Shown: positions 1 through 44,709 of the stretch, piece after piece
Layout: every line of letters starts with the position of its first letter
How positions within the stretch are numbered: the stretch's first letter is position 1
Made by a program: the position numbers and the translations under genes
UHGV virus genome: UHGV-0231863
DNA from: a virus
Length of the DNA stretch: 44,709 nucleotides
Direction: 5' to 3' (one strand)
The notes under the pieces: model-generated
What the model saw: the letters and a program-made list of their open reading frames with translations, nothing else
Databases searched by the model: none
Told to the model about the DNA's origin: nothing

Positions 1-2
1 TA

Positions 3-116
3 CCCGTGCGCGGTGTTGTAGAGGCGGATGAGCTGGTTGCGACCCAACCGGACAACGAAGAAGCGCACAACAACGGCGGTGGCACTAAGCGTCGTCGCCG
101 TAAGTCTGAGGAATAG
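3..116 (+). CDS. partial CDS (3' end only), unknown product
   Basis: Frame open from the window edge to a stop near 114-116; basic C-terminal tail KRRRRKSEE; start lies outside the window. Confidence 0.3.
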   Translation, partial: PVRGVVEADELVATQPDNEEAHNNGGGTKRRRRKSEE

Positions 117-171
117 TAATATCTGGCGTAGTCGGTATAATGAATCCATCCTCCATTGAAAAGGGTGAATC

Positions 172-921
172 ATGAACTACGCCAAAATCTATGAACAGTT
201 AATATCGAACGCAAAAATCAATCCGTTTAGTGGATATACCGAAAAACATCACATAGTCCCGAAATGCATGGGTGGTGGAGATACTTTTGACAATATTGTA
301 TCTTTGAGCGCTAGACAGCATTTTATTGCGCATTGGCTTCTCTATAAGATACACGGGACTAAAGAACTAGCTTTCGCCTGGAGGGTTATGTGTATTAACC
401 CTAAAAACAATCAAAGGTCAAAAGTTACCTCACATTCCTTTAAGTTGGCGAAAGAGGCTTGGGCTATAGAGATGTCCATGTTGAATACTGGTGTTAAATT
501 TTCTGATAAACGTATAGAAAATCTCAGACAAGCACATCTAGGGCAAAAGGCGTGGAATAAAGGAATTGCTACCGGGGAAACTGCAAGTAGAAAAGCCAGA
601 ATAGAGCATTACATGGCAAACCCACAACGATGTGTAACATGCGACCAGCCGATCCCCTACCGTTTTAAATCACGAGCGCGTAAATATTGCTGCAAGAAAT
701 GCCAGTTCGCGGACCCAAATAGAATCGTTGGCAAGGTTAATAGAAAACCTAACTCCGGAAGTTTTAAGAAGGGCCATACGTTAAAGGGCGAGACTGTCAA
801 GAAAATTTCAGATAAACTTACTGGAATGAAACGCCCGCGCGGGGTATGCCCACATTGCGGAACCGAAGGGGCGCTATCTCTTCTAAAGAGGTGGCACTTT
901 GATAACTGTAAGAAGGGGTGA
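172..921 (+). CDS. HNH homing endonuclease with NUMOD-like DNA-binding repeats
   Basis: ATG at 172; HNH core EKHHIVPK...N...ARQHFIAH; C-terminal repeated SDKxxxxLxxxK modules and Cys pairs; visibly AT-rich compared with flanking structural genes. Confidence 0.85.
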   Translation: MNYAKIYEQLISNAKINPFSGYTEKHHIVPKCMGGGDTFDNIVSLSARQHFIAHWLLYKIHGTKELAFAWRVMCINPKNNQRSKVTSHSFKLAKEAWAIEMSMLNTGVKFSDKRIENLRQAHLGQKAWNKGIATGETASRKARIEHYMANPQRCVTCDQPIPYRFKSRARKYCCKKCQFADPNRIVGKVNRKPNSGSFKKGHTLKGETVKKISDKLTGMKRPRGVCPHCGTEGALSLLKRWHFDNCKKG

Positions 922-924
922 AAA

Positions 925-1437
925 GTGTCCTTAACCGTAGAAACAGGTCAAATTATAGAAGGGGCCGATTCGTACATCTCACTGGCTGACGCCCGCGCGT
1001 TAGCGGCTAATTACGGTCTTGAGTTACCTGCCGACGACACTGACGCCGAAGTAGCTCTGCGCAATGGTGCTACTTATGTTGGGCTTGCAGAACCTCAGAT
1101 GTGCGGGCGTCGCGTATCCGCTGAACAGTCTCTGGCGTATCCTCGCACTGGCGTTACGTTAAACGGGTTCCCCGTAGCTAACAACGTCATCCCGAAGCAG
1201 GTAATTCTTGCGCAGGTAATTGCTGCTGTTACCTATGGCGCGGGTACTGAGGTGCGGGCTAACTCAGACGGGCGTTCCGTGCAGACTGAGCGTGTTGAGG
1301 GTGCGGTGACAGTGACCTACTTCAACAACGGCAACAGCGGGGCTACAACTGCTATTACCGCTGCGGACGACGCTTTACGCCCGTTACTGTGTGGCGGTCT
1401 TAACAACGGCTTCTCATTTAATGTGTACCGGGGTTAA
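925..1437 (+). CDS. putative head-tail adaptor/connector protein
   Basis: Follows head genes; N-terminal ADSYISLADA motif reminiscent of gp6-like adaptors; translationally coupled to neighbours. Confidence 0.4.
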   Translation: MSLTVETGQIIEGADSYISLADARALAANYGLELPADDTDAEVALRNGATYVGLAEPQMCGRRVSAEQSLAYPRTGVTLNGFPVANNVIPKQVILAQVIAAVTYGAGTEVRANSDGRSVQTERVEGAVTVTYFNNGNSGATTAITAADDALRPLLCGGLNNGFSFNVYRG

Positions 1438-1439
1438 AA

Positions 1440-2054
1440 ATGGCGAAGACTAAAACAGAGATATTTACGCTAATCGGGTCCGAGCTACCTGACAGCACGA
1501 CCGGGAAAATTACACCAGCTAAATTGCGTGGCGTACTTACGCAGATGGCCGACTCGCCTATTTACACCACTCCTGGGGTGAAAGAGGTCGAAGTTCTCCG
1601 CGCTGCGTCGACCATAGCGCAAGCGCCGACCGCGGTAGATACAGCATTGCAATTAACTTTCGGCTCCGCTAAGGGAAGTGCATCTGACCCGGTAATGATT
1701 AATGCCGCAGGGCTTGTTACATTCAACACTGCGGGCAACTACACCGTTCGCATCAAGTTACAGGCGGGGCGTACTGGCGCTAGTGGGACATCAATCCTGC
1801 TATCACGTATTTTAGTAAACGGTGCTCAGTACGGCTCTCCCGCAGCAACTAAGCTGGTAAGCGCGGACGTGACCATCCCGATTGAATCCCGCGTCGTTAT
1901 TAACCCCGCAGCAGGCCAGACGTTTGCCGTTCAGATTATGCGGGATGGTGCCGGAAGCAACTTCGGCGGCGTGTACCCACAAGCCGCTACCGTAACAGCA
2001 TGGGGCACAGCACCGTCCGCGCTACTGGTTATTTCGAGACTGGAGGCCGCTTGA
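1440..2054 (+). CDS. hypothetical virion structural protein
   Basis: 204-aa ORF in the head-to-tail junction block, coupled to neighbours; no recognisable motif. Confidence 0.4.
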   Translation: MAKTKTEIFTLIGSELPDSTTGKITPAKLRGVLTQMADSPIYTTPGVKEVEVLRAASTIAQAPTAVDTALQLTFGSAKGSASDPVMINAAGLVTFNTAGNYTVRIKLQAGRTGASGTSILLSRILVNGAQYGSPAATKLVSADVTIPIESRVVINPAAGQTFAVQIMRDGAGSNFGGVYPQAATVTAWGTAPSALLVISRLEAA

Positions 2055-2148
2055 TGAATAAGTTCACATGTGGTGTAGTTTTTGGTTTTCTTACCGCGGT
2101 AGTCTTGCATAGTTACGGTGTTCTTTTGACGCTGCAAGAGGTGCTAAA

Positions 2149-2508
2149 ATGAGCACCGCTTTCAGTAAACGTATGCAAGGCGTGGGTACGCGCCTGCTAA
2201 CCAAATTCGGTAGCACGGTATCTCTGATTCGCGCTGGTTCAAAAGTATGGGATGAAGTTCTCGGTGAGTACGTCTGGTCTGCGGATGAAGTGTTGCCGTT
2301 GAAGGCCGTTCCGGTTCCGGTAAACGCGGGACTGGTAAACGGTACGACGATTCAGGCTGGCGACATGATTGTTAAAGCCGATTACAGCGTCGTTCCGAAG
2401 ATGGAAGACAAGGTGCAATTCGGCGGCGAGCAATGGTCCATCGTAGCTATTGAGAAGAAGATGGTTAACGATGACGTCGTGGCGTACTTTATTCAGGTGA
2501 GAAAATGA
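2149..2508 (+). CDS. putative head closure / neck protein
   Basis: 119-aa ORF with 4-nt overlap onto next gene; position in neck module. Confidence 0.35.
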   Translation: MSTAFSKRMQGVGTRLLTKFGSTVSLIRAGSKVWDEVLGEYVWSADEVLPLKAVPVPVNAGLVNGTTIQAGDMIVKADYSVVPKMEDKVQFGGEQWSIVAIEKKMVNDDVVAYFIQVRK

Positions 2509-2900
2509 GTTTCGCGCTCGATGTCTCTAAGTTCGTGGAAAAGGCGAAGAAGAACCCTGAGAAGGTGATGCGTCAGGTGTCTATCAAGCTGTTTTCCGCT
2601 ATTATAAAGGCGAGTCCGGTAGACACGGGCCGCTTTCGTATGAACTGGATGGCATCTGGCGGTACTCCTGCTTCCGGGATTACGGACGCTACGGATAAAT
2701 CAGGAAACACAGCAACCGGAAACGCTACGAGTTTCGTGCTGAAAGCCGCTGACTGGCATGAGTTCACGCTGACAAATAATCTGCCGTATGCGCAACGGCT
2801 GGAGTATGGTTGGTCGCAACAGGCGCCAGCCGGGGTTGTCAGGACTAATGTGTCTCGCTTCCAGCAACTCATTAACGAAGAAGCCAACAAGGTGAAATGA
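2505..2900 (+). CDS. HK97 gp10-like head-tail joining protein
   Basis: LPYAQRLEYGW motif typical of HK97 gp10 family; overlapping stop/start with neighbours. Confidence 0.5.
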   Translation: MSFALDVSKFVEKAKKNPEKVMRQVSIKLFSAIIKASPVDTGRFRMNWMASGGTPASGITDATDKSGNTATGNATSFVLKAADWHEFTLTNNLPYAQRLEYGWSQQAPAGVVRTNVSRFQQLINEEANKVK

Positions 2901-3313
2901 TGGGCTACTTTGAGGACTTAACAAAAGCGTTCGATGTTCCGCTGGTAGCCTTCGGAACCGCCAACGGCATCAAGGTCGCGCTTGAAAACATCGACGCGCC
3001 GACGTCAACCGATACGCCATATCTGGCAAGTTACATGTTACTGGCGGATACCGAGCAAGCAGATTTGTTCTTCACGGAACAACGCGCGGGTGTTTATCAG
3101 GTCGACATTAACTACGCATCGGTGAAAGGTAGCGCGCCAATCAATAAAATGGCAGACTTACTTAACACGGCATTCAAAGCAGGTAAGTCATTTTCTCGTA
3201 ACGACATCTGCGCCGAGGTTCAATCGGTTAGCCTGGGGCCGCTGATTGTAGAAAACGGATGGGCCAAACGACCATTGTCAATTAACTTTATTGCATTCAC
3301 CAAGAGGCTGTGA
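2897..3313 (+). CDS. putative tail terminator / tail completion protein
   Basis: 138-aa ORF immediately upstream of the major tail protein candidate. Confidence 0.35.
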   Translation: MMGYFEDLTKAFDVPLVAFGTANGIKVALENIDAPTSTDTPYLASYMLLADTEQADLFFTEQRAGVYQVDINYASVKGSAPINKMADLLNTAFKAGKSFSRNDICAEVQSVSLGPLIVENGWAKRPLSINFIAFTKRL

Positions 3314-4482
3314 ATATGGCTACAACTCCTTTTAAGGGCGCGAATACTGCGCAATTCTATGTGGCAGAAACTACCCCTGGCGTAACACCGACTAACCCGG
3401 TCTGGTCGCCATTGCGTAACACAGGTGGCGTTCCTGCCATTACCCGCGACACGCTGACCTCCAACGAACTGGACGGCAGCCGTGAAACTACGTCAATCCG
3501 CACCGGTAACAAGCAGGTTAGCGGAGAATACGCTATTGAGCTTAGCTCGAAAAGCCAGGACGACTGGCTGGCGGGTGCTTTAGGCTCTACATGGCAATCC
3601 GGTAGTTCTCTGACCGGGCTATCAATTACCGTCACGCCTGCAGGCAAGACCTTTACCCGTGCCGAAGGTAGCTTTATTTCTGACGGCGTTGAAGTGGGCG
3701 ACCTGATTGCGTTTACCGACTTAACCGGTGACAACGCAAAACCGTTTATCGTAACTGCAGTAGAGGCGCTGGTAGTGACCGGGGCGGGTATCCAGCATAC
3801 CCTGACCACAGAGACAGTAACTACCGCCGCTAAGACAGGGGATAAACTGGAAACGGGAAGCCGGTGCAAGACGTTCTCTATTCTCACCTGGTACAAAGGC
3901 CAGTGCGGCGGGACTGACGCGTACACACTAACCAAAGGCGTGGAAGTTTCTGGTTTTACCATCGAACAGGCTGTTAACGCTATGGTAACTGGCAGCTTCC
4001 CGTTCATCGGTCGCAGTCAGGAGATTCTCACCACGCGGCCGTCTGGTTCTGATTTCTCCTCTGTTACGTTTGGTGACGAGCCATTCTCCTCGGTCGATGT
4101 TTCTGTGTTCGACGGTTCTACGCCGTTGCGTTGCGACAGCCTGACCATCACCAACGACAACAGCGCGTCCGCACAGTTCGAACTCGGCAACACTAACGTA
4201 GCGTTTGTGGAGCGTAGCCGAGCAGCTAACACCTTCTCCATCTCCGGTAAGCTGTACGACATGGCGATGATTCAGAAGTTTATCAACGAGCAGCAGGTGG
4301 AGATTAACTCTATTCTGGCTGGGGTAAACGGGGCTATGTCTTTCAGTTTGAAACGTGCAGAACTTACGGCGGTTACACCTGAGATTGGAGGACCTGAGTC
4401 AATCACTCAGTCTATTGAAGGTCAGGCTACTGGCAACCAGTACCAGTCGTCTATTGTTATTCAGCGTATCACATACGCATAA
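3310..4482 (+). CDS. major tail protein (putative)
   Basis: 390-aa Thr/Ser/Gly-rich beta-type protein, last gene of neck block, followed by a strong terminator. Confidence 0.5.
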   Translation: MNMATTPFKGANTAQFYVAETTPGVTPTNPVWSPLRNTGGVPAITRDTLTSNELDGSRETTSIRTGNKQVSGEYAIELSSKSQDDWLAGALGSTWQSGSSLTGLSITVTPAGKTFTRAEGSFISDGVEVGDLIAFTDLTGDNAKPFIVTAVEALVVTGAGIQHTLTTETVTTAAKTGDKLETGSRCKTFSILTWYKGQCGGTDAYTLTKGVEVSGFTIEQAVNAMVTGSFPFIGRSQEILTTRPSGSDFSSVTFGDEPFSSVDVSVFDGSTPLRCDSLTITNDNSASAQFELGNTNVAFVERSRAANTFSISGKLYDMAMIQKFINEQQVEINSILAGVNGAMSFSLKRAELTAVTPEIGGPESITQSIEGQATGNQYQSSIVIQRITYA

Positions 4483-4486
4483 AACT

Positions 4487-4510
4487 AAGGCCCCGTTTGG
4501 GGCCTTTTTC
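4487..4510. terminator. bidirectional intrinsic terminator
   Basis: AAGGCCCC-gttt-GGGGCCTT hairpin flanked by A-run and T-run at a strand switch. Confidence 0.7.
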
Positions 4511-5065
4511 TTACAAACCTAATCTTAAAGCAATGCCTATAGCGTTCGATTTAACGTAACCCGGTATGATGTAGGTGTCATAATCTTTTACACCATCAAT
4601 ATCGTACAGGTAACCGCGGCTGTCCCCTTCAAACGTATGGCCGTCTCTGTGCAAGCGGACGATTCTCACATCATGCCCCGCGGCAACGATAGGGGCTACT
4701 TCGCTGGCGAACCCGCCATCAGACACCACAAAAACTTCGTCGCCGTCGGGCAAGTTTCCGGCAAGATACTTACCGAAATAATCATTACCGAATACCGGTT
4801 TAATGAATTGCTCGGAAATGGCAATCATGAACTGACGCCGAGACAACCCGTTAAGGAAACCCTCTGGCTTTTCTTTCCGCGCCCGGTCGTCGTAGCCGTC
4901 GAGAAACTCGCGGTAAGCATCCTGGCCTAACGCAGCCATAGCAATATTGAACATCGGATTCTTGAAACTGGCGACACCCTTCGCAAAGCCCATTTCTACC
5001 AGCGCCCTAGCAAGTGTGTCTTTCCCGCAGCCCGCAGGACCATTAAGAATAATTACCTTAGCCAT
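4511..5065 (-). CDS. dNMP kinase-like P-loop kinase
   Basis: Walker A GPAGCGKDT at N-terminus; later VSDGGF...HDVRIVRLHRDG block resembles T4 gp1-type deoxynucleoside monophosphate kinases. Confidence 0.55.
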   Translation of the reverse strand: MAKVIILNGPAGCGKDTLARALVEMGFAKGVASFKNPMFNIAMAALGQDAYREFLDGYDDRARKEKPEGFLNGLSRRQFMIAISEQFIKPVFGNDYFGKYLAGNLPDGDEVFVVSDGGFASEVAPIVAAGHDVRIVRLHRDGHTFEGDSRGYLYDIDGVKDYDTYIIPGYVKSNAIGIALRLGL

Positions 5066-5550
5066 TATTTATCACTCCCATGTGGTTTTAAGTGTGTAGA
5101 GTTCCCGTTACAGTCGTATTCAGTAACTGCGTGAGTGGTTATGCCGAGTTCGCGGAAATGCTTTATTACCGCTGGAGAGTCGTCGAATGCACACAAGATT
5201 CTCTCCGGCCCAATAGCACGCAACACCTCTTCTTTAATTACGATGTCTTTTCTGTTGTCGTGTTTGCTGCGCATGATTAACTGATAAAATTCTACGCGGT
5301 GGCGCTGCAACCACATTCTGGTTTCTTTTTCCGCGTCATCACTACGGCCTGTTAAGATAATAACGGCATAGCGACGATTAAGGGCGTTACACAGTTCGAT
5401 GTTATCTTTAATGGGTGCATCGTCTTTGCACGCCATGTTAAATGGTTTCCACGCCCAGGTTTCGCCGTAGTTATCTTTCGGCAGCAGGTGTAAACGATGA
5501 GTACCATCTGCCAATGTCCCGTCTAAATCGAAAATCACAATATCTTTCAT
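5065..5550 (-). CDS. HAD-superfamily phosphatase (nucleotidase / polynucleotide 3'-phosphatase-like)
   Basis: HAD motif I FDLDGTL at residues 7-13; start overlaps stop of the kinase gene. Confidence 0.6.
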   Translation of the reverse strand: MKDIVIFDLDGTLADGTHRLHLLPKDNYGETWAWKPFNMACKDDAPIKDNIELCNALNRRYAVIILTGRSDDAEKETRMWLQRHRVEFYQLIMRSKHDNRKDIVIKEEVLRAIGPERILCAFDDSPAVIKHFRELGITTHAVTEYDCNGNSTHLKPHGSDK

Positions 5551-6677
5551 CCAAGCATCTCCGGTGAAATAGTTAAACGTGCGACCTCGCCATATTCGGC
5601 GCTATAAGTAATTACGTTTGCACTGCGGCCCGACATCCACCCACCGCGGGAGGCATATGCATCTTTAGCCGCGAGAGTGCGGTGTTGCTCAACAATCATG
5701 TTACGGCTTTCTACAATCTTTTGGTGGTGCAGGTGACCCACGTGGGCGTAGCTGTAAACACTCTCGCCGAACGCTTTGCGGAACTTGGCGATCATAACCG
5801 GTTCGATAGCGTCGAATCGTGCTTTATGCCCATGATGGAAGAACAGCGTCGTTTTGCCGTGTTGCACCATCTTGTAAACATCCGGCGACGTATCGACGAA
5901 CACACGCGGCTCATTGTCGTACAGCGTACTAAACATCTCAGCTAACCAAATCATTCCGCTTTCGTCGTGGTTACCTTGCACGATAAGCAAGCGAACATTT
6001 TTATGTTTAACGAGAGCCATATCAATGACACGGCGGACCATACGAATCATGTAGCGTACAAGTTTCTGATAGCGGGTGTCAGCGTCAAGAACATGACCAC
6101 TGGCAGGTGTAACGGCGTCCAGACTATCGAAATGCGCAAGGTCGCCCAGCAGATTAATAACTCCTGTTCCGGCATCCGGTGCTTTCTGGAACGCTGCGTC
6201 GAACCAGCAGGAGAACAGGTCTTCCGCAATCTTCATGTCCCAGTCGTCGCCGCTCTCGTCAGCCCAGGCCAGCATACCGAGATGGAAATCAGACACAGTG
6301 TAAAGGTTGAGTAGCTTGTCGTCTCGTTTGGCGCGAACGGCTTTAACAGGTGCAACTGGTGTAATCTCCGACTTCATGCCTTCGATTACGGCTTTCATCA
6401 ATTCAACCTGACGTTCGGCATCGGTGTCGGTCTTAACCCATTGCAACTTGGTGTTGCCAAACTCATCCACCAGTGATGACGTTCCTTTAATCTTGTAGCC
6501 GTCCGGTACAAGGTAACTAACGTCACGCCCGTGGCCTACACCTTTCTTAGCCAGCTTCGCTTTACGGATACGAATAACGCGGTCGGAGATGCCGTATTTA
6601 CGGGCGATGTCGATATTCTTCATACCGGCGTTCAATTCTTCCTGTAACTGTTCGTCGGTTATTTTCTTCCTGGCCAT
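5547..6677 (-). CDS. calcineurin-like metallophosphoesterase with N-terminal HTH
   Basis: N-terminal HTH (IARKYGISDRVIRIRK) then phosphoesterase motifs DFHLG, GDLAHFD, GNHD, HHGH, GHLHH. Confidence 0.65.
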   Translation of the reverse strand: MARKKITDEQLQEELNAGMKNIDIARKYGISDRVIRIRKAKLAKKGVGHGRDVSYLVPDGYKIKGTSSLVDEFGNTKLQWVKTDTDAERQVELMKAVIEGMKSEITPVAPVKAVRAKRDDKLLNLYTVSDFHLGMLAWADESGDDWDMKIAEDLFSCWFDAAFQKAPDAGTGVINLLGDLAHFDSLDAVTPASGHVLDADTRYQKLVRYMIRMVRRVIDMALVKHKNVRLLIVQGNHDESGMIWLAEMFSTLYDNEPRVFVDTSPDVYKMVQHGKTTLFFHHGHKARFDAIEPVMIAKFRKAFGESVYSYAHVGHLHHQKIVESRNMIVEQHRTLAAKDAYASRGGWMSGRSANVITYSAEYGEVARLTISPEMLG

Positions 6678-6714
6678 GCTTATTCCTCGTGTTTAGGATT
6701 TGTCCTATACTAGC

Positions 6715-6921
6715 TCACTTCTCTTTGACATTCGAGTTGCACGCCCAGATTAAGATAAATACCCACGGCAGCAGAACCCAACCAAGAAACAGATTAGCCA
6801 TGAATATCGCTAACTTCGCTTTATGGTTACGGAAGTACGCAACCAGGAAAGGCGCGAAATAAGCGAGCAGTGCAAACAGAATTAAGGAAACTGGTAAACT
6901 GGACATTTTAAACCCCTTCAT
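6715..6921 (-). CDS. superinfection-immunity-like small membrane protein (Imm family)
   Basis: 68 aa, two predicted TM helices, NLFLGWVLLPWVFILIWA motif; own promoter upstream. Confidence 0.5.
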   Translation of the reverse strand: MKGFKMSSLPVSLILFALLAYFAPFLVAYFRNHKAKLAIFMANLFLGWVLLPWVFILIWACNSNVKEK

Positions 6922-6936
6922 TGTTGGTGTAAGTGA

Positions 6937-6965
6937 ATAGTACCCTATTATATTGGGGTGTGCAA
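6937..6965 (-). promoter_or_regulatory. promoter TTGCAC-17-TACTAT with AATAG-N4-CTATT operator (6936-6949)
   Basis: Minus strand CTTGCACACcccaatataatagggTACTATTCAC upstream of Imm-like gene; near-identical to cassettes at 28984 and 30284. Confidence 0.55.
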
Positions 6966-7073
6966 GTAATGTGATAGAATAAGTTTGCGCCTAGTGTCGC
7001 ACACGAAAAGCGGGTGGTTCCCGTCTGGCGCATTTATCGTTAACCTGTAACCTCTTAACCAAAGGATTAAAGA

Positions 7074-7490
7074 ATGAAACTTTCTGATTTTTATTTCGAA
7101 GAGAAAGCACTGGTAGGCAAGAAGATGCCCATTCTGCTGCCAAACGGCGAAGACTCCGGTGAATGGCTTAACGTTGTAAGTCCCGATGCGGATGTCGCCG
7201 TTAAAGCGGGGCGTGCTTTCATTATTGCGTACCGTCGCGGGTTGGCGCGTTTCGAAGAACTGGAAAAAGCCGCCAAAGAATCCGGCGACTATACTGAATA
7301 TAACCTGGCTATTAACGAACTGGCGGAAGACCTCAACCGGCAACTCGCGGCAGAAGTCGCAAACGGCTGGAGCTTTGATGAGCCTTTCTCTAAAGAAGCA
7401 TTTAACAAATTGCTGGACCAGTTCAAGGCATTAGGCACACAGGTAGCAGCGTTCCATAACGCTGAGCGCAAAGCATTACAGGAAAAGTAG
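7074..7490 (+). CDS. tail assembly chaperone (G-like)
   Basis: 138-aa acidic protein immediately upstream of the tape measure gene; downstream ORF is in the -1 frame. Confidence 0.5.
   Translation: MKLSDFYFEEKALVGKKMPILLPNGEDSGEWLNVVSPDADVAVKAGRAFIIAYRRGLARFEELEKAAKESGDYTEYNLAINELAEDLNRQLAAEVANGWSFDEPFSKEAFNKLLDQFKALGTQVAAFHNAERKALQEK
7481..7487 (+). other. candidate -1 programmed ribosomal frameshift site (GGAAAAG)
   Basis: Heptamer ending in AAAAG just before the stop of the upstream chaperone ORF; -1 frame is open from here to 7855. Confidence 0.35.
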
Positions 7491-7522
7491 ACGCGCTGTA
7501 CAGGTTCGCCACCTATGAGTTT

Positions 7523-7855
7523 GTGGATAAGCATAAAATCAGAGAGTTTGATTCTATAGCCGACGGACACGAACAGGCGCTTATCGCGATGGGTGTAATC
7601 GATAAGAAAAAACGTGCAGCGCGACGGGGTGGGCCAGAATGCCCGCCCCTTTTTATATCCACCTTCGAGACGTACTGCGACATTAAGTTTACGCGACACG
7701 TGCGCGAGGACGCTGTAGTATTGTTCGCAAGAGAATCCGTTACGTGGCAAGACCTGAAAGCCTATCTCGATGTTACGCAAAAACAGCTTAGCCTGTTCGA
7801 GATAGACATTATCATGGGCTTAGAAGCAATCTTTGAAGGTAGAAATCATGGCTGA
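7523..7855 (+). CDS. tail assembly chaperone extension (GT-like, -1 frame)
   Basis: ORF in the -1 frame relative to 7074..7490, open from ~7466; ends overlapping the tape measure start. Confidence 0.4.
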   Translation: MDKHKIREFDSIADGHEQALIAMGVIDKKKRAARRGGPECPPLFISTFETYCDIKFTRHVREDAVVLFARESVTWQDLKAYLDVTQKQLSLFEIDIIMGLEAIFEGRNHG

Positions 7856-10121
7856 TACCGCTAGCTTGATCGTACGAGTATCATCGACCGGCGTCGATAA
7901 AACCACATCACAACTGAACGGGCTTACCAAAGCCGCGGGGGCCGCCGCCGCTGCCGTTGTCAGTCTGGAAACTGCCAAACAGGTGTTCAGTGCGCTGGTG
8001 GACTCCCAGCGCAACTTCGATAAGCTGAACTCCGGCCTCATCACAATGACCGGGAGCGCCGAGAACGCTGCTAAGGCATTCAGCGTCCTGCAACAGTTCG
8101 CAAAAGAAACTCCGTATGGCCTCAATCAGGCGGTAGAGGGGTTTACCAAGCTCGTGGCGCTAGGTCTTAACCCCAGCAAAGAGGCGTTAATATCCTACGG
8201 CAACACCGCCGCAGCTATGGGCAAAGACCTTAACCAAATGATTGAGGCAGTTGCCGACGCCAGTACATTTGAATTTGAGCGCTTAAAAGAGTTCGGTATC
8301 AAGTCTTCCCAACAGGCGGATACAGTTTCGTTTACGTTCCGTGGCGTAACGACCACGGTTAAAAAGAACTCCGAAGAGATTCAGAAATACCTGCTAAATA
8401 TCGGTAACACTGATTTCGCCGGAGCGATGGAGACGCGCTCGAAGACCTTAGATGGTCAGTTATCTAGCCTGGCGGACTCCTTCGATGGTCTTGTTCTTGC
8501 GGTAGCGCAATCCGGTTTTGGCGACGCGGTAGGCGAACAAGCGGCAACAGCGGAAGATGCTATCACCGCACTCACCGACGCCATCGCGTCCAATGAGATC
8601 TCCGCCACGCTCCAGGATTGGGTGACACTGTTCAATGAGTCGTTCAAGTTTATTTCTGATGCCCTGAATGACCTGGCATTCGATACCGAGGACAAATCCG
8701 TTGATATGTCCGACTCGCTGGGGGATATACCGGATGCCATCCGTGAGTGGTTGCCGGATATCCAGCAGACATTCCACGAGGTTATTGCGTGGTTCCAGCG
8801 CATTGACGACTACGCGGTAGCGTTAGGCCAGACCCTTGCTGATGTGTTTGACCCGAGCAAAACGTCGGCGCTCACATTTAAAAAACTGACTGCAGAGGCT
8901 GATGCCGCATACGACGCCAGTATAAAACGTGCAGAGGCCGAATCCCAAGCCATTACCGACAGGTCTAAGCAGCGTAAGAAAGAAATTGAGGAACAGCGCA
9001 AGCAGTACGACGAGCGTAAGAAGCAAGAAATTGACTTAGCCAGCCTTGTTAATAAAAAGGGCGGAACTGGTGGGGTGGGGACAACCGACGATAAAGCAGC
9101 AAAAGCCGCCGCCAAGAAAGCAGAGCAATTGCGGAATCAGGCGCAAGATTACCTCGACACTTTGGCCCGTCAGAACAACGACGAGTTAAAGGCTATCGAC
9201 GCGCAGGAACAGCAGAAACTGGCTAAGGCAAAAGAGTTCTACAGCCAGGGCGCGTTGTCCCTGAAAGAATATGAACAAGCTAAAACAGCTATCGTCCTCG
9301 AAGCCGGGCAAAAACGACAAGATGAACTGGATAAACGCCAGAAAGAAGCCCAGGAAAAGCAGCAGAAAGGTGACGACTTCATGGCTCAGATTATGGGTCA
9401 GAACGCTACTGAGCTTGAGCTTCTCGACATCCAGGAACAGCAGAAACTGGCGGTAGCGGATAAGTACCGCGAGCAGGGTTTGATTAGCGAGAAGCAGTAT
9501 CAGGCCGCTCTTAACGCCATCAACGAGCAATACGCAACCAAACGTGCCGATGCAACGGCAACGGCCTTTGGTAACATGGCCTCAAACATCGGGTCTGCGT
9601 TGGGTGAGGCTTCTGGCGCGTACAAGGCATTCGCTATCGTACAGGCCACTATCGCCACGTACACCGCAGCTATTGAGGCGTACAAGTCAACGGCAGCTAT
9701 CCCTGTAGTTGGCCCGTTCCTGGCCCCTGTAGCCGCTGCCGCTGCCGTTGGTGCAGGTATGGCGCAGGTTTCCGCTATCCGGTCCGCGCGTGAACAGGGC
9801 GGACAGTTATCCGCAGGGCAGGCTTCCACCATCGCAGAACGCGGTAAACCAGAAGTTATTATGCCGGCTGGCGCATCTCGTGTTCGCACAGCACAGCAGA
9901 TGAAAGAAATTATGGGGCAAAACGGGTCTTCTTCCGGCCCGTCTAATGTTACTATCGTAAACAACACGAGTTCTCAAATCGGCAACGTATCCACTGAGCA
10001 AGATGATGAAGGCCGTTTGCGAATCATCATCGAGGAGCATGTGGCTGCCTCTTTGCAGAACAGCAACAGCAAGATTAGCAAGGCCCGCAAAGCCACAAGA
10101 AATGCGCCGGGGTTTAAATAA
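7848..10121 (+). CDS. tail tape measure protein
   Basis: ~758 aa from ATG 7848; long coiled-coil Ala/Gln/Lys/Glu-rich centre; follows chaperone pair. Confidence 0.85.
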   Translation: MADTASLIVRVSSTGVDKTTSQLNGLTKAAGAAAAAVVSLETAKQVFSALVDSQRNFDKLNSGLITMTGSAENAAKAFSVLQQFAKETPYGLNQAVEGFTKLVALGLNPSKEALISYGNTAAAMGKDLNQMIEAVADASTFEFERLKEFGIKSSQQADTVSFTFRGVTTTVKKNSEEIQKYLLNIGNTDFAGAMETRSKTLDGQLSSLADSFDGLVLAVAQSGFGDAVGEQAATAEDAITALTDAIASNEISATLQDWVTLFNESFKFISDALNDLAFDTEDKSVDMSDSLGDIPDAIREWLPDIQQTFHEVIAWFQRIDDYAVALGQTLADVFDPSKTSALTFKKLTAEADAAYDASIKRAEAESQAITDRSKQRKKEIEEQRKQYDERKKQEIDLASLVNKKGGTGGVGTTDDKAAKAAAKKAEQLRNQAQDYLDTLARQNNDELKAIDAQEQQKLAKAKEFYSQGALSLKEYEQAKTAIVLEAGQKRQDELDKRQKEAQEKQQKGDDFMAQIMGQNATELELLDIQEQQKLAVADKYREQGLISEKQYQAALNAINEQYATKRADATATAFGNMASNIGSALGEASGAYKAFAIVQATIATYTAAIEAYKSTAAIPVVGPFLAPVAAAAAVGAGMAQVSAIRSAREQGGQLSAGQASTIAERGKPEVIMPAGASRVRTAQQMKEIMGQNGSSSGPSNVTIVNNTSSQIGNVSTEQDDEGRLRIIIEEHVAASLQNSNSKISKARKATRNAPGFK

Positions 10122-10621
10122 TGAGCGACTTATATTTCCCACGTAGCCTTAAGCCAATTGTATCGAAAGGCTACTCAATGACCAGACGTAACAACGTCTG
10201 GAGTGTAGATTTAGCCGGTGGCGGGGTGCGTCAGGGCCGTGACACGTATTACGACGTGTTCCCTGTTAGCGTAACCCTGATTACATCCGCAATGGGTCGA
10301 CAGGCGTTTCTGTCGTTCCTCGAAAAAGTAGACGGCGGTGCGTCAAGTTTCTGGATGGCGCACGACTTCGGCATGGGCATCGAAGATTATCAGGTAACCA
10401 TTACGTCCACTATCGCCGAGTCCACCGAAGACGGGATTAACTGGACAATCACCTTCACGGCAACCGCCGAGAAATCGCCGTTCCAGGACCTTGAGAACCA
10501 GTGCCTGATTAACAATCTGCCAGATTTGTACGGTTGCTATGGTGACGGGCTGGGGTGTTTCCTTAAAGCCTACGGAACTGCACAATCAACGTTTCCACGA
10601 ATTTGGGACCCGATGCAATGA
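10121..10621 (+). CDS. minor tail protein (gpM-like position)
   Basis: First ORF after tape measure, start overlaps its stop. Confidence 0.45.
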   Translation: MSDLYFPRSLKPIVSKGYSMTRRNNVWSVDLAGGGVRQGRDTYYDVFPVSVTLITSAMGRQAFLSFLEKVDGGASSFWMAHDFGMGIEDYQVTITSTIAESTEDGINWTITFTATAEKSPFQDLENQCLINNLPDLYGCYGDGLGCFLKAYGTAQSTFPRIWDPMQ

Positions 10622-11133
10622 GTCAGGAATCAGTAGAAGCAGCCTATCGCCATAAGCTGGCCTCAAATCCCGACGGCGAGATGGACTACATCACGTTGCA
10701 AATCAGTCACCCGTTGCTATCGAAGACGTACTATCTTGTGCGCGGGCTGCAGGAACTTACGGCAACACTGGAGACGGGCGAAACAATCACGTTCGAACCT
10801 ACCCCGATGGAGGCGTCGGGTGCCGCTAACAACAGTGATATGGACCAGACGACCTCGTTTACTTTACCGGATATTCTCAATCAACTGGATGATGAGATGG
10901 ATAAAATCCCGATGAGTAACACCGAGTTGCCGAAGTTCGTCTTCCGCCGTTATGTCAGCACCGACCTGTCTTATCCCGCTGACGGTCCTGTCGTGTACGA
11001 GTTGCAGGCCATCAACCAGGAGAAAGGCGAGTTCTCTGCGGATGTTGGTACGCCTATGCTGAACCAACGAAGCACTGGTATACTGATGACACCTAAAGAG
11101 ATACCGTTATTACGCGGCCTGTTGACCACATGA
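10603..11133 (+). CDS. minor tail protein (gpL-like position)
   Basis: Second post-tape-measure ORF, overlapping neighbours. Confidence 0.45.
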   Translation: MGPDAMSQESVEAAYRHKLASNPDGEMDYITLQISHPLLSKTYYLVRGLQELTATLETGETITFEPTPMEASGAANNSDMDQTTSFTLPDILNQLDDEMDKIPMSNTELPKFVFRRYVSTDLSYPADGPVVYELQAINQEKGEFSADVGTPMLNQRSTGILMTPKEIPLLRGLLTT

Positions 11134-11495
11134 ATATTAACGACTACACGGGAATACCTTACGACTTTCGCAAACGCAATTGCTGGCATCACGTGCGCAT
11201 TGTACGTGCGGACGCCGGGTTAGAAACCCCGGCTTTCGATGTTACAAGCCCAACGGCAATTAACGACGCGTTTGACGAAGGGCATCGCAACACGAAGGGG
11301 CTTACAAAAATTGATAAGCCTGAAAACTTCTGTGCGGTGCTTATGGGGTATCGCCGTGGTGGTCGTATCGTGTGGCATGCAGGAGTATACTTCGACGGGA
11401 TGGTTAGCCATTGCGAGCTTGCTTCCCGTCAGGTACGGCTTGACAGGCTGGCGGACCTCAGAGACACGTACACGGAGATTGAATTTTGGCGATAA
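11130..11495 (+). CDS. tail assembly protein (gpK-like position)
   Basis: 121-aa ORF with conserved Cys/His residues (NCWHH), third post-tape-measure gene. Confidence 0.4.
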   Translation: MNINDYTGIPYDFRKRNCWHHVRIVRADAGLETPAFDVTSPTAINDAFDEGHRNTKGLTKIDKPENFCAVLMGYRRGGRIVWHAGVYFDGMVSHCELASRQVRLDRLADLRDTYTEIEFWR

Positions 11496-14041
11496 TCCTG
11501 CACTACACGCGAAACGCTGATGGCGCTTTTGACCGTACAAAACACGTCGGGATGCCGATGGAGTTTGTCGTTAACCGTATCCCGGACGGCGTGCCGGTGC
11601 GCGTCTACCTGGGCGAGATTGGCGATGATACTGATGTCACCGACGACTTCGACGCGCTTAAAGATGAAGACGCTGTGTACCACATTATTGAGGGTGCGGG
11701 TAGCGGGGCGCTCGGTGCGGTTAGTAAGGTGTTTGGTTTTATCCTTAAGCCAATCGCCAAGTTGTTTGGCCTGAACACGGACGCCAACGCCAACTACACG
11801 GCGACTAACAACCAGACAACATCGCCAAATAACAGCCTCACAGACCGCTCAAACAAACCACGCCCTTACGAGCGCTCCTATGACATCTGCGGGACTGTGC
11901 AGACAATCCCTAATGACCTGATGCAGACGTATAAGGCGTTCAACTCCACTGGTGCTTTGCTGGAGTATTCGTACTATGACGCAGGGCGCGGACATCTGCA
12001 TATTGAGGCTGATGGCGTCACAGAGGGCGACACCCTGATAAGCGACATCACAGGTTCATCGGTTGCCGTATATGCGCCGTATACGTCACCGAACAACACC
12101 GCATCTCCGCAACTACAAATCGGCGACGTCATTGACCAGAAACTCTATGTGACATACTCCAACGACGACGTTGACGGTATTGTGCTGAAAGCGCCAAACG
12201 ACATCGGAGCTAACCCAAGCGCCGACGGCACAGCTAAACGTATTTCAAACACTGGCTACATCTATGATCCGTCAGGCGACTCTGCTTTTTCTGAGTTTCT
12301 TAGTGTTGGTGATGTCGCAGTGTTGAGCAATTTCGACGTTAAGGACGTCACTAACCTGAACGGCTCGTTTGAAGTTTTATACGTCGACGACTTTGAGGTT
12401 CGGTTGTACGTCGGGGATATAGGTAACTGGGGCAACCTTAATAACGGAGAGACTTACGCACTTACAGAGCGTTCGGATACGTTTATAGGCCCAAGCAACA
12501 CCTATCACGTATCTCTTACGGACTGGTATTACATGGTGCGCGGAGAGGTTGACCGGGTACTTGCTAACGTTGCCGGGCAGAACGGCCTCTACAAATACGA
12601 CGGAGGCTATAACCGCACCAGTGTAACGGTGGAACTCCAGTACCAGATGATTGATTCTCAGCGTAACCCGTTGAGCGATATTTACACGGTACAGGCCACA
12701 ATTACAGGCAACAATACGGATTACGTCGGTACGTCTATCTACGGGCAATTGCCGACCGCGTCCCGTTTCCGCGCCCGTATGCGTCGTGTAACTAATTTCG
12801 ATAAAGACTACAACGGTACGGTAAGCGACGAGATAACATTCATTAACCTGTATGGGCAGTCTCTGGACACCACTCCACACTACGGCAACAGAACTACCGT
12901 ACATTGCACCCGTAAACAGACGCCGCGTGCCGCCAGCATAGACAACCCGGAACTGCGCATGATTGCAACCGAGATGTGTTACAAATACCTCGGCAATGGG
13001 GTATTCGATACAGTAATGACACCGAACACGCAAGCCGTACAATCTCTAATTCGACTGGCGCGCGACCCCGCAGTAGGCAATCTGGAACTGACAACGGCAA
13101 ACATGGACAAGTTACTTGCTGTGCAGGAAGAAATTGAGTCCTATTTCGGAAGTGAATTAGCAGGGCAATTCTGCTACACGTTCGACGACTATGACACAAC
13201 CATGCAGGACATCGTCCAGACCATAGCGGAAGCCGTTTTCTGTACTGCGTACCGTAAAGGTGCGGATATTATGCTGCGATTCGACCGTCCTGTCGCGGGG
13301 CCTGAAATGGTGTTCACCCACCGCAGCAAAACTACCGGTACCGAGAAATGGACCCGCACGTTCAACGATTCGACAACCTACGATAGCCTGTCGTTCTCAT
13401 ACATCGACCCGGATACTAACGTACAGGAAACGATTTACATCCCGGAAGAACTCGGGGCAAATACAGAGGAATACGAATCGAAGGGCGTACGTAACTATCA
13501 GCAGGCGTATTGGCTGGCGTGGCGTCGCTATCAGCGCAATGCGTTAAGTAAAGTTGTCGTAGAGTTTGAAGCTACCGAAGAAGGTGCGCTCGCTACTCCA
13601 GGCGGTGTAATCAGCGTAGTTAAAGGCTCGCGTATTGCGCCACAGGACGGCTATGTTGCTGCCGTTAATGGGCTTACGCTGGCACTGTCACAGCCGGTTA
13701 CGTTTACTCCGGGTGATGACCACTCCATCATCCTCAAGAAGCGCGATGGCTCTGTACAGAGTATCTCCGTTATCAAAGGAAGCCACGACCGCGAAGTGAT
13801 TATGCTCTCCGCGCCGGAAGAAGCAATCTACACGGGGAATAGCGCACTAAAAACTGAGTTTTCATTCGGCAACGAAGCAAGGCATAATGCTCAGAAGATA
13901 GTTGTTTCTTCAATCGACCCTGGCGACGACCGCACGGTCAAGATTACTGGCTACAACTATGACGACGGATTCTACAAATACGACGGCGTCGCGCCATACG
14001 GCAGCGGTTTCTCCGACGGATTCAGCAATGGTTTTAATTAA
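11486..14041 (+). CDS. tail tip / central fibre protein (gpJ-like)
   Basis: 851-aa protein closing the tail-tip block. Confidence 0.5.
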   Translation: MAIILHYTRNADGAFDRTKHVGMPMEFVVNRIPDGVPVRVYLGEIGDDTDVTDDFDALKDEDAVYHIIEGAGSGALGAVSKVFGFILKPIAKLFGLNTDANANYTATNNQTTSPNNSLTDRSNKPRPYERSYDICGTVQTIPNDLMQTYKAFNSTGALLEYSYYDAGRGHLHIEADGVTEGDTLISDITGSSVAVYAPYTSPNNTASPQLQIGDVIDQKLYVTYSNDDVDGIVLKAPNDIGANPSADGTAKRISNTGYIYDPSGDSAFSEFLSVGDVAVLSNFDVKDVTNLNGSFEVLYVDDFEVRLYVGDIGNWGNLNNGETYALTERSDTFIGPSNTYHVSLTDWYYMVRGEVDRVLANVAGQNGLYKYDGGYNRTSVTVELQYQMIDSQRNPLSDIYTVQATITGNNTDYVGTSIYGQLPTASRFRARMRRVTNFDKDYNGTVSDEITFINLYGQSLDTTPHYGNRTTVHCTRKQTPRAASIDNPELRMIATEMCYKYLGNGVFDTVMTPNTQAVQSLIRLARDPAVGNLELTTANMDKLLAVQEEIESYFGSELAGQFCYTFDDYDTTMQDIVQTIAEAVFCTAYRKGADIMLRFDRPVAGPEMVFTHRSKTTGTEKWTRTFNDSTTYDSLSFSYIDPDTNVQETIYIPEELGANTEEYESKGVRNYQQAYWLAWRRYQRNALSKVVVEFEATEEGALATPGGVISVVKGSRIAPQDGYVAAVNGLTLALSQPVTFTPGDDHSIILKKRDGSVQSISVIKGSHDREVIMLSAPEEAIYTGNSALKTEFSFGNEARHNAQKIVVSSIDPGDDRTVKITGYNYDDGFYKYDGVAPYGSGFSDGFSNGFN

Positions 14042-14053
14042 AGAGGACTCTAT

Positions 14054-17008
14054 ATGTCAAGCGGATGCGGTGACGTTTTAAGCCTGGCGGATTTACAAAC
14101 CGCCAAGAAACATCAGATTTTCGAGGCCGAGGTTATCACTGGCAAATCCGGCGGTGTCGCCGGTGGTGCCGATATTGATTACGCGACAAATCAGGTTACT
14201 GGACAGACCCAGAAGACGTTACCTGCCGTGTTGCGTGATGCTGGTTTTAAACTGGCAGATTTTGATTTCACGTCAGGCGGTACACTATCCGCTAACGACC
14301 GAAACACCGCAGTTTTGTGGCCGTCGTCCTCTGGCGGTGACGGGGATTGGTACTATTGGTTGGGTGCTCTACCAAAAATTATCCCGGCGTCATCTTCTCC
14401 GCAGTCCACCGGTGGCGTGGCAGATGGGGCGTGGCAGCCTGTCGGGTCGGTCATACTGCGGCAGCAAATATCTGATGTAAACGGTGCAATTCTGTACCCA
14501 GATTTACATGTGGCGCGATGGAAGGACGAATACGACCCGCGCGCATGGGGCGCCGTGGGCGACGGCGTAACTGATGATACTCAATCTATTTTTAATGTAT
14601 TAGCAGCTTCCCCCAACAATTGGATTATAGACGGCAGGGGTTTGACTTATAAAGTTTCCCAATTACCTGACATTAGTAAATTTAAGAATGCTGCATTCGT
14701 TTACGAGCGCGTAGCCGGGCAACCGCTTACTTATGTAGCTGATGGCTTCTTTAACGGCTCACTAACTAAGGTGACGGATACCCCGTTCTACAACGCATGG
14801 ACGCAGGATAAAACTTTCGTCTACGACCATGTTATTTACGCCCCGTTTATGGCGGGCGAACGACATGGTGTTCAAAACTTACATGTAGCTTGGGTTCGCT
14901 CTGGAGACGACGGGCAGACTTGGTCAATGCCTGAGTGGTTGACTCCAATCCATGCTGACTATAATGCTAGTGTTTCTACGGACAGAGTTAACTACCACTG
15001 CATGAGCATGGGTACGTGCGGCAACCGATTATATGCAGTTATAGAAACCCGCTACTTATCTAATATGCAGATGAAGAAGGCAGAACTTTGGTCACGCCCA
15101 ATGCCGTATTTTAGACACCCAACCGGCGGAATAACTATTAGTTCTGGCTCCACTACTGCTACCATTGTCATAGAAAATCATGGCCTAAAAGCAGGAGATG
15201 CGGTTAACTTCTCTAATACATCGGCAACCGGCGTATCGGGTAATATGACGGTTGCGTCTATAATTAACCGAAATACGTTCACTGTTACGCTCTCAAGCCC
15301 TGCGGGCTCCACCATAAACAATGCGGGGGTTACCTGGAACTTCGCAACGCGATTCTGGGACAGCCCATGGGAAATTACCGAATTGCCGGGGGTGGCATAC
15401 TCCACTAACGCTGATTTGTGTGTCACGGAGACACATAGTTTTGCGGTTATAGATGATGCTAACTACACTATCGCTGTCGGCTATCACAACGGCGATGTGT
15501 CTCCTCGGCGTCTCGGTGTCTTGTATTTTAGTAACGTGTATGACAATCCAGGCGTATTCGTTCGTCGCACTGTCGCTCAGGCATACGCTGATAACGCTTC
15601 TGAGCCGTGTGTGAAAAGTTATGGCGGTGTGCTCTACCTTACCACACGCGGCACATTACCTACTTCCCCCGGCTCTACACTGGCGATGAGCACCGATTCT
15701 GGGCAAAACTGGAGCTACTTGCGATTCCCGAACAATGTACATCACTCCAATCTTCCGTTCGCTAAAGTAGGTGACTATCTCTACATCTTTGGTACAGAAC
15801 GTGCATTTGGTGAGTGGGAAGGTGGCGAGCCGGACAGCCGCTATGAAGGTTCGTATCCGAGGACCTTTATGTGCAAAGTCGATGTGTCGTCCTGGCCTTC
15901 ATCTTTAGATGATGTTCAGTGGTTTAATATTACCGACCAAATATACCAGGGCCATATCGTTAACACTGCCGTCGGCGTCGGCTCTGTCTGTGTTAAAGAT
16001 GGCTGGTTGTACTATATCTTTGGAGGGGAAGACTTCTTCTCTCCCTGGAGCATCGGGGATAACAGTGCGAGGTTATGGTACAAACATGATGGGCACCCGG
16101 CTGACTTATATAGCTACCGGATAAAGATTGAAGACCACCCGTATGTATCACGTGATTTCAAATACGGAGCAACTCCTAACCGTACAATACCTGTCGCCAT
16201 GGGGGTAGATGGTGTACGCCATGTAGAAGCACCTTTAACGTTTGACAATGATGTAAGCGTGTACTCCCTGCATGTAACTGGTCTGGAATACGATGGCACA
16301 CAACAGTCTGCCGTGCGTGCACGGTTTGATGGTGATTACGGGCTGATTTCAAAAACAGTCCCCACTAAAACCCCATCGGGTCAAAGACTGATAGTTAGCG
16401 GTGGTGATGGTGCATCCCGTTCCGATGGTGCGTTGCTGCAACTGTACGGGGCAAACAATGCAACACCTAACAGGGCTATTATGTATGCGTCAGGAGGCTT
16501 CTACTCATACAACAATTTCCTTCCTTACTTAGACTCGCAAGTGTCTTTAGGTTCGGCGGGTAATAGGTGGACTACGGTGTACGCTACCACCGGTACGATA
16601 AACACGTCTGATGGTACACTTAAGACGAACAAAGAGGAAATTGAGGGACAACTCCTTACCGCATGGGAGGATATACATGTAATATCTTTTAAGTGGCTTG
16701 AAAGCCTAGCAATCAAGGGTGACACTGCAAGGATACACTTCGGTGTGATAGCCCAAGATGTGCGAGACATCTTGGTCAACCATGGGCTTATGGAGGAGGG
16801 TTCTACAGACTGTAAATATGCTTTCTTGTGCTACGACTCAATTGAAGCTACGTATGATATTGATGAAGATGGTCAGACTGTACAAGTACCCCCTCCCGGC
16901 GGCAGATGGGGGGTTAGGGCGGACCAGATGTTCTTCATAGAGATTGCGTATCAGCGTAAGAAGATGCGCGAGTTCGAGAAGAGGCTGGCAGCGCTAGAAG
17001 CCAAATAA
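14054..17008 (+). CDS. tailspike with sialidase-type (Asp-box) domain and C-terminal intramolecular chaperone
   Basis: GAVGDGVTDDT entry motif; two Asp-boxes SGDDGQTW and STDSGQNW; C-terminal SDGTLKTNKEEIEG auto-cleaving chaperone motif; central part AT-rich. Confidence 0.75.
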   Translation: MSSGCGDVLSLADLQTAKKHQIFEAEVITGKSGGVAGGADIDYATNQVTGQTQKTLPAVLRDAGFKLADFDFTSGGTLSANDRNTAVLWPSSSGGDGDWYYWLGALPKIIPASSSPQSTGGVADGAWQPVGSVILRQQISDVNGAILYPDLHVARWKDEYDPRAWGAVGDGVTDDTQSIFNVLAASPNNWIIDGRGLTYKVSQLPDISKFKNAAFVYERVAGQPLTYVADGFFNGSLTKVTDTPFYNAWTQDKTFVYDHVIYAPFMAGERHGVQNLHVAWVRSGDDGQTWSMPEWLTPIHADYNASVSTDRVNYHCMSMGTCGNRLYAVIETRYLSNMQMKKAELWSRPMPYFRHPTGGITISSGSTTATIVIENHGLKAGDAVNFSNTSATGVSGNMTVASIINRNTFTVTLSSPAGSTINNAGVTWNFATRFWDSPWEITELPGVAYSTNADLCVTETHSFAVIDDANYTIAVGYHNGDVSPRRLGVLYFSNVYDNPGVFVRRTVAQAYADNASEPCVKSYGGVLYLTTRGTLPTSPGSTLAMSTDSGQNWSYLRFPNNVHHSNLPFAKVGDYLYIFGTERAFGEWEGGEPDSRYEGSYPRTFMCKVDVSSWPSSLDDVQWFNITDQIYQGHIVNTAVGVGSVCVKDGWLYYIFGGEDFFSPWSIGDNSARLWYKHDGHPADLYSYRIKIEDHPYVSRDFKYGATPNRTIPVAMGVDGVRHVEAPLTFDNDVSVYSLHVTGLEYDGTQQSAVRARFDGDYGLISKTVPTKTPSGQRLIVSGGDGASRSDGALLQLYGANNATPNRAIMYASGGFYSYNNFLPYLDSQVSLGSAGNRWTTVYATTGTINTSDGTLKTNKEEIEGQLLTAWEDIHVISFKWLESLAIKGDTARIHFGVIAQDVRDILVNHGLMEEGSTDCKYAFLCYDSIEATYDIDEDGQTVQVPPPGGRWGVRADQMFFIEIAYQRKKMREFEKRLAALEAK

Positions 17009-17012
17009 AACT

Positions 17013-17036
17013 AAGGCCCCTTTCGGGGCCTTTTCT
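17013..17036. terminator. bidirectional intrinsic terminator
   Basis: AAGGCCCC-tttc-GGGGCCTT + TTTCT between convergent tailspike and leftward operon. Confidence 0.7.
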
Positions 17037-17240
17037 CTACTCTTCTGATAACTTCTCCAGTACAAACGCCAGTTGTGCATTAGCGGCGTCTCTTTGCTGC
17101 CGTAGTCGTAGAACCTCTTCTTCTAGTTCCTTGATACGTTTTATTTCTCGCTTTAACTGCATAGCAAGAAGTTGCTCGCGGGCATTAAGAGCAGATTTTA
17201 CCAATTCGTTGCAGGCGTCAATATCAAACTCATTATTCAT
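17037..17240 (-). CDS. small coiled-coil protein
   Basis: 67 aa, heptad-rich; last gene of leftward operon. Confidence 0.4.
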   Translation of the reverse strand: MNNEFDIDACNELVKSALNAREQLLAMQLKREIKRIKELEEEVLRLRQQRDAANAQLAFVLEKLSEE

Positions 17241-18661
17241 TTCTTACCTCGTCTCTTCATGTAATTAAGCAACTCTTCCTGGACCGATTTCTTCTCGTCA
17301 GTACGCGAGGCAACAACCTCGTCCAGCGTGTCTTTAGCAACGATGTGATAGAGGAACACTGGTCGCTCGTGGCCCGCCTGCTTCTGGCGCACCGGGCCTA
17401 TACGCTCGACAACCTGCAAATAGTGCTCAAGGTTCCAGCCTTGCGAAATAAACGCCAGATGATGTCCGCCGTCCTGTAAATTCAAACCATGGCCGGCTGA
17501 CGCGGGGTGCACGCATAGGATTTCGATTTCGCCACGGTTCCACGCTTCCATCTGCTTATTGCCCTTCGCGCCTTTTGCAAAAGCCTGCGCCTGCGGGAAG
17601 CGCTTGAGGATGCGCTCCAGTTCGTGCTTGAACTGATAGGCGACTAGTAACGGCGCACCCTGCAACTCCTCGGCAATGGACGCCAGCGCGTCCAGTTTCG
17701 TGTCGTGTACTTTCTCCCAGTCTTTGGTTGCTTCGCCGTCTGGCCCAGATACATATACGGCACCGGACGCAATTTGCAAGCACTTCGACGTCTTCGCCGC
17801 AGCGTTAGCAGCTTCCACTTCCCCGCTCTCAAGTTCCGCGAATAACTTCTCCTCCATATCGATGTACGCCTGACGTGCTTTCTTCGGCAGGTCGATTTCA
17901 ACCGTAACAATAATCGGCGCTTCACACCCGAACCACTCAGCGGCGTCAATAGTGAGACTAATGTCTTTCATCTTCTGATGAATCTCATTATCCGCACCCG
18001 GTCGTGCGTGATACTCCCGCGCCATCGCGGATTTCCCTTTCTGTACCGAGTTAAACCAGCGGTCTGTGAATGCCGTGTACGAAGAACCAAGGCGCTCGCC
18101 AGCGTCGATAAACCAGTTCTGCCCCCACAAGTCCTTGAGGCCGTTCGGCGACGGTGTGCCTGTCAGGTTAATGAAACGCTTAACCTTTCCGAACGCCACT
18201 TTGCTTAGCGCCTTAGCCCGTTTGCTTCCTCCAGAACGGCTACGGAAAGATTTAAGCTTCGTGCTCTCATCGGCAACGATAACGGTAAAAGGCCAGTCGT
18301 CTTTGCCGTAGTAGTCAATCAGCCACTCGATAACTTCGTAGTTGGTACACACCACGTTAGCATCTGACTCCAGCGCCGCGATACGGCGCTTCTCTGAACC
18401 TGTCGCGTCTACGACACGCAGACATGGGAAATTCCATTTCTCTTGTTCTGCGGGCCACGTACCGGACGCAACACGTAAAGGGGCCAGAATTAACACTCGG
18501 TCGTCGTCATTAAGTTGCCCATTACGGAACAGTCGATTGAGAACCCACAACGTTGACCCCGACTTACCGCTGCCCATGCTCGCCCAGATATTGCAGCGAT
18601 GGTGCCGCAGCATGAACGAAGTCATGAGCTTCTGGTATTCGCGCCTTTGAAACTTACTCAT
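17237..18661 (-). CDS. SF2 DNA helicase (SNF2/DEAD-like)
   Basis: Walker A GSGKSGST, motif II VIVADESTKLK, C-terminal helicase block. Confidence 0.75.
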   Translation of the reverse strand: MSKFQRREYQKLMTSFMLRHHRCNIWASMGSGKSGSTLWVLNRLFRNGQLNDDDRVLILAPLRVASGTWPAEQEKWNFPCLRVVDATGSEKRRIAALESDANVVCTNYEVIEWLIDYYGKDDWPFTVIVADESTKLKSFRSRSGGSKRAKALSKVAFGKVKRFINLTGTPSPNGLKDLWGQNWFIDAGERLGSSYTAFTDRWFNSVQKGKSAMAREYHARPGADNEIHQKMKDISLTIDAAEWFGCEAPIIVTVEIDLPKKARQAYIDMEEKLFAELESGEVEAANAAAKTSKCLQIASGAVYVSGPDGEATKDWEKVHDTKLDALASIAEELQGAPLLVAYQFKHELERILKRFPQAQAFAKGAKGNKQMEAWNRGEIEILCVHPASAGHGLNLQDGGHHLAFISQGWNLEHYLQVVERIGPVRQKQAGHERPVFLYHIVAKDTLDEVVASRTDEKKSVQEELLNYMKRRGKK

Positions 18662-19478
18662 TTACCGCCCCCATGAATGCCTTTATAAATTCAGCGGCTA
18701 CTTGCGGGACGATGGCATTGCCGTAACCGCGCAATCGTCCCACTCTTGCGGGTATCCCATTAGCCAGCGGGAATGCGCCGGGTTCAACCGGCCGGAACTT
18801 TCCATCACGGCATCCGAGCCAGTCAGCATCTGACCAGAAGCCGTGGTGCGGGTTGGTTGACTCGCTTTCAATCCCTGCTCTGTTGAGTAGTCCAGCCTGT
18901 CGAATGTTCTGTCCCTCCCGTCCGTGCGAATCACTGTCTCTCCGCTCCCTCTGAAGTCGTTCGCTGTCGGTGTAGGCCAGTTCGTGCGCGCCAAAGAAGA
19001 GTCGTTCTCTTTTGTGCGGTGCGCCGACGCTACAAGCTGGGAGTACAGCAAACCCGACGGCGTAGTCTTCTCCTTCCAGGTGAGCTTGTAAATCGCACAT
19101 CCACGATTTTGCAATTGCTGCCGCAACCTGCTCCCCAAAGATGACTGGAGGGCGGCACTCGCTGATGAGGTCGAGGAAGACCGGCGCGAGGTGTCTCGGG
19201 TCGAACTGTCCGAGTTGTTTTCCTGCCGTGCTAAACGGTTGGCAAGGCGGGCTTCCCGTCCAGAGAGGCGTATCCTCCGAAACTCCCGCAAGTCTGAGCG
19301 CGAGAGGCCAGCCGCCGATACCAGCGAAAAAATGACACTGGGTGAACCCGTCAAGGTCTTCTGGCTTAACTTCGGTAATGCTTCTTTCATCTACAACTCC
19401 AAAAGGTATGTGACCCTGTTTTATCAACTCACGCAGCCACGCGGCTGCGCCTTTATCCCATTCATTGTAATAGTTCAT
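18654..19478 (-). CDS. DNA (cytosine-5)-methyltransferase
   Basis: Motif I FFAGIGGW, motif [10 protein letters not shown], motif [12 protein letters not shown], motif [11 protein letters not shown]. Confidence 0.85.
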
Positions 19479-19666
19479 TTCGCCACCAGAACTAACTCTT
19501 TACGCCCGAACGCCGTAACGTTACCGGTTACATCTTCGATAACCAGTTTACCGTTTGACTCGACGTACACCGTATCAACGGCAACAGGGTGGCGGGTCTT
19601 AACGTTGAAAATCATATCGCCGGGTACGATCTCGCGTGCTGGTTTGCGGTCATATTCGTGTTTCAT
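19475..19666 (-). CDS. hypothetical protein
   Basis: 63-aa ORF with AAGGA SD; internal promoter just upstream. Confidence 0.4.
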   Translation of the reverse strand: MKHEYDRKPAREIVPGDMIFNVKTRHPVAVDTVYVESNGKLVIEDVTGNVTAFGRKELVLVAK

Positions 19667-19696
19667 TTCTCAATTCCTTATATTGTTGGTGTATGA

Positions 19697-19981
19697 CTAA
19701 CTATAATAGTTCGCTATTAGGTCGTCAACCTGTTTAAACGAACCAACGACAAAAACATTCGCACCACGTTTACGCATACGCTCGTGCTCACGTAACTGGT
19801 GTGGGTCTGGCTTCGTGTTTTCGTCTTTCTTAACCTCGACGAACAAGACGATGCCGACGGGTAGAATTACCAGCAGGTCTGGGGCGCCGGAACGCCCCTC
19901 GTAGGAGAGTTTGCGAACGAGGCCGCCAAGGGCCTCTAATCGGTCTTTTGCGTATTTCTGTACGCGGCCCTCTTTAGTCAT
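19697..19981 (-). CDS. VRR-NUC domain nuclease
   Basis: GAPDLLVI...VEVK...Q motif pattern of the PD-(D/E)XK VRR-NUC family; start taken at internal Met of the track ORF. Confidence 0.7.
   Translation of the reverse strand: MTKEGRVQKYAKDRLEALGGLVRKLSYEGRSGAPDLLVILPVGIVLFVEVKKDENTKPDPHQLREHERMRKRGANVFVVGSFKQVDDLIANYYS
19700..19728 (-). promoter_or_regulatory. promoter TTGACG-17-TATAGT with operator AATAGttcgCTATT (19705-19718)
   Basis: Read on minus strand; overlaps 3' end of VRR-NUC gene, upstream of 19475..19666. Confidence 0.5.
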
Positions 19982-20130
19982 GAGCGTAGATCCCAAGTAA
20001 GGAAAGCCCCTCCTAGAACGGCGACACCGACAAACTTAAAGAACAGGCCGTAACAGAACATCGCGGCTATTCCCGCACCGAGTAACAGCGCGAGCATGGT
20101 TACTATCGTCCAAAATACAAACATTGTCAT
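19978..20130 (-). CDS. small membrane protein (approximate coordinates)
   Basis: ~50-codon hydrophobic ORF read by eye; stop overlaps VRR-NUC start. Confidence 0.3.
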   Translation of the reverse strand: MTMFVFWTIVTMLALLLGAGIAAMFCYGLFFKFVGVAVLGGAFLTWDLRS

Positions 20131-20212
20131 AATACGCACCCCTCACGTTTCGTATGTTCAATACCACAGCGCGGGCAGATTCGACAGTCTTCTTCATAAA
20201 ACCAGTAAATTT

Positions 20213-20344
20213 TCATTCCAGCACCCACAGATAAATTGCGATGAACATGCCCAATATGGCAACCATCATGACGTATTGACCCTCGTGACAGTAAACACCG
20301 GCGGCGAATCCAGCCAGTACCGCGATAATCAGTTTACTTAGCAT
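20213..20344 (-). CDS. small membrane protein (approximate coordinates)
   Basis: ~43-codon hydrophobic ORF overlapping the polymerase stop; a further ~30-codon Cys-containing ORF (~20124..20216) lies between the two. Confidence 0.3.
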   Translation of the reverse strand: MLSKLIIAVLAGFAAGVYCHEGQYVMMVAILGMFIAIYLWVLE

Positions 20345-22514
20345 AACGCTTCATCTCCGCACCTTCTGCTACAAGAGGGAAGCCTTCTGCCCACTCAGGC
20401 AACGCACACATTAATTTCTCCAGTTCATCTACATTGTATTCCGGTAAATCTGGTGTCTCGCAGATAATCTCATCGTGTACGTGAAGAACAATCGGGTAGC
20501 CGTTTGCTTCGACGTTCAGCAGTGCATTAGCCAACAAATCACGGCACAGCGCCTGAGTGCAGTTTTCCACCAGTTTACCAGAGTAGGTGTACTGGAAGCC
20601 CCACTGACGGGTTAACTGGTTTTCGCCCTGGTACTTGATGCGCACGTTGGTAGACACCTTCCCGTCTTCGTCTGTCTCTTTCGACACGCTTAGCCCAACA
20701 CCCGGATAAGACATAACGCGGCCCGACGGCAACGTCATCCGCAACCACCAACCGGCGACTTTGTTGCCGTTGTTGTCCGTTTCTACGTTGCGCGAAAACT
20801 TAACTCCCCGCGGCCCTGCGGTGAACTCTTTGCCCGGATTGCGGATAGCTGCCATAGCTGCGTCTTCAATATCCCGCCAGAAAGCTACTGTTTCCGGGTG
20901 TGACTCACGCCACATACGCTTGATAGCGTCGCAGGTACGCCACACTTTCTTATCAAGAATATAAGATGGTCGGTCATCATTTTCACCTGGACGTGGCGGT
21001 CGCTTGGCTTCCTGAATACGCGCCCACTCATATCCACGTGCGGTAGCAGCCCAGATGTGGTCGGGGAAAGTCCCGTCCATTGTTTTTGTCATATCAACAA
21101 GGTCAAGGCCGAGGTTCTTGGCGAACTGTACGAATGCGCCGACACCACCCGCGTAGCCAAGTCCAAGTTCGCATGCCTTACCAATCTGGCGTAAGTCTTT
21201 ACGTTCTTTCTTAATGTAATCCGGCCCCATGCCGAACATCTTGCCTGCGGTTACGCAGTAAATATCCAGCCCGGCACGGAACGTATCAAGCGCGGTTTCT
21301 TCGCCAGCCAGCCACGCCAAACCCCGGCCTTCAACGTTCGAGTAGTCGGCGACGACAAACTTATGTCCGGCTTCCGGGATAATGCAGCTGCGAACCGTAG
21401 ATGCCGTTAGCTTGGCTACATCAAAACGGCGATGTGCTCGGCCCTTAAGTAATGCTGAAATACCTTTATCCAGTTCATCATCGTGATAGTACCCACGCGC
21501 CAGGTTCTGCGGCTGGAAGCCTTTACCCGCAAATCGTAACGTACGTTTAGCTCCACCATACTGGATGCAACCGCGACGGCGGTCGTCAGACGAGCGGCCT
21601 AACAGCAGCGGGTTATATTTCGTTGACGCAGTGGATGCCGCCCCGAGGCGCATTTCTATAATCGTGCGGGCGTCGTCCGGTAAATCATCGTCAGCAAGCA
21701 GGTCGTTAAGCGTAGACTTCTGCGCGTTGTGGATGCGATGCGCAGGCGCCAGTTCACGCAGAATCGGCAGGAAGTCCTTACCTGTAAGCGAGCCGCCGTA
21801 TTTACGTTGGGCTTCTTCCTGTAACTGTGCCTTGTGTTTCTCCACAGCTTCAATTGCGGCTTCCGCCAGCGCAACGTCGACCTTAAACCCGCGGTCGTTA
21901 ATTAACTGGTCCAGTTCCAGTACACGGTCTTCGAACTCGGAGTTACCCCAACGCGGCAACTTATGGAACACTTCACGCATCGCGGTGATGTCGCTAACGG
22001 CGTACTTGATGAACAGCGCCCACTCATCCGGGTGCGTTTCAGCAGTGTAGCGGCGAATTTTGTAGTTCTTCGGCGTCGGTTTAGAGAAACGCTGAATAAG
22101 CGCTTTGCCTCGTTTGTCTTTCGCGTTGTCTGCAGACACGCCAAGCACTTCGCACAATGCGTCGAGTGAACCCGGCAGCGCGTGACGAAACGCCCAAATC
22201 ATCGTATCAATGGTGTTGCTTACGGGAATATCAAAGCCCCAGCAGTGTTTCATGATGAGCCTGTCGAACATTGAGCCGTTGTGCCATACCATCTTAATGC
22301 GACTATTTGGTTTCACCAGACGGCGTAACGCGCGGTGCAAATCCCCCGGCATGTCGCTGCCGTCTGTGCAATCCCATACCCGCACAGGCTCGTCGTCAAA
22401 AGCATATGTACAAATAAGGACTTCGGTAGTTGGATGCTCAGCGTAAGCGTAGGAACCAACTTTCTTCAAATCGGCTTCGGAGAATGTTTCAAAGTCTAAG
22501 AACAGGTAACTCAT
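20334..22514 (-). CDS. family A DNA polymerase (Pol I-like, with 3'-5' exonuclease)
   Basis: N-terminal exo motif LFLDFETFS; pol motif A VVADYSNVE, motif B RQIGKACELGLGYAGG, motif C HVHDEII. Confidence 0.9.
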   Translation of the reverse strand: MSYLFLDFETFSEADLKKVGSYAYAEHPTTEVLICTYAFDDEPVRVWDCTDGSDMPGDLHRALRRLVKPNSRIKMVWHNGSMFDRLIMKHCWGFDIPVSNTIDTMIWAFRHALPGSLDALCEVLGVSADNAKDKRGKALIQRFSKPTPKNYKIRRYTAETHPDEWALFIKYAVSDITAMREVFHKLPRWGNSEFEDRVLELDQLINDRGFKVDVALAEAAIEAVEKHKAQLQEEAQRKYGGSLTGKDFLPILRELAPAHRIHNAQKSTLNDLLADDDLPDDARTIIEMRLGAASTASTKYNPLLLGRSSDDRRRGCIQYGGAKRTLRFAGKGFQPQNLARGYYHDDELDKGISALLKGRAHRRFDVAKLTASTVRSCIIPEAGHKFVVADYSNVEGRGLAWLAGEETALDTFRAGLDIYCVTAGKMFGMGPDYIKKERKDLRQIGKACELGLGYAGGVGAFVQFAKNLGLDLVDMTKTMDGTFPDHIWAATARGYEWARIQEAKRPPRPGENDDRPSYILDKKVWRTCDAIKRMWRESHPETVAFWRDIEDAAMAAIRNPGKEFTAGPRGVKFSRNVETDNNGNKVAGWWLRMTLPSGRVMSYPGVGLSVSKETDEDGKVSTNVRIKYQGENQLTRQWGFQYTYSGKLVENCTQALCRDLLANALLNVEANGYPIVLHVHDEIICETPDLPEYNVDELEKLMCALPEWAEGFPLVAEGAEMKRYAK

Positions 22515-22534
22515 TATTTTCGACCCTTAGTAAA

Positions 22535-22554
22535 AAGGCCCAATGAAGGGCCTT
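22535..22554 (-). terminator. intra-operon hairpin (attenuator-like)
   Basis: AAGGCCC-aatgaa-GGGCCTT between SSB-like gene and polymerase. Confidence 0.35.
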
Positions 22555-22573
22555 AGTTAAATTGATTCAGATA

Positions 22574-23200
22574 TTAACGGCGACGACGTTCGCGGCGCGG
22601 TGCTTCATCCTCTTCATCGTCTTCAAGGTCATCGACGCTTGCGGCTACTTTAGAACCGCCAAACGCTTTACCTTCACCAACGTATTTAATAGCCAGCAGG
22701 TTAACGCCGAGGACTTTGTATTTCTGGCTGAACCAGATTTCAACGCTTACGTTAGCGACGCAGCCGCTGTAAACCTGTTCACCTTCAATCTGTTCGCCGT
22801 CTACATTGAAGTCCTGTTCTACCTGAGTCTCGCCTTTTTTAGAGGTTACAATCAGTGGCTGTTTCTGTGCCTTCGCCTTGAAGTAGAAGCCTTCCGGGAA
22901 GTCTTCAAACGGATTGTCGCGCTCGGCAATGTCTTTAATCGCACATTTATCCATGTGCTTACCTTCGCCGTAGTTGGACTTCATCCACTTCTCAGCGGCA
23001 GCTGCGCCCAACGCTTCTTCAACCACAGCGTAAACGGTGTCGTAGAGCGCGTCGATTTGTGCGTGGTCAGACGGCAGGATGATAGTCGCGCTGTACTGGC
23101 CTTTAGTGATTGAGCCATCATCGTTTTCACGGTCTTTTTCGCGTTCGAATACGTTAACCCATGCAGTGTTTACTTTACGCAGATTCAGTTTAATACCCAT
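22574..23200 (-). CDS. putative ssDNA-binding protein (DUF2815-like, acidic C-terminal tail)
   Basis: Acidic C-terminal tail DDLEDDEEDE typical of phage SSBs; sits next to a Cas4-like nuclease. Confidence 0.4.
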   Translation of the reverse strand: MGIKLNLRKVNTAWVNVFEREKDRENDDGSITKGQYSATIILPSDHAQIDALYDTVYAVVEEALGAAAAEKWMKSNYGEGKHMDKCAIKDIAERDNPFEDFPEGFYFKAKAQKQPLIVTSKKGETQVEQDFNVDGEQIEGEQVYSGCVANVSVEIWFSQKYKVLGVNLLAIKYVGEGKAFGGSKVAASVDDLEDDEEDEAPRRERRRR

Positions 23201-23253
23201 CGTGATTTCTCGCTTTTCAGTTTACTCCGGGAACTGCCCGGCCAGTGATTAGA

Positions 23254-23282
23254 ACTATAATAGCTAGCTATTCAGGTGTCAA
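23254..23282 (-). promoter_or_regulatory. promoter TTGACA-17-TATAGT with perfect 14-bp palindrome AATAGCTAGCTATT (23259-23272)
   Basis: Minus strand, intergenic between nuclease and SSB-like genes. Confidence 0.6.
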
Positions 23283-23286
23283 CACT

Positions 23287-24537
23287 TTATTCCGAATCTT
23301 CTTCACTAACCTGATTCCACTCAGGACGTTTGTCGTCTGCCGTTGCGACACATGGTGCGCCTGGCTTACGGGTAATAAACGGCTCAAGCGCTGCCATCTC
23401 ATCCGCAGAAAGAACTTTTGCTGCCTCCGTAGGGGACATCAATACCTCTTTTTTGAGAATGTCGCCGTGTGACACTTCAATCGCATCGGCATCTTTCCAC
23501 GCACGATTGCCCGGGCGACCTTCTACCAGTTTGTACCCTGGCACTTTCTTACCGGAATGCAATGCGGCGGACATCGCTTTCTCAACCTTGTCGATGTGCT
23601 GGCGTAACAGCGGCAACTTCTCATACTCAACTACGAGTTGCTCCGTCGTCAGTTCCAGCACAAAGTCGTCTTCAAGTTCTTCCGCCAGTACAGAATTAAC
23701 CGTCTTTGTACGCGCGGCACACTGTTCAGAGAACCGGCACCACTGGCAACCATCGACCGACGGTTTAAAGTCCGACGCTTTCAGGTTCTTCTTTCCACGG
23801 AAATAAGCATCAAGCGCTAACAGTGCCCGTTTCTGTGCGAACTTAGCGAACAGTTCCAGACCTTCGACCGAGATGTCCCACTCTGACGCACCCCCCGCGT
23901 ACGGCTGGAAGATGACCAGGCGCACTACTGTGATGTTATAACGTCTCTTGAGTCGGCGATAAACACCGAGAGCGTAAAGCATAAGCTGCTTGTTTTCTTT
24001 CGCTTCGACGCGATGCCGTCCTGTTTTCAGGTCACCAATAATGAGCATGTGCTCGTCGGTGTTTGCCAGTTCCTGTACGGCAACAAGGTCAGCAGTTCCG
24101 AACGTTTCAACGCCTTCGTAGCCTGGGTGCAACACCTCAGTAAGATTGACGCGCATTTCCAGCTTAGCGTAAGTCGCTACGTCGATAATCGCTTTGCAGT
24201 AGTCGGTGTACTTGCGCACCTGCTCAATCATGTCCGCCGTAATCAGTACCGCGCCTTTCATTGGGCTGATTAGCGCCTTAATCTGGCCTTTACCTTCATC
24301 CAGCACGTAAGCGCCGACTTCACGCTCTAATGGCAGAGCAGTGCCTTTGATGTACTGGTTAAGGTGCATCTCCGCTATGGTGTGGCATGCAGTCCCTGTA
24401 ACGGCGGCTTTACCAGACGTGTTGGGAATATCTTTCTCACAGGCCAGTGATGCACTGCACGCCAGCCACTTTTTAGCGCCAGACGGCGACAGTAAGGCGT
24501 GCACATCGTTATTGCCGCCGCGTTCCTTTAAAATCAT
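23287..24537 (-). CDS. PD-(D/E)XK exonuclease, Cas4/RecB-like (DUF2800-like)
   Basis: N-terminal LSPSGAKKWLACSAS, central IGDLKTG nuclease core, C-terminal Cys cluster CQWCRFSEQC. Confidence 0.7.
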   Translation of the reverse strand: MILKERGGNNDVHALLSPSGAKKWLACSASLACEKDIPNTSGKAAVTGTACHTIAEMHLNQYIKGTALPLEREVGAYVLDEGKGQIKALISPMKGAVLITADMIEQVRKYTDYCKAIIDVATYAKLEMRVNLTEVLHPGYEGVETFGTADLVAVQELANTDEHMLIIGDLKTGRHRVEAKENKQLMLYALGVYRRLKRRYNITVVRLVIFQPYAGGASEWDISVEGLELFAKFAQKRALLALDAYFRGKKNLKASDFKPSVDGCQWCRFSEQCAARTKTVNSVLAEELEDDFVLELTTEQLVVEYEKLPLLRQHIDKVEKAMSAALHSGKKVPGYKLVEGRPGNRAWKDADAIEVSHGDILKKEVLMSPTEAAKVLSADEMAALEPFITRKPGAPCVATADDKRPEWNQVSEEDSE

Positions 24538-24806
24538 ACCCTGCTCTCCCACTGGTCAATTAAATGTCGTGTCTTATGGTCGCAGTGCATAGCCCAGCCA
24601 TACATCGACTCGAAGACGTAAAAGTCCGGTTTGGCGAAAGTCGTGCGCTTAATATGTGACACGTGGCAGCCTATGTCTTTAGGCCGTGGCACTTTGCCTA
24701 AGTACGCCATATCTTCCATCTGGTGTGCACCGGACGGCGCACGCAATAACCATAGTGCCTCTGTGTTATCCCGCCGGTCAACGGCGCGGTATAGTTGGTA
24801 AATCAT
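24534..24806 (-). CDS. hypothetical protein
   Basis: 90-aa ORF with GAGGG SD; overlaps downstream start. Confidence 0.4.
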   Translation of the reverse strand: MIYQLYRAVDRRDNTEALWLLRAPSGAHQMEDMAYLGKVPRPKDIGCHVSHIKRTTFAKPDFYVFESMYGWAMHCDHKTRHLIDQWESRV

Positions 24807-24826
24807 AATCCCGACCCTCAGTTAAA

Positions 24827-24842
24827 GCGGCCCGAAGGCCGC
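24827..24842 (-). terminator. intra-operon UUCG-tetraloop hairpin
   Basis: GCGGCC-cgaa-GGCCGC on plus strand (UUCG loop on the transcribed strand). Confidence 0.3.
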
Positions 24843-24849
24843 GGGATAG

Positions 24850-25371
24850 TTATTCTTCTTCGAAATACTTGTTCTTGATTGCTGTCAGGCGCTCCAGATA
24901 CTCAGCCAGGTCTTCGTCTTTAATCGCTGCAATCTTCATCTTCTTACCGGTAAACTCTTCCAGCAGTTCGTCAGAATCGTCGCACGCGGCATCGCTTGGG
25001 CCTTCGTTAATCGCATCGTCGATAGCCTGAATCTGGTCGCGCAGAGACTGGTAATCGACTTCTTCTTTCTCTTCTTCCGGCTCTGGCGTTGGTTCCTCTA
25101 CTTTGTCCTTACGCGGCTTGCGCTTCGGCTTCTCTTCTTCTGCTGGTTTAGTGTCGACGATGTCTTCACCTTCAACCGGGATTTCTTTCGCCTTCTCGAC
25201 TTCTTCAAGTGCTTTAGCCAGTTCTTTTTTAACTGTCTCTACCCCAGTTACCGCGACGTCAACAGTCAATTCACCTACAGATTTGCTAGTCGGTTGTTTC
25301 ACACTGTTTGCAGCAATCAGTTCGTGGGCGACTACGAAACGTTCCAGTAATACCAAGAATTTCTCTAACAT
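24850..25371 (-). CDS. acidic low-complexity protein
   Basis: 173 aa, Glu/Lys/Pro-rich centre and acidic C-terminus; first gene downstream of the 25402-25431 promoter. Confidence 0.45.
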   Translation of the reverse strand: MLEKFLVLLERFVVAHELIAANSVKQPTSKSVGELTVDVAVTGVETVKKELAKALEEVEKAKEIPVEGEDIVDTKPAEEEKPKRKPRKDKVEEPTPEPEEEKEEVDYQSLRDQIQAIDDAINEGPSDAACDDSDELLEEFTGKKMKIAAIKDEDLAEYLERLTAIKNKYFEEE

Positions 25372-25401
25372 TTGTTTCTCTCCTCTCGTTTGGTATGTGT
25401 T

Positions 25402-25431
25402 AACTATAATAGCGAACTATTCACGTTGTCA
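25402..25431 (-). promoter_or_regulatory. promoter TTGACA-18-TATAGT with operator AATAGcgaaCTATT (25407-25420)
   Basis: Minus strand, divergent from XRE regulator gene; second degenerate operator AATATggtaCTATT at 25452-25465. Confidence 0.6.
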
Positions 25432-25496
25432 ATGGGCTTTTCTAAAATAATTAATATGGTACTATTCACATATCAACTGACTAAGGAGTAATTGGC

Positions 25497-25712
25497 ATGC
25501 AACCATCTGAACTAGGTATCCGTGTAGAGCAACGCCGTAAAGAACTCGGTATCTCCCAGCGCCATCTGGCTGTCCTGGCCGGTGTTTCCCAAGGCGCGAT
25601 TAACCAGCTGGCACTTGGGGTAACTCAGGACGTCCGCCCAGCGACGCTGTTTAAACTGGCGGAAGTGCTGCAAGTAGACGCCAAGTGGCTGGCGTTGGGT
25701 GAAGGGGCTTAA
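25497..25712 (+). CDS. XRE-family HTH transcriptional regulator (Cro/CI-like)
   Basis: HTH LGISQRHLAVLAGVSQGAINQLALG; divergently placed in the leftward operon next to operator palindromes. Confidence 0.8.
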   Translation: MQPSELGIRVEQRRKELGISQRHLAVLAGVSQGAINQLALGVTQDVRPATLFKLAEVLQVDAKWLALGEGA

Positions 25713-25728
25713 CGCCCCTTTATTTTTA
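25702..25728. terminator. terminator hairpin after XRE gene / end of primase gene
   Basis: AAGGGG-cttaacg-CCCCTT then TATTTTT. Confidence 0.5.
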
Positions 25729-25729
25729 C

Positions 25730-27991
25730 CTATTCCAAATCCTCCTCTGTCACTGTCAGCATTTCATTCGGTTCGTATATTGTCTTAGGAATTTTGTTGT
25801 CGTTTATACCCCACGGCAACCTGTATTGCTTAGGGATGGGCCTGTTGTTGTTATCCAGCCCAGAGACGATAACCCCCGCCTCGTGCATCTCTTCCAGTTT
25901 CTTTCGAAGGTCGTTATTAGCGTTAATCGGTACGCCGTAACTATCTTCTTTCGCCGCTTTGACGATAGCTGACATAGAGAACCCTCGCTTGTCGTCGCCT
26001 TGCTCCTGCAATTTACCTAATGCGTAAATAACCGTAGCCTCTTTGGAATCCAGTTTCTCGAACTGGCCTACCTTTTCTTTAACGGCTTCCTTCTGTTCGT
26101 CAGTCATACCTTCTACTTTCTTCACAAAGACAGAGAAGGCGTTGAAGTTGACAAAGACATCAATATGCGGATTTCCCGCGTCAAAATCGCGCACATCATC
26201 ACTGCTATACCCTTCCGGAAGCCCCATGAAGTTGTGAGTTGGTTCTTTCTTTTCCGGCGGCTCCGCTATCTGAATCTTCTGTATTACGAATCCTCTGGCT
26301 TTCTGCCGTTCTCCATTTCGGTTCTTTATGTGATACAGGTTTATCTCTAAGTTATTGTCGTTGTCTGGTTTATGCAGGAACATCCCGTTATCGATGGAGT
26401 TGTGAAAATCACTTCCACCCTTCGGCATCATGCCGTTTTCAGACGGCACAGTTTCGTCGATGTTTTTAGTCGGGTGCACCATAGCGCCTACCGCAGCGTT
26501 AAGCGTCGACGCTATTTCGTTAAGCGCCTGCGCCGCTTCTTTCATCGACCTGTTGTCGTTCTCGTCGAAGCCAGGTATGCAAGTTTGTAGGGTATCAAAC
26601 GTAACCTTTACAATTTTCTCTTCACCGGCGACACGGCGCATCATTCTCACCGCCTGGCGGCGCCATGCTTCATCAAGTAAATTACACCCATCCGCAACAC
26701 AATCGATAATGTGCAAGCGGTCCAGGCTATCGCCGAGGGCAATCTGTAGAGATTTTTTATGTCGCTCGAACGACTGTGCGCCTTCACCGGCGAAGATAAA
26801 TGCGTGACCTTCTGCGACCTCAGCACCACCGAACGCATATCTTTTTTCGGCGGCGATAGCAGCGTCAATCGCCATACTAAATGTTGACTTACCAGTGTGG
26901 GACTTTGCGCAAATGTAGAACGATTCGTTGGTCTGCATAAGGCCGTCTACTACGGGGTAAGCAGGTTCTTTTTCTACTTCCGGCTCGTCTTCGAGGTCTT
27001 CAAGCGTACAAGTTACAGGCTCCTCGTTCTCTGTGCGGTGCAGTTCTTCAATCTCTTCGTCCGGTAAGTCAGGCAAAGCCGCACGAATGCTGTTAATACT
27101 GATAGGTTGCTTGTCTATGTTAAGCTCGTCGGGCAGGCCGCACATACGCAAGGCCAAATGTTGCCGACGGTTAAGCTCGGTACAAGCGCCGTTGTTTGTG
27201 TGCTGGCACACGAAGCGCACCTCTTTACCGTCAAGCATGATGCTGGTGGAGCCTTTGCCTGTATGCAGATGTTCGTTCGGACACGGTACTTCGTACCCAC
27301 GACCTGACGGCAGCGCATCAAGACCCAACTCCGCTTCGCAAAAATACGCTATGTCGGCATTCAGCCCACGCTCATCGGCGGCAAGTGTCTTAGCTTCACG
27401 TTTACGCAGACCCATCTCTTCGGCTTTCTTGATGTACCGCTCAGCACGGATAACACGCCCTTCTGTGACCGTTATCTTCGACTCTTTATGGGGAAGGTAG
27501 ATAAGACGGTTGCCGTCTTCCGTGCAGTGGTCGCGCAATGCTTCATCTATTTCTAACTCGGCACAAATAGCACGTTGCACCATCCACGCATCGTTAGAGT
27601 TAAACGGCGTGCGAGCCGGAACCAGAACGCGGAAGGCGTAATCCCCGTTTTTGCACGCGTGCCGGTGTGACGCCGTTGTATGCAGAATGTTGAAGAACGG
27701 CGCATTCTTAAATTTGCGTGTCAGGTTGCGGTACTGAGTACGGTTGAGATGGTCAAAGTCGAACTTAACCACACTGTCTTCCAGAATCGCGTTCTTACGG
27801 CGACCACCAACAGGTGCGATAGCTTTCTGTTTAATCTTGGCGGCGTCGTACTCTTCCTTAGTCCACGACGGGTCCACGGATAAACGCTTCGATGTATCAC
27901 AGACATACTCTACGAACTGCTCCAGCGGCATTTCACGCGCTACAGGGTTTTTATCGAATGTGTTACGCAGCGTTGCAAAAACAATATTCAT
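25730..27991 (-). CDS. primase-helicase / replication initiation protein
   Basis: 753 aa; central P-loop CAKSHTGKST (RecA/DnaB-like ATPase); N-terminal region with His/Cys clusters consistent with a primase domain. Confidence 0.65.
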   Translation of the reverse strand: MNIVFATLRNTFDKNPVAREMPLEQFVEYVCDTSKRLSVDPSWTKEEYDAAKIKQKAIAPVGGRRKNAILEDSVVKFDFDHLNRTQYRNLTRKFKNAPFFNILHTTASHRHACKNGDYAFRVLVPARTPFNSNDAWMVQRAICAELEIDEALRDHCTEDGNRLIYLPHKESKITVTEGRVIRAERYIKKAEEMGLRKREAKTLAADERGLNADIAYFCEAELGLDALPSGRGYEVPCPNEHLHTGKGSTSIMLDGKEVRFVCQHTNNGACTELNRRQHLALRMCGLPDELNIDKQPISINSIRAALPDLPDEEIEELHRTENEEPVTCTLEDLEDEPEVEKEPAYPVVDGLMQTNESFYICAKSHTGKSTFSMAIDAAIAAEKRYAFGGAEVAEGHAFIFAGEGAQSFERHKKSLQIALGDSLDRLHIIDCVADGCNLLDEAWRRQAVRMMRRVAGEEKIVKVTFDTLQTCIPGFDENDNRSMKEAAQALNEIASTLNAAVGAMVHPTKNIDETVPSENGMMPKGGSDFHNSIDNGMFLHKPDNDNNLEINLYHIKNRNGERQKARGFVIQKIQIAEPPEKKEPTHNFMGLPEGYSSDDVRDFDAGNPHIDVFVNFNAFSVFVKKVEGMTDEQKEAVKEKVGQFEKLDSKEATVIYALGKLQEQGDDKRGFSMSAIVKAAKEDSYGVPINANNDLRKKLEEMHEAGVIVSGLDNNNRPIPKQYRLPWGINDNKIPKTIYEPNEMLTVTEEDLE

Positions 27992-28116
27992 TTCTTTTTC
28001 TCCGCACGTTCTAAGGCTTCCTGCATACGGCGCATTGCGCGGTTCATCTTTACCGGTGCGAAGAAATCAGCGCCGTGTTTCTGGCGGCGTAGCTGTGGAA
28101 CTATTAACTTCGTCAT
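27988..28116 (-). CDS. small basic protein (approximate coordinates)
   Basis: ~42-codon ORF with AGGA SD whose stop overlaps the primase start. Confidence 0.3.
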   Translation of the reverse strand: MTKLIVPQLRRQKHGADFFAPVKMNRAMRRMQEALERAEKKK

Positions 28117-28166
28117 TGTATAATCCTTGTGCTTACTTTGATGATTTATGCTTCGGCCCCGACGTT

Positions 28167-28400
28167 CTAGCGTTGGGGTTTCTTTTGTCTACGCACCGCA
28201 TTAACCCACTCTCCTTCGCTACGGTAAAAACTGCAATCAAGGATATCCTCTATAGAAAATTTAACTATTTTAGTGGGTCCACAAAAGTTATAAGGGAAAA
28301 GTTCTACATAACACCCATCGTCGGTTATATTTGACGCAATCTTGAAATAATATTTAATGCTGCCGTCTTCGCGGAAGCTACAACCCATACGCCCAATCAT
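28167..28400 (-). CDS. hypothetical protein
   Basis: 77-aa ORF between AlpA-like gene and primase. Confidence 0.4.
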   Translation of the reverse strand: MIGRMGCSFREDGSIKYYFKIASNITDDGCYVELFPYNFCGPTKIVKFSIEDILDCSFYRSEGEWVNAVRRQKKPQR

Positions 28401-28579
28401 TTCACGTTCTCCTTAATCCACTCTTCAACTTTATTACGGTCGAATGTTCCCGGTAAACGGCGACCCATAACCTTAATACAGCAATCCGGGAATTTACCAC
28501 TGCGCAACCAGTTATTAATTGTCTGACGCGTCACCCCGATACGCTCGGCTACTTCATTCTGTGTCATGTAATGTTGCAT
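28397..28579 (-). CDS. AlpA/Xis-like winged-helix DNA-binding protein
   Basis: MTQNEVAERIGVTRQTINNWLRSGKFP; AGGAG SD before internal ATG at 28579; first gene of the leftward operon. Confidence 0.6.
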   Translation of the reverse strand: MQHYMTQNEVAERIGVTRQTINNWLRSGKFPDCCIKVMGRRLPGTFDRNKVEEWIKENVK

Positions 28580-28610
28580 TTTTAAATCTCCTGTTTGTTT
28601 GGTGAAGCCA

Positions 28611-28639
28611 AGTATAGGATAGCGGGAATGTAAAAGCAA
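28611..28639 (-). promoter_or_regulatory. promoter TTGCTT-17-TATACT for leftward operon (AlpA-like gene first)
   Basis: Read on minus strand; ~30 nt upstream of the AGGAG SD. Confidence 0.45.
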
Positions 28640-28686
28640 CCAAAACACCACACAAAGTTACTAAGATACAAAAGATGCTACCGGTA

Positions 28687-28715
28687 TTGACTTTTACTTA
28701 AAAATATGGTAAGCT
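28687..28715 (+). promoter_or_regulatory. promoter TTGACT-17-TAAGCT (copy 1 of duplicated cassette) with palindrome AAGCTCAGcCTGAGCTT
   Basis: Plus strand; palindrome 28711-28727 overlaps -10; followed by identical 38-mer shared with 41272-41309. Confidence 0.45.
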
Positions 28716-28718
28716 CAG

Positions 28719-28756
28719 CCTGAGCTTGTGAAGTATGAACAAGCGACCGCGGCGCG
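28719..28756 (+). repeat. 38-nt block identical to 41272-41309 (copy 1)
   Basis: CCTGAGCTTGTGAAGTATGAACAAGCGACCGCGGCGCG; contains hairpin GCTTGT-gaagtatga-ACAAGC and ATG of micro-ORF MNKRPRR. Confidence 0.85.
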
Positions 28757-28901
28757 CGGCGGGCGAAACGAGCACGTGTAGCGTGTGGAGTGAGGCTCGC
28801 TGGCGCGTTTGGGAGGCCCAAAGTCTATTGTAATTCCCGCCTAAATATCTAAGTTACTGATTTGCCGTTGGTTATATCCGCAAGCTCACTCACTCACTCT
28901 T

Positions 28902-28938
28902 GGTGCCTTCGGCACCACGTTCGTTTCGTTTCGCTTGC
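28902..28938 (+). terminator. UUCG-tetraloop hairpin plus U-rich tract
   Basis: GGTGCC-ttcg-GGCACC followed by ACGTTCGTTTCGTTTCGCTT; preceded by (CTCA)x3. Confidence 0.45.
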
Positions 28939-28983
28939 TACCCCATTAAACGAAAGAATCACAACGGCAACGTAACTATTCTC

Positions 28984-29012
28984 TTGCACACACCAACATA
29001 ATAGGATACTAT
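28984..29012 (+). promoter_or_regulatory. promoter TTGCAC-17-TACTAT with operator AATAGgataCTATT (29000-29013)
   Basis: CTTGCACACaccaacataataggaTACTATTCAC then conserved AAACGAGA leader and GGAG SD. Confidence 0.55.
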
Positions 29013-29046
29013 TCACTTATCGAAACGAGACAGAGGAGTGAGGGCT

Positions 29047-29244
29047 ATGTTTAAACGTGGTCAGTTGGTTAAATACTCCGACGATAAACACGGCATAATT
29101 GAATTAAAATCTGCTTTATTTCCAGGAAAGTACGTAGTTACCGTGCAAAATGTGAGAGGAGTAAATTCACAAATATACGTAGCGGAGGAGAACTTAAAAC
29201 TCATCGGCAACAATTTTAAATTTAAAGGGGGGAGGGTGAAGTGA
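29047..29244 (+). CDS. hypothetical early protein
   Basis: ATG with GGAG SD downstream of conserved promoter cassette; stop overlaps next start. Confidence 0.45.
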   Translation: MFKRGQLVKYSDDKHGIIELKSALFPGKYVVTVQNVRGVNSQIYVAEENLKLIGNNFKFKGGRVK

Positions 29245-29444
29245 TGGAAGAATTATTTGAAGAACTGAAACATCATGATTTCGAGGAAATATATTTCGTA
29301 GCTGAACGCTACGAGGTGCATCTGGCGGACGGTATAACGGTTATTACATCTACCAGCGAGCGAATGTTAAATAGCTTACGAGCAATACGAACGGCATCGA
29401 ATCATGATGCTTGTGCCGACGACGCTGAGGGAGGTTGCCGTTAA
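29244..29444 (+). CDS. hypothetical early protein
   Basis: Acidic 66-aa ORF, TGATG / TAATG coupling to neighbours. Confidence 0.45.
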   Translation: MEELFEELKHHDFEEIYFVAERYEVHLADGITVITSTSERMLNSLRAIRTASNHDACADDAEGGCR

Positions 29445-29623
29445 TGCGAATCCGTATAACTGACCGCAGGCTTATCCGTATAACTGACCGCAGGCTTATA
29501 GATTTCGGTATCTCGGTAGGTGATGTTTTTCCGGCGTTCAGAATCAACCATTATGGTTTTATGATTGAGTACAAAGGGTCGTTATTGTTCGTGTATCGGG
29601 ATGAATGTGAGGTTCTGGTATGA
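29444..29623 (+). CDS. hypothetical early protein containing tandem IRITDRRL repeat
   Basis: 59-aa ORF; includes the perfect 24-bp tandem duplication. Confidence 0.4.
   Translation: MRIRITDRRLIRITDRRLIDFGISVGDVFPAFRINHYGFMIEYKGSLLFVYRDECEVLV
29450..29497 (+). repeat. perfect 24-bp tandem duplication (2 copies)
   Basis: ATCCGTATAACTGACCGCAGGCTT repeated head-to-tail; encodes IRITDRRL twice in frame. Confidence 0.9.
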
Positions 29624-29775
29624 GAGAAGCATTTGAACGGTGGGCTGTGGTCGAGGGTCTGCCGGTTAACAAGGGTTCAAAGAAAGAGTACCTGAACGTT
29701 AAGACGCGTCTCGCGTGGCGGGCGTGGAAAGCTGGTGTGCAATCCTTGATTGAAAGAGGTGTGAGGTATGGGTGA
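29620..29775 (+). CDS. hypothetical early protein
   Basis: 51-codon ORF read by eye, ATGA-type overlaps at both ends. Confidence 0.35.
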   Translation: MREAFERWAVVEGLPVNKGSKKEYLNVKTRLAWRAWKAGVQSLIERGVRYG

Positions 29776-29968
29776 GTGGATTAAGTGTAGTGAGATGCTG
29801 CCGGGTAATGGGTATACGGATAAAGAGTTCCTGGTGTATGAAACGTTAAATAACGCAGTTCAGCACGATTATTACATAGTTCCTGATGACGGGAGAAAGC
29901 CTTTCTGGAATCACTACGATAATTACGTGACGCACTGGATGCCGTTACCCGAGCCGCCAGAAGTGTGA
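29768..29968 (+). CDS. DUF551-like small phage protein
   Basis: C-terminal THWMPLPEPP motif. Confidence 0.5.
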   Translation: MGEWIKCSEMLPGNGYTDKEFLVYETLNNAVQHDYYIVPDDGRKPFWNHYDNYVTHWMPLPEPPEV

Positions 29969-30035
29969 TGTTCAATAGTTTGGGATTTTACTGAGTGACT
30001 TACGCTGCTACACAGCAGCGTACAACTTTAACTTA

Positions 30036-30059
30036 GTGTCGTCAAAAGGCGACACTTTC
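30036..30059 (+). terminator. terminator-like hairpin
   Basis: GTGTCG-tcaaaagg-CGACAC + TTT; preceded by 9-bp-arm inverted repeat TACGCTGCT-acac-AGCAGCGTA (~30001-30022). Confidence 0.4.
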
Positions 30060-30102
30060 ATCAAACGCAACAATCGAAGCGACTATTGCAGGAGATGCAA
30101 CA

Positions 30103-30276
30103 ATGATTACTAAAGAACAGGCTGAACGACTAATCACGTTAATCGACACGATGGTTGATGCGAAAACCGATTTAGCAACGGCGACAGAGGAATCCGCTAC
30201 CTGGTCGCTTGAAGAAAGAGAGGCAGAAGCGGAAAGGGAGTTACTGGCGTTCATCGACTCTATAACACACCAATAA
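30103..30276 (+). CDS. hypothetical early protein (approximate coordinates)
   Basis: 57-codon ORF with AGGAG SD; opposite-strand track ORF 30042..30254 is low-complexity and judged spurious. Confidence 0.4.
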   Translation: MITKEQAERLITLIDTMVDAKTDLATATEESATWSLEEREAEAERELLAFIDSITHQ

Positions 30277-30283
30277 AATTTAC

Positions 30284-30312
30284 TTGCACACTAAGATAGA
30301 ATAGGCTACTAT
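30284..30312 (+). promoter_or_regulatory. promoter TTGCAC-17-TACTAT with operator AATAGgctaCTATT (30300-30313)
   Basis: CTTGCACACtaagatagaataggcTACTATTCAT then AAACGAGAGGAGAG leader. Confidence 0.55.
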
Positions 30313-30342
30313 TCATTTACACAAACGAGAGGAGAGACAGAG

Positions 30343-30480
30343 ATGGGCTGGTACGGTAGCTGGACTTTAGGCGAACCGGTAGACGCTTACGAAATAATTA
30401 GTAGCACTTCGGTGTGTGACGGCGACACTAAATCGCTGCTAGTCGGGGTGGATGAGAAAAGGGGTGAAGCTGATGAGTAA
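30343..30480 (+). CDS. hypothetical early protein
   Basis: 45-codon ORF directly downstream of promoter cassette at 30284-30312; stop overlaps next start. Confidence 0.35.
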   Translation: MGWYGSWTLGEPVDAYEIISSTSVCDGDTKSLLVGVDEKRGEADE

Positions 30481-31018
30481 CAAAAACGAAATATTCGAGT
30501 ACCTGATCGACCAGCTACGGCAGCAGGTAAATAACAGCCGGAGCGAAGACCTGGCTCATGAGGTGCAGTCACTTAAGAATCAGTTACGTGATGCTTCGGC
30601 GCAGATTAAGGAGTTGCGGGAAGACAACATTAAGAAATCTGAGCACATATCGCACCTGACATGGCAAGTTAAGGAGTTGCATCTGGCATTGGCCGAGGCT
30701 ACTGGTGACGTGGAGGCATACAAACTTATCCGCAAAGGTGCGTACGGTTCGGAGCAATCTGGTTGCCGAAAAGAAGATACGCAGGAATGTGACCACAATT
30801 GGATTATCGCTCCAGGATTGTTTATCGCCGAAGGCCACAAGGACAACGTGCCCGGTAGCCGGTTTTGCTGCGAATGCGGCAAGCGTGAGTGGGACGGACT
30901 TGAGTATGGGGCAACAGCCTGTACACAGGAGTGCAAACACAGTTTCTATTATGTAATAACAGATGGCTCAGCGCCGTTCGGTACGAAAGTATGTAAAACG
31001 TGCGGGGAATACTTCTGA
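30473..31018 (+). CDS. coiled-coil protein with C-terminal Cys-rich (zinc-binding-like) domain
   Basis: N-terminal heptad region; C-terminal CDHNW, CCECGK, CTQEC, CKTCGEYF. Confidence 0.5.
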   Translation: MSNKNEIFEYLIDQLRQQVNNSRSEDLAHEVQSLKNQLRDASAQIKELREDNIKKSEHISHLTWQVKELHLALAEATGDVEAYKLIRKGAYGSEQSGCRKEDTQECDHNWIIAPGLFIAEGHKDNVPGSRFCCECGKREWDGLEYGATACTQECKHSFYYVITDGSAPFGTKVCKTCGEYF

Positions 31019-31221
31019 TGACCAGCATCTTATTTATCTGGGTACTGTCGGCGGGCAAGATGCAACTAGCGGCATCGGAAACGTTTTATTCGACGGAGGC
31101 GTGCCAGTCCGCGGCACGCGCCGCAGAGAACGCACACTTCCTGTTTCAGGGCGACAAGCCCAACGATTCAGAGGTACGCGCTATCTGCTCACCTAAGCGA
31201 CTTGGCAATCAGGAGAAATAA
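31018..31221 (+). CDS. small protein with signal-peptide-like N-terminus
   Basis: Hydrophobic N-terminus MTSILFIWVLSAGKMQLAAS; TGATG coupling. Confidence 0.35.
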   Translation: MTSILFIWVLSAGKMQLAASETFYSTEACQSAARAAENAHFLFQGDKPNDSEVRAICSPKRLGNQEK

Positions 31222-31514
31222 TGTCGTTAGCAACTGACATCCTGAAACGAAGCGGCCTTGCGCCGCTGTCGCCGAGAGCTAAAACACGGGTATACAAGCG
31301 CCACCGTAACGCTCTGTACCCTGAGATTCAGGCCAGACGTAAAGCTATCCGCGCCTGTGGATTCCAGAACGGGAAGGCCGTGAATCTCGGTGAGTTCAAA
31401 ACACAGGAACGTGCAGCTATAGCTAATCGGTTATTTAATTACTGGAAATCGCTTGGATACGATGATATTCCAACGAAACCCCAGAGACGACAATACATCT
31501 GGAGACATAAATAA
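31221..31514 (+). CDS. hypothetical basic protein
   Basis: 97-aa Arg/Lys-rich ORF. Confidence 0.45.
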   Translation: MSLATDILKRSGLAPLSPRAKTRVYKRHRNALYPEIQARRKAIRACGFQNGKAVNLGEFKTQERAAIANRLFNYWKSLGYDDIPTKPQRRQYIWRHK

Positions 31515-31589
31515 ACCGTTATTAGGATAATTCCTAACCGTGCTATCCTCCAGTTACTGCATACTTAATACGCACCTGGAGGATTCATC

Positions 31590-31898
31590 TTGGATAAATT
31601 TACTGAAACAGTTACAGGCTGGCTTCTCGCTGCCGCACTGGTCGGTGGATTGGTCGGGCTAAGACAACATAAAAAGTCTATATCCGGGCCGATTGACGGA
31701 CTGGTATTTCTTCTCACCGGCTTCGCGTGTGCTATTTTCGGTGCACCTCTTGCCGCTCAATGGTTCGGTATTACCGGTGAGCGTGAGATAGCTGGCCTCG
31801 GATTCATCATTGCCATTCTCTGGATGCCTATCTATTCCCGCCTTTCTGGCATCGTATCGGGTGGCGATATTGCCCGCCCAGGAGGACCGCATGACTGA
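31590..31898 (+). CDS. holin (putative)
   Basis: 102 aa with three hydrophobic helices, directly upstream of endolysin. Confidence 0.55.
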   Translation: MDKFTETVTGWLLAAALVGGLVGLRQHKKSISGPIDGLVFLLTGFACAIFGAPLAAQWFGITGEREIAGLGFIIAILWMPIYSRLSGIVSGGDIARPGGPHD

Positions 31899-32163
31899 GC
31901 TATTCTGGTTTGTCACAATGCTTTCAATGGGCGCTTCGTCCCTGTTCAACGTGTATAATGAACGCGTGGACGACGGGCTGTTCGGGCGTGTTCTCTATAT
32001 CCTGACTGCTATCGTCTGTGCCGCCGGATGTATTCACCTGTTACAGGGCAGCATGTCGCCTACGCTGCCTGAGACATTAATCACATTAGTCGCGCTGCGC
32101 CAGATTCGCCAGGCGTGGCTGTCATACGGAGGGCATAAGCGTGTCTCGAAATATTTCAGATAA
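31891..32163 (+). CDS. membrane protein (second holin / antiholin-like)
   Basis: ~90 aa from internal ATG, two TM helices, overlaps holin end and endolysin start. Confidence 0.4.
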   Translation: MTELFWFVTMLSMGASSLFNVYNERVDDGLFGRVLYILTAIVCAAGCIHLLQGSMSPTLPETLITLVALRQIRQAWLSYGGHKRVSKYFR

Positions 32164-32626
32164 TGGATTGCATTTTACCGCCGCGTTCGAGGGATTCCGC
32201 GGAACTGCGTATCGCGCTACGCCGAACGAGAAGTACCTGACTATTGGTTATGGTCACTACGGGCCAGACGTAACACCAGGTAAGACCATCACGCCAGGGC
32301 AAGGCCTCCTGTTACTGAATCGCGATATGGCTAAGGCCGTAGCTGCGGTCGATGCAGCAGCACACCATTCGCTGACACAGGCACAGTTCGACGCTGTGTG
32401 CGACCTGGTCTATAACGCGGGTGCTGGTGTGATAGCAGCTACTACCGGAACCGGTAAGGCGCTGCGTTCGGGTGATACTGCAACACTGCGGGCTAAGCTG
32501 GCGCTGTTCATCAACCAGAACGGCAAACCGTTACTTGGCCTGCGTCGCCGTACCGCAGGACGTCTGGCATTGTTCGACGGTAAACCGTGGCAGGAGGCTG
32601 AGGCAATCGGTAGGGCGGTTAAATGA
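32141..32626 (+). CDS. endolysin, GH24 lysozyme-like
   Basis: AAFEGFRGTAYRATPNEKYLTIGYGH motif characteristic of T4-type lysozymes; apparent GTG start. Confidence 0.8.
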   Translation: MSRNISDNGLHFTAAFEGFRGTAYRATPNEKYLTIGYGHYGPDVTPGKTITPGQGLLLLNRDMAKAVAAVDAAAHHSLTQAQFDAVCDLVYNAGAGVIAATTGTGKALRSGDTATLRAKLALFINQNGKPLLGLRRRTAGRLALFDGKPWQEAEAIGRAVK

Positions 32627-32755
32627 TGGACGAATACGAAGGCGTTTAGTAAACTTATCCCTACGCTGTTTGTGCTTGCATACTAAGCCCCGGTAAACCC
32701 GAAGCAGCAGCCCAAGCGGTGGAGACTGCGTAGGGTTCAAGGGCTTATGACCGAA

Positions 32756-32784
32756 ACCCGGACCGCGAATCCGGGTTTTATTTT
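32756..32784 (+). terminator. intrinsic terminator after lysis cassette (first of two)
   Basis: ACCCGGA-ccgcgaa-TCCGGGT + TTTATTTT. Confidence 0.65.
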
Positions 32785-32859
32785 ACCAATTGACACCTAA
32801 GACTAATCCGACGATACTTAAATCACCTCCTGTTCCATCCCTCTGCTCTCCAGTTCTAT

Positions 32860-32890
32860 CCCGGCACTGACCCAGCCGGGATTTTTTTTT
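32860..32890 (+). terminator. intrinsic terminator (second of two)
   Basis: CCCGGC-actgaccca-GCCGGG + A T9. Confidence 0.7.
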
Positions 32891-32912
32891 ATCTGTTTTC
32901 TGTAATGACTAG

Positions 32913-32941
32913 TTGACTATTACCTTAGACCCTATTATATT
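32913..32941 (+). promoter_or_regulatory. promoter TTGACT-17-TATATT
   Basis: Follows two tandem terminators; leader contains ACAACGAGA and GGAG SD. Confidence 0.45.
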
Positions 32942-32974
32942 TACTCCATCGACAACGAGAACGGAGTAGAGAAA

Positions 32975-33124
32975 ATGAAAATCACAGACATCGAAGCATT
33001 CAAAGACGCACAACTGATGGCACGCATCGCCGTTAGTAACCTGAGCAACAGCATTCCAGCGGACGCGTTCTGGTTCGCTGCGATGCAGACACTTAAAGCA
33101 GCTTATGCAGGAGAGAAGAAATGA
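32975..33124 (+). CDS. hypothetical early protein
   Basis: 49-codon ORF following promoter 32913-32941 and GGAG SD. Confidence 0.35.
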   Translation: MKITDIEAFKDAQLMARIAVSNLSNSIPADAFWFAAMQTLKAAYAGEKK

Positions 33125-33279
33125 GCGAACAAGGCCCAGTAAGCCAGCCGTTACGAGTAGGCCGTAAAGTCAGCCACACCCCGTTCCCGCCACGCGAGGA
33201 ACTGATGAAACGCAACAGTTTCCCGGGGCCGGACAAGAACAAGTATCTCAATCGCATGTGGGGGGAGCGTAAAGAATGA
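33121..33279 (+). CDS. hypothetical early protein
   Basis: 52-codon ORF, ATGA overlaps at both ends. Confidence 0.35.
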   Translation: MSEQGPVSQPLRVGRKVSHTPFPPREELMKRNSFPGPDKNKYLNRMWGERKE

Positions 33280-33461
33280 CTGACCGTGAATACGAAAAGA
33301 TGATGGTAGAGGCTGTTAACGGCGGCGTAGACATCGGTCACGTGATGCACGTCCTGAATACTAAAATCGCAGTAGCTGAGCAGATGGTTGAGTCGCTTTA
33401 CGAGACACGCCGTGAACTGATTAACCGCTTCAACCTGAACAAGGGTGATACCAATGCCTAA
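33276..33461 (+). CDS. hypothetical early protein
   Basis: 61-aa track ORF, coupled. Confidence 0.4.
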   Translation: MTDREYEKMMVEAVNGGVDIGHVMHVLNTKIAVAEQMVESLYETRRELINRFNLNKGDTNA

Positions 33462-33702
33462 AATCACAATCGCATCACTCGAACGCCGTATTATGGTGCT
33501 CGAGTCAGAGAAACAGACGTTAGGCGGGCAACTGTCGATTAACGGTGAGTACCAGTTAGCCGCATTTAAGGTTCTTCTCATGTTGTTGAGAGGAGAAGAG
33601 GAAAAGATGAACGCCTGCGAGCATGATTACCGCCTGCATTTAGTTGATGGGGAGCATCGAGTCACATGCTTAAAATGCGGTAAAGCGTATGAAAGCGCCT
33701 GA
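33454..33702 (+). CDS. hypothetical protein with C-terminal zinc-ribbon-like Cys/His pairs
   Basis: CEHDYRLH...CLKCGKAY. Confidence 0.4.
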   Translation: MPKITIASLERRIMVLESEKQTLGGQLSINGEYQLAAFKVLLMLLRGEEEKMNACEHDYRLHLVDGEHRVTCLKCGKAYESA

Positions 33703-33871
33703 ACCCGTAGTTATCGATGGCGTCCTGTGGAAACCATACTCGGTTAACCACATCGACGCCGACGGGAAGAAGTTCAGCTTCTACATTTTTGCAATTAGCC
33801 GTGAGCACGCCGCTTGTGTGGTCGACGATATACGAGAAACGGCGTGGCTCGGTGATGAGATAGTGGGGTGA
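33689..33871 (+). CDS. hypothetical early protein
   Basis: 60-aa track ORF. Confidence 0.35.
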   Translation: MKAPEPVVIDGVLWKPYSVNHIDADGKKFSFYIFAISREHAACVVDDIRETAWLGDEIVG

Positions 33872-33873
33872 AT

Positions 33874-34044
33874 ATGTTCAGTGACATCAACGCAGCAATC
33901 GAAGAGGCAATCTGGCGTCGTTACAACGGCGAGCAACAACGGCACTTTTGCCTGGTGCAACGCGGAAACATGATTGCTGTGGTACAGGACCGCGATAACA
34001 AATATCCGAATGCGATGTGGACAACGAGGAATTTCTTAGGATGA
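33874..34044 (+). CDS. hypothetical early protein
   Basis: 56-codon ORF read by eye; stop overlaps next start. Confidence 0.35.
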   Translation: MFSDINAAIEEAIWRRYNGEQQRHFCLVQRGNMIAVVQDRDNKYPNAMWTTRNFLG

Positions 34045-34277
34045 TTACCAGCATTCCAAACCTGATTAAAGAATACGGCACGATGGCTGAGACATGCCGA
34101 CAAACCGGCATCAACGAAATGACGATTGCCAAGTACAGCAAAGACGTTAACTGCGAGCGCCATGTAATTTATAACAACCGTCTGATGACGCACGTTAAGA
34201 CAAGCCCGGTGTTATTCACGCGCCGGGGTATCACTAAAACGGAGCAACGTATCGCTAAAGAGGAGAGTGGGGAATGA
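34041..34277 (+). CDS. hypothetical early protein
   Basis: Internal ATG of track ORF 34017..34277. Confidence 0.4.
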   Translation: MITSIPNLIKEYGTMAETCRQTGINEMTIAKYSKDVNCERHVIYNNRLMTHVKTSPVLFTRRGITKTEQRIAKEESGE

Positions 34278-34432
34278 TTAGTATTCTGGAGTTCATCGAC
34301 AACCAAGTTTGGTACGAGCCCGAGTTAAATAAGTATTCAGTTAATGGGAAAATATTTCGGCGCAAAGGCCAGGCAGAGCGTTACGCAGCTAAACTATACC
34401 GTCAGCTTGTCAAGGATGGTTTCTTCAAATGA
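34274..34432 (+). CDS. hypothetical early protein
   Basis: 52-codon ORF with GGAGAG SD, ATGA overlap. Confidence 0.35.
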   Translation: MISILEFIDNQVWYEPELNKYSVNGKIFRRKGQAERYAAKLYRQLVKDGFFK

Positions 34433-34533
34433 GACTACTAATCATCCCTAACGCCCGGGCCATTCCCGTAGCTAACGACCATTACGGCGGCGACGGTAAA
34501 AGAGCACCACGCCACGGCCTATACAACTGATAC

Positions 34534-34557
34534 AAGCCCTCTACCGAGGGCTTTTCT
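34534..34557 (+). terminator. intrinsic terminator before terminase genes
   Basis: AAGCCCTC-tacc-GAGGGCTT + TTCT. Confidence 0.55.
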
Positions 34558-34651
34558 GTACATCCTGCCCAATCACCTTATATAATCCATTTAGACGCGT
34601 AGGGCGCGTCTGGTGCGCTCTGATGGTCAGACGCATATGCAAGGGGATTAT

Positions 34652-35197
34652 ATGAAGCTGAAACTCAAGCAGCCATCGCCAGAGGTGGTGCAAGCTGCAC
34701 ATGAAGAAGCTGTTAGCGCAAACCGCCGACGTAAACGACCGCGTGGGAAACAGAGCCTTTATCAATCGTCCAGTAATTCCGCCACGTTGTGGGACCCGGA
34801 CTATTGCGACGCGTTAATCGAGTTCTTCGACCGTACGTCGTGGGAACTTGTGCCTACGTCCAAGGGTGACGAACGTCCGCTGATTCAGGATAAACCGCCG
34901 TCACTGGCCCGCTTCGCCTTACACATCGGCGTAACTATCCCGATTATTAAGCTGTGGCTGCGTGAGATTCCCGCATTTGCAGAAGCCTATGAAACAGCAC
35001 AGGCGCTGGAAGAGGCATATTTCACTGAGACAGGGGCCGCGGGTATCTCTGCTACGTTCGCCGCAGCTAAACTGGGCCTCGGTAAAGAGAAACCAGTCGA
35101 ATCCACCGAAGAAACGGCACCGACTGAGATTATTTTTAGTGTTGCAGAGCCTGTAGGTAAAATTGTAACAACGAATATGGGTGAGGTAGAGGAATGA
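34652..35197 (+). CDS. terminase small subunit (putative)
   Basis: ATG with AAGGGG SD; basic N-terminus; immediately upstream of and overlapping the large terminase. Confidence 0.55.
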   Translation: MKLKLKQPSPEVVQAAHEEAVSANRRRKRPRGKQSLYQSSSNSATLWDPDYCDALIEFFDRTSWELVPTSKGDERPLIQDKPPSLARFALHIGVTIPIIKLWLREIPAFAEAYETAQALEEAYFTETGAAGISATFAAAKLGLGKEKPVESTEETAPTEIIFSVAEPVGKIVTTNMGEVEE

Positions 35198-36444
35198 GTA
35201 TTCAGCTATCCGCACCGCAGGCACTGTTCCTGAATTGCGATAACAAATACAAAGCCTATGTCGGCGGCTTCGGCAGCGGAAAGACATTTGTTGGCTGCCT
35301 TGACCTGCTTACGTTTATGCTCAAGCATCCAGGTACGCGCCTGGGTTACTTCGGCCCGACATACCCGGCTATCCGTGACATCTTCTACCCGACATTTGAG
35401 GAAGCCGCTAACCTGCTCGGCCTCGATGTGCTGGTTAAATCTGGCGACAAAGAAGTCGTGGTTACTCGCGGTAAGACGGTGCTCGGTACAGTTATCTGCC
35501 GTTCTATGGATAACCCAGGCTCGATAGTCGGCTTCAAAATCGCTGCTGCGGTCGTGGATGAGCTTGATGTATTGAGCCGTGAGAAAGCTGAGTTGGCGTG
35601 GAACAAAATAGTCGCCCGTATGCGTCTGGTTATCCCCGGCGTAACTAACCACATCTCTGTCACCACGACACCGGAAGGGTTCAAGTTCGTCTACGCCAAG
35701 TTCAAAGAGAACCCGACGCCGAGTTACTCGATGGTGCAGGCTTCTACACACGAGAACGCGCGATTCCTGCCGCCTGACTACATTAGCTCACTGACCGAGA
35801 CTTACCCCGCGCAACTGATTAACGCGTACCTGAACGGTGAGTTCGTTAACCTGACATCCGGCAGCGTGTATTATGCGTATGACCGTCGCAAGCACCGCAG
35901 CAAAGAGACAATTCAACCGGGCGATACACTGTACATCGGGCAGGACTTCAACGTTACGAAGAACGCCAGCGCCGTGTATGTGCAACGTAAAGACGGCTGG
36001 CACGCGGTGGCAGAACTGAAAGGTCTGTTTGATACGCCGGACACCGTGCGTGTAATTACTGAGAAGTGGAAGTCGCAGGGCCACCGCATAGTCGTTTACC
36101 CGGACGCCAGCGGCAAGAACCGCAAGACCAACTCGGCGTCCATCTCTGACATCGCCCTACTCCAGCAGGCCGGTTTCGATGTACGGGCTAAATCCGCCAA
36201 CCCACCAGTTAAAGACCGTGTTTTAGCCGTGAATACCGCGCTGGAAAAAGGTAAGCTGTGGGTTAACGACCACTTATGCCCGGAGATAGCCAAGACGCTG
36301 GAGCAACAGGCGTACGACGACAACGGAGAGCCAGCTAAAGACGGCATCATTGACCATATGGCGGATGCGCTTGGCTATCCTGTAGTTTACGAGATGCCGG
36401 TGGTTAAACCAGTAATCAACATCCCGGTGACTTTCGCACTTTAA
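35194..36444 (+). CDS. terminase large subunit
   Basis: Walker A YVGGFGSGKTFVG near N-terminus; C-terminal nuclease-type acidic residues; size 416 aa. Confidence 0.9.
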   Translation: MSIQLSAPQALFLNCDNKYKAYVGGFGSGKTFVGCLDLLTFMLKHPGTRLGYFGPTYPAIRDIFYPTFEEAANLLGLDVLVKSGDKEVVVTRGKTVLGTVICRSMDNPGSIVGFKIAAAVVDELDVLSREKAELAWNKIVARMRLVIPGVTNHISVTTTPEGFKFVYAKFKENPTPSYSMVQASTHENARFLPPDYISSLTETYPAQLINAYLNGEFVNLTSGSVYYAYDRRKHRSKETIQPGDTLYIGQDFNVTKNASAVYVQRKDGWHAVAELKGLFDTPDTVRVITEKWKSQGHRIVVYPDASGKNRKTNSASISDIALLQQAGFDVRAKSANPPVKDRVLAVNTALEKGKLWVNDHLCPEIAKTLEQQAYDDNGEPAKDGIIDHMADALGYPVVYEMPVVKPVINIPVTFAL

Positions 36445-36456
36445 GAGGATTATTCA

Positions 36457-37926
36457 ATGTTAACTATGAACGGTCAGAATCAGGGTGTTAAGACAAAACA
36501 CCGGGAATGGCTGCATCACTTCGATAAATGGCAGAAGGTGCGCCACGCACTGGAGGGTGACCTTATCCGCTATCTGCGAAACGTCGGGAAGAACGAGCCG
36601 GACCCAACTTATGCAGCCCAGCGCCAGGAAGAATACGAGAACGGCGCTATCTGCTACAATTTCACCAAGCGTACCCTGTCGGGTATGGTTGGCTCGGTAA
36701 TGCGAAAAGACCCGGAGCAGATTATTCCACGTGAACTGGAATACCTGTTACGCAATGCCGATGGCTCGGGTGTCGGCCTGTGGCAGCACGCGCAGGATAC
36801 GCTGATGGAGATTGACTCGGTGGGTCGTGGCGGTTTACTGGTGGATGCGCCGGAGACAGCGGCAGCGACGGCAGCCGAACAGAACGCCGGATTATTAAAC
36901 CCGGTCATCGCATTCTATACCGCAGAGAACATCATCAACTGGCGACTCACTCGCGTAGGCTCTGTTAACCGCGTTACGATGGTAGTGCTGCGTGAGGTAT
37001 GGGAATATTCAGAACCTCGAGCCGAGTTTGAAACCAAGTTTGGGGAACAATACCGCGTTCTCGACTTGATTGACGGGCGCTACCGTCAGCGCATATACCG
37101 ATTCGATGCGGAAGGCGGCGCGCAAGACGAAGTAATAGAAATCTTCCCGGAACTGGGCGAACAGTTGCGCGGCAAAATCCCGTTCACGTTCATCGGGGCC
37201 AGCAACAACGACGCGACGGTTGATGACGCGCCTTTGCTGCCGTTAGCTGAGCTTAATATCGGGCATTTTCGCAACAGCGCAGACAATGAGGAATCTAGCT
37301 TCGTTGTAGGCCAGCCCACTCTGTTCATCGCCCCCGGTGAGAACATGAGCATGGTACAATGGAAAGAAGCCAACCCTCGCGGAGTGCGTATGGGGTCACG
37401 TTCTGGCCATAACATCGGTTACGGCGGCAATGCGTTTCTGGTCCAGGCCGGTGAGAACAACCTAGCCAAGCAGAACATGTTGGATAAAGAGAACCAGGCC
37501 ATCCAGATTGGGGCGCAGCTTATCACCCCGACGCAGCAAATCACCGCGGAATCGGCCCGCCTGCAACGCGGAGCGGATACGTCTGTTATGGCGACAATCG
37601 CACGTAACGTAAGCATGGCGTATACCGATGCGTTGCGCTGGGTCGCGGGTATGCTTGGGATTAGCGACAGCACTGAAATTGAGTTCAAACTGAACATGGA
37701 GTTCTTCCTGCAACCGATGACAGCTCAGGACCGTTCTCAGTGGATGGCGGATATTAACGCTGGCTTGTTACCAGCTACTGCTTACTACGCCGCGCTGCGT
37801 AAGGCTGGCGTAACCGACTGGACCGATGAGGACATTCAGAACGCTATTGAGGACGCACCGCTGCCGTTGGGTGTAAATACTCAGGTAGCGGGGGATATTC
37901 CGCAGTCGGCGCAACAACAGGAGTAG
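36457..37926 (+). CDS. portal protein
   Basis: 489-aa protein directly after terminase, acidic C-terminus. Confidence 0.8.
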   Translation: MLTMNGQNQGVKTKHREWLHHFDKWQKVRHALEGDLIRYLRNVGKNEPDPTYAAQRQEEYENGAICYNFTKRTLSGMVGSVMRKDPEQIIPRELEYLLRNADGSGVGLWQHAQDTLMEIDSVGRGGLLVDAPETAAATAAEQNAGLLNPVIAFYTAENIINWRLTRVGSVNRVTMVVLREVWEYSEPRAEFETKFGEQYRVLDLIDGRYRQRIYRFDAEGGAQDEVIEIFPELGEQLRGKIPFTFIGASNNDATVDDAPLLPLAELNIGHFRNSADNEESSFVVGQPTLFIAPGENMSMVQWKEANPRGVRMGSRSGHNIGYGGNAFLVQAGENNLAKQNMLDKENQAIQIGAQLITPTQQITAESARLQRGADTSVMATIARNVSMAYTDALRWVAGMLGISDSTEIEFKLNMEFFLQPMTAQDRSQWMADINAGLLPATAYYAALRKAGVTDWTDEDIQNAIEDAPLPLGVNTQVAGDIPQSAQQQE

Positions 37927-37931
37927 ATAGA

Positions 37932-37955
37932 AAGGCCCCGCTAGGGGCCTTAGCT
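37932..37955. terminator. bidirectional terminator-like hairpin
   Basis: AAGGCCCC-gcta-GGGGCCTT between convergent portal and KilA-N genes; same stem as 4487 and 17013. Confidence 0.55.
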
Positions 37956-38609
37956 TTAACGTATATTAGCCGCACATTTACGCACAACCCGAGGTATCGC
38001 CTCTTTCAGTTCACCCCATGTATTAACGGCCTCCATGTCAAGAAGTGTCACCAGAGCTTTCTGGATGTCACTTCGCAACTGATTGGTCTTCGCATCCTGA
38101 GAGTCCCATGTATCGAAACCCGTTACGTCGCGGATATCTACGGATTCCTTTACCGCTTTAGCCACCTGTATGAAGTGTCCACTGTGGCCAATTCTTCCCT
38201 CCGTGCGCTCAATCATTCGACTAACGGCAGCGTTAAGCTCGACAAAGCTCACCGCGCCAATGTTTCGTAGTTCTACCTGCCGTTGTGTGATAAAGCGGTC
38301 GATAACGAGGAAATGGAAATAGGCGCTGTATTGCTCAGCAATATATACTGCCAGATGGAGACATGCAAAGGTGCGACCGTTTCGGCCTTTCGTCGCCCTT
38401 ATGGCATTCTCGATTCCGAGTTGTTTTTCGCATTCCTCCTTGAAAATCTTGAAGCCATCCGTTGACATGACCTGGCGAAGCTCTCTTGTCCCCATGCCGT
38501 TGTCTAAACGCCAACGGTTCATCTGGTCAACCAGCTCGTTTACGTTAATAAAGTTTTCACGGTCAAAAGTGATTTCTCCATAAGGGAACTCTAATGTTTG
38601 CAGTTTCAT
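37956..38609 (-). CDS. KilA-N domain protein (antirepressor-like regulator)
   Basis: GRNGRTFACLHLAVYIAEQYSAYFHFLV resembles the KilA-N/APSES core; lone minus-strand gene inside the head module with own promoter and AGGAG SD. Confidence 0.5.
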   Translation of the reverse strand: MKLQTLEFPYGEITFDRENFINVNELVDQMNRWRLDNGMGTRELRQVMSTDGFKIFKEECEKQLGIENAIRATKGRNGRTFACLHLAVYIAEQYSAYFHFLVIDRFITQRQVELRNIGAVSFVELNAAVSRMIERTEGRIGHSGHFIQVAKAVKESVDIRDVTGFDTWDSQDAKTNQLRSDIQKALVTLLDMEAVNTWGELKEAIPRVVRKCAANIR

Positions 38610-38637
38610 GCGTATTTCTCCTGTTTAAGTGTACGTT

Positions 38638-38665
38638 TAAATTCTACATTTGAATGTAGAATTTA
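38638..38665. promoter_or_regulatory. 28-bp palindrome (13-bp perfect arms)
   Basis: TAAATTCTACATT tg AATGTAGAATTTA in the divergent region between KilA-N and head morphogenesis genes. Confidence 0.6.
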
Positions 38666-38670
38666 ATCAA
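38641..38670 (-). promoter_or_regulatory. promoter TTGATT-18-TAGAAT for KilA-N gene, overlapped by 28-bp palindrome
   Basis: Minus strand; palindrome TAAATTCTACATT-tg-AATGTAGAATTTA at 38638-38665. Confidence 0.45.
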
Positions 38671-38751
38671 GCTCTTTTTAACCTTAAATGCGTATGATTA
38701 TGCCAATACGTTACCGACTGATATGATTGTCATATCGAAACAGGAGGGTAT

Positions 38752-40689
38752 ATGAGCTTACTGACATCTCTAATCAGCCACCAGATTTGGCTGCAACGCG
38801 CCGCATCCGGTGAAGTAAAAGACCTCGCACCATTCATTCAGGAAATGCGGGACGAAATCAAACGGCAGGTGCTGCTATTCGGCGACGACGGCCGCAGCAC
38901 CGCACGGCTGAATAAACTGTTACGTGACCTTGAAGAAGCTCTGACGGGGCTCACAGGTGACTGGCAAACAAAGCTGACAGAAGACCTTAAGGAACTGGCG
39001 GCGTATGAGGCTGAGTGGAACGTAAAGACACTGGCCACCAACGTTAACGCGGAATTTGTTACGCCTACCGCCGAGCAAGTGTGGGCCGCTGCCGAGTTTC
39101 AGCCGCTATCGTTAAGTGACAAGCCTGTTGATTTCACTAAGCTAATGTCAGGCTGGGGTGAAACCGAAGTCGCGCGCCTTGTGACCGGCGTTAAGATGGG
39201 CTTTGTACAAGGCCAGACAACACGGCAGATTGTTAAGAATGTCGTAGGCGCTGGTGGGCTGGCGGACATCTCTGAGCGTAACGCAGCTACGGTAATACGC
39301 ACCGCGCTGTCTCATGTATCCAACGAAGCCCGTAACGAGACGTACCGCCAGAACGATGACATCATCGAGAAATACGAGTGGGTGTCGACGCTGGACAGCC
39401 GTACCAGTACAACGTGTTTCACGGCTGAAACAGAATTAGCGCCCATCGCGGGGATGGACGCGGTAATGCGCGGACTCTATTCAGGAAAAATCCTTACCAT
39501 CGAACTTTCCAACGGCGAGAAGTTCAGTGGCACCCCGAAACACCCTGTACTCACGCAATACGGATGGACTCCGCTTGATGAACTCGACCCAACTAAGCAT
39601 GTCTTGTATACCACTGTTGACAAAGTGACTGTGCTCGAAACAGTGAAGAACATAAACATGCCAGCCAGAGCGGATTATATTTTTAATACGCTCGCTGATT
39701 TCCCCATCAGGAAAATGGTAAGCACGAGTCCCGCGGCAACAGATTTCTATGGCGATGGAGTGGGACTCAATGGCAAAATCGACATTGTACGGGCCGATTG
39801 CAAACTGCGGAACTACGTCCATGCCAGCGGAATTAAACAATTCAAAAGCGAGGGTTTCAGTCTTATTCATAGCGCCGCTTTGCTGTCGGACGATAGCTCT
39901 GGCGATTTTCTCCTCCGGGGTGAATGTCCTGTGAGTGTGCCCGCGCTTAGCGAGGCCAAGTGTTTTGACCATAGAATAGAAAACTGTTTTGCTTACTTGG
40001 GTCCTTCTTATGCACTCAATAGGCGGGACGCCGGACTCGAACAATTCTATAGCCCTTTTTTGATTCAAAATGGTGTCGTTAGAAACCCAACCACGGGGTC
40101 GATCATGCATGAGTCCGAGCTTCTTGAGAAATGTTGTTACCGTGGTGGTAGTGACGCCGTAATTCTTGGCTATGATGCTGGCGGGAGTGCCATCTCGGTA
40201 CAAAGAACAAATATCATCCGCATAAGCGTCGAGTTTAGAACGTGCCATGTTTATACCCTCTCTAGTAGTCAAGGATATTATACAGCAGGTAGTGCGATAG
40301 TCAAGAATTGCAGGGCCAGAGACGGGATGACGTGGGAAATCGGTAAAGGGCCGATGCCTCCGGCCCATTTTGGGTGCAGAAGCACCACTGCGCCTGTAAT
40401 CAGTTCGGAGTTCGACTTCCTCGATAAAGGCGCAAAACGCGCGGCTAAGGGTGCGGACGGCGGTATGCAGGTAAGTGCGGACACCACCTATTACGAGTTC
40501 CTGAAACAACAACCGGCATGGTTTCAGGACCAGGCGCTTGGTCCTGTTCGCGGTAAGATTTTCCGCAACAGCGGTATATCACCAGAGGAGTTTCGCGTAA
40601 TATCTGTAGATGGTTTCGGGAATCCGCTCACGCTTAAGCAGATGGCGGAACTCGATAAACGTGTTGCTGATTATCTGAAAGGGGAATAA
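38752..40689 (+). CDS. head morphogenesis protein (Mu F / SPP1 gp7-like) interrupted by an intein
   Basis: Extein junction reconstitutes DSRTSTT|CRARDGMTW...PPAHFGCRSTT, matching the D-x-R-x-R...H...G...CRC-type Mu F motif; 298 in-frame codons are inserted. Confidence 0.8.
   Translation: MSLLTSLISHQIWLQRAASGEVKDLAPFIQEMRDEIKRQVLLFGDDGRSTARLNKLLRDLEEALTGLTGDWQTKLTEDLKELAAYEAEWNVKTLATNVNAEFVTPTAEQVWAAAEFQPLSLSDKPVDFTKLMSGWGETEVARLVTGVKMGFVQGQTTRQIVKNVVGAGGLADISERNAATVIRTALSHVSNEARNETYRQNDDIIEKYEWVSTLDSRTSTTCFTAETELAPIAGMDAVMRGLYSGKILTIELSNGEKFSGTPKHPVLTQYGWTPLDELDPTKHVLYTTVDKVTVLETVKNINMPARADYIFNTLADFPIRKMVSTSPAATDFYGDGVGLNGKIDIVRADCKLRNYVHASGIKQFKSEGFSLIHSAALLSDDSSGDFLLRGECPVSVPALSEAKCFDHRIENCFAYLGPSYALNRRDAGLEQFYSPFLIQNGVVRNPTTGSIMHESELLEKCCYRGGSDAVILGYDAGGSAISVQRTNIIRISVEFRTCHVYTLSSSQGYYTAGSAIVKNCRARDGMTWEIGKGPMPPAHFGCRSTTAPVISSEFDFLDKGAKRAAKGADGGMQVSADTTYYEFLKQQPAWFQDQALGPVRGKIFRNSGISPEEFRVISVDGFGNPLTLKQMAELDKRVADYLKGE
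39481..40248 (-). CDS. antisense-nested gene: tandem HTH + DUF559/Vsr-like endonuclease-fold protein
   Basis: Minus-strand ORF from ATG 40248 (antisense to His499 codon) with GAGGG SD and TTGACT-16-TATAAT promoter; IIAKNYGVTTTTVTTFLKKLGL and IECIRRTQVSKTVFYSMVKTLGL HTH-like; QFAIGPYNVDFAIESHSIAIEI...GWHVYVL matches DUF559 pattern. Confidence 0.55.
   Translation of the reverse strand: MARSKLDAYADDICSLYRDGTPASIIAKNYGVTTTTVTTFLKKLGLMHDRPRGWVSNDTILNQKRAIELFESGVPPIECIRRTQVSKTVFYSMVKTLGLAKRGHTHRTFTPEEKIARAIVRQQSGAMNKTETLAFELFNSAGMDVVPQFAIGPYNVDFAIESHSIAIEICCRGTRAYHFPDGEISERIKNIIRSGWHVYVLHCFEHSHFVNSGIQDMLSWVEFIKRSPSVLREYRVFRGATELLAVGKFDGKDFS
40277..40304 (-). promoter_or_regulatory. sigma70-type promoter TTGACT-16-TATAAT for the antisense intein-nested gene
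   Basis: Minus strand reads TTGACTatcgcactacctgctgTATAAT, then GAGGG SD and ATG; lies within the intein C-terminal coding region. Confidence 0.55.
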
Positions 40690-41150
40690 TGATGGGCTTT
40701 TTCAAAGTAACTGACGTACCGTCACGCCGCGTAGTCCAGTACGCCCGCGTGTCTGGCTCTGGCGAGAACGTGGTGTTTATTGAAGACGAAAGTGTACTCG
40801 GAACACCAGTTGACGATATGCCGTTTGCGGACAAGACCGGTATTGCGCTGCCAGCGGCAGGTATGCTTTATGAGATTCAGTACCTGGCGGATGCCGGTGA
40901 TGTGTATTTCTCCGTACAACCGCAGGACGCTGAACTGGCAGACGGCAGCGCAAATATCGCTGTCGAAGTTAAGGCGGGCAAAGCACCATATGCGCTGACC
41001 TGGTACAAAGACGGGAAGGAAGTGGTAAACGCCCCGGAAGAGGCTCTGTCTCTGACGGTTAACGCAGTTGGTGAATACTTCGTTAAAGTCACTGATGCCG
41101 ATGGTATAGAGGCCGTAAGTAAAGCAGCGAAGGTTACTAAGCCAGAATAA
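40689..41150 (+). CDS. Ig-like domain virion protein
   Basis: C-terminal YALTWYKDGKEV...GEYFVKVTD pattern typical of Ig-like phage surface domains. Confidence 0.45.
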   Translation: MMGFFKVTDVPSRRVVQYARVSGSGENVVFIEDESVLGTPVDDMPFADKTGIALPAAGMLYEIQYLADAGDVYFSVQPQDAELADGSANIAVEVKAGKAPYALTWYKDGKEVVNAPEEALSLTVNAVGEYFVKVTDADGIEAVSKAAKVTKPE

Positions 41151-41154
41151 ACTG

Positions 41155-41176
41155 AAGCCCCGAAAGGGGCTTTTTA
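41155..41176 (+). terminator. intrinsic terminator
   Basis: AAGCCCC-gaaa-GGGGCTT + TTTAG. Confidence 0.6.
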
Positions 41177-41225
41177 GTGCCTGTGACTATTCCAGTTATT
41201 CCACTCAATTGTAAATGTTGGAATA

Positions 41226-41268
41226 AACTATTCGAATAGTTGACTTTTCACCAAAAATGTGCTAAGCT
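41226..41268 (+). promoter_or_regulatory. promoter TTGACT-17-TAAGCT (copy 2 of duplicated cassette) preceded by 16-bp palindrome AACTATTCGAATAGTT
   Basis: Palindrome 41226-41241 abuts -35 at 41240-41245; -10 at 41263-41268. Confidence 0.45.
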
Positions 41269-41271
41269 CCA

Positions 41272-41309
41272 CCTGAGCTTGTGAAGTATGAACAAGCGAC
41301 CGCGGCGCG
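41272..41309 (+). repeat. 38-nt block identical to 28719-28756 (copy 2)
   Basis: Same 38-mer downstream of homologous promoter; flanks diverge immediately afterwards. Confidence 0.85.
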
Positions 41310-41493
41310 GGCAGGTAACGGAGCGGGACGTAAGTCCTGAGTGTAGTTACGCTGACGCGTTCGGAAGGGCCATACCCTATTGCTTGTGTAAAAAGTAACT
41401 GGTTTACTGAGATTACGCCGTTTCTATGTTTAAATGATAAGGACTAGCGCCCCGCTTTAAGGCGGGGCTTTACTTATCGAGAAAGGGGGAAAC

Positions 41494-41880
41494 ATGAATC
41501 TTAAAGCAACTGTCGTAGCGGGGGCATGTTTCATCATCCTGGCTTACGCACACGGCATCTACCAGTATCGCAGCGGCTGGAACGAAGGCCGGGCGAATCT
41601 CGTTTCGCAGCAACAGCAGAAAGCACAGGCTGAGTTAGCGAAGAAAACACAACGGCAGCAGCAGGATGAATCAAAGGCCGCAGCCGCTGACAACGAAGGC
41701 AAGACGAAATCAGAGGTAATCACCCGTGAAGTCGTTAAGTACATTAAAACGCCTGGTCGCAGCGTGTGCACTTTTGACCCTGAGCGCGTGCAGCTCAAGT
41801 CCCGCGCCGTCGCAAACGCCAATTCCATCCCCGGATACGACGATGATGCAGCCGCCGTGCAAACTGGCGCCGCCAAGTAG
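41494..41880 (+). CDS. Rz: i-spanin (Rz-like)
   Basis: N-terminal TM helix then Gln/Ala-rich coiled coil; overlaps an out-of-frame lipoprotein ORF. Confidence 0.6.
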   Translation: MNLKATVVAGACFIILAYAHGIYQYRSGWNEGRANLVSQQQQKAQAELAKKTQRQQQDESKAAAADNEGKTKSEVITREVVKYIKTPGRSVCTFDPERVQLKSRAVANANSIPGYDDDAAAVQTGAAK

Positions 41881-41989
41881 CGACGCTGACGAGGATTTAG
41901 CTACCGACGTCCGGAACGCCGAATGCGCACGGCAACTGCGCCTGAAAGTATTCCAGTTGCAGGATTATGTGAGGAATATTCTGGAATAG
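41726..41989 (+). CDS. Rz1: o-spanin (Rz1-like lipoprotein)
   Basis: +1-frame ORF inside Rz; lipobox LTLSAC, Pro-rich mature region; apparent GTG start. Confidence 0.55.
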   Translation: MKSLSTLKRLVAACALLTLSACSSSPAPSQTPIPSPDTTMMQPPCKLAPPSSDADEDLATDVRNAECARQLRLKVFQLQDYVRNILE

Positions 41990-42018
41990 TTGCCTTGCAT
42001 GTTGGAATAATTTATTCT
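41990..42018 (+). promoter_or_regulatory. possible promoter TTGCCT-17-TATTCT upstream of scaffold/capsid genes
   Basis: Weak match; shares upstream ATGTTGGAATAA with region at 41213. Confidence 0.25.
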
Positions 42019-42071
42019 TGACATGTAAATCCGGGTGGCCCGGGTTCCAACGTCCAGGGGACATACTGACT

Positions 42072-42773
42072 ATGAATCGTTTTTTACGTTATCCGTTCCA
42101 GGAAGAAGCTGGAGCAGAAGATAAATCAGGCGGCGGTGACGCACCTAAAATGTACACAGCCGAAGAAGTGCAGGCGCTGATTGAGAAAGAAGTCGCCGGG
42201 CTTAAGGCTAACCAGGAAGCATTGCTGAACGAGAAGAAAGAAGCCGCTCGTAAAGCAAAAGAGGCCGAAGAAGAGCGGCAGCGTGCACACCAGGAGGCCC
42301 TGAAAGCCGCCGGTAAGATGGACGAGTTCGAAAAGACGATTCGTAGCCAGTATGACCCGGTGTTAGCCGAGAAAGATGGTCGCATCTCCAGAATGGCAGA
42401 GCGCATCCTCGGCAGCGAACGCAAAGCGGTGTTAGGTTCTTTCGCGGGTGACTTCATTACCCCGGAAGCAGTAGACATTCTCGCGCCGTTCGTTAAGACT
42501 GAGTTTGAAGGTGATGATGTGGTTACTAAGTTTGTCGGCGCGGATGGCAACGTAGTCACAACTGACCCGGAACAGTTCCGCAAATACCTGCGCGAACATA
42601 AAGCGTTTTCGCATTTGATTAAAGCAAATGCAGCTTCCGGCGGCGGGGCTTCCGGTAGCAAAGGCGGCGGGGCCGCACCAGCGTTTAAAGACATGAGTGA
42701 AGCAGAGCGTTTAGCCCTGTATAAATCGAACCCTGCCGAATTTGAACGGCAACTTAAAGCCCTGAGGAAATAA
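42072..42773 (+). CDS. scaffolding protein (putative)
   Basis: Internal ATG of track ORF; highly charged Ala/Glu/Lys coiled-coil protein immediately upstream of capsid gene. Confidence 0.6.
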   Translation: MNRFLRYPFQEEAGAEDKSGGGDAPKMYTAEEVQALIEKEVAGLKANQEALLNEKKEAARKAKEAEEERQRAHQEALKAAGKMDEFEKTIRSQYDPVLAEKDGRISRMAERILGSERKAVLGSFAGDFITPEAVDILAPFVKTEFEGDDVVTKFVGADGNVVTTDPEQFRKYLREHKAFSHLIKANAASGGGASGSKGGGAAPAFKDMSEAERLALYKSNPAEFERQLKALRK

Positions 42774-42775
42774 TA

Positions 42776-43825
42776 ATGGCAATTACCACTATCGGCGATA
42801 TCGTAACTGGCAACATCCCGGTCCTGGCGTCTTATATGACCGAGGACCCGGTAGAAAAAACCGCGTTCTTCCAGTCTGGTATTCTGACCCCGACTCCGTA
42901 CGCTGCCGAGATTGCTCGCGGTCCGTCCAACGTCGCCAACATTCCTTTCTGGAAAGCGATTGATACTTCTATCGAGCCTAACTACTCGAACGATGTTTAT
43001 CAGGACATCGCTACCCCGCGTAATGTGCAAACCGGTGAGATGATGGCCCGCGTTGCGTACCTGAACGAAGGTTTCGGTCAGGCGGACCTGACTGTCGAAC
43101 TGACCAGCCAGAACCCTCTGCAATCCGTAGCGTCCCGTCTGGATAACTTCTGGCAGCGTCAGGCACAACGCCGTCTGATTGCTACCGCGCTCGGTCTGTA
43201 CAACGACAACGTAGCTGCTACCGATGCTTACCATACGCAGAACGATATGGTTATCGACGTGTCCGCTACTCTGGGCTTCGACGCAGGTGCGTTCATCGAC
43301 GCCACTCAGACTATGGGCGATGCTCTGATGGGTAACGGTGGTGAGGTGCTGGGCGCTATCGCGATGCACAGTTTCGTTTATGCACAGGCGCGTAAGCAGC
43401 AGCTTATCGACTTCATTCGCGACGCTGACAACAACACCATGTTTGCTAGCTACCAGGGCTACCGTGTGATTGTTGACGACAGCATGACTGTAGTTGGTAC
43501 TGGTCCAAGCCGTAAGTTCATCTCCATCATCTTTGGCAACGGTGCCATCGGTTATGGTGAAGGCAACCCGTCCAACCCGCTGGAATACGAACGTGAAGCG
43601 TCCCGCGGCAATGGTGGCGGCGTTGAAACCCTGTGGACCCGTAAGACCTGGTTGCTGCACCCACTGGGCTACAGCTTCACCAGCGCGGTAATCACCGGCA
43701 ACGGCACCGAGACTGTAGCCCGCTCCGCTTCCTGGCAGGACCTGGCGAACGCCTCCAACTGGAACCGTGTGGTTGACCGTAAGCATGTACCGATTGCCTT
43801 CCTGGTAACTGGTGTCGGGGCTTAA
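42776..43825 (+). CDS. major capsid protein
   Basis: 349 aa following scaffold, strong hairpin immediately downstream; composition typical of capsid proteins. Confidence 0.8.
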   Translation: MAITTIGDIVTGNIPVLASYMTEDPVEKTAFFQSGILTPTPYAAEIARGPSNVANIPFWKAIDTSIEPNYSNDVYQDIATPRNVQTGEMMARVAYLNEGFGQADLTVELTSQNPLQSVASRLDNFWQRQAQRRLIATALGLYNDNVAATDAYHTQNDMVIDVSATLGFDAGAFIDATQTMGDALMGNGGEVLGAIAMHSFVYAQARKQQLIDFIRDADNNTMFASYQGYRVIVDDSMTVVGTGPSRKFISIIFGNGAIGYGEGNPSNPLEYEREASRGNGGGVETLWTRKTWLLHPLGYSFTSAVITGNGTETVARSASWQDLANASNWNRVVDRKHVPIAFLVTGVGA

Positions 43826-43842
43826 GGTTAAGATATAATCGA

Positions 43843-43868
43843 GAGGGACTTCGGTCCCTCTTTTCATT
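43843..43868 (+). terminator. hairpin/terminator after major capsid gene
   Basis: GAGGGAC-ttcg-GTCCCTC + TTTTCATTT. Confidence 0.6.
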
Positions 43869-43884
43869 TACTAAGAGGTAAATT

Positions 43885-44256
43885 ATGGCTAAGACCGGAA
43901 AAGGCTTGCCTCGCAGCCTTCAGAATGTCGACTTTAGCGACCTGGATATCAGCGTAGGATGGGAAGAAGTAACTGGCAAACCTGCGGTAATCGCCTCGGG
44001 GGCGACCCAAGAGGCGGCACGTACCGCTATTGGTGCGGGTACGTCAAGCCTTGTGATCGGAACAACTTCGACTACCGCGATGGCCGGGAATAAGTTCGTT
44101 CAGGGCACTGCGGTTACAGACGTCGGCTCACAGACCGTTACCGGTGAAGAGGCCACCGCGGTCGCTACGTCCGCACAGACCGCGGTTAACGCGGTAGGCA
44201 CTAAACTAAACCAACTTCTGGCGCAGCTTCGTGCCGCTAAAATCATCGCATCCTGA
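43885..44256 (+). CDS. hypothetical head-associated protein
   Basis: 123-aa Thr/Ala/Gly-rich ORF after capsid gene. Confidence 0.45.
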   Translation: MAKTGKGLPRSLQNVDFSDLDISVGWEEVTGKPAVIASGATQEAARTAIGAGTSSLVIGTTSTTAMAGNKFVQGTAVTDVGSQTVTGEEATAVATSAQTAVNAVGTKLNQLLAQLRAAKIIAS

Positions 44257-44267
44257 GGAGATTAAAA

Positions 44268-44609
44268 ATGGTTGATGTAATCAAACGTCGTGTTACCGGT
44301 GTGTCCGCCGATACCGTAGGTGCTAAAATCTATATGGCAAATATCGCACCTGCGTCTTTTTCTACTGCGCTTGACGCTACCACTACCAAGTCTACTGGGC
44401 GGACGATGGCTCTGACCGTAGTTGTAGCTGGTGGACTCGAGCCGTACTCTTACCAGTGGTACAAAGATAACAACGCTATCCCAGGCGCTACCGCCGCCAC
44501 CTACGAGAAAACTTCGCTCGCTACTACCGATTCCGGTACGTATAAAGTGGTTGTCCACGATGTATACGGTAATATTATCTCCAGCAGCACCGTAGCAACT
44601 GTAGCTTAA
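44268..44609 (+). CDS. Ig-like domain protein (possible capsid decoration)
   Basis: YSYQWYKDNNAIPG...GTYKVVVHD Ig-like pattern, paralogous in style to 40689..41150. Confidence 0.5.
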   Translation: MVDVIKRRVTGVSADTVGAKIYMANIAPASFSTALDATTTKSTGRTMALTVVVAGGLEPYSYQWYKDNNAIPGATAATYEKTSLATTDSGTYKVVVHDVYGNIISSSTVATVA

Positions 44610-44614
44610 TACCG

Positions 44615-44630
44615 CGGCCCTTCGGGGCCG
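44615..44630 (+). terminator. UUCG-tetraloop hairpin (no T-run)
   Basis: CGGCCC-ttcg-GGGCCG. Confidence 0.3.
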
Positions 44631-44645
44631 TAATAAGGAAAGGTC

Positions 44646-44709
44646 ATGGCAGATAATTATGTAATCCGCGAAAAGTACACCCACGTTGATATGGTTGATG
44701 GTCAGGTGA
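44646..44709 (+). CDS. partial CDS (5' end only), unknown
   Basis: ATG after AAGGAAAGG SD; runs off window edge. Confidence 0.3.
   Translation, partial: MADNYVIREKYTHVDMVDGQV

What the first reader, a model, noticed from the sequence alone, without database searches (positions are those of the whole stretch)
29450..29497. Perfect 24-bp in-frame tandem duplication inside a small early gene
ATCCGTATAACTGACCGCAGGCTT occurs twice head-to-tail with no mismatch, duplicating the peptide IRITDRRL. Zero divergence implies a very recent duplication or a contingency locus whose copy number may vary between isolates.
Basis: seen in the sequence. Interest (0 to 1): 0.4.

Follow-up and report, generated by a model that had tools for sequence, protein, structure and literature searches.

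The report
Variable 24-bp repeat in phage gene
A small gene of an E. coli phage (genus Kagunavirus) starts with a 24-base unit that is present once, twice or three times in different isolates, which is an ordinary in-frame variable repeat that adds an eight-residue piece to the front of a tiny barrel-shaped protein of unknown function.

Summary
Window 29450-29497 holds two perfect head-to-tail copies of ATCCGTATAACTGACCGCAGGCTT, in frame, at codons 3-18 of a 59-aa ORF (29444-29623, + strand).

The window is a Kagunavirus, a K1G/K1ind-like E. coli siphophage. Related genomes carry 1 copy (51 aa, the family norm), 2 copies (59 aa) or 3 copies (67 aa: K1G, K1H, UTI-CM001). All three states occur on 700 bp of identical flanks, so copy number changes faster than point substitution.

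Two parts of the interpretation fail:
- **Not very recent.** The two-copy allele is on hundreds of public contigs, on flanks up to 6% diverged, and has derived forms whose second copy carries 1-2 substitutions.
- **Not a classical contingency locus.** No allele shifts the frame, and only 1-3 copies are seen.

AlphaFold models give an SH3-like small beta-barrel built from the copy nearest the core. The extra copy is a lower-confidence N-terminal tail, at a point where family members differ in length anyway.

The most likely cause is replication slippage or unequal recombination producing a tolerated, probably near-neutral coding VNTR. The gene's function is unknown (PHROG 30395), and "FeoA-like" is only a fold resemblance. 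Interest is low to modest.

The parts
29450..29473 (+). Repeat copy 1 (distal, N-terminal), encoding IRITDRRL, residues 3-10
   Evidence: In the AlphaFold model, residues 1-9 have no secondary structure and the first ten-residue block has mean pLDDT 67.
29474..29497 (+). Repeat copy 2 (proximal), encoding IRITDRRL, residues 11-18. It supplies strand beta-1 and the start of the short helix of the barrel.
   Evidence: The 59-aa model has strand 10-13 and helix 16-21. These equal strand 2-5 and helix 8-13 of the 51-aa one-copy protein.
29498..29499 (+). 'AT' after the array, matching the first two bases of the unit. This 2-bp microhomology sits at the duplication junction.
   Evidence: TRF extends the array to 29499. 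One-copy relatives read ...GCGA ATCCG...GGCTT ATAGA....
29444..29623 (+). The host gene, 59 aa, a small SH3-like beta-barrel protein (PHROG 30395, unknown function). Its ATG overlaps the upstream stop (TAATG), and its TGA overlaps the downstream ATG (ATGA).
   Evidence: ORF list. PHROG 30395 hit at E 8e-38. AlphaFold pLDDT 88.7 and 96.0. Homologues found.
29429..29433 (+). GGAGG, the Shine-Dalgarno-like sequence 10 nt upstream of the ATG. It is unchanged by repeat copy number.
   Evidence: Sequence. It is conserved in relatives.
29241..29444 (+). Upstream small ORF (66-67 aa) of the same operon, translationally coupled to the repeat gene
   Evidence: It is annotated as a hypothetical protein in fTaEco03.
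29620..29775 (+). Downstream small ORF (51 aa; Phage_phiTE_015 family, PF26207, in relatives), translationally coupled
   Evidence: Precomputed Pfam hits on homologous contigs. PHROG 15836.

Best explanation
This is a coding minisatellite (VNTR) at the 5' end of a small Kagunavirus gene. The ancestral gene has one copy of the 24-bp unit and encodes 51 aa.

In the K1G/K1ind-like lineage the unit was duplicated head-to-tail, probably by replication slippage or illegitimate recombination at a 2-bp 'AT' microhomology. Once two perfect 24-bp copies existed, slipped-strand mispairing or unequal homologous recombination repeatedly added and removed whole units. That produced the 1-, 2- and 3-copy alleles.

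Every change is a multiple of three bases. The first 30 nt of the coding sequence are the same in all alleles, so neither reading frame nor translation initiation is affected.

The protein is an SH3-like small beta-barrel. The copy adjacent to the core provides strand beta-1 and the short helix. Extra copies stick out as an 8- or 16-residue flexible, arginine-rich N-terminal tail, at a position where the family tolerates length differences. The variation is therefore tolerated and probably nearly neutral.

**Shown:** the repeat, its frame, the copy-number polymorphism, and its speed relative to flanking substitutions.

**Predicted, not shown:** the fold and which copy it uses (AlphaFold models).

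**Inferred:** the slippage or recombination mechanism, near-neutrality, and early expression.
For: - **Repeat and frame:**
- **Copy number in isolates:**
  - K1G and K1H have three perfect copies.
  - UTI-CM001 has three copies in the pattern I, V, V (Ile, Val, Val as the first residue of each copy).
  - K1ind2, K1ind3, fTaEco01 and UTI89UKE1 have two copies.
  - fTaEco03, fKuEco01 and the window have two perfect copies.
  - 18 further GenBank isolates have one copy.
- **Copy number in metagenomes:** only 1 or 2 copies were found.
- **Ancestral state:** in the flank tree all basal clades are one-copy. Multi-copy alleles are confined to one tight clade, where 1, 2 and 3 copies are intermixed. 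The PHROG 30395 profile is 51 positions long, the one-copy length.
- **Speed:** with 200 bp upstream and 500 bp downstream 100% identical, L026 has 1 copy, L043 has 2 and K1G has 3. Other identical-flank groups mix I/II and II/IV states.
- **Age:** the second copy carries A>G, then C>A, in some alleles. Perfect two-copy arrays sit on flanks up to 6.25% diverged.
- **Selection acts on the peptide, not the DNA:**
  - One-copy alleles use ATC/ATT/ATA and CGT/CGA synonymously for the same IRI peptide.
  - About 50%-identical homologues keep MRIRITD with four synonymous changes.
- **Structure:** the 59-aa and 51-aa models have identical elements offset by 8 residues, and the distal copy has low confidence.
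- **Length tolerance:** the segment between MRIRITD and L..FG.SVGD ranges from 2 to about 13 residues across the family.
Against: - No reads or population data were available, so the mutation rate and within-lysate heterogeneity are unmeasured.
- Phage mosaicism could move alleles between backgrounds. Two-copy alleles do occur with the LAFSSN C-terminal haplotype that is otherwise one-copy (P0026, P0057). Some apparent recurrence may therefore be recombination rather than new slippage events.
- Near-neutrality is an assumption. The two-copy allele is about as common as the one-copy allele in public data, which could also reflect a benefit.
- The AlphaFold models rest on shallow alignments of 16-18 sequences.
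- An alternative register cannot be excluded. The distal copy could act as beta-1 with the proximal copy as a 10-residue linker, mimicking the 13-residue linker of distant homologues.
Confidence: 0.8

Rival explanations
1. Adaptive tuning knob. Copy number of the IRITDRRL peptide modulates the activity or partner binding of the small barrel protein, for example a host take-over or anti-defence function. Selection keeps the locus variable, making it a contingency-like locus that changes protein length rather than switching it on and off.
For: - Copy number changes faster than flanking substitutions.
- Both 1- and 2-copy alleles are common.
- Multi-copy alleles cluster in the endosialidase-carrying K1-phage clade.
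- The tail is arginine-rich and exposed in the model.
Against: - Only three states are seen and none exceeds 3 copies.
- There is no frame switching.
- The extra copy is predicted to be flexible and outside the fold.
- The function of the protein is unknown.
- The clustering is explained by common descent.
- No phenotype data exist.
Confidence: 0.12
2. The repeat is a DNA-level element embedded in a gene, such as iterons of a replication origin or operator sites for a regulator, as in the lambda ori inside gene O. The peptide duplication would be a by-product.
For: - Direct repeats of about 20-24 bp inside a gene near the replication module recall lambda ori.
- The helicase-primase and an HTH protein lie about 1 kb away on the other strand.
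Against: - Most relatives have a single copy, and some, such as K1ind1, lack a detectable gene.
- No further copy or 12-mer core exists anywhere in the window.
- There is no adjacent AT-rich tract; GC is 0.41-0.51.
- No inverted repeat or strong structure was found.
- The first codons vary synonymously while the peptide is kept, which points to protein-level selection.
Confidence: 0.03
3. A sequencing or assembly artefact, or a one-off very recent duplication private to this genome.
For: Perfect identity of the two copies.
Against: - The identical allele is in at least 24 independent contigs.
- Two-copy alleles are in seven separately sequenced isolates and many metagenomes.
- A 48-bp array is shorter than the k-mers of several of these assemblies (contig names k111_ and k141_) and shorter than normal reads.
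Confidence: 0.02

Closest known systems
Coding VNTRs / minisatellites in microbial genes (the class used for MLVA typing; in-frame repeat-number variation by slipped-strand mispairing or unequal recombination)
   Same: - Head-to-tail units longer than 6 bp.
- Unit length a multiple of 3.
- Copy number polymorphic between isolates and changing faster than point mutations.
- The protein stays in frame.
   Different: - Very short array, 1-3 copies.
- It lies at the extreme N-terminus of a 51-aa phage protein rather than in a large surface protein.
- The unit duplicates a structural element (beta-1 and the helix start) of a single-domain fold, of which only one copy can be used.
Contingency loci (phase-variable simple-sequence repeats, as described by Moxon and colleagues; recalled from general knowledge)
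   Same: A repeat tract with an elevated mutation rate that generates heritable diversity.
   Different: - Contingency loci use 1-7-nt units in long tracts.
- Their length changes shift the frame or the promoter spacing and so switch a gene on or off.
- Here the 24-nt unit never changes the frame or the initiation region.
FeoA / DtxR-C-terminal SH3-like domains, and other small beta-barrels such as Hfq/Sm and SH3
   Same: - The predicted fold is a five-strand small barrel with a short helix after beta-1.
- The best Foldseek hit for the 59-aa model is PA4359, a FeoA protein (2h3j), with probability 0.98.
- GenBank annotators reached 'FeoA-like' by HHpred.
   Different: - No Pfam FeoA hit even at E<=1.
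- A profile search of 1.84 billion proteins finds only about 12 small proteins of similar length at E below 1e-4, and no larger family emerges. Those proteins were not scanned against Pfam, so the absence of FeoA relatives is inferred from size and number alone.
- All Foldseek E-values are at or above 0.04, and Hfq, SH3 and integrase C-terminal domains score equally well.
- There is no feoB context.
Lambda-type origin iterons inside a coding sequence
   Same: Direct repeats of about 20 bp inside a phage gene near replication genes.
   Different: - Copy number is 1 in most relatives.
- No AT-rich flank.
- No dispersed copies.
- Synonymous variation shows the constraint is on the peptide.

Membership tests
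Coding VNTR / minisatellite | Head-to-tail repeats of a unit longer than 6 bp | tested here: met
   Period 24, 2.1 copies, 100% identity.
Coding VNTR / minisatellite | Copy number differs between related genomes | tested here: met
   1, 2 or 3 copies in 28 GenBank isolates, the first 64 fetched loci and nine further metagenome loci.
Coding VNTR / minisatellite | Unit is a multiple of 3 and lies in a real ORF, so all alleles stay in frame | tested here: met
   Alleles of 51, 59 and 67 aa all end at the same stop. The ORF is conserved and gives a confident fold.
Coding VNTR / minisatellite | Copy-number change is faster than point substitution in the flanks | tested here: met
   States I, II and III occur on 700 bp of identical flanks. 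Recombination could contribute.
Contingency locus (phase-variable SSR) | Length change switches expression on or off, by frameshift or promoter spacing | tested here: not met
   The unit is 8 codons. The ribosome-binding site, the ATG and the first 30 coding nucleotides are identical in all alleles.
Contingency locus (phase-variable SSR) | Long tract of short (1-7 nt) units | tested here: not met
   24-nt unit with 1-3 copies. No allele with 4 or 5 copies was found in the 15-billion-protein collection or in the metagenome scan.
Contingency locus (phase-variable SSR) | Heterogeneity within a clonal population | not testable with these tools
   No reads are available.
FeoA (Pfam PF04023) | Sequence match to the family profile above threshold | tested here: not met
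   hmmscan against Pfam returned 0 families at E<=1. The PDB profile search gave only E of about 1, to designed DPBB proteins.
FeoA (Pfam PF04023) | SH3-like barrel fold | tested here: inconclusive
   The fold is SH3-like, and the top hit for the 59-aa model is FeoA PA4359 at E 0.04. Hfq, SH3 and ScaR score similarly.
FeoA (Pfam PF04023) | Genomic association with feoB | tested here: not met
   The neighbours are small phage genes, DUF551 and Phage_phiTE_015.
Iteron-type replication origin | Several conserved binding repeats with an adjacent AT-rich region | tested here: not met
   One copy in most relatives. GC is 0.41-0.51 around the array. No other copies exist.
PHROG 30395 (phage protein family, unknown function) | Profile match over full length | tested here: met
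   E 7.7e-38, with residues 11-59 matching profile positions 3-51 of 51. The one-copy protein matches positions 1-51.

The most novel reading that the evidence does not exclude
The 8-residue module is a selected 'length dial' on a small SH3/Hfq-like early protein. Either repeat copy could serve as strand beta-1, so 2- and 3-copy proteins could adopt alternative registers or strand-swapped oligomers. The phage lineage would then use rapid gain and loss of the module to retune an interaction with a host target or defence system.
Probability: 0.08. Interest if true: 0.55.

Novelty: new member of a known kind. Interest (0 to 1): 0.22.

Why it matters
- It gives a simple, fast-evolving length marker (51, 59 or 67 aa; 24-bp steps) for telling closely related therapeutic K1-specific Kagunavirus isolates apart.
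- It is a caution for annotation and assembly, because three-copy arrays can collapse in short-k assemblies.
- It is a small, clean example of how a duplicated structural element at a protein terminus is tolerated.
- It does not open a new biological question unless the copy number proves to have a phenotype.

Tried and rejected
- **DNA-site or iteron reading, rejected.** I searched the window for further copies with up to 3 mismatches, and for a 12-mer core with 1 mismatch. I also ran a repeat scan of 28300-30300 and a composition profile. Nothing supports it.
- **RNA structure, rejected.** The array on either strand, and the 121-nt initiation region, fold no better than shuffles, with z-scores of +1.2, +1.0 and +0.1.
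- **Promoter or terminator, rejected.** No site lies at the repeat, and counts are near the shuffle expectation.
- **FeoA membership, not confirmed.**
  - Pfam gave nothing.
  - The PDB profile search gave only E of about 1, to a GD-box motif in designed DPBB proteins.
  - The representative-library profile search returned only about 12 small proteins of similar length at E below 1e-4.
- **Longer arrays, none found.**
  - Exact look-ups of constructed 4- and 5-copy proteins were negative.
  - The constructed perfect three-copy protein (the K1G type) was also absent from that collection. K1G and K1H do not annotate this ORF, so the protein look-up under-reports arrays of three or more copies.
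  - The metagenome scan found none either.
- **Hosts.** There was no match in E. coli complete genomes or in 185,579 species genomes, so there is no sign of a prophage or host origin.
- **Literature.** Nothing was found on this locus, with 0 papers for Kagunavirus plus 'tandem repeat' or for the fTaEco/fKuEco phages. One search returned general K1-phage papers only, judged from titles and abstracts; none was opened.
- **Other scans.** tRNA and Rfam scans of the window were empty.

Full report
**1. Observation**

Window 29450-29497 contains ATCCGTATAACTGACCGCAGGCTT twice, head to tail, without a mismatch. Tandem Repeats Finder gives period 24, 2.1 copies, 100% matches and score 100, the strongest array in the window. 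No further copy with up to 3 mismatches exists on either strand, and none of 100 shuffles gave two matches. My own arithmetic puts the chance expectation for a perfect 24-bp tandem duplication in 44.7 kb at about 1.6e-10.

The array lies in the + strand ORF 29444-29623. A GGAGG lies 10 nt before the ATG. The ATG overlaps the stop of the upstream ORF (TAATG), and the stop overlaps the ATG of the downstream ORF (ATGA). The product is MR-IRITDRRL-IRITDRRL-IDFGISVGDVFPAFRINHYGFMIEYKGSLLFVYRDECEVLV, 59 aa.

**2. What the window is**

The 1-kb region around the repeat matches 143 phage records, mostly Escherichia and Salmonella Guernseyvirinae. The best hits, at 99%, are Escherichia phages K1ind2, K1ind3 and MirsaeidiM_Esher4, of the genus Kagunavirus. 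It matches no complete E. coli genome.

In the well-annotated relative vB_EcoS_fTaEco03, the gene is the third of a rightward operon of small genes. That operon starts after a divergent intergenic region. On the other side of the region lie an HTH protein and the replicative helicase-primase. 'Early gene' is therefore a reasonable guess from position and has not been shown.

**3. Copy number in relatives**

Among GenBank isolates:

| Copies | Protein length | Isolates |
|---|---|---|
| 3 | 67 aa | K1G, K1H (three perfect copies); UTI-CM001 (copies 2 and 3 begin GTC, giving I, V, V) |
| 2 | 59 aa | K1ind2, K1ind3, MirsaeidiM_Esher4, fTaEco01, fKuEco01, fTaEco03, UTI89UKE1 |
| 1 | 51 aa | 18 isolates, including G AB-2017, L AB-2017, NTEC3, SCS92, phiEc3, fEg-Eco19 and JSSK01 |
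| gene not detected | - | K1ind1 |

In the 15-billion-protein collection, the 59-aa forms P0016, P0013 and P0017 are on 126, 93 and 24 contigs. P0017 is identical to the window's protein. The 51-aa forms P0029, P0030 and P0018 are on 119, 62 and 19 contigs.

Among the first 64 loci fetched, the array types were:

| Array type | Loci |
|---|---|
| One-copy with ATC first codon | 24 |
| Further one-copy with ATT or ATA first codon | 4 |
| Two perfect copies (II) | 18 |
| Two copies, second starting GTC (IV) | 11 |
| Two copies, second starting GTA (Iv) | 2 |
| Three perfect copies (III) | 4 |
| Three copies, I, V, V | 1 |

A scan of JGI/ENA metagenome contigs gave five two-copy and four one-copy loci and none longer. 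Constructed 4- and 5-copy proteins are absent from the collection.

One caveat rests on my own knowledge of the Logan assemblies, which use k=31. A 72-bp three-copy array contains repeated 31-mers, whereas a 48-bp array does not. Arrays of three or more copies may therefore be under-represented in those contigs. The constructed perfect three-copy protein was also absent from the collection, although K1G and K1H carry that array. Those two records do not annotate this ORF, so the protein look-up under-reports longer arrays too.

**4. History of the locus**

A neighbour-joining tree was built from 200 bp upstream plus 330 bp downstream, with the array collapsed to one unit. All basal clades are one-copy. 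All multi-copy alleles fall in one tight clade, where 1-, 2- and 3-copy alleles are interleaved.

With 200 bp upstream and 500 bp downstream completely identical, L026 has one copy, L043 two and K1G three. Other identical-flank groups mix I with II, and II with IV. Copy number, and the I/V state of the second copy, therefore change on a timescale shorter than one substitution in about 700 bp. Alternatively, they are shuffled by recombination among co-circulating phages.

The duplication itself is not recent:
- Perfect two-copy arrays sit on flanks that differ by up to 6.25%.
- Derived alleles carry one or two substitutions in copy 2.
- Two-copy arrays also occur with the otherwise one-copy 'LAFSSN' C-terminal haplotype (P0026 and P0057). 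That indicates recombination or independent duplication.

The only junction homology is the dinucleotide AT. This fits an initial illegitimate slippage event. Later changes would be driven by the 24-bp perfect homology. This mechanism is an inference.

**5. Protein or DNA element?**

The constraint is on the peptide:
- One-copy alleles encode IRI with ATC/ATT/ATA and CGT/CGA.
- Homologues of about 50% identity keep MRIRITD with four synonymous differences and then diverge completely.

Nothing indicates a DNA or RNA element:
- No dispersed copies of the unit or its 12-mer core.
- No neighbouring AT-rich tract.
- No meaningful inverted repeats.
- No promoter or terminator signal at the array.
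- No RNA structure beyond shuffles.

The iteron/operator rival is therefore rejected.

**6. The protein**

Pfam finds nothing for this protein, even at E<=1. PHROGs places it in phrog_30395, of unknown function. That profile has 51 positions, the one-copy length, and the window protein matches it from residue 11.

A profile search of 1.84 billion representatives returns about 12 small proteins of similar length at E below 1e-4. Three further hits, near the 1e-3 limit, are short stretches in proteins of 620-3,330 aa.

Across the family, the segment between MRIRITD and the L..FG.SVGD motif varies from 2 to about 13 residues. That is exactly where the repeat adds 8 or 16 residues.

AlphaFold2 gave these models:

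| Protein | pLDDT | pTM | Strands | Helix |
|---|---|---|---|---|
| One-copy, 51 aa | 96.0 | 0.76 | 2-5, 20-26, 30-35, 38-43, 47-50 | 8-13 |
| Window, 59 aa | 88.7 | 0.73 | 10-13, 28-34, 38-43, 46-51, 55-58 | 16-21 |

The window protein has the same elements shifted by 8 residues. Its first ten residues average pLDDT 67. The model thus uses the core-proximal copy and leaves the distal copy as a flexible N-terminal tail.

Foldseek against the PDB gives only weak, generic small-beta-barrel matches. The 59-aa model hits FeoA PA4359 (2h3j, E 0.04, probability 0.98), then SH3 domains, ScaR/SloR C-terminal domains, Hfq and integrase C-terminal domains. The 51-aa model hits Hfq, SH3, ScaR and FeoA at E>=0.18. 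The annotators' 'FeoA-like' label is a fold resemblance and does not establish family membership.

**7. Verdict**

The finding is real. The thing is an ordinary short coding VNTR, not a very recent event and not an on/off contingency locus.

The most likely account is slippage or unequal recombination adding and removing an 8-residue N-terminal module that the small barrel protein tolerates. I put confidence in this at about 0.8. A selected 'tuning' role cannot be excluded, at roughly 0.1, and would need isogenic phages to test.

No publication on this locus was found. It is a new example of a known kind of feature. Its practical use is as a strain-typing marker and as an annotation and assembly caveat.

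Noticed in passing
window 28651-29038: About 390-bp divergent intergenic region between a leftward HTH_17/HTH_3 gene (28397-28651, - strand) and the rightward small-gene operon. It contains terminator-like hairpins (28901-28917 on +, 28727-28711 on -) and a near-palindrome at 28670-28695. It is probably the early regulatory region of the phage.
   Followed up: partly
window 29768-29968: A DUF551 (PF04448) protein, E 1.7e-11, two genes downstream of the repeat gene. fTaEco03 carries a second DUF551 gene in the leftward replication module.
   Followed up: no
L024 1653-1847 and L052 1677-1871 (relatives): Some relatives carry an extra 64-aa gene inserted directly after the repeat gene. Others have different genes upstream (for example L030, L056, L061). 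The small-gene operon is strongly mosaic around this locus.
   Followed up: no
window 29444-29464 versus L013 1501-1521: The N-terminal heptapeptide MRIRITD is invariant even in homologues that are only about 50% identical overall, and it is encoded with synonymous differences. It is the most conserved part of a family whose function is unknown.
   Followed up: partly
window 30049-30104: An imperfect 26-nt direct repeat with 30-nt spacing (73% identity), in the untranslated gap between the DUF551 gene and the next ORF, which starts at 30103.
   Followed up: no
window 12690-12715: The second-best tandem repeat in the window: a 13-bp unit, 2 copies, 92% matches (TACAGGCAACAAT). It was not examined.
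   Followed up: no
whole window: No tRNA genes and no Rfam family at gathering threshold in the 44.7 kb. The closest deposited isolate over the right half is MirsaeidiM_Esher4, at only 95% identity and 77% coverage. This exact phage is therefore not in the 2025 GenBank phage set. Metagenome contig ERZ28588156 scaffold_103 (44,764 bp) is identical around the locus.
   Followed up: partly

What the first reader, a model, noticed from the sequence alone, without database searches (positions are those of the whole stretch)
30473..31018. Early coiled-coil protein with a Cys-rich C-terminal domain
The 181-aa product combines an N-terminal heptad coiled coil with a C-terminal domain carrying at least four Cys pairs (CDHNW, CCECGK, CTQEC, CKTCG). 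It lies in the tightly coupled early block where host-takeover and anti-defence genes usually reside, and resembles no replication or structural protein known to me.
Basis: inference. Interest (0 to 1): 0.4.

Follow-up and report, generated by a model that had tools for sequence, protein, structure and literature searches.

The report
Coiled-coil stalk with swappable zinc-ribbon heads
This is a real but uncharacterised accessory gene of a Kagunavirus phage whose product is a coiled-coil rod carrying two tiny zinc-ribbon-like knobs, and related phages have reshuffled those knobs like cassettes, which suggests, without proving, that it binds variable host or rival-phage proteins.

Summary
Window 30473..31018 (+) encodes a 181-aa protein with about 70 residues of unbroken heptad coiled coil and a Cys-rich C-terminus (9 Cys in 88 aa, P about 1.5e-5). 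The "four Cys pairs" are better read as two tandem mini zinc-ribbon-like modules, C-x-H-x-[WF]...C-x2-C-G. C133 and C150 are not conserved.

The window is a Kagunavirus (Guernseyvirinae) genome. The gene belongs to phrog_6094 (function unknown). It has no significant relative in Pfam, NCBIfam, PADLOC, PDB or BFVD.

The new finding is the family's evolution. Among 121 representatives there are 17 module types in 42 architectures (0-4 modules), joined at conserved linkers. Stalk indels of 21, 35 and 49 residues keep the heptad phase. A profile of the C-terminal array finds only 18 clusters among 1.84 billion representative proteins.

The gene sits in a translationally coupled four-gene unit. That unit lies behind a sigma-70-like promoter whose operator palindrome also occurs at replication-gene promoters, and upstream of the lysis cassette. 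"Early" is therefore plausible but unproven.

The function is unknown. My best inference, with low to moderate confidence, is an oligomeric, multivalent protein-binding adaptor or inhibitor aimed at variable host or competitor factors. It is moderately interesting.

The parts
30284..30313 (+). Sigma-70-like promoter TTGCAC-17 nt-TACTAT, overlapped by the palindrome AATAG-N4-CTATT (30300-30313). It is the presumed promoter/operator of the four-gene unit that contains the target.
   Evidence: Read directly from the sequence. The 20-mer AATAGGMTACTATTCAYTTA occurs 4 times (expected 0.01). The palindrome occurs 6 times (expected 0.05). An identical -35/-10 arrangement lies at 28984-29012. The equivalent site is annotated as a PHIRE 'phage promoter' in phage fBC-Eco01. 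Its function is inferred, not shown.
30343..30480 (+). Upstream 45-aa ORF (phrog_35344, unknown function). Its stop overlaps the target's start by 8 nt.
   Evidence: In some relatives its N-terminus is fused to the target's C-terminal part (P0006, P0252), which shows the two genes are habitual neighbours.
30473..31018 (+). Target CDS, 181 aa. It is a member of phrog_6094, with module architecture A-F.
30473..30532 (+). Strongly conserved N-terminal segment (aa 1-20, MSNKNEIFEYLIDQLRQQVN).
   Evidence: E9, L11, Q14, R16 and Q17 are invariant and most other positions are at least 90% conserved in 38 sequences. This segment shows 100% nucleotide identity even to a relative whose later segments fall to about 30% (L006).
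30533..30748 (+). Heptad coiled-coil stalk (aa 21-92).
   Evidence: A single register runs throughout. The a/d residues are S24 L27 V31 L34 L38 A41 I45 L48 N52 K55 I59 L62 V66 L69 L73 A76 V80 Y83. AF2 predicts helix for residues 3-89. Family indels are 21, 35 and 49 aa.
30606..30680 (+). Two copies of the 12-nt direct repeat TTAAGGAGTTGC (30606-30617 and 30669-30680), spaced 63 nt apart. They flank the three-heptad segment that is absent from many relatives.
   Evidence: exact repeat; 38 of 100 anchored sequences have the short form, in which QIKEL is followed directly by HLAL or RLAL, and 58 have the long form.
30752..30787 (+). Conserved linker EQSGCRKEDTQE (aa 94-105). It acts as the recombination joint in front of the first module.
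   Evidence: 75-100% identical to the window in all 35 representatives compared segment by segment, even where the flanking segments fall to 0-30%. The linker is duplicated inside multi-module relatives such as P0022 and P0090.
30788..30880 (+). Module A (aa 106-136): C106-D-H108-N-W110 ... PGLFIAEG ... C132-C-E-C135-G136. It is the long CHCC zinc-ribbon-like cassette.
   Evidence: C106, H108, W110, C132, C135 and G136 are invariant. This is the commonest type, with 81 occurrences. AF2 predicts short beta-strands at low confidence.
30881..30931 (+). Inter-module linker (aa 137-153, KREWDGLEYGATACTQE). C150 is not conserved; relatives have ...KPKNDTQE.
30932..31006 (+). Module F (aa 154-178): C154-K-H156-SFYYVITDGSAPFGTKV-C174-K-T-C177-G178.
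   Evidence: Some relatives replace C-x-H with W-P-Y. Among isolated phages this module is found only in 13 Escherichia phages.
31018..31221 (+). Downstream 67-aa ORF (phrog_3766, unknown function; hydrophobic N-terminus). Its ATG overlaps the target's TGA.
31221..31514 (+). Next coupled ORF, 97 aa, basic (phrog_9632, unknown function). It is the last gene of the unit, ahead of a 75-nt gap and the holins at 31590 onwards.
33454..33702 (+). Second, separate gene built on the same plan: a conserved coiled-coil N-terminus plus one CHCC head (CEHDYRLHLVDGEHRVTCLKCG).
   Evidence: (phrog_9023). Relatives swap the head for an acidic tail or other sequence.

Best explanation
What is shown. The gene encodes a cytoplasmic accessory protein specific to Guernseyvirinae phages. 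It has three parts:
- a highly conserved 20-residue N-terminal segment;
- a heptad coiled-coil stalk of about 70 residues, which almost certainly makes the protein a parallel oligomer;
- two small cassettes, each with the ligand pattern C-x-H...C-x2-C.

What is inferred for the cassettes. Each is inferred to fold as a mini zinc ribbon around one Zn2+.

How the family evolves (shown). The stalk changes length only in whole heptads. The C-terminal cassettes are exchanged, duplicated and deleted by recombination at conserved linkers (EQSGCRKEDTQEC... and ...REWDDKEYKPKNDTQEC...). This gives many head combinations on one scaffold.

What I infer for function. The protein is made from a host-RNA-polymerase promoter before or alongside replication functions. 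It works as a multivalent binder: the stalk holds two or more copies of each zinc-stabilised, aromatic-rich, acidic head. These heads would bind, and so sequester or inhibit, host or rival-phage proteins that themselves vary between strains. Defence or exclusion factors are the obvious candidates. Cassette swapping would retarget the protein.
For: Reality and architecture:
- 1330 clusters at 90% identity are homologous, and the ligand residues are invariant.
- The heptad register is unbroken, and AF2 predicts a helix.
- Cys enrichment has P = 1.5e-5.
- The only, and sub-threshold, Pfam matches of the heads are to zinc-ribbon families: Zn_Ribbon_TF, Zn_ribbon_Nudix, DZR, Zn_Ribbon_1 and Zn_ribbon_3.

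Structural constraint on the stalk:
- Stalk indels are 21, 35 and 49 aa in 99 of 100 anchored sequences.
- A 12-nt direct repeat explains the 63-nt indel.

Cassette shuffling:
- 17 module types occur in 42 architectures among 121 representatives, and the same type appears at different array positions.
- Breakpoints are sharp at the linkers. P0003 is 93-100% identical up to aa 153 and then 28%. P0068 lacks module A but is 92% identical in module F.
- Nucleotide identity swings from 100% to about 30% within a single gene.

Hypervariable and accessory:
- tblastn finds the N-terminal half in 230 phage records and the C-terminal half in 110. Only 13 of those 110 are at least 80% identical.
- The adjacent orf97 is found in 500 records, of which 111 are at least 80% identical.
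- The family has 1330 clusters against 275 for a co-resident gene built on the same plan.

Lineage restriction and synteny:
- The profile of the heads finds 18 clusters in 1.84e9 proteins.
- A divergent relative with a different N-terminus occupies the same slot upstream of the holins and lysozyme.

Localisation and charge:
- There is no signal peptide or transmembrane segment; the longest hydrophobic run is 5 residues.
- The heads are acidic (pI 5.0, net charge -5), which favours protein binding over DNA binding.

Expression: the sigma-70-like promoter and operator are shared with replication-module promoters.

Host association: module F occurs only in E. coli phages, while module B crosses genera.
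Against: - No functional evidence exists, and there is no homology to any characterised inhibitor.
- Zinc binding is inferred from the motif only. AF2 confidence for the heads is low (pLDDT about 59), and fold searches gave no significant match outside the family.
- Some module F variants replace C-x-H with W-P-Y, so not every cassette can bind metal in the same way.
- Truncated and frameshifted family members are common (P0067, P0091, L008/L009).
- The gene is absent from roughly half of Guernseyvirinae records. Both facts are compatible with a dispensable or weakly selected gene.
- Expression timing has not been measured, and the gene is co-oriented with the lysis cassette.
Confidence: 0.4

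Rival explanations
1. It is a nucleic-acid-binding regulator. A dimeric coiled coil positions tandem zinc modules on DNA or RNA to control phage lysis or late genes, or host genes. This would be analogous to the Ogr/Delta zinc-finger activators or to tandem zinc-finger arrays.
For: Zinc ribbons often bind nucleic acids, and the weak Pfam leads are to TFIIB-type and primase-type ribbons. The gene lies upstream of the lysis and packaging genes on the same strand. Modular arrays of small Zn domains are how eukaryotic zinc-finger proteins read DNA (general knowledge).
Against: The heads are acidic (pI 5.0, net -5) and the whole protein has pI 5.5. The gene is accessory and hypervariable rather than core, which does not fit a regulator of conserved late promoters. 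There is no match to the Ogr_Delta, DksA/TraR or any HTH or zinc-finger DNA-binding family.
Confidence: 0.13
2. It is a largely dispensable, recombination-prone filler ORF. Its diversity would reflect relaxed selection and a recombination hot spot in the accessory region, not retargeting of a binding function.
For: The gene is absent from about half of related phages. Truncated or frameshifted variants and ligand-loss variants (WPY) exist. The whole surrounding region is mosaic.
Against: The ligand residues and W110/G136 are invariant across diverged modules. Stalk indels are restricted to multiples of seven residues. The N-terminal 20 residues are very highly conserved. All three are signatures of purifying selection on a folded, oligomeric protein.
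Confidence: 0.17
3. It is a RecBCD or other nuclease inhibitor of the T7 gp5.9 type, that is, a coiled-coil DNA mimic.
For: Residues 25-50 align with gp5.9 residues 21-46 at 12/26 identity (SLKNQL...A....EL.E). gp5.9 chains 8b1r_P and 9gmb_I appear in the PDB profile search. A linear-dsDNA siphophage needs protection of its DNA ends (general knowledge).
Against: The database-level E-value is 0.13-0.15, ranked among unrelated coiled coils such as keratin, BST2 and Hook3. By my own count from the sequences, the aligned segment here has a net charge of about -2, against about -8 in gp5.9, so the DNA-mimic character is missing. gp5.9 also has no zinc heads.
Confidence: 0.05
4. It is an envelope or lysis-associated factor, for example a spanin-like or Tol-binding coiled-coil protein. 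This is suggested by its position before the holins and by the annotation 'putative tolA-binding protein' in one relative.
For: It lies about 570 nt upstream of the holins and endolysin, on the same strand, with no predicted terminator between. Phage 5sent1 carries the annotation. The downstream 67-aa ORF has a hydrophobic N-terminus.
Against: There is no transmembrane segment, signal peptide or lipobox. Clustered Cys/His ligands point to a reduced, cytoplasmic zinc protein. The TolA-binding label is not reproduced by Pfam or NCBIfam, where only generic coiled-coil noise appears.
Confidence: 0.05

Closest known systems
phrog_6094 and the 'hypothetical protein' genes at the same position in Kagunavirus and Jerseyvirus phages (for example K1ind1-3, UTI89UKE1, ZCSE9, RP180)
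   Same: True family membership (E 8e-69 over the full length). The gene sits in the same slot between the small accessory ORFs and the holin/endolysin genes.
   Different: Nothing is known about the family. The PHROG profile is 142 positions long against 181 aa here, because the family's length and head composition vary.
DksA/TraR family (including lambda Orf73-type phage members): a coiled coil plus a zinc finger that binds the RNA polymerase secondary channel
   Same: A small cytoplasmic protein that combines a coiled coil with a Cys-rich zinc domain, and that is encoded in phage accessory regions.
   Different: There is no PF01258 match. The ligands are C-x-H...C-x2-C rather than CxxC-x17-CxxC. 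There is no DxxDxA tip motif. The coiled coil here is a long single-register stalk, not a hairpin. The heads are tandem and interchangeable.
P2 Ogr / P4 Delta zinc-finger late activators (Delta is a tandem fusion of two Ogr-like domains)
   Same: Small phage proteins built from one or two tandem zinc-binding domains, located ahead of late functions.
   Different: There is no sequence match. The ligand spacing differs. The protein is acidic rather than basic. It is accessory and hypervariable rather than an essential core regulator.
Lambda Ea22-type modular coiled-coil early proteins, and more generally polymorphic proteins with a conserved scaffold and swappable C-terminal modules (general knowledge, not tested here)
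   Same: The design principle is shared: a conserved N-terminal or coiled-coil scaffold, with recombining C-terminal domains that differ between otherwise similar phages.
   Different: There is no homology. Here the exchanged units are very small CHCC cassettes (17-30 residues between the outer ligands), arrayed 0-4 per protein.
T7 gp5.9 (RecBCD inhibitor)
   Same: A short stretch of similar coiled-coil sequence.
   Different: The similarity is not significant at database level, the DNA-mimic charge is lacking, and gp5.9 has no zinc heads.

Membership tests
phrog_6094 (unknown function) | Significant full-length match to the family profile | tested here: met
   E 8.2e-69, 230.9 bits. Residues 1-181 align to profile positions 1-141 of 142.
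Zinc ribbon (fold class) | Two metal-binding knuckles (CxxC/CxH type) separated by a beta-hairpin, with four conserved Cys/His ligands | tested here: met
   C106/H108 with C132/C135, and C154/H156 with C174/C177. The first set is invariant and the second is at least 90% conserved. Every one of the 17 module types keeps the pattern, except the WPY variants of type F.
Zinc ribbon (fold class) | Match to a curated zinc-ribbon family, or a confident structural match | tested here: not met
   The best Pfam hits (Zn_Ribbon_TF, E 1.3e-4, 21.9 bits against a cut-off of 29; Zn_ribbon_Nudix, DZR, Zn_Ribbon_1 and Zn_ribbon_3) are all below their gathering scores. The AF2 model has pLDDT about 59, and no Foldseek hit reaches E<=1e-3 outside the family.
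Zinc ribbon (fold class) | Stoichiometric Zn2+ binding | not testable with these tools
   This needs metal analysis of purified protein.
Parallel coiled coil | A continuous heptad repeat with hydrophobic a/d positions over at least 4 heptads | tested here: met
   One register runs over aa 21-92, with 75-100% hydrophobic a/d positions per 28-residue window. Indels are multiples of 7. The oligomeric state was not tested.
DksA/TraR | PF01258 zinc finger (CxxC-x17-CxxC) and a DxxDxA coiled-coil tip | tested here: not met
   There is no PF01258 hit at E<=10, no DxxDxA motif, and the ligand pattern differs.
Ogr/Delta late activators | Ogr_Delta zinc-finger domain; a basic DNA-binding or RNAP-contacting protein | tested here: not met
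   There is no Pfam hit, and the pI is 5.5.
T7 gp5.9-like RecBCD inhibitor | Significant sequence similarity and a strongly acidic DNA-mimic helix | tested here: not met
   The PDB profile E-value is 0.13, among coiled-coil noise. By my count from the sequence, the aligned segment has a net charge of about -2, against about -8 for gp5.9.
i-spanin (Rz-like) | An N-terminal transmembrane anchor with a periplasmic coiled coil | tested here: not met
   There is no hydrophobic segment longer than 5 residues.
Known anti-phage defence proteins (PADLOC) | Match to a defence-system protein model | tested here: not met
   Only coiled-coil noise to LmuB and JetC arms, with E>=0.006 and about 10-13 bits.

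The most novel reading that the evidence does not exclude
Guernseyvirinae phages carry a previously undescribed combinatorial 'warhead rack'. An oligomeric coiled-coil scaffold displays arrays of interchangeable mini zinc-ribbon cassettes, each specific for a different host immunity or exclusion protein. Linker-guided recombination between co-infecting phages would re-arm the scaffold, making it a cassette-based counter-defence system. A second, single-head family in the same genomes (window 33454..33702) would use the same principle.
Probability: 0.2. Interest if true: 0.7.

Novelty: new variant of a known kind. Interest (0 to 1): 0.42.

Why it matters
If the heads are specific protein binders, this family would be a compact natural library: at least 17 cassette types of about 20-35 residues each, displayed on a common oligomeric stalk. 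It could help explain differences in host range or defence sensitivity among otherwise near-identical therapeutic phage candidates. Kagunavirus and Jerseyvirus phages are widely isolated against UPEC, K1 E. coli and Salmonella. It could also point to new host targets or immunity proteins. The heptad-phased stalk indels and linker-guided cassette exchange are also a clean example of how phage accessory proteins diversify. If the gene proves dispensable, it is simply one more mosaic ORFan in a phage accessory region.

Tried and rejected
1. Homology searches with the whole protein, the isolated C-terminus and six other head arrays found nothing useful. Pfam, NCBIfam, PADLOC and PDB sequences gave only coiled-coil noise or sub-threshold zinc-ribbon hits.

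2. Structure prediction did not resolve the heads. AF2 on the full-length alignment (38 sequences) and on a heads-only alignment (24 sequences) left the heads at pLDDT of about 59 or below. Foldseek against PDB and BFVD then returned only family members at significant E-values.

3. An exhaustive HMM search of 1.84e9 representative proteins with the head profile found no relatives outside the family. One member (P0250) has a different N-terminus. Its N-terminal domain and four other insert segments have no Pfam match.

4. The gp5.9/RecBCD-inhibitor lead was rejected as coiled-coil noise lacking the acidic character.

5. DksA/TraR, Ogr/Delta and spanin readings were rejected on their defining features.

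6. Published Kagunavirus RNA-seq (PMC12645636) could not time the gene, because its Glimmer annotation left the homologous interval uncalled. The BASEL paper gives defence phenotypes for Kagunavirus phages, but the passages I retrieved do not discuss this gene.

7. A literature search for zinc-ribbon, coiled-coil anti-defence proteins returned nothing.

8. There is no Rfam family in 28600-31100, and no compositional anomaly across the gene.

9. The IMG/VR scan gave only 7 loci, so large-scale DNA breakpoint and dN/dS analyses were not attempted.
Full report
**Context**

The 44.7-kb window is essentially a complete genome of a Kagunavirus (Guernseyvirinae) siphophage. Region 30000-31600 is 97.9% identical to Escherichia phage vB_EcoS-UTI89UKE1 and about 96% identical to K1ind2/K1ind3.

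The minus strand between about 17.2 and 28.65 kb carries the replication module: an SNF2 helicase, a C5 methylase, DNA polymerase A, a DUF2800 nuclease, an AAA_25 helicase and HTH proteins. From 29038 a plus-strand arm runs through a dozen small ORFs, including DUF551 and DUF7438. It continues through the two holins and the endolysin (31590..32626), more small ORFs, and then terminase and portal. The finding lies in the small-ORF block of this arm.

**The observation**

The ORF at 30473..31018 exists and encodes 181 aa. GenBank relatives annotate the in-frame ATG at 30452. However, homologues start MSNKNE/MNTKNE, and an AGGGG Shine-Dalgarno sequence precedes 30473.

Residues 21-92 keep one heptad register. 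The a/d positions are S24 L27 V31 L34 L38 A41 I45 L48 N52 K55 I59 L62 V66 L69 L73 A76 V80 Y83. AlphaFold2 models residues 3-89 as helix at moderate confidence.

The last 88 residues hold 9 Cys against none in the first 93, with P = 1.5e-5 at the window's Cys frequency.

**What the Cys residues are**

Alignment of 38 full-length relatives and 24 C-terminal fragments gave the following:
- C106, H108, W110, C132, C135, G136, C174 and C177 are invariant.
- C154, H156 and G178 are at least 90% conserved.
- C133 and C150 vary freely.
- C98, in the linker, is about 90% conserved.

The domain is therefore two tandem units of the form C-x-H-x-[WF]-(loop)-C-x2-C-G, which is the ligand pattern of a CHCC zinc ribbon.

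Other evidence agrees with small zinc ribbons but does not prove them. Predicted secondary structure is short beta-strands. The only Pfam leads, all below threshold, are zinc-ribbon families. Non-significant local Foldseek matches are to TFIIB-, TFIIS- and ribosomal-type ribbons. Metal binding remains an inference.

**Homology**

The protein belongs to phrog_6094, whose function is unknown (E 8e-69). Pfam, NCBIfam, PADLOC and PDB sequence searches return only coiled-coil noise. Fold searches return only family members.

A profile of the C-terminal array, searched exhaustively against 1.84 billion representative proteins, found 18 clusters at E<=1e-3. Of the 14 I read, all but P0250 carry the family's N-terminal sequence or are fragments or fusions that carry its linkers and modules.

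P0250 has an unrelated N-terminal domain followed by a coiled coil, the same linker and an A-type module. Its gene occupies the same slot, a few small genes upstream of the holins and lysozyme, in a divergent phage. The family is therefore a lineage-specific invention with conserved synteny.

**The main new finding: modular evolution**

The 120 best representatives, out of 1330 clusters at 90% identity, plus the query contain 17 distinguishable module types arranged in 42 architectures with 0-4 modules. The window's protein is A-F. The same type can occupy different positions in an array.

Segment-wise identities show sharp breakpoints at the linkers:
- P0003 is 93-100% identical to the window protein up to residue 153 and 28% after it.
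- P0005 switches directly after module A.
- P0068 lacks module A but keeps module F at 92%.
- P0076 shares only the unusual inter-module linker.

Nucleotide identity within a single gene swings between 100% and about 30%. The linker EQSGCRKEDTQEC stays 75-100% identical throughout and is itself duplicated inside multi-module relatives.

The stalk is also polymorphic, but only in heptad multiples. The distance between conserved anchors differs by 21 or 35 residues in 99 of 100 sequences, and a 49-residue insertion occurs nearer the N-terminus. In the window, a perfect 12-nt direct repeat (TTAAGGAGTTGC at 30606 and 30669) flanks exactly the 63 nt that are missing in the short forms.

Invariant ligands, heptad-phased indels and a near-invariant N-terminal 20-mer argue for purifying selection on a folded, oligomeric protein. 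That selection is combined with rapid exchange of its heads.

**How variable the gene is compared with its surroundings**

tblastn against 50,697 phage records gave these counts:

| Query | Records with a hit | Hits at >=80% identity |
|---|---|---|
| Neighbouring orf97 | 500 | 111 |
| Target N-terminal half | 230 | 47 |
| Target C-terminal half | 110 | 13 |

The gene is thus accessory, present in roughly half of Guernseyvirinae. Its heads are far more variable than the adjacent gene.

Module F occurs only in 13 Escherichia phages, mostly K1/UPEC phages plus Bas73 and Bas74. Module B occurs in Salmonella, Escherichia and Raoultella phages.

A second gene in the window (33454..33702, phrog_9023) follows the same plan: a conserved coiled-coil N-terminus with either one CHCC head, an acidic tail or other sequence. 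It is much less diverse, with 275 clusters.

**Expression context**

The target's ATG overlaps the upstream 45-aa ORF by 8 nt. Its TGA overlaps the ATG of a 67-aa ORF, which in turn overlaps a 97-aa ORF.

Thirty-one nucleotides upstream of the first of these genes lies TTGCAC-17 nt-TACTAT, overlapped by the palindrome AATAG-N4-CTATT. The palindrome occurs six times in the window against 0.05 expected. The sites are:
- 29000, with an identical promoter at the head of the arm;
- 6936;
- 19705, 23259 and 25408, where it overlaps TTGAC[AG]-17/18-TATAGT promoters that face the minus-strand replication genes.

The Cro/CI-type HTH gene at 25497..25712 is a candidate operator-binding protein; this is an inference.

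This supports host-polymerase, early or middle expression under a shared regulator. But no terminator is predicted before the holins, and the available RNA-seq study did not annotate this gene. Timing therefore remains unproven.

**Mechanism**

The following are shown:
- a real gene;
- a coiled coil;
- two CHCC cassettes;
- cassette shuffling at conserved linkers;
- heptad-phased stalk indels;
- lineage restriction;
- an accessory distribution;
- cytoplasmic features: no transmembrane segment or signal peptide, and acidic heads with pI 5.0.

The following are inferred:
- zinc binding;
- oligomerisation;
- function as a multivalent binder whose interchangeable, aromatic-rich heads sequester or inhibit strain-variable host or rival-phage proteins, with defence or exclusion factors the likeliest class.

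I give this functional reading a confidence of about 0.4.

The rivals are:
- a nucleic-acid-binding regulator, disfavoured by the acidity and the accessory status;
- a dispensable recombination-prone ORF, disfavoured by the constraint signatures but supported by frequent truncations and absence from many phages;
- a gp5.9-like RecBCD inhibitor, where the similarity is within coiled-coil noise and the charge is wrong;
- an envelope or lysis factor, for which there are no membrane-targeting features.

**Comparison and novelty**

The nearest characterised analogues by design are DksA/TraR (coiled coil plus zinc finger), Ogr/Delta (tandem zinc domains) and modular coiled-coil early proteins such as lambda Ea22. 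Membership of the first two is excluded by tested defining features, and Ea22 is an analogy only.

Members of the family are already in databases as hypothetical proteins. The cassette-array organisation appears not to have been described in the literature I could search. I rate it a new variant of a known kind (a mosaic, zinc-ribbon-containing phage accessory protein) and of moderate interest.

Noticed in passing
window 6936-6949, 19705-19718, 23259-23272, 25408-25421, 29000-29013, 30300-30313: The palindrome AATAG-N4-CTATT occurs six times (expected 0.05). Each copy overlaps the -10 or spacer of a sigma-70-like promoter. Two promoter classes are visible: TTGCAC-17-TACTAT, and TTGAC[AG]-17/18-TATAGT. 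They look like a phage operator regulon linking the replication genes, the accessory arm and a minus-strand island at 4.5-6.9 kb. The HTH_3 gene at 25497..25712 is a candidate regulator.
   Followed up: partly
window 28687-28835 and 41240-41385: A promoter-like element (TTGACT-17-TAAGCT) plus a leader of about 110-170 nt is duplicated. The first 70 nt are 89% identical. One copy lies upstream of the plus-strand accessory/lysis arm and the other upstream of ORF 41494. RNAalifold predicts shared stem-loops, with 4 pairs kept through changes on both sides, but from only 2 sequences. There is no Rfam hit for the first copy; the second was not scanned. It could be a cis-acting leader or antitermination-type RNA.
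   Followed up: partly
window 33454-33702: A second family (phrog_9023) has a conserved coiled-coil N-terminus (MPKITIASLERRI...) and an exchangeable C-terminal head. In the window the head is one CHCC module; in relatives it is an acidic tail or other sequence. The likely true start is the ATG at 33454, not the GTG at 33445.
   Followed up: yes
window 29450-29497: A perfect 24-nt tandem duplication (ATCCGTATAACTGACCGCAGGCTT, two copies) lies inside ORF 29435..29623 and produces a repeated RITDRRLI peptide.
   Followed up: no
window 31018-31221 and 31221-31514: Two genes are translationally coupled downstream of the target. The first encodes a 67-aa protein with a hydrophobic, signal-like N-terminus and two Cys (phrog_3766). 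The second encodes a basic 97-aa protein (phrog_9632) whose GKxxxLGxF..ERAA motif resembles AP2-type DNA-binding domains; that resemblance is recalled from memory and not tested. In phage records the 97-aa protein splits into two identity classes: 111 records at 80% or more, 388 below 60%, and only one in between.
   Followed up: partly
window 4479-4508, 17005-17034, 37924-37953, 41146-41175: A family of GC-rich hairpins (AAGGCCCCnnnnGGGGCCTTTT) lies at gene-block ends. They are probably intrinsic terminators, bidirectional in places.
   Followed up: no
literature (bioRxiv 10.1101/2024.09.12.612763): Some Kagunavirus isolates (Bas74-76) plate only on E. coli K-12 cured of its cryptic prophages, whereas Bas70-73 plate on regular K-12. 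Bas73 and Bas74 both carry F-like heads. The accessory-gene basis of the plating difference is unknown and could be tested against this gene family.
   Followed up: no

What the first reader, a model, noticed from the sequence alone, without database searches (positions are those of the whole stretch)
37956..38670. Lone minus-strand KilA-N-like gene between portal and head morphogenesis genes
A single antiparallel gene with its own promoter, SD and flanking terminator interrupts the packaging-head operon. KilA-N proteins are often antirepressors or host-takeover factors, and this one sits next to the intein-bearing gene, making the 37.9-40.3 kb stretch a hot spot of accessory and mobile DNA.
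Basis: inference. Interest (0 to 1): 0.4.

Follow-up and report, generated by a model that had tools for sequence, protein, structure and literature searches.

The report
Mobile KilA-N DNA-binding gene cassette
A real but dispensable gene cassette, inserted backwards between the portal and head-assembly genes of an E. coli phage, encodes a nuclease-free DNA-binding protein that probably switches itself off by binding a palindrome in its own promoter; the database label 'amidase' is unsupported and its biological role is unknown.

Summary
A 217-aa minus-strand gene (37956-38609) lies between the portal and Mu-F head-morphogenesis genes. It has a Shine-Dalgarno site, a sigma-70-like promoter and a GC hairpin shared with the portal stop.

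It is a dispensable, mobile cassette. The nearest relative KMB36 and most Kagunaviruses lack it, while most Salmonella Jerseyviruses carry it. The same hairpin-gene-promoter unit sits between tail genes in Macdonaldcampvirus and upstream of the small terminase gene in a third phage type.

The protein models (pLDDT 92) as a KilA-N/APSES-type winged helix plus a four-helix bundle. No amidase evidence exists, so the PHROG/GenBank 'amidase' label is unsupported. No antirepressor (ANT/Bro) domain was found.

The C-terminal bundle is almost invariant despite saturated synonymous change. The predicted recognition helix and wing vary, and they co-vary, imperfectly, with a perfect palindrome over the gene's own -10/spacer. 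Those palindromes occur nowhere else in 2.9 million viral contigs. Longer relatives fuse this module to GIY-YIG nucleases.

Best reading: a nuclease-free, autoregulated, probably dimeric DNA-binding accessory gene. Its biological role is unknown. This is a new member of a known kind, of modest interest.

The parts
37932..37951 (.). GC-rich hairpin (AAGGCCCC-GCTA-GGGGCCTT) between the convergent stops of the portal gene and the KilA-N gene. Probable intrinsic terminator of the minus-strand gene, and the left end of the cassette.
   Evidence: Inverted repeat I4. Folding energy -15.9/-16.8 kcal/mol, z about -2.2. An equivalent hairpin follows the gene in every context examined, including Macdonaldcampvirus. 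Not called by the simple terminator scan.
37956..38609 (-). Coding sequence of a 217-aa protein. Residues 1-95 form a KilA-N/APSES-type winged helix preceded by a beta-hairpin. Residues 96-110 form a linker helix. Residues 111-217 form a four-helix bundle.
   Evidence: ORF. Pfam KilA-N 21.5 bits. PHROG 6095 full length. 342 phage records. 139 representative clusters. Model pLDDT 92. Fold matches. dN/dS.
38355..38498 (-). Codons 38-85, covering helices a2 and a3 and the wing of the winged helix. This is the hypervariable specificity patch.
   Evidence: Entropy 0.95-1.11 bits per column here, against 0.06-0.4 in the C-domain. Nucleotide identity 53-76% here, against 83-100% in the flanks. Aligns to the Mbp1 helix-turn-helix and wing. 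This patch type is found in only 10 phage records.
38617..38622 (-). Shine-Dalgarno site AGGAGA, 7 nt upstream of the ATG.
   Evidence: Read from the sequence. Conserved in relatives.
38637..38666 (.). Perfect palindrome TTAAATTCTACATT-TG-AATGTAGAATTTAA (14-bp arms, 2-bp centre) covering the -10 hexamer and spacer of the gene's promoter. Proposed operator.
   Evidence: Inverted repeat I1, 100% complementary. Unique in the window with 0 expected by chance. Found in IMG/VR only in contigs that carry the gene. Absent from 185,579 bacterial genomes. Arms identical between lineages whose synonymous sites are saturated.
38641..38670 (-). Sigma-70-like promoter of the minus-strand gene: TTGATT, 18 nt, TAGAAT.
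   Evidence: The same geometry with different sequence occurs in all variants: TTGACA-17-TACCAT, TTGCAT-18-TATAAT, TTGACT-18-TAGTAT.
38679..38751 (+). Right-hand intergenic segment, shared with Jerseyviruses but not with cassette-free Kagunaviruses or Macdonaldcampvirus. It holds a promoter-like site (ATGCCA-16-TATGAT at 38700-38727) and the Shine-Dalgarno site of the Mu-F gene (AGGAGGG at 38742-38748).
37920..38751 (.). Whole segment that replaces about 87 nt of portal-end and intergenic sequence in the nearest cassette-free relative, KMB36. This is the extent of the acquired DNA.
   Evidence: Comparison. KMB36 annotation shows portal followed by Mu-F with a 36-nt gap.

Best explanation
The 37.92-38.75 kb segment is a self-contained accessory transcription unit of the 'moron' type. 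It consists of a sigma-70-type promoter, a gene and a hairpin terminator, and it is inserted antiparallel into the late packaging-head operon. It has moved between phage lineages as a unit.

Its product is a nuclease-free, two-domain DNA-binding protein:
- an N-terminal KilA-N/APSES-type winged helix, which reads the DNA sequence;

The protein most likely binds as a dimer to the perfect palindrome lying over the -10 hexamer and spacer of its own promoter, and so represses its own synthesis.

The same KilA-N plus bundle module serves as the DNA-targeting part of GIY-YIG/T5orf172 endonuclease-like proteins in other phages. The gene here is the stand-alone, non-cutting form.

Status of each step:
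- Shown: gene reality, accessory and mobile status, fold class, absence of amidase, antirepressor and nuclease domains, and purifying selection.
- Inferred: dimer formation, operator binding and autorepression.
- Unknown: what the protein does for the phage beyond regulating itself.
For: **Accessory and mobile**
- KMB36 has portal and Mu-F adjacent, with no such gene.
- Only 3 Escherichia records carry the protein, against 335 Salmonella records. About 114 Escherichia/Kagunavirus records match the flanking region.
- The same unit lies between the tape-measure and minor-tail genes in Macdonaldcampvirus, again antiparallel. Homology starts at the hairpin and ends just past the palindrome.
- A third context is upstream of the small terminase gene.
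- GC is 0.41-0.50 in the cassette against 0.54-0.56 in the flanks.

**Fold**
- AlphaFold model with pLDDT 92.
- Viral KilA-N proteins match at E 2e-7 to 1e-3.
- The Mbp1 APSES domain matches at probability 0.96, TM 0.44, and Mbp1 chains are the top PDB sequence-profile hits.
- DdrC, a dimeric DNA binder made of a winged helix plus a four-helix bundle, is the top full-length PDB match (E 1e-3, probability 1.0; topology in PMC9303277).
- 48 of 62 relatives hit Pfam KilA-N.

**Selection**
- C-domain pN is 0.03-0.06 with pS up to 0.86. Codons 40-96 have pN 0.12-0.39.
- Variability is concentrated in a2, a3 and the wing.

**Operator**
- The palindrome overlaps the -10 hexamer and spacer.
- Variant-1 proteins occur with palindrome A only (7 loci, 2 lineages).
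- Variant-2 proteins always occur with palindrome B (6 loci).
- Variant-4 proteins occur with AATACTA-type repeats.
- The two variable patches are separated by about 120 nt that are 76-96% identical.
- Palindromes A and B occur in IMG/VR only next to this gene.
- Unrelated long inverted repeats sit at the same position upstream of distant family members: 7 of 16 upstream regions at P<=0.02.

**Relation to nucleases**
- P0042, P0049, P0073, P0075 and P0079 carry N-terminal GIY-YIG/MUG113/T5orf172 domains.
- The window protein aligns to P0042 over residues 55-208, 33% identity, E 2e-25.

**Precedent**
- CapR is a DNA-binding protein related to the DNA-binding domain of T5orf172-family homing endonucleases, and its authors call it a domesticated endonuclease that tunes phage gene expression (PMC8096241). 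That it specifically represses the capsid operon is from my own knowledge.
Against: - There is no experiment. DNA binding, dimerisation and repression are all inferred.
- The N-domain is not basic (pI 5.8). In DdrC the equivalent winged helix is acidic and does not bind DNA.
- The largest variant group (SE2-like, variant 3) has a strong promoter but no long palindrome.
- About 38 Jerseyvirus records carry a variant-2 protein with palindrome A next to the gene and palindrome B about 60 nt further upstream. The protein-palindrome pairing is therefore not one-to-one.
- Few independent lineages underlie the covariation, and close linkage (150-250 nt) could produce it.
- The palindrome could instead act as an RNA hairpin in late read-through transcripts (-13.1 kcal/mol, z -4.8), or bind another factor.
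- The DdrC fold match is borderline (E 1e-3, TM 0.30-0.37).
Confidence: 0.6

Rival explanations
1. Inter-phage competition module of the BstA type. The conserved C-terminal domain blocks replication or expression of co-infecting phage DNA. The variable KilA-N domain recognises the cognate palindrome on the phage's own genome as a 'self' mark that neutralises the protein. Diversified protein-palindrome pairs would then reflect conflict among related phages.
For: - BstA is a KilA-N plus C-domain protein. Its activity is suppressed by a cognate DNA element that overlaps the start of its own gene, with variant-specific pairs (PMC8585504).
- Here there is a variable N-domain, a matching palindrome next to the gene start and an invariant C-domain.
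- The palindromes are found only in this cassette.
- The cassette is dispensable and horizontally mobile.
- 23 of 62 relatives weakly match the defence candidate PDC-S22.
- Diversification of specificity is hard to explain by autoregulation alone (inference).
Against: - No similarity to BstA beyond the KilA-N domain: PADLOC gave no BstA hit, and PHROG 6287 was hit by 1 of 62 relatives.
- BstA is prophage-borne, whereas these phages are virulent.
- The palindrome position over the -10 hexamer is fully explained by simple autorepression.
- No phenotype data exist.
Confidence: 0.12
2. One reading: an antirepressor or host-takeover ('Kil') factor that binds a repressor or a host protein and is toxic when expressed.
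For: - The family name comes from P1 KilA (my own knowledge).
- The sigma-70-type promoter would allow early expression.
- The extreme conservation of the C-domain across E. coli and Salmonella phages fits contact with a conserved host protein.
Against: - No ANT/KilA-C or Bro-N domain is present.
- The phages carrying the gene belong to groups regarded as virulent (Guernseyvirinae, Macdonaldcampvirus; lifestyle from my own knowledge), so no resident repressor to antagonise is expected.
- The variable winged helix and the palindromes point to DNA recognition, not protein recognition.
- Toxicity is untested.
Confidence: 0.12
3. Regulator of the neighbouring late genes. By binding the divergent promoter region, the protein controls rightward transcription of the Mu-F/head genes. 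In Macdonaldcampvirus it would control the minor-tail genes instead.
For: - The palindrome lies in a divergent intergenic region that has a promoter-like site facing Mu-F.
- The cassette sits immediately upstream of a late gene block in all three contexts.
- CapR precedent: a protein related to homing-endonuclease DNA-binding domains that tunes phage gene expression. Repression of a capsid operon by CapR is from my own knowledge.
Against: - Close relatives express the same late genes without the cassette.
- The palindrome is centred on the minus-strand promoter, about 50 nt from the plus-strand -35.
- The segment between the palindrome and the downstream late gene is not part of the unit shared across contexts.
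Confidence: 0.1
4. Decaying relic of a free-standing GIY-YIG homing endonuclease gene that lost its nuclease domain and persists without function.
For: - Relatives carry GIY-YIG/T5orf172 domains.
- The cassette sits between conserved genes with its own promoter, as free-standing homing endonuclease genes do.
Against: - Purifying selection is very strong (omega about 0.03-0.1).
- Most family clusters are nuclease-free proteins of about 200-230 aa.
- No frameshifted copies appeared among the loci examined, except one possible case, L018.
Confidence: 0.04
5. The database label: an amidase or lysis enzyme (PHROG 6095, and many GenBank records).
For: Only the label itself.
Against: - No amidase, CHAP, NlpC or lysozyme family appears in Pfam or NCBIfam.
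- The only PDB sequence hit of that kind is a chance-level match to autolysin E (E about 1).
- There is no hydrolase fold match, and the model is a winged helix plus a helical bundle.
- UniRef names the same clusters 'KilA-N domain-containing protein'.
Confidence: 0.01

Closest known systems
KilA-N / APSES DNA-binding domain proteins (Pfam PF04383; fungal Mbp1/Swi4; poxvirus N1R/p28; phage P1 KilA)
   Same: The N-terminal beta-hairpin plus winged helix, with the G-x-G...T-[WF]-x-x-L-H-[LM]-A motif. It is matched by sequence in relatives, by profile to Mbp1 and by fold.
   Different: The window protein itself scores below the Pfam cut-off (21.5 against 23.8 bits). Its C-terminal four-helix domain has no Pfam family and is not the ANT/KilA-C domain of P1 KilA-type proteins.
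GIY-YIG/T5orf172-KilA-N fusion proteins (putative free-standing homing endonucleases) and CapR of the Vibrio satellite PLE (PMC8096241)
   Same: The KilA-N plus C-terminal bundle module is shared over about 150 residues (E 2e-25). Like CapR, this is a nuclease-free DNA binder related to the DNA-binding part of endonuclease genes. Like free-standing homing endonuclease genes, it lies between conserved phage genes with its own promoter.
   Different: There is no nuclease domain here. CapR's DNA-binding domain is a different fold family, and its target is another element's operon. Here the only identified site is the gene's own promoter.
BstA-aba abortive-infection system (PMC8585504)
   Same: [quoted passage not shown]
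   Different: No detectable similarity in the C-terminal domain. BstA is prophage-encoded and 307 aa long. The aba element has terminal direct repeats and is not a promoter palindrome. The function here is untested.
DdrC of Deinococcus radiodurans (PDB 7qvb, 7udi, 8u0g; PMC9303277)
   Same: The same order of elements over the full length: beta-hairpin, winged helix, helix, linker helix, then a four-helix bundle with a short inserted helix. It is the top PDB fold match (probability 1.0, E 1e-3). DdrC is a dimeric DNA-binding protein.
   Different: No sequence similarity: DdrC is absent from the PDB profile search at E<=10. TM is only 0.30-0.37. DdrC binds DNA without sequence specificity through grooves, not through its acidic winged helix.
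Phage 'morons' (extra genes with their own promoter and terminator between genes that are adjacent in relatives; Hendrix and colleagues, my own knowledge)
   Same: Own sigma-70-like promoter and hairpin terminator. Inserted between genes that are adjacent in close relatives. Lower GC than the flanks.
   Different: Classic morons were defined in temperate phages and are expressed from the prophage. This one is in virulent phages and carries an operator-like palindrome.
I-TevI autorepression (a homing endonuclease that represses its own promoter through an operator; my own knowledge)
   Same: A protein of the homing-endonuclease world whose DNA-binding module recognises a site overlapping its own promoter.
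   Different: I-TevI retains its nuclease and binds an asymmetric site as a monomer. Here there is no nuclease and the site is symmetric.

Membership tests
KilA-N domain (Pfam PF04383) | Score at or above the Pfam gathering cut-off (23.8 bits) | tested here: not met
   The window protein scores 21.5 bits, E 2.1e-4, over residues 13-105. However, 48 of 62 full-length homologues match at E<0.01, best 7.1e-18, so membership follows by transitive homology.
KilA-N domain (Pfam PF04383) | APSES-like fold: beta-hairpin plus winged helix-turn-helix | tested here: met
   Model pLDDT 92. Mbp1 1bm8 matches at probability 0.96 and TM(target) 0.44. Viral KilA-N proteins match at E 2e-7 to 1e-3. Mbp1 chains are the top three PDB profile hits, and the alignment covers the GTW...A motif.
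Peptidoglycan amidase / lysis protein (label of PHROG 6095) | A catalytic amidase or other cell-wall hydrolase domain | tested here: not met
   No such family in Pfam or NCBIfam. PDB sequence search gives only a chance-level hit, E about 1. No hydrolase fold match.
P1 KilA / Ant-type antirepressors | C-terminal ANT (KilA-C, PF03374) or N-terminal Bro-N/AntA domain | tested here: not met
   No hit at E<=0.1 for the window protein, and none among 62 relatives at E<=0.01.
P1 KilA / Ant-type antirepressors | Binds and inactivates a repressor, or is lethal to the host on expression | not testable with these tools
   Requires expression and interaction experiments.
BstA abortive-infection proteins | Homology over the BstA C-terminal domain | tested here: not met
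   PADLOC returned only a weak PDC-S22 hit over the KilA-N region and no BstA hit. PHROG 6287 (BstA) was hit by 1 of 62 relatives at 5.5e-5.
BstA abortive-infection proteins | A cognate, variant-specific DNA element at the gene start that neutralises the protein | tested here: inconclusive
   Variant-matched palindromes lie 28-57 nt upstream of the ATG. Their function is unknown, and the pairing is imperfect in the A+B clade.
GIY-YIG / T5orf172 homing endonucleases | A GIY-YIG-superfamily catalytic domain | tested here: not met
   Absent from the 217-aa protein. There is no room upstream, because the promoter lies at -30 to -60. The domain is present in the longer relatives P0042, P0049, P0073, P0075 and P0079.
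Moron (independent accessory transcription unit) | Own promoter and terminator, inserted between genes that are adjacent in relatives | tested here: met
   Promoter-like site and hairpin. Portal and Mu-F are adjacent in KMB36 and most Kagunaviruses. Promoter and terminator activity themselves are predicted, not measured.
Virion structural / morphogenesis gene | Conserved at this position in all relatives | tested here: not met
   Absent from about 110 of 114 Escherichia/Kagunavirus records and from some Jerseyviruses. Located in tail or pre-terminase contexts elsewhere.
DdrC family | Sequence homology to Deinococcus DdrC | tested here: not met
   There is only a fold-level resemblance. DdrC does not appear in PDB profile searches at E<=10.

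The most novel reading that the evidence does not exclude
The cassette is a weapon-plus-badge system carried by virulent phages. The invariant C-terminal bundle is an effector that shuts down DNA replication or expression of co-infecting phages. The variable KilA-N domain recognises the cognate palindrome on the carrier genome, which exempts it. This would be a lytic-phage counterpart of the prophage BstA-aba system. Protein-palindrome specificity classes (A, B, AATACTA-type) would have evolved through conflict among Jersey-, Kaguna- and Macdonaldcamp-like phages that share hosts.
Probability: 0.12. Interest if true: 0.75.

Novelty: new member of a known kind. Interest (0 to 1): 0.33.

Why it matters
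**Annotation.** More than 300 phage genomes, many of them Salmonella and E. coli therapy or biocontrol candidates, carry this gene labelled 'amidase' or 'hypothetical'. The label is unsupported and should read KilA-N-type DNA-binding protein.

**Biology.**
- The family offers a compact test case for how a DNA-binding module moves between free-standing regulators and GIY-YIG endonucleases.
- It also shows how recognition specificity and target site may change together while an effector domain stays fixed.
- If the palindrome-protein pairs prove to be self-recognition tags in phage-phage conflict, that would extend the BstA-aba principle to virulent phages.
- The full-length fold resemblance to DdrC hints that this 'Deinococcus-specific' repair protein may descend from a phage KilA-N family.

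As it stands, this is an ordinary accessory gene with an above-average amount of interpretable sequence logic.

Tried and rejected
- **Amidase or lysis role.** Rejected: no family, sequence or fold support.
- **Structural role.** Rejected on presence/absence and on the alternative genomic contexts.
- **Known RNA or tRNA in the region.** Only two chance-level Rfam hits, both far below gathering scores, and no tRNA.
- **Additional copies of the palindrome as a phage regulon.** None found in the window, even at relaxed stringency.
- **Host target sites.** No exact palindrome A in 185,579 bacterial genomes. The 18-nt core occurs only in 7 unrelated non-enterobacterial contigs.
- **The search for related loci with the 62-sequence alignment.** Failed because no conserved stretch was available.
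- **First structure model from close homologues only.** Poor (pLDDT 70), so it was replaced by the deep-alignment model.
- **Literature.** Searches on Jerseyvirus plus KilA-N or amidase found no functional study of this gene.
- **Overlapping + strand gene as the cause of C-domain conservation.** Rejected: only 50-70-aa ORFs are present, and synonymous sites are saturated.
Full report
**What the window is.**
- The 4.8 kb around the finding is 91-92% identical to Escherichia phages vB-Eco-KMB36, fEg-Eco06 and EcoPhCCP1 (Guernseyvirinae, Kagunavirus).
- It is about 81% identical to many Salmonella Jerseyviruses.
- The surrounding + strand genes are terminase large subunit (35194-36444), portal (36457-37926), a Mu-F/SPP1 gp7-type head-morphogenesis gene with an intein (38752-40689) and a Hoc-like decoration gene.

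**Checking the observation.**
- A 217-aa ORF lies on the minus strand at 37956-38609.
- Upstream are AGGAGA, 7 nt before the ATG, and a sigma-70-like TTGATT-18-TAGAAT at 38670..38641.
- Downstream, four bases past the stop, is an 8-bp GC hairpin (37932-37951) shared with the convergent portal gene. Its folding energy is -16 kcal/mol.
- The terminator scan did not call this hairpin, although the minus-strand tail is UUUCUAUCU.
- ORF length proves nothing in this window, which has antisense ORFs up to 592 aa.
- The gene is nevertheless real. 342 phage records encode it, 139 clusters at 50% identity match a profile of it, and its C-terminal half has pN 0.03-0.06 where pS is 0.4-0.86.

**What the protein is.**
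- Pfam gives only a sub-threshold KilA-N hit (21.5 bits against 23.8).
- PHROGs places the protein full-length in phrog_6095, labelled 'amidase, lysis'. That label has spread to many GenBank records.
- Nothing supports it. There is no hydrolase family in Pfam or NCBIfam, only a chance-level PDB hit, and no hydrolase fold match.
- With 62 diverse full-length homologues (alignment A2), AlphaFold gives a confident model (pLDDT 92).
- The model has a beta-hairpin, a winged helix-turn-helix (a1 23-36, a2 44-48, a3 51-64, wing 70-83), helix 84-94, a linker helix, and a four-helix bundle (111-216).
- 48 of the 62 homologues hit Pfam KilA-N, best E 7e-18.
- Viral KilA-N proteins and the Mbp1 APSES domain are the fold matches. 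Mbp1 chains are the top PDB profile hits, and the alignment covers the helix-turn-helix, the wing and the G-x-G...T-W...A motif.
- The best full-length PDB match is Deinococcus DdrC (probability 1.0, E 1e-3, TM 0.30-0.37).
- The published DdrC topology is a beta-hairpin, winged helix, helix, linker and a domain-swapped four-helix bundle in a DNA-binding dimer. It runs in the same order as this model (PMC9303277).
- The DdrC match is a fold-level resemblance only.

**An accessory cassette that moves as a unit.**
- In KMB36 the portal and Mu-F genes are 36 nt apart with no such gene.
- EcoPhCCP1 has the gene (99.5% identity) but no intein. The window has both. K1G, K1ind2/3 and most other Kagunaviruses have neither.
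- Only 3 Escherichia records encode the protein, against 335 Salmonella records.
- Other relatives carry unrelated small antiparallel ORFs at the same junction: UTEC10 (114 aa plus a DUF7170 protein), 22664BS2 (129 aa), SXAU_B4 (three ORFs) and Salmonella phage pink (61 aa).
- In Macdonaldcampvirus (SB28, CHRF_10034, KFS-SE2, Vi II-E1) the same unit lies between the tape-measure and minor-tail genes, again antiparallel.
- There, nucleotide homology to the window begins at the hairpin and ends about 12 nt past the promoter palindrome.
- In a 48-kb metagenomic phage the gene lies just upstream of the small terminase gene.
- Distant family members sit in early or replication regions of Vibrio phages, and some sit in bacterial contigs.
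- Relative to KMB36, the window has about 830 nt (37920-38751) in place of about 87 nt.
- The last portal codons and the 73 nt before the Mu-F start are Jerseyvirus-like. This suggests acquisition by recombination in the homologous flanks.
- GC drops to 0.41-0.50 in the cassette, against 0.54-0.56 in the flanks.

**The promoter palindrome and its relation to the protein.**
- A perfect 14+14 palindrome (38637-38666) covers the -10 hexamer and spacer of the minus-strand promoter. It is unique in the window.
- Across relatives the promoter geometry is kept but the embedded repeat differs, and it tracks the protein's N-domain variant:
  - Variant 1 (GMGTRE[LI]RQVM) has AAATTCTACATT-NN-AATGTAGAATTT. 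This holds in 7 loci from two lineages whose synonymous sites are saturated, yet the arms are identical.
  - Variant 2 (GMGFKHLRQLMTT) always has AAATGGTATAT-N4-ATATACCATTT (6 loci).
  - Variant 4 has AATACTA(C)-type repeats.
- Between variants 1 and 2, the promoter and codons 34-83 are each only 53-76% identical. The roughly 120 nt between them are 76-96% identical.
- The variable codons encode a2, a3 and the wing. These are the elements that align with the DNA-recognition part of Mbp1.
- In 2.9 million IMG/VR contigs both palindromes occur only in contigs that carry this gene, once each. Neither the full palindrome nor its core occurs in enterobacterial genomes.
- Distant family members often have unrelated long inverted repeats at the same upstream position: 7 of 16 regions at P<=0.02 against shuffles.
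- I read this as an operator for a dimeric autorepressor.

**Caveats to the operator model.**
- The SE2-like variant 3, the commonest, has no long repeat.
- A clade of about 38 Jerseyviruses has a variant-2 protein with palindrome A next to the gene and palindrome B 60 nt further upstream.
- The number of independent switches is small and the two patches are closely linked.
- The N-domain is not basic (pI 5.8).
- The palindrome would also form an RNA hairpin if it were transcribed.

**Relation to nucleases.**
- About 13% of family clusters are longer than 280 aa.
- Of those tested, P0042, P0049, P0073, P0075 and P0079 carry N-terminal GIY-YIG, MUG113 or T5orf172 domains ahead of the KilA-N plus bundle module.
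- The window protein aligns to P0042 from the recognition helix to the end of the bundle (33% identity, E 2e-25).
- These fused forms lie in phage-like contigs.
- The module is therefore the DNA-targeting part of homing-endonuclease-like proteins, and the window gene is the common stand-alone form without a nuclease.
- A published precedent is CapR of the Vibrio satellite PLE, a DNA-binding protein related to the DNA-binding domain of T5orf172-family homing endonucleases (PMC8096241).
- Strong purifying selection argues against a decaying relic.

**What it does for the phage.**
- This remains open. The invariant bundle (omega about 0.03-0.1) implies an important contact beyond self-regulation.
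- The combination of a fixed effector domain with diversified recognition-site pairs recalls BstA and its cognate aba DNA element (PMC8585504).
- However, there is no similarity to BstA outside the KilA-N domain, and I give that reading about 0.12.

**Verdict.**
- The 'accessory and mobile hot spot' interpretation is supported. The antirepressor interpretation is not.
- The gene is a new, so far mislabelled, member of the known class of KilA-N DNA-binding accessory genes. It has a plausible autoregulatory mechanism and an unknown biological role.

Noticed in passing
window 39481-40512 (-), inside the intein of the Mu-F gene (38752-40689 +); also L027, L062, L064: The intein carries a real gene on the antisense strand that encodes an HTH plus Vsr-like PD-(D/E)XK endonuclease.
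- It is codon-aligned with the sense frame, which is merely kept open.
- Antisense amino-acid identity exceeds sense identity in the intein centre, for example 0.53 against 0.25.
- Substitutions peak at sense codon position 1 (117/66/87 for positions 1/2/3).
- Codons that would be antisense stops are absent over 365 codons (P about 6e-4).
- A different intein at another Mu-F site (L027) has a homologous antisense ORF (E 3e-10).
- Antisense VSR-like endonucleases in minor-capsid inteins were recently described for actinobacteriophages (bioRxiv 10.1101/2025.01.02.630785). This would be an enterobacterial-phage example.
   Followed up: yes
window 38651-38652; compare L002, L003, L009-L012: The two central bases of the otherwise identical palindrome are TG in the window and in L008 but CA in all other carriers. 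That is the reverse complement, as if the centre or the whole palindrome had been flipped.
   Followed up: no
L028/L030, about 129-158 nt upstream of the gene: A degenerate copy of the type-A promoter palindrome, together with the conserved 5' leader and Shine-Dalgarno site, sits upstream of the current AATACTAC-type promoter. This looks like a scar from replacement of the cassette's 5' end. SE124_1FR-type phages similarly have a duplicated promoter module carrying both palindromes.
   Followed up: partly
PDB 7qvb/7udi/8u0g against model ma59ad5749e02: Deinococcus DdrC was described as having no structural homologues. It shares its full-length element order (beta-hairpin, winged helix, linker, four-helix bundle) with this phage KilA-N family and is the top PDB fold hit (E 1e-3). 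DdrC may therefore descend from a phage KilA-N-type protein.
   Followed up: partly
window 42089-43867 (-): A 592-aa open reading frame runs antisense to the scaffold and major capsid genes. It is probably a codon-phase artefact, but it is unusually long.
   Followed up: no
L058 2501-3151 and 4203-4856: A bacterial-looking metagenomic contig carries two paralogues of the family about 1 kb apart, next to an HNH gene and an MscS channel gene. The first paralogue has a 13-bp-arm palindrome upstream and the second has none.
   Followed up: no
L006 1456-1939, L007 1484-1873, L035 944-1716, L036 1367-1552: The portal/Mu-F junction of other Kagunaviruses and of Salmonella phage pink holds different small antiparallel ORFs. 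These include a DUF7170 protein and a 61-aa ORF shared by SXAU_B4 and pink. The junction is thus a general landing site for reverse-oriented accessory genes.
   Followed up: partly

What the first reader, a model, noticed from the sequence alone, without database searches (positions are those of the whole stretch)
38638..38665. 28-bp palindrome with perfect 13-bp arms overlapping the KilA-N promoter
TAAATTCTACATT-tg-AATGTAGAATTTA lies in the 142-bp gap between the minus-strand KilA-N-like gene and the plus-strand head morphogenesis gene, covering the -10 and spacer of the KilA-N promoter (TTGATT-18-TAGAAT). A perfect repeat of this length is a strong operator or cruciform candidate and is unrelated in sequence to the AATAG/CTATT sites, implying a second regulatory specificity.
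Basis: seen in the sequence. Interest (0 to 1): 0.5.

Follow-up and report, generated by a model that had tools for sequence, protein, structure and literature searches.

The report
Allele-specific palindromic operator in KilA-N promoter
A perfect 30-bp palindrome sits on the promoter of a small mobile phage gene for a DNA-binding (KilA-N) protein; related phages carry different palindromes at the same spot, each matched to a different version of the protein, so it is most likely the gene's own on/off switch.

Summary
The palindrome is real and slightly longer than reported: perfect 14-nt arms (38637-38650 / 38653-38666) around a 2-nt centre. No dinucleotide shuffle of the window reached that length. 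It covers the spacer and -10 of the only sigma-70-like promoter facing the minus-strand KilA-N gene.

The gene, its promoter and the palindrome form a portable cassette. It lies antisense inside structural operons of Kagunavirus, Jerseyvirus and Macdonaldcampvirus phages, and it is absent from phage KMB36.

Relatives carry at least five sequence-different dyads (A, A', B, D, E) at the same promoter position. Each type goes with its own variant of the N-terminal KilA-N domain, while the C-terminal domain is nearly invariant. Within a type, the promoter-distal arm never varies, although the centre, 5'UTR and upstream DNA do. Decayed relic copies have lost their symmetry. Centres flip to their reverse complement in three lineages, which points to hairpin-templated mutation.

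Best reading: an operator for a dimeric, allele-specific regulator, most probably the KilA-N protein itself acting as an autorepressor. No binding or transcript data exist, and physical linkage could produce the same covariation.

This is a new member of a known kind and of moderate interest. A BstA/aba-like self-recognition role is not excluded.

The parts
38653..38666 (.). Promoter-distal arm of the palindrome (AATGTAGAATTTAA on +). It occupies the -35/-10 spacer of the minus-strand promoter and touches the -35.
   Evidence: Invariant (0/12) among type-A relatives while the flanks vary.
38651..38652 (.). 2-nt centre (TG on +). Its sequence is unconstrained, and it is inverted to CA in the 99.4%-identical phage EcoPhCCP1.
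38637..38650 (.). Gene-proximal arm (TTAAATTCTACATT on +). It contains the -10 hexamer of the minus-strand promoter.
38641..38646 (-). Predicted -10 hexamer TAGAAT of the KilA-N promoter.
   Evidence: Aligned with TACCAT, TATAAT and TAGTAT in other alleles.
38665..38670 (-). Predicted -35 hexamer TTGATT (18-nt spacer).
   Evidence: Aligned with TTGACA, TTGCAA, TTGCAT and TTGACT in relatives.
38618..38626 (-). Ribosome-binding region AAACAGGAG of the KilA-N gene.
   Evidence: (I3).
37956..38609 (-). KilA-N-domain gene (217 aa). The N-terminal KilA-N/APSES-like domain is variable; the C-terminal helical domain is conserved. This protein is the proposed regulator. It is annotated 'amidase' in databases.
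37932..37951 (.). GC-rich hairpin AAGGCCCC-GCTA-GGGGCCTT between the convergent portal and KilA-N genes. It is terminator-like and marks the likely 3' end of the cassette.
   Evidence: Cassette limits come from the comparison with the cassette-free phage KMB36.
38700..38727 (+). Separate promoter-like site for the head-morphogenesis gene (ATGCCA-16-TATGAT with an upstream TG). It lies outside the palindrome and is context rather than part of the operator.
   Evidence: TGnTATGAT is conserved in Jersey-type relatives.

Best explanation
The palindrome is an operator built into the core promoter of a self-contained, mobile KilA-N gene cassette (a moron). Two subunits of a dimeric DNA-binding protein, most probably the cassette's own KilA-N product, bind the two arms. 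The site is centred about 17 bp upstream of the predicted start, so a bound protein would cover the spacer and the -10, exclude RNA polymerase and switch the gene off (negative autoregulation). This would limit antisense transcription into the surrounding late structural operon. Shown: the palindrome, its overlap with the consensus promoter, its conservation pattern, its co-mobility with the gene, and its covariation with the KilA-N domain. Inferred: the start site, the identity of the binding protein, its dimeric state, and repression rather than activation.
For: (1) Position. The dyad spans from the 3' edge of the -35 to 3-4 bp past the -10. The same architecture recurs in sequence-different alleles: A AAATTCTACATT-NN-AATGTAGAATTT; B AAATGGTATAT-N4-ATATACCATTT; D GAATACTA-N11-TAGTATTC; E AAATACTAC-N8-GTAGTATTT. 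A and E differ by a compensated change on both arms.
(2) Portability. The cassette occurs in unrelated neighbourhoods: portal/head genes in Kagunavirus and Jerseyvirus, tape-measure/tail genes in Macdonaldcampvirus ViIIE1, and next to terminase in L239. Homology starts at the -35. It is absent from Kagunavirus KMB36. The factor must therefore travel with the cassette or be universal. A single host factor cannot fit five different sequences.
(3) Covariation. Every sampled locus pairs its palindrome type with a KilA-N domain variant: residues 41-49 are TRE.RQVM (A), FKHLRQLM (B) or .KNLSQLL (D/E). The C-terminal domain is nearly invariant under strong purifying selection, with 65-71 synonymous against 9 non-synonymous codon changes.
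(4) Constraint. Distal arms, which lie in spacer DNA, are invariant (0/12 in A, 0/11 in B). Variable positions are 2/2 and 3/4 in the centres, 12/29 and 17/29 in the 5'UTR, and 21/30 and 19/30 upstream. Pooled Fisher p = 5e-6, uncorrected for phylogeny. Displaced relic copies have decayed to 10/12.
(5) Protein. The AlphaFold model has pLDDT 90.9. Foldseek matches the domain-swapped dimeric DNA-binding protein DdrC (probability 1.0) and the Mbp1 DNA-binding domain (probability 0.99) (PMC9303277).
(6) Prediction tested. Distant homologues (25-32% identity) with their own upstream region also carry promoter palindromes. P0062 has 14-nt perfect arms with TATAAT in the proximal arm (0/300 shuffles). 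P0055 has 10-nt arms (<=1/300). P0049 has 8 nt over TATAAT (18/300).
Against: No binding, footprint, reporter or transcript data exist; no Jerseyvirus transcriptome turned up in the one literature search made. Palindrome and N-domain codons lie only 150-250 bp apart, so linkage alone could give the covariation. The number of independent allele/background combinations is about a dozen. Type C alleles have only a 6-nt-arm dyad (AAATTA-N6-TAATTT) with a consensus TATAAT. AG11/ER phages combine a B-type protein with a perfect A palindrome downstream of a B promoter. Perfect 14-nt arms are unusual for operators and may be kept perfect by hairpin-templated conversion. The best fold match, DdrC, binds DNA without sequence specificity, and the TM-scores are low (0.36-0.39). 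The A/B-discriminating residues flank rather than fill the presumed recognition helix. One distant homologue with its own upstream region has no significant palindrome (P0043; 60/300 shuffles).
Confidence: 0.5

Rival explanations
1. Cognate self-recognition DNA, analogous to BstA/aba. The palindrome is bound by the KilA-N protein, but its main role is not to regulate transcription. It marks or protects the phage's own DNA, or titrates the protein, in competition between co-infecting phages with different alleles.
For: BstA is a KilA-N-domain abortive-infection protein. It is neutralised only by its own homologue-specific short DNA element, which spans the 5' end of its gene (PMC8585504). Here there are allele-specific DNA/N-domain pairs, serial allele replacement that leaves stacked relic promoters (C, then A, then E in L236-238; C then B in dunkel; B+A in AG11), and a diversifying N-domain joined to a strongly conserved C-domain. 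That pattern is typical of conflict loci.
Against: No similarity to BstA models was found in PADLOC. aba has terminal direct repeats and spans the start codon, whereas this element is an inverted repeat lying entirely on the promoter. The hosts are virulent phages, not prophages. There is no phenotype. A plain autoregulatory operator explains the position on the -10 more simply.
Confidence: 0.15
2. Structure-only switch. Under negative supercoiling the palindrome extrudes a cruciform that sequesters the -10, making the promoter sensitive to DNA topology without any specific protein.
For: The arms are perfect and AT-rich with a minimal loop. The DNA hairpin has dG -9.5 kcal/mol, z = -5.9. Symmetry is kept while the sequence changes between alleles. 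Centre inversions in three lineages, and conversion of an arm to a perfect complement, show that intrastrand pairing happens in vivo. Cruciform-regulated promoters are a known concept (review PMC3176155; Horwitz and Loeb 1988, from memory).
Against: Alleles D (8-nt arms, 11-nt loop) and E (10-nt arms, 8-nt loop) keep the dyad but are poor cruciform formers. The K47 variant tolerates 2 mismatches in one arm. This reading does not explain the covariation with the KilA-N domain, or why distant homologues of this protein family also have promoter palindromes. Thirty base pairs is near the lower limit for extrusion in vivo (general knowledge).
Confidence: 0.1
3. Operator for a factor other than the KilA-N protein, such as another phage regulator or a host protein, for example to shut the antisense gene off at late times.
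For: The same positional and conservation evidence applies as for the main explanation. Temporal shut-off of an antisense gene inside a late operon would be useful.
Against: The site is unique in the window, so no regulon is visible. The cassette works in three phage genera with different gene sets. At least five different sequences sit at one position within near-identical phage backgrounds, so the factor must vary too, and the only adjacent variable protein module is the KilA-N domain. I recognised no known E. coli or Salmonella transcription-factor consensus (from memory, not a database test).
Confidence: 0.1
4. Non-functional by-product. Hairpin-templated replication errors convert a chance quasi-palindrome around the -10 into a perfect one and keep it perfect, so there is no selected function.
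For: Window against EcoPhCCP1: 2 of 5 differences in 901 bp are the exact inversion of the centre. L236 against L238: all 6 differences in 616 bp are a centre inversion plus arm correction that produces 24-nt perfect arms. Perfectness is therefore at least partly mutational.
Against: Independent dyads occur at the same promoter position in several alleles and in distant homologues. Relic copies decay instead of being kept perfect. The window has no other such palindrome.
Confidence: 0.08
5. RNA-level or promoter-symmetry element: a terminator or processing hairpin in a transcript crossing the gap (one GenBank record annotates it as a terminator), or a bidirectional promoter arising from the mirrored -10.
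For: OR122686 labels the site 'terminator'. The RNA folds into a 13-bp stem. A TAGAAT hexamer also faces the plus-strand gene. In L238 the mirror even includes the -35.
Against: The stem has few G-C pairs and no adjacent U-tract, and the terminator scan does not call it. The genes diverge here, so nothing ends at this point. A GC hairpin downstream of the portal gene and a separate conserved TGnTATGAT promoter serve the plus-strand gene. With the predicted start, the palindrome is not in the KilA-N mRNA. No -35 exists for the mirrored -10 in the window. The mirrored -10s would give start sites about 35 bp apart, outside the 7-25 bp that defines bacterial bidirectional promoters (PMC10268837).
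Confidence: 0.05

Closest known systems
Palindromic repressor operators placed between or over the -35 and -10 of phage promoters (for example the Arc operator in P22 Pant, or LexA boxes; from general knowledge)
   Same: A dyad-symmetric site lies over the core promoter of a sigma-70-type promoter. The expected mechanism is steric exclusion of RNA polymerase by a dimer. The regulator gene lies next to the site.
   Different: The presumed regulator has a KilA-N/APSES-type domain, for which no phage operator has been defined to my knowledge. The arms are perfect over 14 nt. The site exists as at least five allelic versions that change together with the DNA-binding domain.
BstA-aba self-immunity pair of prophages (Owen et al. 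2021, PMC8585504)
   Same: A KilA-N-domain protein is paired with a short, homologue-specific DNA element at the 5' end of its own locus. The locus is mobile and phage-borne, and it infects Salmonella/E. coli hosts.
   Different: No detectable sequence relation to BstA. aba is 63 bp with terminal direct repeats and overlaps the start codon. This element is an inverted repeat confined to the promoter. The hosts are virulent siphophages. No defence phenotype is known.
DdrC of Deinococcus radiodurans (PDB 7qvb, 8u0g, 7udi; PMC9303277)
   Same: Best structural match of the predicted protein: an N-terminal winged-helix-type domain plus a C-terminal helical bundle of similar length. DdrC is a dimer with two DNA-binding sites.
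   Different: 11-12% identity and TM 0.36-0.39. DdrC binds DNA without sequence specificity and senses breaks. It is not a transcription factor and has no known operator.
Heteroimmune repressor/operator sets of temperate phages (lambdoid, P2/WPhi; PMC1904268 appeared in a title list only and was not read)
   Same: Closely related phages carry different operator sequences matched to different DNA-binding specificities, exchanged as modules by recombination.
   Different: Here there is a single site on a single accessory gene in virulent phages, and no lysogeny switch.
Bacterial bidirectional promoters arising from -10 symmetry (Warman et al. 2021; PMC10268837)
   Same: Pseudo-symmetric promoter DNA with mirrored -10-like hexamers.
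   Different: Those share one -10, with divergent starts 7-25 bp apart (mostly 18). Here the two hexamers are 10 bp apart, the predicted starts are about 35 bp apart, and the mirror promoter lacks a -35.

Membership tests
Promoter-overlapping palindromic operator (autoregulated gene) | Dyad-symmetric DNA site | tested here: met
   14-nt perfect arms and a 2-nt centre. 0 of 100 shuffles reach 14.
Promoter-overlapping palindromic operator (autoregulated gene) | Site overlaps the -35/-10 or start of the regulated promoter | tested here: met
   The consensus scan gives TTGATT-18-TAGAAT at 38670..38641, inside or abutting the palindrome. The hexamers align with better -35s in relatives. The start site is predicted, not mapped.
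Promoter-overlapping palindromic operator (autoregulated gene) | Half-sites conserved beyond the needs of the promoter, with centre and flanks free to vary | tested here: met
   Distal arms 0/12 and 0/11 variable. Centres 2/2 and 3/4, 5'UTR 12/29 and 17/29. Relic copies have decayed.
Promoter-overlapping palindromic operator (autoregulated gene) | Cognate sequence-specific, oligomeric DNA-binding protein encoded in cis | tested here: inconclusive
   The KilA-N domain is supported for the family (35/47 members). The model resembles dimeric DdrC and the Mbp1 DNA-binding domain. The N-domain covaries with palindrome type. Oligomeric state and specificity were not tested.
Promoter-overlapping palindromic operator (autoregulated gene) | Binding represses transcription | not testable with these tools
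   Needs EMSA or footprinting and reporter assays.
BstA-aba self-immunity system | Protein homologous to BstA (KilA-N N-domain plus the BstA C-domain) | tested here: not met
   PADLOC scan at E <= 0.1 gave only a weak PDC-S22 hit (0.0019) and no BstA model hit. Whether this PADLOC release holds a BstA model was not checked. KilA-N is the only shared domain.
BstA-aba self-immunity system | Homologue-specific DNA element at the 5' end of the gene's own locus | tested here: inconclusive
   Allele-specific palindromes exist. They lie upstream of the start codon and are inverted repeats. aba has terminal direct repeats and spans the ATG.
BstA-aba self-immunity system | Protein blocks replication of phages that lack the element, and the element relieves the block | not testable with these tools
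   Needs a phenotypic assay.
Bidirectional promoter by -10 symmetry | Divergent start sites 7-25 bp apart sharing reciprocal -7/-11 positions | tested here: not met
   The mirrored TAGAAT hexamers lie at 38641-38646 (-) and 38657-38662 (+), 10 bp apart, so predicted starts are about 35 bp apart. No plus-strand -35 was found. Definition from PMC10268837.
Intrinsic (Rho-independent) terminator | G+C-rich stem followed by a T/U run, at the end of a transcription unit | tested here: not met
   Not called by the terminator scan. The stem is AT-rich. The T run (38674-38678) is separated from the stem. The site lies between diverging genes.
Cruciform-forming promoter switch | Perfect inverted repeat long enough, and with a short enough loop, to extrude in all functional versions | tested here: inconclusive
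   Met for type A (14/2), type B (11/4) and L238 (24/8). Poorly met for D (8/11) and E in L236 (10/8). Extrusion itself is not testable here.
MerR-type spacer operator (activation by DNA distortion) | Dyad inside an over-long 19-20 bp spacer, bound by a MerR-family protein | tested here: not met
   Spacers are 17-18 bp. The adjacent protein is KilA-N-type, not MerR. The family definition is from general knowledge.

The most novel reading that the evidence does not exclude
The palindrome and the variable KilA-N domain form a cognate 'self' DNA-protein pair, comparable to BstA/aba, carried by a mobile cassette in virulent phages. The protein acts on DNA that lacks its own palindrome, for example a co-infecting rival phage or a cassette-free relative. 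The palindrome exempts or titrates it. The serial allele replacement seen at this locus would then record an arms race between phages.
Probability: 0.15. Interest if true: 0.7.

Novelty: new member of a known kind. Interest (0 to 1): 0.42.

Why it matters
KilA-N is one of the commonest DNA-binding domains of phages and large DNA viruses, and it is the ancestor of the fungal APSES/SBF cell-cycle factors (PMC4862756). To my knowledge, however, almost no KilA-N protein has a defined DNA target. This locus offers several natural, closely related protein/site pairs (A, A', B, D, E). They differ at a few residues and a few base pairs, which makes a ready-made system for working out how the domain reads DNA.

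The locus also corrects a widespread 'amidase / lysis' annotation (PHROG 6095 and many GenBank records). It shows how a small antisense accessory gene can sit inside a late structural operon. It documents hairpin-templated inversion and 'perfecting' of a natural promoter palindrome. If the BstA-like reading were right, it would extend cognate DNA self-immunity from prophages to virulent phages.

Tried and rejected
(1) Other copies of the half-site in the window: none beyond chance, so no regulon.

(2) Scans of IMG/VR for one arm plus a few bases of the other arm returned mostly single-strand chance hits. Both-strand hits occurred only in contigs already known to carry the gene. The scans gave no new variants.

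(3) Sequence search of the PDB: nothing significant.

(4) Back-translation search with the distant alignment A2 failed because there was no conserved stretch.

(5) Literature searches for a KilA-N operator, a Jerseyvirus promoter study or a transcriptome found nothing usable.

(6) Terminator reading rejected: AT-rich stem, no adjacent U-tract, diverging genes.

(7) Bidirectional-promoter reading rejected on geometry.

(8) Host transcription-factor sites (CRP, FNR, LexA, ArgR, TyrR, Fur, Cra) were compared from memory only. None fits, and five different sequences at one position argue against any single host factor.

(9) vB_SE130_3P (L234) shows single-arm changes in both palindromes. That record also has indels and frameshifts nearby, so I treated the changes as probable sequencing errors.

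(10) The 7-nt inverted repeat over the plus-strand -10 (38720-38737) and the 9-nt complementarity of the two ribosome-binding sites are not conserved, or are trivial.

Full report
**Observation.** The sequence at 38637-38666 reads TTAAATTCTACATT-tg-AATGTAGAATTTAA. The repeat finder reports arms 38637-38650 and 38653-38666, 14 nt each, 100% complementary, with 2 nt between them. The element lies in the 142-bp gap between a minus-strand gene (37956-38609) and a plus-strand gene (38752-40689).

It is the only perfect short-range inverted repeat of 11 nt or more in the window. In 100 dinucleotide-preserving shuffles of the whole window, the longest perfect inverted repeat with a loop of up to 10 nt had arms of 8-12 nt and never 14. 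The half-site does not recur elsewhere beyond chance. The consensus scan finds one promoter-like site facing the minus-strand gene, TTGATT-18-TAGAAT at 38670..38641. The palindrome therefore covers the spacer and the -10 and abuts the -35.

**Setting.** The window is a Jersey-like siphophage of the Guernseyvirinae. The 901 bp around the site are 99.4% identical to Escherichia phage EcoPhCCP1 and about 83-84% identical to Salmonella phage Jersey and many Jerseyviruses.

The left gene encodes a 217-aa protein.
- It hits Pfam KilA-N just below the gathering score.
- An exhaustive HMMER search finds about 98 cluster representatives, mostly 200-225 aa.
- 35 of 47 aligned members hit KilA-N, with a best E-value of 7e-18.
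- Databases call it 'amidase' (PHROG 6095, category lysis; GenBank records). I found no amidase domain.
- The AlphaFold model is confident (mean pLDDT 90.9). It has a beta-beta-alpha-alpha-alpha-beta-beta N-domain (1-82) and a helical C-domain with a 42-residue helix.
- Foldseek against the PDB returns the dimeric DNA-binding protein DdrC (probability 1.0, E 7e-4, TM 0.36-0.39) and the Mbp1 APSES DNA-binding domain (probability 0.99). DdrC is a domain-swapped dimer with a winged-helix N-domain and two DNA-binding sites (PMC9303277).

The right gene is a Mu F-like head-morphogenesis gene. A GC-rich hairpin (37932-37951) lies between the convergent portal and KilA-N genes. A separate promoter-like site with an extended -10 (TGATATGAT, 38700-38727) precedes the head gene and is conserved in Jersey-type phages.

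**The gene, promoter and palindrome form a portable cassette.**
- In Salmonella phage ViII-E1 (genus Macdonaldcampvirus), the homologous gene VIP0034 lies antisense between the tape-measure and minor-tail genes. It has the same type of promoter and exactly the same arms.
- Similarity to the window begins at about the -35.
- In a metagenomic phage, the gene sits next to the small terminase gene.
- Kagunavirus KMB36 lacks the cassette. There the portal gene is followed by a terminator and then directly by the head gene.
- About 60 GenBank phages carry the type-A palindrome. In IMG/VR, both-arm matches occur only in contigs that encode the gene.

**Different palindromes occupy the same place.** I aligned the 110 nt upstream of the start codon in about 35 loci. 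All have the same length from the -35 to the ATG. The allelic types are as follows.

| Type | Dyad | Centre or note | Found in | -10 hexamer |
|---|---|---|---|---|
| A | AAATTCTACATT-NN-AATGTAGAATTT | TG or CA | window, EcoPhCCP1, ViII-E1 group | TAGAAT |
| A' | AAAAGCTACATT-TA-AATGTAGAATTT | distal arm 10/12 | Kenya-K47 | TAGAAT |
| B | AAATGGTATAT-N4-ATATACCATTT | CTAT, ATAG, TTAT or TCAT | Jersey, many Jerseyviruses, SB28 | TACCAT |
| D | GAATACTA-N11-TAGTATTC | | L013 | TAGTAT |
| E | AAATACTAC-N8-GTAGTATTT | extended to perfect 24-nt arms in L238 | L236-238 | TAGTAT |
| C | AAATTA-N6-TAATTT | only a 6-nt dyad | L008-012 | TATAAT |

In every type, the -10 hexamer lies in the gene-proximal arm, and its reverse complement lies just downstream of the -35. 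The hexamers differ only at the two positions that matter least to sigma-70. Types A and E differ by one base in the arm, and the other arm carries the matching change.

**Covariation with the protein.**
- The C-terminal domain (residues 86-217) is almost invariant at the protein level despite saturated synonymous change. Window against the ViII-E1 group gives 65 synonymous and 9 non-synonymous codon differences; window against type C gives 71 and 9.
- The N-terminal KilA-N domain is diversified between types: 32 non-synonymous against 20 synonymous codon differences in 66 codons, window against type C.
- The residues that separate A from B loci are 41-43 (TRE against FKH), 47, 49, 67-68 and 72. 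Types D and E have .KNLSQLL, and C has QPRNLAQIL.
- Every B-palindrome locus fetched has the FKH protein, and every A or A' locus has the TRE protein.
- In AG11/ER/SE124 phages, a B-type gene is preceded by a complete B promoter-palindrome. Between them sits a type-A palindrome whose -35 is degraded to TCGGTT or TTGGTT.

**Constraint and decay.** Within type A (excluding K47) and within type B, the distal arm is invariant (0/12 and 0/11 positions). That arm lies in spacer DNA, which a promoter does not constrain. By contrast, the centre varies at 2/2 and 3/4 positions, the 5'UTR at 12/29 and 17/29, and the 30 nt upstream of the -35 at 21/30 and 19/30. Fisher p values are 0.008 and 0.0008, and 5e-6 pooled. 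These values are not corrected for shared ancestry and are therefore indicative only.

Displaced copies decay. The intergenic region of L236-238 holds, in order, a type-C promoter relic, a type-A-like palindrome reduced to 10/12 with a dead start codon, and then the functional type-E unit. L239 has a decayed A relic, and dunkel has a C relic followed by a B unit. The locus has therefore been overwritten repeatedly by new alleles.

**Hairpin-templated mutation.**
- The window and EcoPhCCP1 differ at five positions in 901 bp. Two of them are 38651-38652, TG against CA, the exact reverse complement of the centre.
- Jersey and L015 differ by CTAT against ATAG.
- L236 and L238 are identical over 616 bp except for six positions, all in the palindrome. 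Together these invert the 8-nt centre and convert the right arm into a perfect complement of the left, mirror -35 included.
- These changes are the expected products of intrastrand template switching (general knowledge of quasipalindrome mutagenesis). They show that the DNA folds back at least during replication. They also show that the perfection of the arms is partly mutational.

**Test of a prediction.** If palindromes at the promoter are a property of this protein family, distant members should show them too. I looked at five distant homologues (25-32% identity) that have their own upstream region.
- P0062 has 14-nt perfect arms with TATAAT in the gene-proximal arm (0/300 shuffles).
- P0055 has a 21-bp perfect palindrome over a -35-like hexamer (at most 1/300).
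- P0049 has 7-8-nt dyads over a TTGACT-17-TATAAT promoter (18/300).
- P0043 is unremarkable (60/300).
- The fifth (P0053, L243/L244, about 90 nt of upstream spacer) has none, and neither does P0040 (L028), which directly abuts the upstream gene.

All of these sequences differ from one another.

**Mechanism.** The most economical reading is an operator. A dimeric, sequence-specific protein binds the two arms, centred near -17, and blocks RNA polymerase. Three observations point to the cassette's own KilA-N protein as that factor.
- The cassette functions in three phage genera.
- The site is unique in the genome.
- The sequence changes together with the adjacent DNA-binding domain.

Autorepression would give an early pulse followed by shut-off. 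That is useful for a gene transcribed against a late structural operon. I put this at about 0.5, and a protein operator of any kind at about 0.65-0.7.

The main caveats are the absence of any binding or transcript data, the close linkage of site and domain, the weak dyad of type C, and the non-specific DNA binding of the best structural match.

**Rivals.**
- A BstA/aba-like role: a KilA-N protein neutralised only by its own short DNA element at the 5' end of its gene (PMC8585504). This is the most interesting alternative and fits the arms-race pattern. However, there is no homology to BstA models, and the element differs in kind and position.
- A protein-free cruciform switch fits types A and B. 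It does not fit the short-armed, long-looped D and E alleles, nor the link to the protein family.
- A purely mutational by-product does not explain the recurrence at the same position or the decay of relics.
- The terminator annotation in OR122686 and a bidirectional-promoter reading both fail their defining features.

**Verdict.** The finding is real and non-random. It is best explained as an allele-specific promoter operator of a mobile KilA-N cassette: a new member of a known kind. It has added value as a natural set of cognate KilA-N/DNA pairs and as a clear case of hairpin-templated palindrome evolution. Interest is moderate at 0.42.

Noticed in passing
window 39415-40308 (+) and about 39481-40248 (-); L248 788-1597 (-): The Mu F-like head gene carries a 298-aa intein (residues 222-519; EcoPhCCP1 has a single Cys there). 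Fully inside the intein-coding DNA, on the opposite strand, lies a long ORF (343 aa from TTG; probably about 255 aa from an ATG near 40248). It has weak HTH_7 and REase_MTES_1575 (Vsr/DUF559-like) hits. Phage dunkel has a different intein at a different site of the same protein, and that intein also holds an antisense 269-aa ORF with the same HTH plus 'YNLDFAV..VAVEV' motifs. This looks like a recurrent antisense-encoded homing-endonuclease gene within inteins.
   Followed up: partly
window 37956-38609 (-): The gene is widely annotated 'amidase' (PHROG 6095 'lysis'; GenBank records for ViII-E1, dunkel, EcoPhCCP1). No amidase domain was found. The family is KilA-N plus a helical domain, and the model resembles DNA-binding proteins. 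This is probably a propagated misannotation.
   Followed up: yes
L236-L238 925-1200; L026/L027; L004/L233; L239 about 960-1000: Promoter relics are stacked upstream of the KilA-N gene. Older allele promoters, palindromes and even the first codons remain as decaying fossils upstream of the current allele (C then A then E; C then B; B then A). The dunkel junction shows microhomology (CAGAC/ATAATC). This implies repeated allele replacement at the locus.
   Followed up: partly
window 38651-38652; L236 vs L238 1155-1176; L015 vs L016: Palindrome centres are inverted to their exact reverse complement in three independent lineages. In L238 one arm is also converted, giving 24-nt perfect arms. This is a signature of intrastrand template switching.
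   Followed up: yes
L249 (OR525703 KMB36) 1340-1400 vs window 37920-38752: Kagunavirus KMB36 has the same intein-bearing head gene but no KilA-N cassette. Its portal gene is followed by a canonical terminator (AGCCCCGAAAGGGGCTTTCTT) and then the head gene. This is the 'empty site', and it shows that the cassette also brought its own head-gene promoter and ribosome-binding site.
   Followed up: partly
window 38618-38626 and 38738-38746; 38720-38737: The two divergent genes use the identical ribosome-binding sequence AAACAGGAG, which gives a 9-nt inverted repeat 111 nt apart. In a read-through plus-strand RNA this would pair with and mask the head-gene site (centroid fold). A 7-nt inverted repeat GATATGA-TTG-TCATATC overlaps the plus-strand -10 but is not conserved in Jersey.
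   Followed up: partly
L247 about 200-260; L245/L246 upstream 84 nt; L242 upstream 39-47 nt: Distant homologues of the KilA-N protein from metagenomes also have strong palindromes over their predicted promoters (14-nt, 10-nt and 8-nt arms). All differ in sequence from the window's palindrome.
   Followed up: partly
L235 (Kenya-K47) about 70-90 nt upstream of the palindrome: A GC-rich 17-bp palindrome GTACCGGA-T-TCCGGTAC sits in a different intergenic sequence between the head gene and the KilA-N promoter of phage K47. Its function was not examined.
   Followed up: no

What the first reader, a model, noticed from the sequence alone, without database searches (positions are those of the whole stretch)
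39481..40304. Independent antisense gene with its own promoter nested inside an intein
Inside the in-frame intein, the opposite strand carries a 255-codon ORF beginning at an ATG antisense to the His499 codon (40248), preceded by a GAGGG Shine-Dalgarno and a near-consensus promoter TTGACT-16-TATAAT (40277-40304) that overlaps the intein's C-terminal splicing block. Its product looks like a real protein: two HTH-like segments and a DUF559/Vsr-type PD-(D/E)XK pattern (QFAIGPYNVDF...IAIEI...GWHVYVL), though with CC where the family usually has DG. Intein endonucleases are normally fused in frame on the same strand, so an antisense, separately transcribed nuclease-like gene is an arrangement I do not recognise as described; from memory, Vsr-related free-standing endonucleases have been reported with split inteins. 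The forward frame stays open across the whole overlap, so both strands appear to be under coding constraint.
Basis: partly seen in the sequence, partly recalled or inferred. Interest (0 to 1): 0.92.

Follow-up and report, generated by a model that had tools for sequence, protein, structure and literature searches.

The report
Intein carrying an antisense homing-endonuclease gene
A self-splicing protein insert (intein) in a coliphage head-assembly gene carries, on the opposite DNA strand, a real and separately expressed DNA-cutting enzyme gene that most likely copies the insert into other phages; it is a rare arrangement, first described for phages of actinobacteria in a 2025 preprint.

Summary
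A 298-aa class-1 intein (39415-40308) interrupts a MuF-type minor head gene (38752-40689, +). On the minus strand, codon-for-codon in register, lies a 255-codon ORF (40248->39481) with a GAGGG ribosome-binding site and a TTGACT-16-TATAAT promoter, all inside the intein.

The minus-strand gene is real:
- Profile hits to resolvase-type HTH domains and to I-Bth0305I.
- Against a 72%-identical relative, the central intein has omega 0.18 on the minus strand and 1.07 on the plus strand.
- All 80 IMG/VR relatives fetched have the nuclease ORF antisense and in register inside an intein-bearing ORF (MuF-type where classified).
- The -10 box, SD and ATG are written into the codons of splicing blocks F and G and are conserved across the family.

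The intein is 99.6-99.9% identical in four other phages whose flanking gene sequence is only about 90% identical, so it spread recently.

The architecture is not new. Gosselin, Arsenault and Gogarten (bioRxiv 2025.01.02.630785) describe "anti-sense VSR-like HEN" inteins in actinophage MuF genes, and those inteins are homologues of this one. This is a new, enterobacterial-phage member of a known kind. Nuclease activity, homing, splicing and promoter function are inferred, not tested.

The parts
38752..40689 (+). Host gene: MuF / SPP1 gp7-type minor head (head morphogenesis) protein precursor, 645 aa including the intein. The spliced product would be 347 aa.
   Evidence: ORF. Pfam Phage_Mu_F 3.5e-8, above the curated cut-off. 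Intein-free alleles in related Kagunavirus phages are 1044 nt.
39415..40308 (+). Class-1 intein, 298 aa (host residues C222-N519). It carries Cys1, block B T261/H264, terminal Asn519 and +1 Cys520. The penultimate residue is Lys, not His.
   Evidence: Boundaries come from comparison with intein-free alleles. Family alignment: C1 in 77/79, terminal N in 79/79, +1 C in 79/79, T261 and H264 invariant. Pfam Intein_splicing scores 8e-4 here and matches 56 of 66 related host ORFs.
39415..39681 (+). N-terminal splicing (Hint) region of the intein, blocks A and B. From 39481 onward it is overlapped by the 3' end of the antisense gene.
   Evidence: Plus-frame omega is 0.05 for residues 222-243. For 244-310 both frames are constrained (plus 0.52, minus 0.23).
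39682..40191 (+). Plus-frame 'linker' of the intein (host residues 311-480), at the position where canonical inteins carry an in-frame endonuclease domain. It is open but not constrained at the amino-acid level.
   Evidence: Window versus L015: differences at plus codon positions 1/2/3 are 77/31/40. Plus omega is 1.07, with 92 of 170 residues changed. There is no Pfam hit in this stretch. The single-sequence AlphaFold model has pLDDT 21-27 here, but the whole model is poor, so this is uninformative.
40243..40308 (+). C-terminal splicing blocks F (CHVYTL) and G (...GSAIVKN) of the intein. Their codons double as the ATG, SD and promoter of the antisense gene.
   Evidence: Only 2 nucleotide differences in the last 60 nt of the intein (host residues 500-519, 40249-40308) against L015, compared with about 30% divergence elsewhere.
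39481..40248 (-). Antisense homing-endonuclease gene: 255 codons plus TGA, in codon register with the host frame.
   Evidence: Homologues P0001-P0049. tblastn finds 59 phage records, and the annotated records list a MuF, minor-head or other capsid/head gene (or a hypothetical protein) under the match. Minus-strand omega 0.18. AlphaFold pLDDT 88.3, pTM 0.66.
39961..40245 (-). Two tandem helix-turn-helix DNA-binding domains of the antisense protein (about residues 2-43 and 57-96).
   Evidence: Pfam HTH_7 1.6e-4 here and in 10 of 10 family members, best 3.5e-9. PDB profile hits: 2lvs tandem HTH 3e-10 and gamma-delta resolvase HTH. Helices appear in the model.
39505..39918 (-). Vsr-like / I-Bth0305I-like nuclease domain (about residues 111-248). 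Invariant residues are E131 (39856-39858), Q148, D157 (39778-39780) and E168 (39745-39747); R187 is nearly invariant.
40256..40260 (-). Shine-Dalgarno GAGGG of the antisense gene, the reverse complement of the Thr-Leu codons of block F.
   Evidence: An SD-like motif lies at -18..-4 in 39 of 48 distinct family upstream regions, against 12% of control windows.
40277..40304 (-). Sigma-70-type promoter TTGACT-16-TATAAT of the antisense gene, wholly inside the intein. The -10 box is the reverse complement of the Tyr-Tyr codons (TAT TAT) of block G.
   Evidence: 11 of 12 consensus matches. It is identical in L015 despite 28% protein divergence. Relatives carry TGnTATAAT or TATAAT at one of two fixed positions, even in loci with 60-65% GC. 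Function has not been tested.
39429..39461 (-). Terminator-like hairpin with a weak U-tract, 20 nt downstream of the antisense stop codon and still inside the intein.
   Evidence: RNA fold -23.2 kcal/mol, z = -3.4. The core stem is retained in L015. It cannot be separated from coding constraint on intein block A, so its role is inferred only.
39409..39414 (+). Extein codons immediately upstream of the insertion point. They read ACAACG (Thr-Thr) in all intein-bearing alleles and ACGATT (Thr-Ile) in the alleles compared that lack an intein at this site. This is a probable co-converted or homing-site-altering flank.
   Evidence: window, L001, L002, L004, L005 versus L094, L095, L003.
40309..40314 (+). 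+1 Cys and the following codon of the C-extein. They read TGCAGG in intein-bearing alleles and TGCAGA in alleles lacking an intein at this site.

Best explanation
The region is one self-contained mobile element of 894 bp that encodes two proteins on opposite strands.

Plus strand. The element is a class-1 intein. It is translated as part of the MuF-type head protein and must splice itself out. Its splicing domain is built from the first 90 or so and last 25 or so residues. These are joined by a roughly 170-residue spacer whose only requirement is to contain no stop codon.

Minus strand. In exact codon register, the element carries a complete expression cassette. It has a sigma-70 promoter and a Shine-Dalgarno sequence written into the codons of splicing blocks G and F. 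Its ATG is the reverse complement of the block-F histidine codon. A 255-codon gene and a terminator-like hairpin follow.

The gene product has two resolvase-type HTH domains and a Vsr-like nuclease domain related to the EDxHD homing endonuclease I-Bth0305I.

Inferred mechanism. The nuclease is made from its own transcript, independently of the structural-gene mRNA. It binds and cuts MuF alleles that lack the intein, at or near ...AGTACGATT|TGCAGAGCC.... Recombinational repair from the intein-bearing genome in a mixed infection then copies the whole element, along with a few flanking bases.

Shown here: both ORFs and the expression signals; homology and fold of the nuclease; purifying selection on the minus strand; the conserved architecture across the family; and the signature of recent horizontal spread.

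Inferred, not shown: promoter activity, timing of expression, DNA cleavage and its site, and protein splicing.
For: 1. Anatomy of ORFs, SD, promoter and register.
2. The minus-strand protein is real.
   - HTH_7 in 10 of 10 and MTES_1575 in 6 of 10 family members.
   - PDB profile hits to 2lvs, 3hrl, 3r3p and resolvase HTH.
   - AlphaFold pLDDT 88.3.
3. Selection.
   - Window versus L015, gapless alignment: exteins vary mostly at plus position 3. The central intein varies mostly at plus position 1, which is minus position 3.
   - There, minus omega is 0.18 and plus omega 1.07.
   - 248 of 250 family pairs agree. So do 1061 of 1194 pairs when aligned by the host frame.
4. Conserved architecture.
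   - In 80 of 80 IMG/VR loci, and in L003, L006-L011 and L013, the nuclease ORF lies antisense and in register inside a much longer ORF of 277-1208 aa.
   - Of 66 such host ORFs (window plus 65 IMG/VR loci), 56 match Intein_splicing. Their MuF-type or head-gene matches are Phage_Mu_F 27, VG15 7, portal 6 and min_cap2 4.
5. Expression signals are conserved beyond what the amino acids require.
   - The block-F His codon is CAT in 46 and CAC in 15 loci. CAT is 42% of all His codons in the same ORFs.
   - -10 boxes occur in 41 of 48 and SD motifs in 39 of 48 upstream regions, against 8% and 12% of controls. The rare Ile codon ATA is used to build TATAAT in 60-65% GC loci.
6. Mobility.
   - The intein is 99.6-99.9% identical in four phages whose exteins are 89-91% identical.
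   - The intein is present or absent among close relatives.
   - Intein-bearing alleles share diagnostic flank substitutions.
   - A second, diverged intein of the same type sits at another Cys, 22 residues downstream, in phage GZMU_E2010 and in Salmonella Jersey-like phages.
7. The same architecture and homologous genes are described for actinophages.
Against: - No experimental data exist: no transcript mapping, no cleavage assay, no splicing assay.
- Pfam hits for the window protein itself fall below the curated cut-offs (HTH_7 22.2 versus 23.8 bits; MTES_1575 20.1 versus 38.2).
- The histidine of the EDxHD motif is not conserved in this family. The window subfamily has E-I-C-C-R-G where relatives have E-V-x-G-G-G-W, so the catalytic chemistry may differ.
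- The intein has Lys rather than His before the terminal Asn.
- The terminator-like hairpin has a poor U-tract.
- Family pair counts are not phylogenetically independent.
- Head-on transcription against a late structural operon could limit expression.
Confidence: 0.85

Rival explanations
1. The minus-strand ORF is a chance or fossil open frame. It would be a by-product of codon usage in the plus frame, and the intein would be a mini-intein with a long degenerate insert and no working endonuclease.
For: - Long in-register antisense open stretches occur elsewhere in this window, up to 355 codons. A 592-aa minus ORF lies over the scaffold and capsid genes.
- Pfam hits of the window protein are below the curated cut-offs.
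- GenBank annotators did not call the ORF.
Against: - Minus-strand omega is 0.18 against plus-strand 1.07 in the core.
- Family-wide third-position excess falls on the minus strand.
- The confident fold matches Vsr and I-Bth0305I.
- Profile hits go to independent families.
- The ORF is intact in all 80 metagenomic relatives.
- ATG, SD and -10 are conserved.
Confidence: 0.03
2. The antisense nuclease is real but is not, or is no longer, the intein's homing enzyme. It might serve the phage as a weapon against co-infecting relatives (marker exclusion). It might act as a DNA-binding regulator. Or its transcript might act as an antisense RNA that tunes MuF expression.
For: - The His of the EDxHD motif is not conserved, and the window subfamily has an unusual CC motif.
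- Two HTH domains could act as a repressor.
- The transcript is fully complementary to the MuF mRNA (sequence).
- The preprint notes that some VSR-like intein groups look vertically inherited.
Against: - Near-identical inteins sit in about 90%-identical backgrounds. Presence or absence is polymorphic at exactly the insertion point, with co-varying flanks. This is the classic homing signature.
- In every related locus examined the nuclease gene lies antisense inside an intein-bearing ORF, which fits a dedicated partnership.
- Invariant acidic residues align with I-Bth0305I E170 and D196.
Confidence: 0.08
3. The gene is expressed but not from the internal promoter. Instead it would be read from transcripts that start further downstream on the minus strand or arise by pervasive antisense transcription. 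The TTGACT-16-TATAAT would then be a coincidence of block-G codons.
For: - The -10 hexamer partly follows from conserved hydrophobic residues (Ile-Ile, Tyr-Tyr) of block G.
- Consensus scans alone are not evidence of function.
Against: - Codon choice goes beyond the amino-acid constraint: ATT-ATA in 60-65% GC loci, and extended TGn in many.
- 41 of 48 upstream regions carry a -10 box against 8% of controls, at two fixed positions.
- There is no neighbouring minus-strand gene directly upstream; the next gene, 40689-41150, is on the plus strand.
- The last 60 nt of the intein are almost invariant between the window and L015.
Confidence: 0.08
4. The plus-frame central region also encodes a functional domain, such as a cryptic in-frame endonuclease or DNA-binding module. 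The whole overlap would then be dual-coding.
For: - The plus frame is open in every family member.
- Some plus-frame columns, such as F332-H333-G334-D335, are nearly invariant.
Against: - Plus omega is 1.07, with 54% of residues changed against L015.
- The conserved plus-frame motif DF(H/Y)GDG is simply the reverse complement of the nuclease strand's (I/V)A(I/V)E(I/V) active-site strand (sequence).
- There is no Pfam hit in this stretch.
- The preprint reports no recognisable structure for the in-frame region.
Confidence: 0.04

Closest known systems
Anti-sense VSR-like HEN inteins ('VSR -1 ORF') in MuF-like minor capsid genes of actinobacteriophages (Gosselin, Arsenault & Gogarten, bioRxiv 10.1101/2025.01.02.630785, v2 Oct 2025)
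   Same: - Same host gene family (MuF-like minor capsid).
- A contiguous intein with the nuclease on the antisense strand in frame -1.
- The nuclease matches 3R3P / EDxHD.
- Evidence of horizontal transfer.
- The listed members (Vivi2, Fosterous, Affeca, Angelicage, Malisha, Sejanus) are direct tblastn homologues of the window protein, E 1e-11 to 2e-5.
   Different: - The host is an E. coli Kagunavirus, whereas the preprint covers only PhagesDB actinophages.
- The window intein sits at a different Cys of MuF from most relatives.
- The preprint text holds no mention of a promoter, a start codon or Escherichia.
- The wide spread in proteobacterial phages and 351 IMG/VR stretches does not appear in the sections and passages of the preprint read here.
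I-Bth0305I and the EDxHD (Vsr-like) homing endonuclease family (Taylor 2011, PMC3239194; Dassa 2009, PMC2677866)
   Same: - Bipartite build: an N-terminal HTH-type DNA-binding region plus a C-terminal Vsr-fold nuclease.
- E and D catalytic positions are conserved with identical 26-residue spacing.
- Association with mobile intervening sequences of phage genes.
   Different: - Known members are same-strand genes in group I introns, free-standing genes, or genes lying between the halves of split inteins.
- The motif His (H213) is not conserved here.
- Sequence identity is only about 13%.
[quoted passage not shown]
   Same: An intein plus a separately translated Vsr-like endonuclease gene carrying its own control elements, mainly in phages.
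   Different: - There the host gene is broken into two ORFs and the endonuclease is on the same strand.
- Here the host frame is continuous across the endonuclease gene, because the gene is antisense, in register, and avoids TTA, CTA and TCA.
Anti-sense LAGLIDADG genes inside inteins (Synechocystis DnaX, Chloroflexus SpoVR-like; Gorbalenya 1998 and Gogarten 2002, as cited) and in actinophage MuF inteins
   Same: A homing-endonuclease gene on the strand opposite a contiguous intein.
   Different: A different nuclease family (LAGLIDADG). I could not read the primary papers, so the comparison rests on the preprint's account.
ShiLan element: out-of-frame hidden HNH endonuclease in an in-frame insertion of a phage methylase (Arsenault 2025, PMC11855218)
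   Same: A mobile insertion kept open in the host frame while the endonuclease is read in another frame.
   Different: The nuclease is on the same strand, no splicing domain is present, and it belongs to the HNH family.

Membership tests
Class-1 intein (Hint-domain protein-splicing element) | N-terminal Cys/Ser nucleophile at the upstream junction | tested here: met
   C222 (TGT, 39415-39417). Cys in 77 of 79 aligned family members.
Class-1 intein (Hint-domain protein-splicing element) | Block B TxxH motif | tested here: met
   GTPKHPVLT. T261 and H264 are invariant across 81 sequences.
Class-1 intein (Hint-domain protein-splicing element) | C-terminal Asn followed by a Cys/Ser/Thr +1 extein residue | tested here: met
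   N519|C520. N in 79 of 79 and C in 79 of 79.
Class-1 intein (Hint-domain protein-splicing element) | Penultimate His (common but not universal) | tested here: not met
   Lys518 in the window. Across the family: His 49, Ser 24, Lys 5.
Class-1 intein (Hint-domain protein-splicing element) | Significant match to an intein/Hint profile | tested here: inconclusive
   Pfam Intein_splicing scores 8e-4, 19.7 bits, against a cut-off of 35.8 for the window. 56 of 66 related host ORFs match at E <= 1e-3, best 4.9e-13.
Class-1 intein (Hint-domain protein-splicing element) | Precise in-frame presence or absence relative to intein-free alleles | tested here: met
   Removing 39415-40308 gives a 1044-nt gene colinear with the intein-free alleles L094 and L095.
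Class-1 intein (Hint-domain protein-splicing element) | Protein splicing activity | not testable with these tools
   Inferred only. The four intein-bearing relatives come from records of named phages with a stated E. coli host or isolation source.
Anti-sense VSR-like HEN intein of MuF-like minor capsid genes (Gosselin et al. 2025) | Contiguous intein in a MuF-like minor capsid gene | tested here: met
   The host frame is open through the whole intein.
Anti-sense VSR-like HEN intein of MuF-like minor capsid genes (Gosselin et al. 2025) | Endonuclease ORF on the antisense strand in frame -1, between or over the splicing blocks | tested here: met
   40248->39481, in codon register. The same register holds in 80 of 80 IMG/VR loci and in the actinophage loci L006 and L010.
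Anti-sense VSR-like HEN intein of MuF-like minor capsid genes (Gosselin et al. 2025) | Homology to the published members | tested here: met
   tblastn of the window protein: Vivi2 1e-11, Fosterous and Affeca 6e-10, Angelicage and Malisha 2e-10, Sejanus 2e-5. All are listed as 'VSR -1 ORF' in the preprint's table.
EDxHD / Vsr-like homing endonucleases (I-Bth0305I) | Vsr-type nuclease fold | tested here: met
EDxHD / Vsr-like homing endonucleases (I-Bth0305I) | Sequence-profile homology to the I-Bth0305I catalytic domain | tested here: met
   The nuclease-domain profile hits 3r3p at E 5.2e-6. The full-length profile hits at 1.2e-3.
EDxHD / Vsr-like homing endonucleases (I-Bth0305I) | Conserved E and first D of the motif (I-Bth0305I E170, D196) | tested here: met
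   E131 and D157 are invariant in 50 sequences, with the same 26-residue spacing.
EDxHD / Vsr-like homing endonucleases (I-Bth0305I) | Conserved His general base and second Asp (H213, D222) | tested here: not met
   The aligned His position is variable across the family. The window has H178 nearby, but many relatives have no His. Instead E168 is invariant and R187 nearly invariant. I therefore treat it as a relative, not a strict member.
EDxHD / Vsr-like homing endonucleases (I-Bth0305I) | N-terminal HTH/NUMOD DNA-binding region | tested here: met
   Two HTH_7-type domains.
EDxHD / Vsr-like homing endonucleases (I-Bth0305I) | Site-specific cleavage of the element-free allele | not testable with these tools
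   Only indirect support: the recent-spread signature.
Pfam DUF559 (PF04480) / REase_MTES_1575 (PF18741) | Score above the curated gathering threshold | tested here: not met
   MTES_1575 scores 20.1 bits against a cut-off of 38.2. There is no DUF559 hit for the window protein. Among relatives, MTES_1575 matches 6 of 10 and DUF559 1 of 10 at E < 0.01.
Fractured gene / split intein with intervening endonuclease gene (Dassa 2009) | Host gene broken into two ORFs, each ending or starting with an intein half | tested here: not met
   A single uninterrupted 645-codon host ORF. Host ORFs are continuous in all relatives.
Sigma-70 promoter | -35 and -10 hexamers with 16-18 nt spacing | tested here: met
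   TTGACT-16-TATAAT, 11 of 12. A -10 box is conserved in 41 of 48 family upstream regions.
Sigma-70 promoter | Transcription initiation in vivo | not testable with these tools
   No transcript data are available.

The most novel reading that the evidence does not exclude
The antisense nuclease gene and the intein are not a recent chance pairing. They would be one ancient, co-evolved sense/antisense module whose expression signals are hard-wired into the splicing motifs.

- The block-F His codon CAT is the nuclease ATG.
- The following Leu codon supplies the SD.
- The Ile-Ile or Tyr-Tyr codons of block G supply TATAAT.

This design, always in the one codon register where only three sense codons must be avoided, would have been inherited from a single origin. 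It has since spread through MuF genes of phages of Actinobacteria and Proteobacteria (351 stretches in IMG/VR). It stays almost invisible to gene callers and protein databases.

A corollary is that host-RNA-polymerase transcription of the nuclease, running head-on against the structural-gene transcript, separates nuclease expression in time and amount from the head protein.
Probability: 0.5. Interest if true: 0.65.

Novelty: new member of a known kind. Interest (0 to 1): 0.5.

Why it matters
Inteins are textbook examples of an endonuclease fused in frame to a splicing domain. This element shows the alternative: a separately transcribed nuclease gene on the opposite strand, with the host frame kept open only by avoiding three codons.

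- Tractable system. The architecture has so far been described only for actinophages, in a preprint. Here it sits in a coliphage with a near-consensus E. coli promoter, and related phages have been isolated (KMB36, fEg-Eco06). Transcript mapping, cleavage assays, splicing assays and phage crosses are all straightforward.
- Annotation. Gene callers suppress the nested ORF. The family is absent from PHROGs and NCBIfam as a full-length model. In the 5.8-billion-protein collection it appears almost only on contigs of about 1 kb.
- Overlapping-gene evolution. It is a clean natural case of how promoter, ribosome-binding site and start codon can be encoded inside conserved protein motifs of the other strand.

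Tried and rejected
- A single-sequence search of the 5.8-billion-protein collection gave only 3 hits. This reflects gene calling, not rarity. The profile search, tblastn and the IMG/VR scan showed the real breadth.
- A search with the plus-frame intein gave only 2 hits, so no alignment was available for it. The single-sequence AlphaFold model (pLDDT 31.7) is uninformative, and I do not use it as evidence that the linker is disordered.
- ORF length and openness as evidence were downgraded. Controls showed other long in-register antisense open stretches in the window.
- Strict EDxHD membership was rejected because the motif His is not conserved. DUF559 and MTES_1575 membership at Pfam thresholds is not met.
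- The split-intein ('fractured gene') reading was rejected because the host frame is continuous.
- Literature searches using 'antisense', 'opposite strand', 'overlapping gene', 'MuF' and 'Kagunavirus' found no description. The decisive preprint surfaced only with 'actinobacteriophage' plus 'minor capsid protein'.
- Gorbalenya 1998 could not be retrieved. It is cited second-hand through the preprint.
- The terminator-like hairpin is conserved in L015, but that cannot be separated from coding constraint on block A.

Full report
**What is in the sequence**

The plus-strand ORF 38752-40689 (645 codons) is a MuF / SPP1 gp7-type minor head protein (Pfam Phage_Mu_F 3.5e-8). The window is a Kagunavirus-like coliphage: megablast finds 173 related phage records. 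Most of these have a 1044-nt version of the gene, and four have the full 1938-nt version.

Comparison with the short alleles places an in-frame 894-bp insertion at 39415-40308. It begins with Cys222 and ends with Asn519, followed by Cys520. The insertion has the block B TxxH motif (GTPKHPVLT) and the C-terminal blocks CHVYTL...GSAIVKN, so it is a class-1 intein. The penultimate residue is Lys rather than His.

On the minus strand an ATG at 40248 is the reverse complement of the His499 CAT codon. It opens a 255-codon ORF that ends at 39481. GAGGG lies 7 nt upstream. TTGACT-16-TATAAT occupies 40304-40277, which is the best promoter-like match in the region. A hairpin with a weak U-tract follows the stop codon at 39461-39429. 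All of these features lie inside the intein.

The two frames share codon boundaries. The plus frame therefore stays open as long as the minus gene avoids TTA, CTA and TCA, and it uses none of them (P about 0.002).

**Is the antisense ORF a gene?**

Length alone does not settle this, because other long in-register antisense open stretches exist in the window. Three independent lines of evidence do settle it.

1. Homology to families that have nothing to do with inteins.
   - A profile of ten family members hits a tandem-HTH protein (2lvs, 3e-10), the gamma-delta resolvase HTH, a DUF559-like endonuclease (3hrl, 1.5e-5) and the catalytic domain of the homing endonuclease I-Bth0305I (3r3p).
   - A profile of the nuclease domain alone hits 3r3p at 5.2e-6.
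   - Pfam HTH_7 matches 10 of 10 members and REase_MTES_1575 matches 6 of 10.
2. Structure.
   - With a 50-sequence alignment, AlphaFold gives pLDDT 88.3. The model has two three-helix HTH domains and an alpha/beta nuclease core.
3. Substitution pattern. IMG/VR contig L015 carries the same intein at the same site with 72% nuclease identity and no indels. The table shows the comparison with the window.

| Region (host residues) | Differences at plus codon positions 1/2/3 | Plus omega | Minus omega |
|---|---|---|---|
| N-extein (1-221) | 70/48/134 | not computable (dS saturated) | 1.00 |
| Central intein (311-480) | 77/31/40 | 1.07 | 0.18 |
| N-terminal splicing region under the nuclease 3' end (244-310) | 22/8/18 | 0.52 | 0.23 |
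| Last 60 nt of the intein (500-519) | 1/0/1 | 0.29 | 0.29 |

In the exteins, differences pile up at plus-strand third positions. In the central intein they pile up at plus first positions, which are minus third positions. There, 92 plus-frame residues changed against 46 minus-frame residues.

Across the family, 248 of 250 pairs show the same third-position excess on the nuclease strand. So do 1061 of 1194 pairs when aligned by the host-frame translation, which biases against this result.

**How general is the arrangement?**

tblastn of the window protein finds 59 phage records. Wherever a product is named, the gene annotated under the match is a MuF, minor-head or related capsid/head gene. 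The records are mainly Salmonella Jersey-like phages, with Gordonia, Mycobacterium, Aggregatibacter, Idiomarinaceae, Vibrio, Shigella and Escherichia phages.

In the five diverse loci I inspected, the match is antisense to the annotated gene, the ORF is intact and the codon register is the same. An IMG/VR scan found 351 related stretches. In all 80 loci fetched, the in-register antisense frame is open for 277-1208 codons, while the other two antisense frames are short.

Of 66 such host ORFs (the window plus 65 IMG/VR loci), 56 match the intein splicing domain. Matches to MuF-type or head-gene families are Phage_Mu_F 27, VG15 7, portal 6 and minor capsid protein 2 in 4. Most of these inteins sit at the MuF motif HPxC|RC. 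The window's intein sits at a Cys 22 residues upstream.

Phage GZMU_E2010 has the downstream site occupied by a diverged intein. Its antisense nuclease is 25% identical to the window's (E 4e-11).

The protein collection holds the family almost only on contigs of about 1 kb. The two longer contexts I checked were again antisense inside MuF inteins. PHROGs and NCBIfam have no full-length model.

**Expression signals are written into the splicing motifs**

- Start codon. The nuclease start is the reverse complement of the conserved block-F histidine. That codon is CAT (giving ATG) in 46 loci and CAC (giving GTG) in 15. CAT makes up only 42% of all His codons in the same ORFs, and 41% at the penultimate-His position.
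- SD and -10 box. Of 48 distinct upstream regions, 39 have an SD-like motif and 41 have a -10 box matching at least 5 of 6. Control windows on the same strand give 12% and 8%.
- Position. The -10 box sits at one of two fixed positions. It is often TGTGTTATAAT, the reverse complement of Ile-Ile-Thr-His codons next to the splice junction. It uses the rare ATA codon even in 60-65% GC loci.

No transcript data exist.

**Mobility**

The intein is 99.6-99.9% identical in four other phages whose flanking extein DNA is only 89-91% identical. Three of the five variable sites are synonymous on the minus strand.

All intein-bearing alleles read ACAACG|TGCAGG at the junction. The three alleles compared that lack an intein at this site read ACGATT|TGCAGA. 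This is the expected trace of co-conversion or of a homing-site change. Together with presence/absence polymorphism among close relatives, it is the classic signature of recent homing. Homing itself is inferred.

**Comparison with what is known**

- Dassa et al. 2009 described Vsr-like endonuclease genes between the halves of split inteins, on the same strand. They stated that Vsr-like and GIY-YIG enzymes were not known inside inteins.
- Taylor et al. 2011 characterised I-Bth0305I and named the EDxHD family.
- Arsenault et al. 2025 described an out-of-frame, same-strand HNH hidden in an in-frame non-intein insertion.
- Gosselin, Arsenault and Gogarten (bioRxiv 10.1101/2025.01.02.630785) is the decisive paper.
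  - It reports full inteins with LAGLIDADG or VSR-like endonucleases encoded on the antisense strand, and the inteins in MuF-like minor capsid genes all carry non-canonical endonucleases.
  - It credits antisense LAGLIDADG inteins to Gorbalenya 1998 and Gogarten 2002.
  - Its table lists Vivi2, Fosterous, Affeca, Angelicage, Malisha and Sejanus as 'VSR -1 ORF'. These are the very actinophage homologues my tblastn found.

The window element therefore belongs to a described kind. My checks found no mention in that preprint of several things. A term search of its main text finds no 'promoter', 'start codon' or 'Escherichia'. In the sections and passages I read I also saw nothing on the following:
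- occurrence in enterobacterial and other proteobacterial phages, and the scale in metagenomes;
- the invariant register;
- the embedding of ATG, SD and -10 in blocks F and G;
- the frame-specific selection analysis.

The paper on vB-Eco-KMB36 noted only 'a 900-bp intein'.

**Limits**

- Catalytic chemistry is uncertain. E131, D157 and E168 are invariant, but the EDxHD His is not conserved.
- Pfam scores for the window protein are below the curated cut-offs.
- Family pair counts are not independent.
- Promoter, terminator, cleavage, homing and splicing are all inferred.

**Verdict**

The novelty claim is overtaken: this is a new (coliphage) member of the anti-sense VSR-like endonuclease inteins.

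Noticed in passing
window 37956-38609 (-), within the 37927-38751 gap between the portal and MuF genes: A 217-aa minus-strand KilA-N-domain gene (Pfam 2.1e-4), with a promoter-like site at 38670-38641, fills an 825-bp gap. In relatives L001 and L002 that gap is only about 70 bp. The segment is 99.5% identical in one other coliphage (EcoPhCCP1). It is 84-89% identical in 177 Salmonella Jersey-like phages, where it is annotated 'amidase' or hypothetical. It looks like a second horizontally exchanged, opposite-strand insert next to the intein-bearing gene.
   Followed up: partly
window 42089-43867 (-): A 592-codon minus-strand ORF lies opposite the scaffold gene (42018-42773, +) and the genes that follow it. 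I did not test it for homology or selection. It is most simply a chance antisense open frame, and it shows that ORF length alone is weak evidence in this genome.
   Followed up: no
window about 40375-40386 (host residues His-Phe-Gly-Cys); L003 2230-3045: The usual target of this intein family is the MuF motif HPN|C. In phage GZMU_E2010, in coliphage Snoke and in about 30 Salmonella phages that site carries a second, diverged intein with its own antisense nuclease. The window and several Kagunavirus phages read HFGC (CATTTTGGGTGC) there instead of HPNC. This may be a variant of the homing site that resists that second intein; I did not test this.
   Followed up: partly
protein collection hits P0001-P0050; GenBank records PQ141284, OR525703: The antisense nuclease family is almost invisible in annotation. 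It is not called in the GenBank records of intein-bearing phages. In the 5.8-billion-protein collection it appears nearly only on contigs of about 1 kb, probably because a contig that short cannot hold the whole host ORF. It has no full-length PHROG or NCBIfam model.
   Followed up: yes
IMG/VR loci L014-L093 (host-frame ORFs, alignment A3): Six of the 66 host ORFs match the portal protein family as well, suggesting portal-MuF fusions. One matches LAGLIDADG_3, possibly a second intein or a different endonuclease type in the same gene. One matches an ADP-ribosyltransferase toxin domain, as known for some MuF proteins.
   Followed up: no
window 39439-39461 (-) and L015 equivalent: The hairpin after the antisense stop codon (GCGUCCAU...AUGGGCGC) is also the plus-strand coding sequence for the conserved intein residues APIAGMDA. 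A possible terminator would therefore be encoded in splicing block A, mirroring the promoter in block G.
   Followed up: partly
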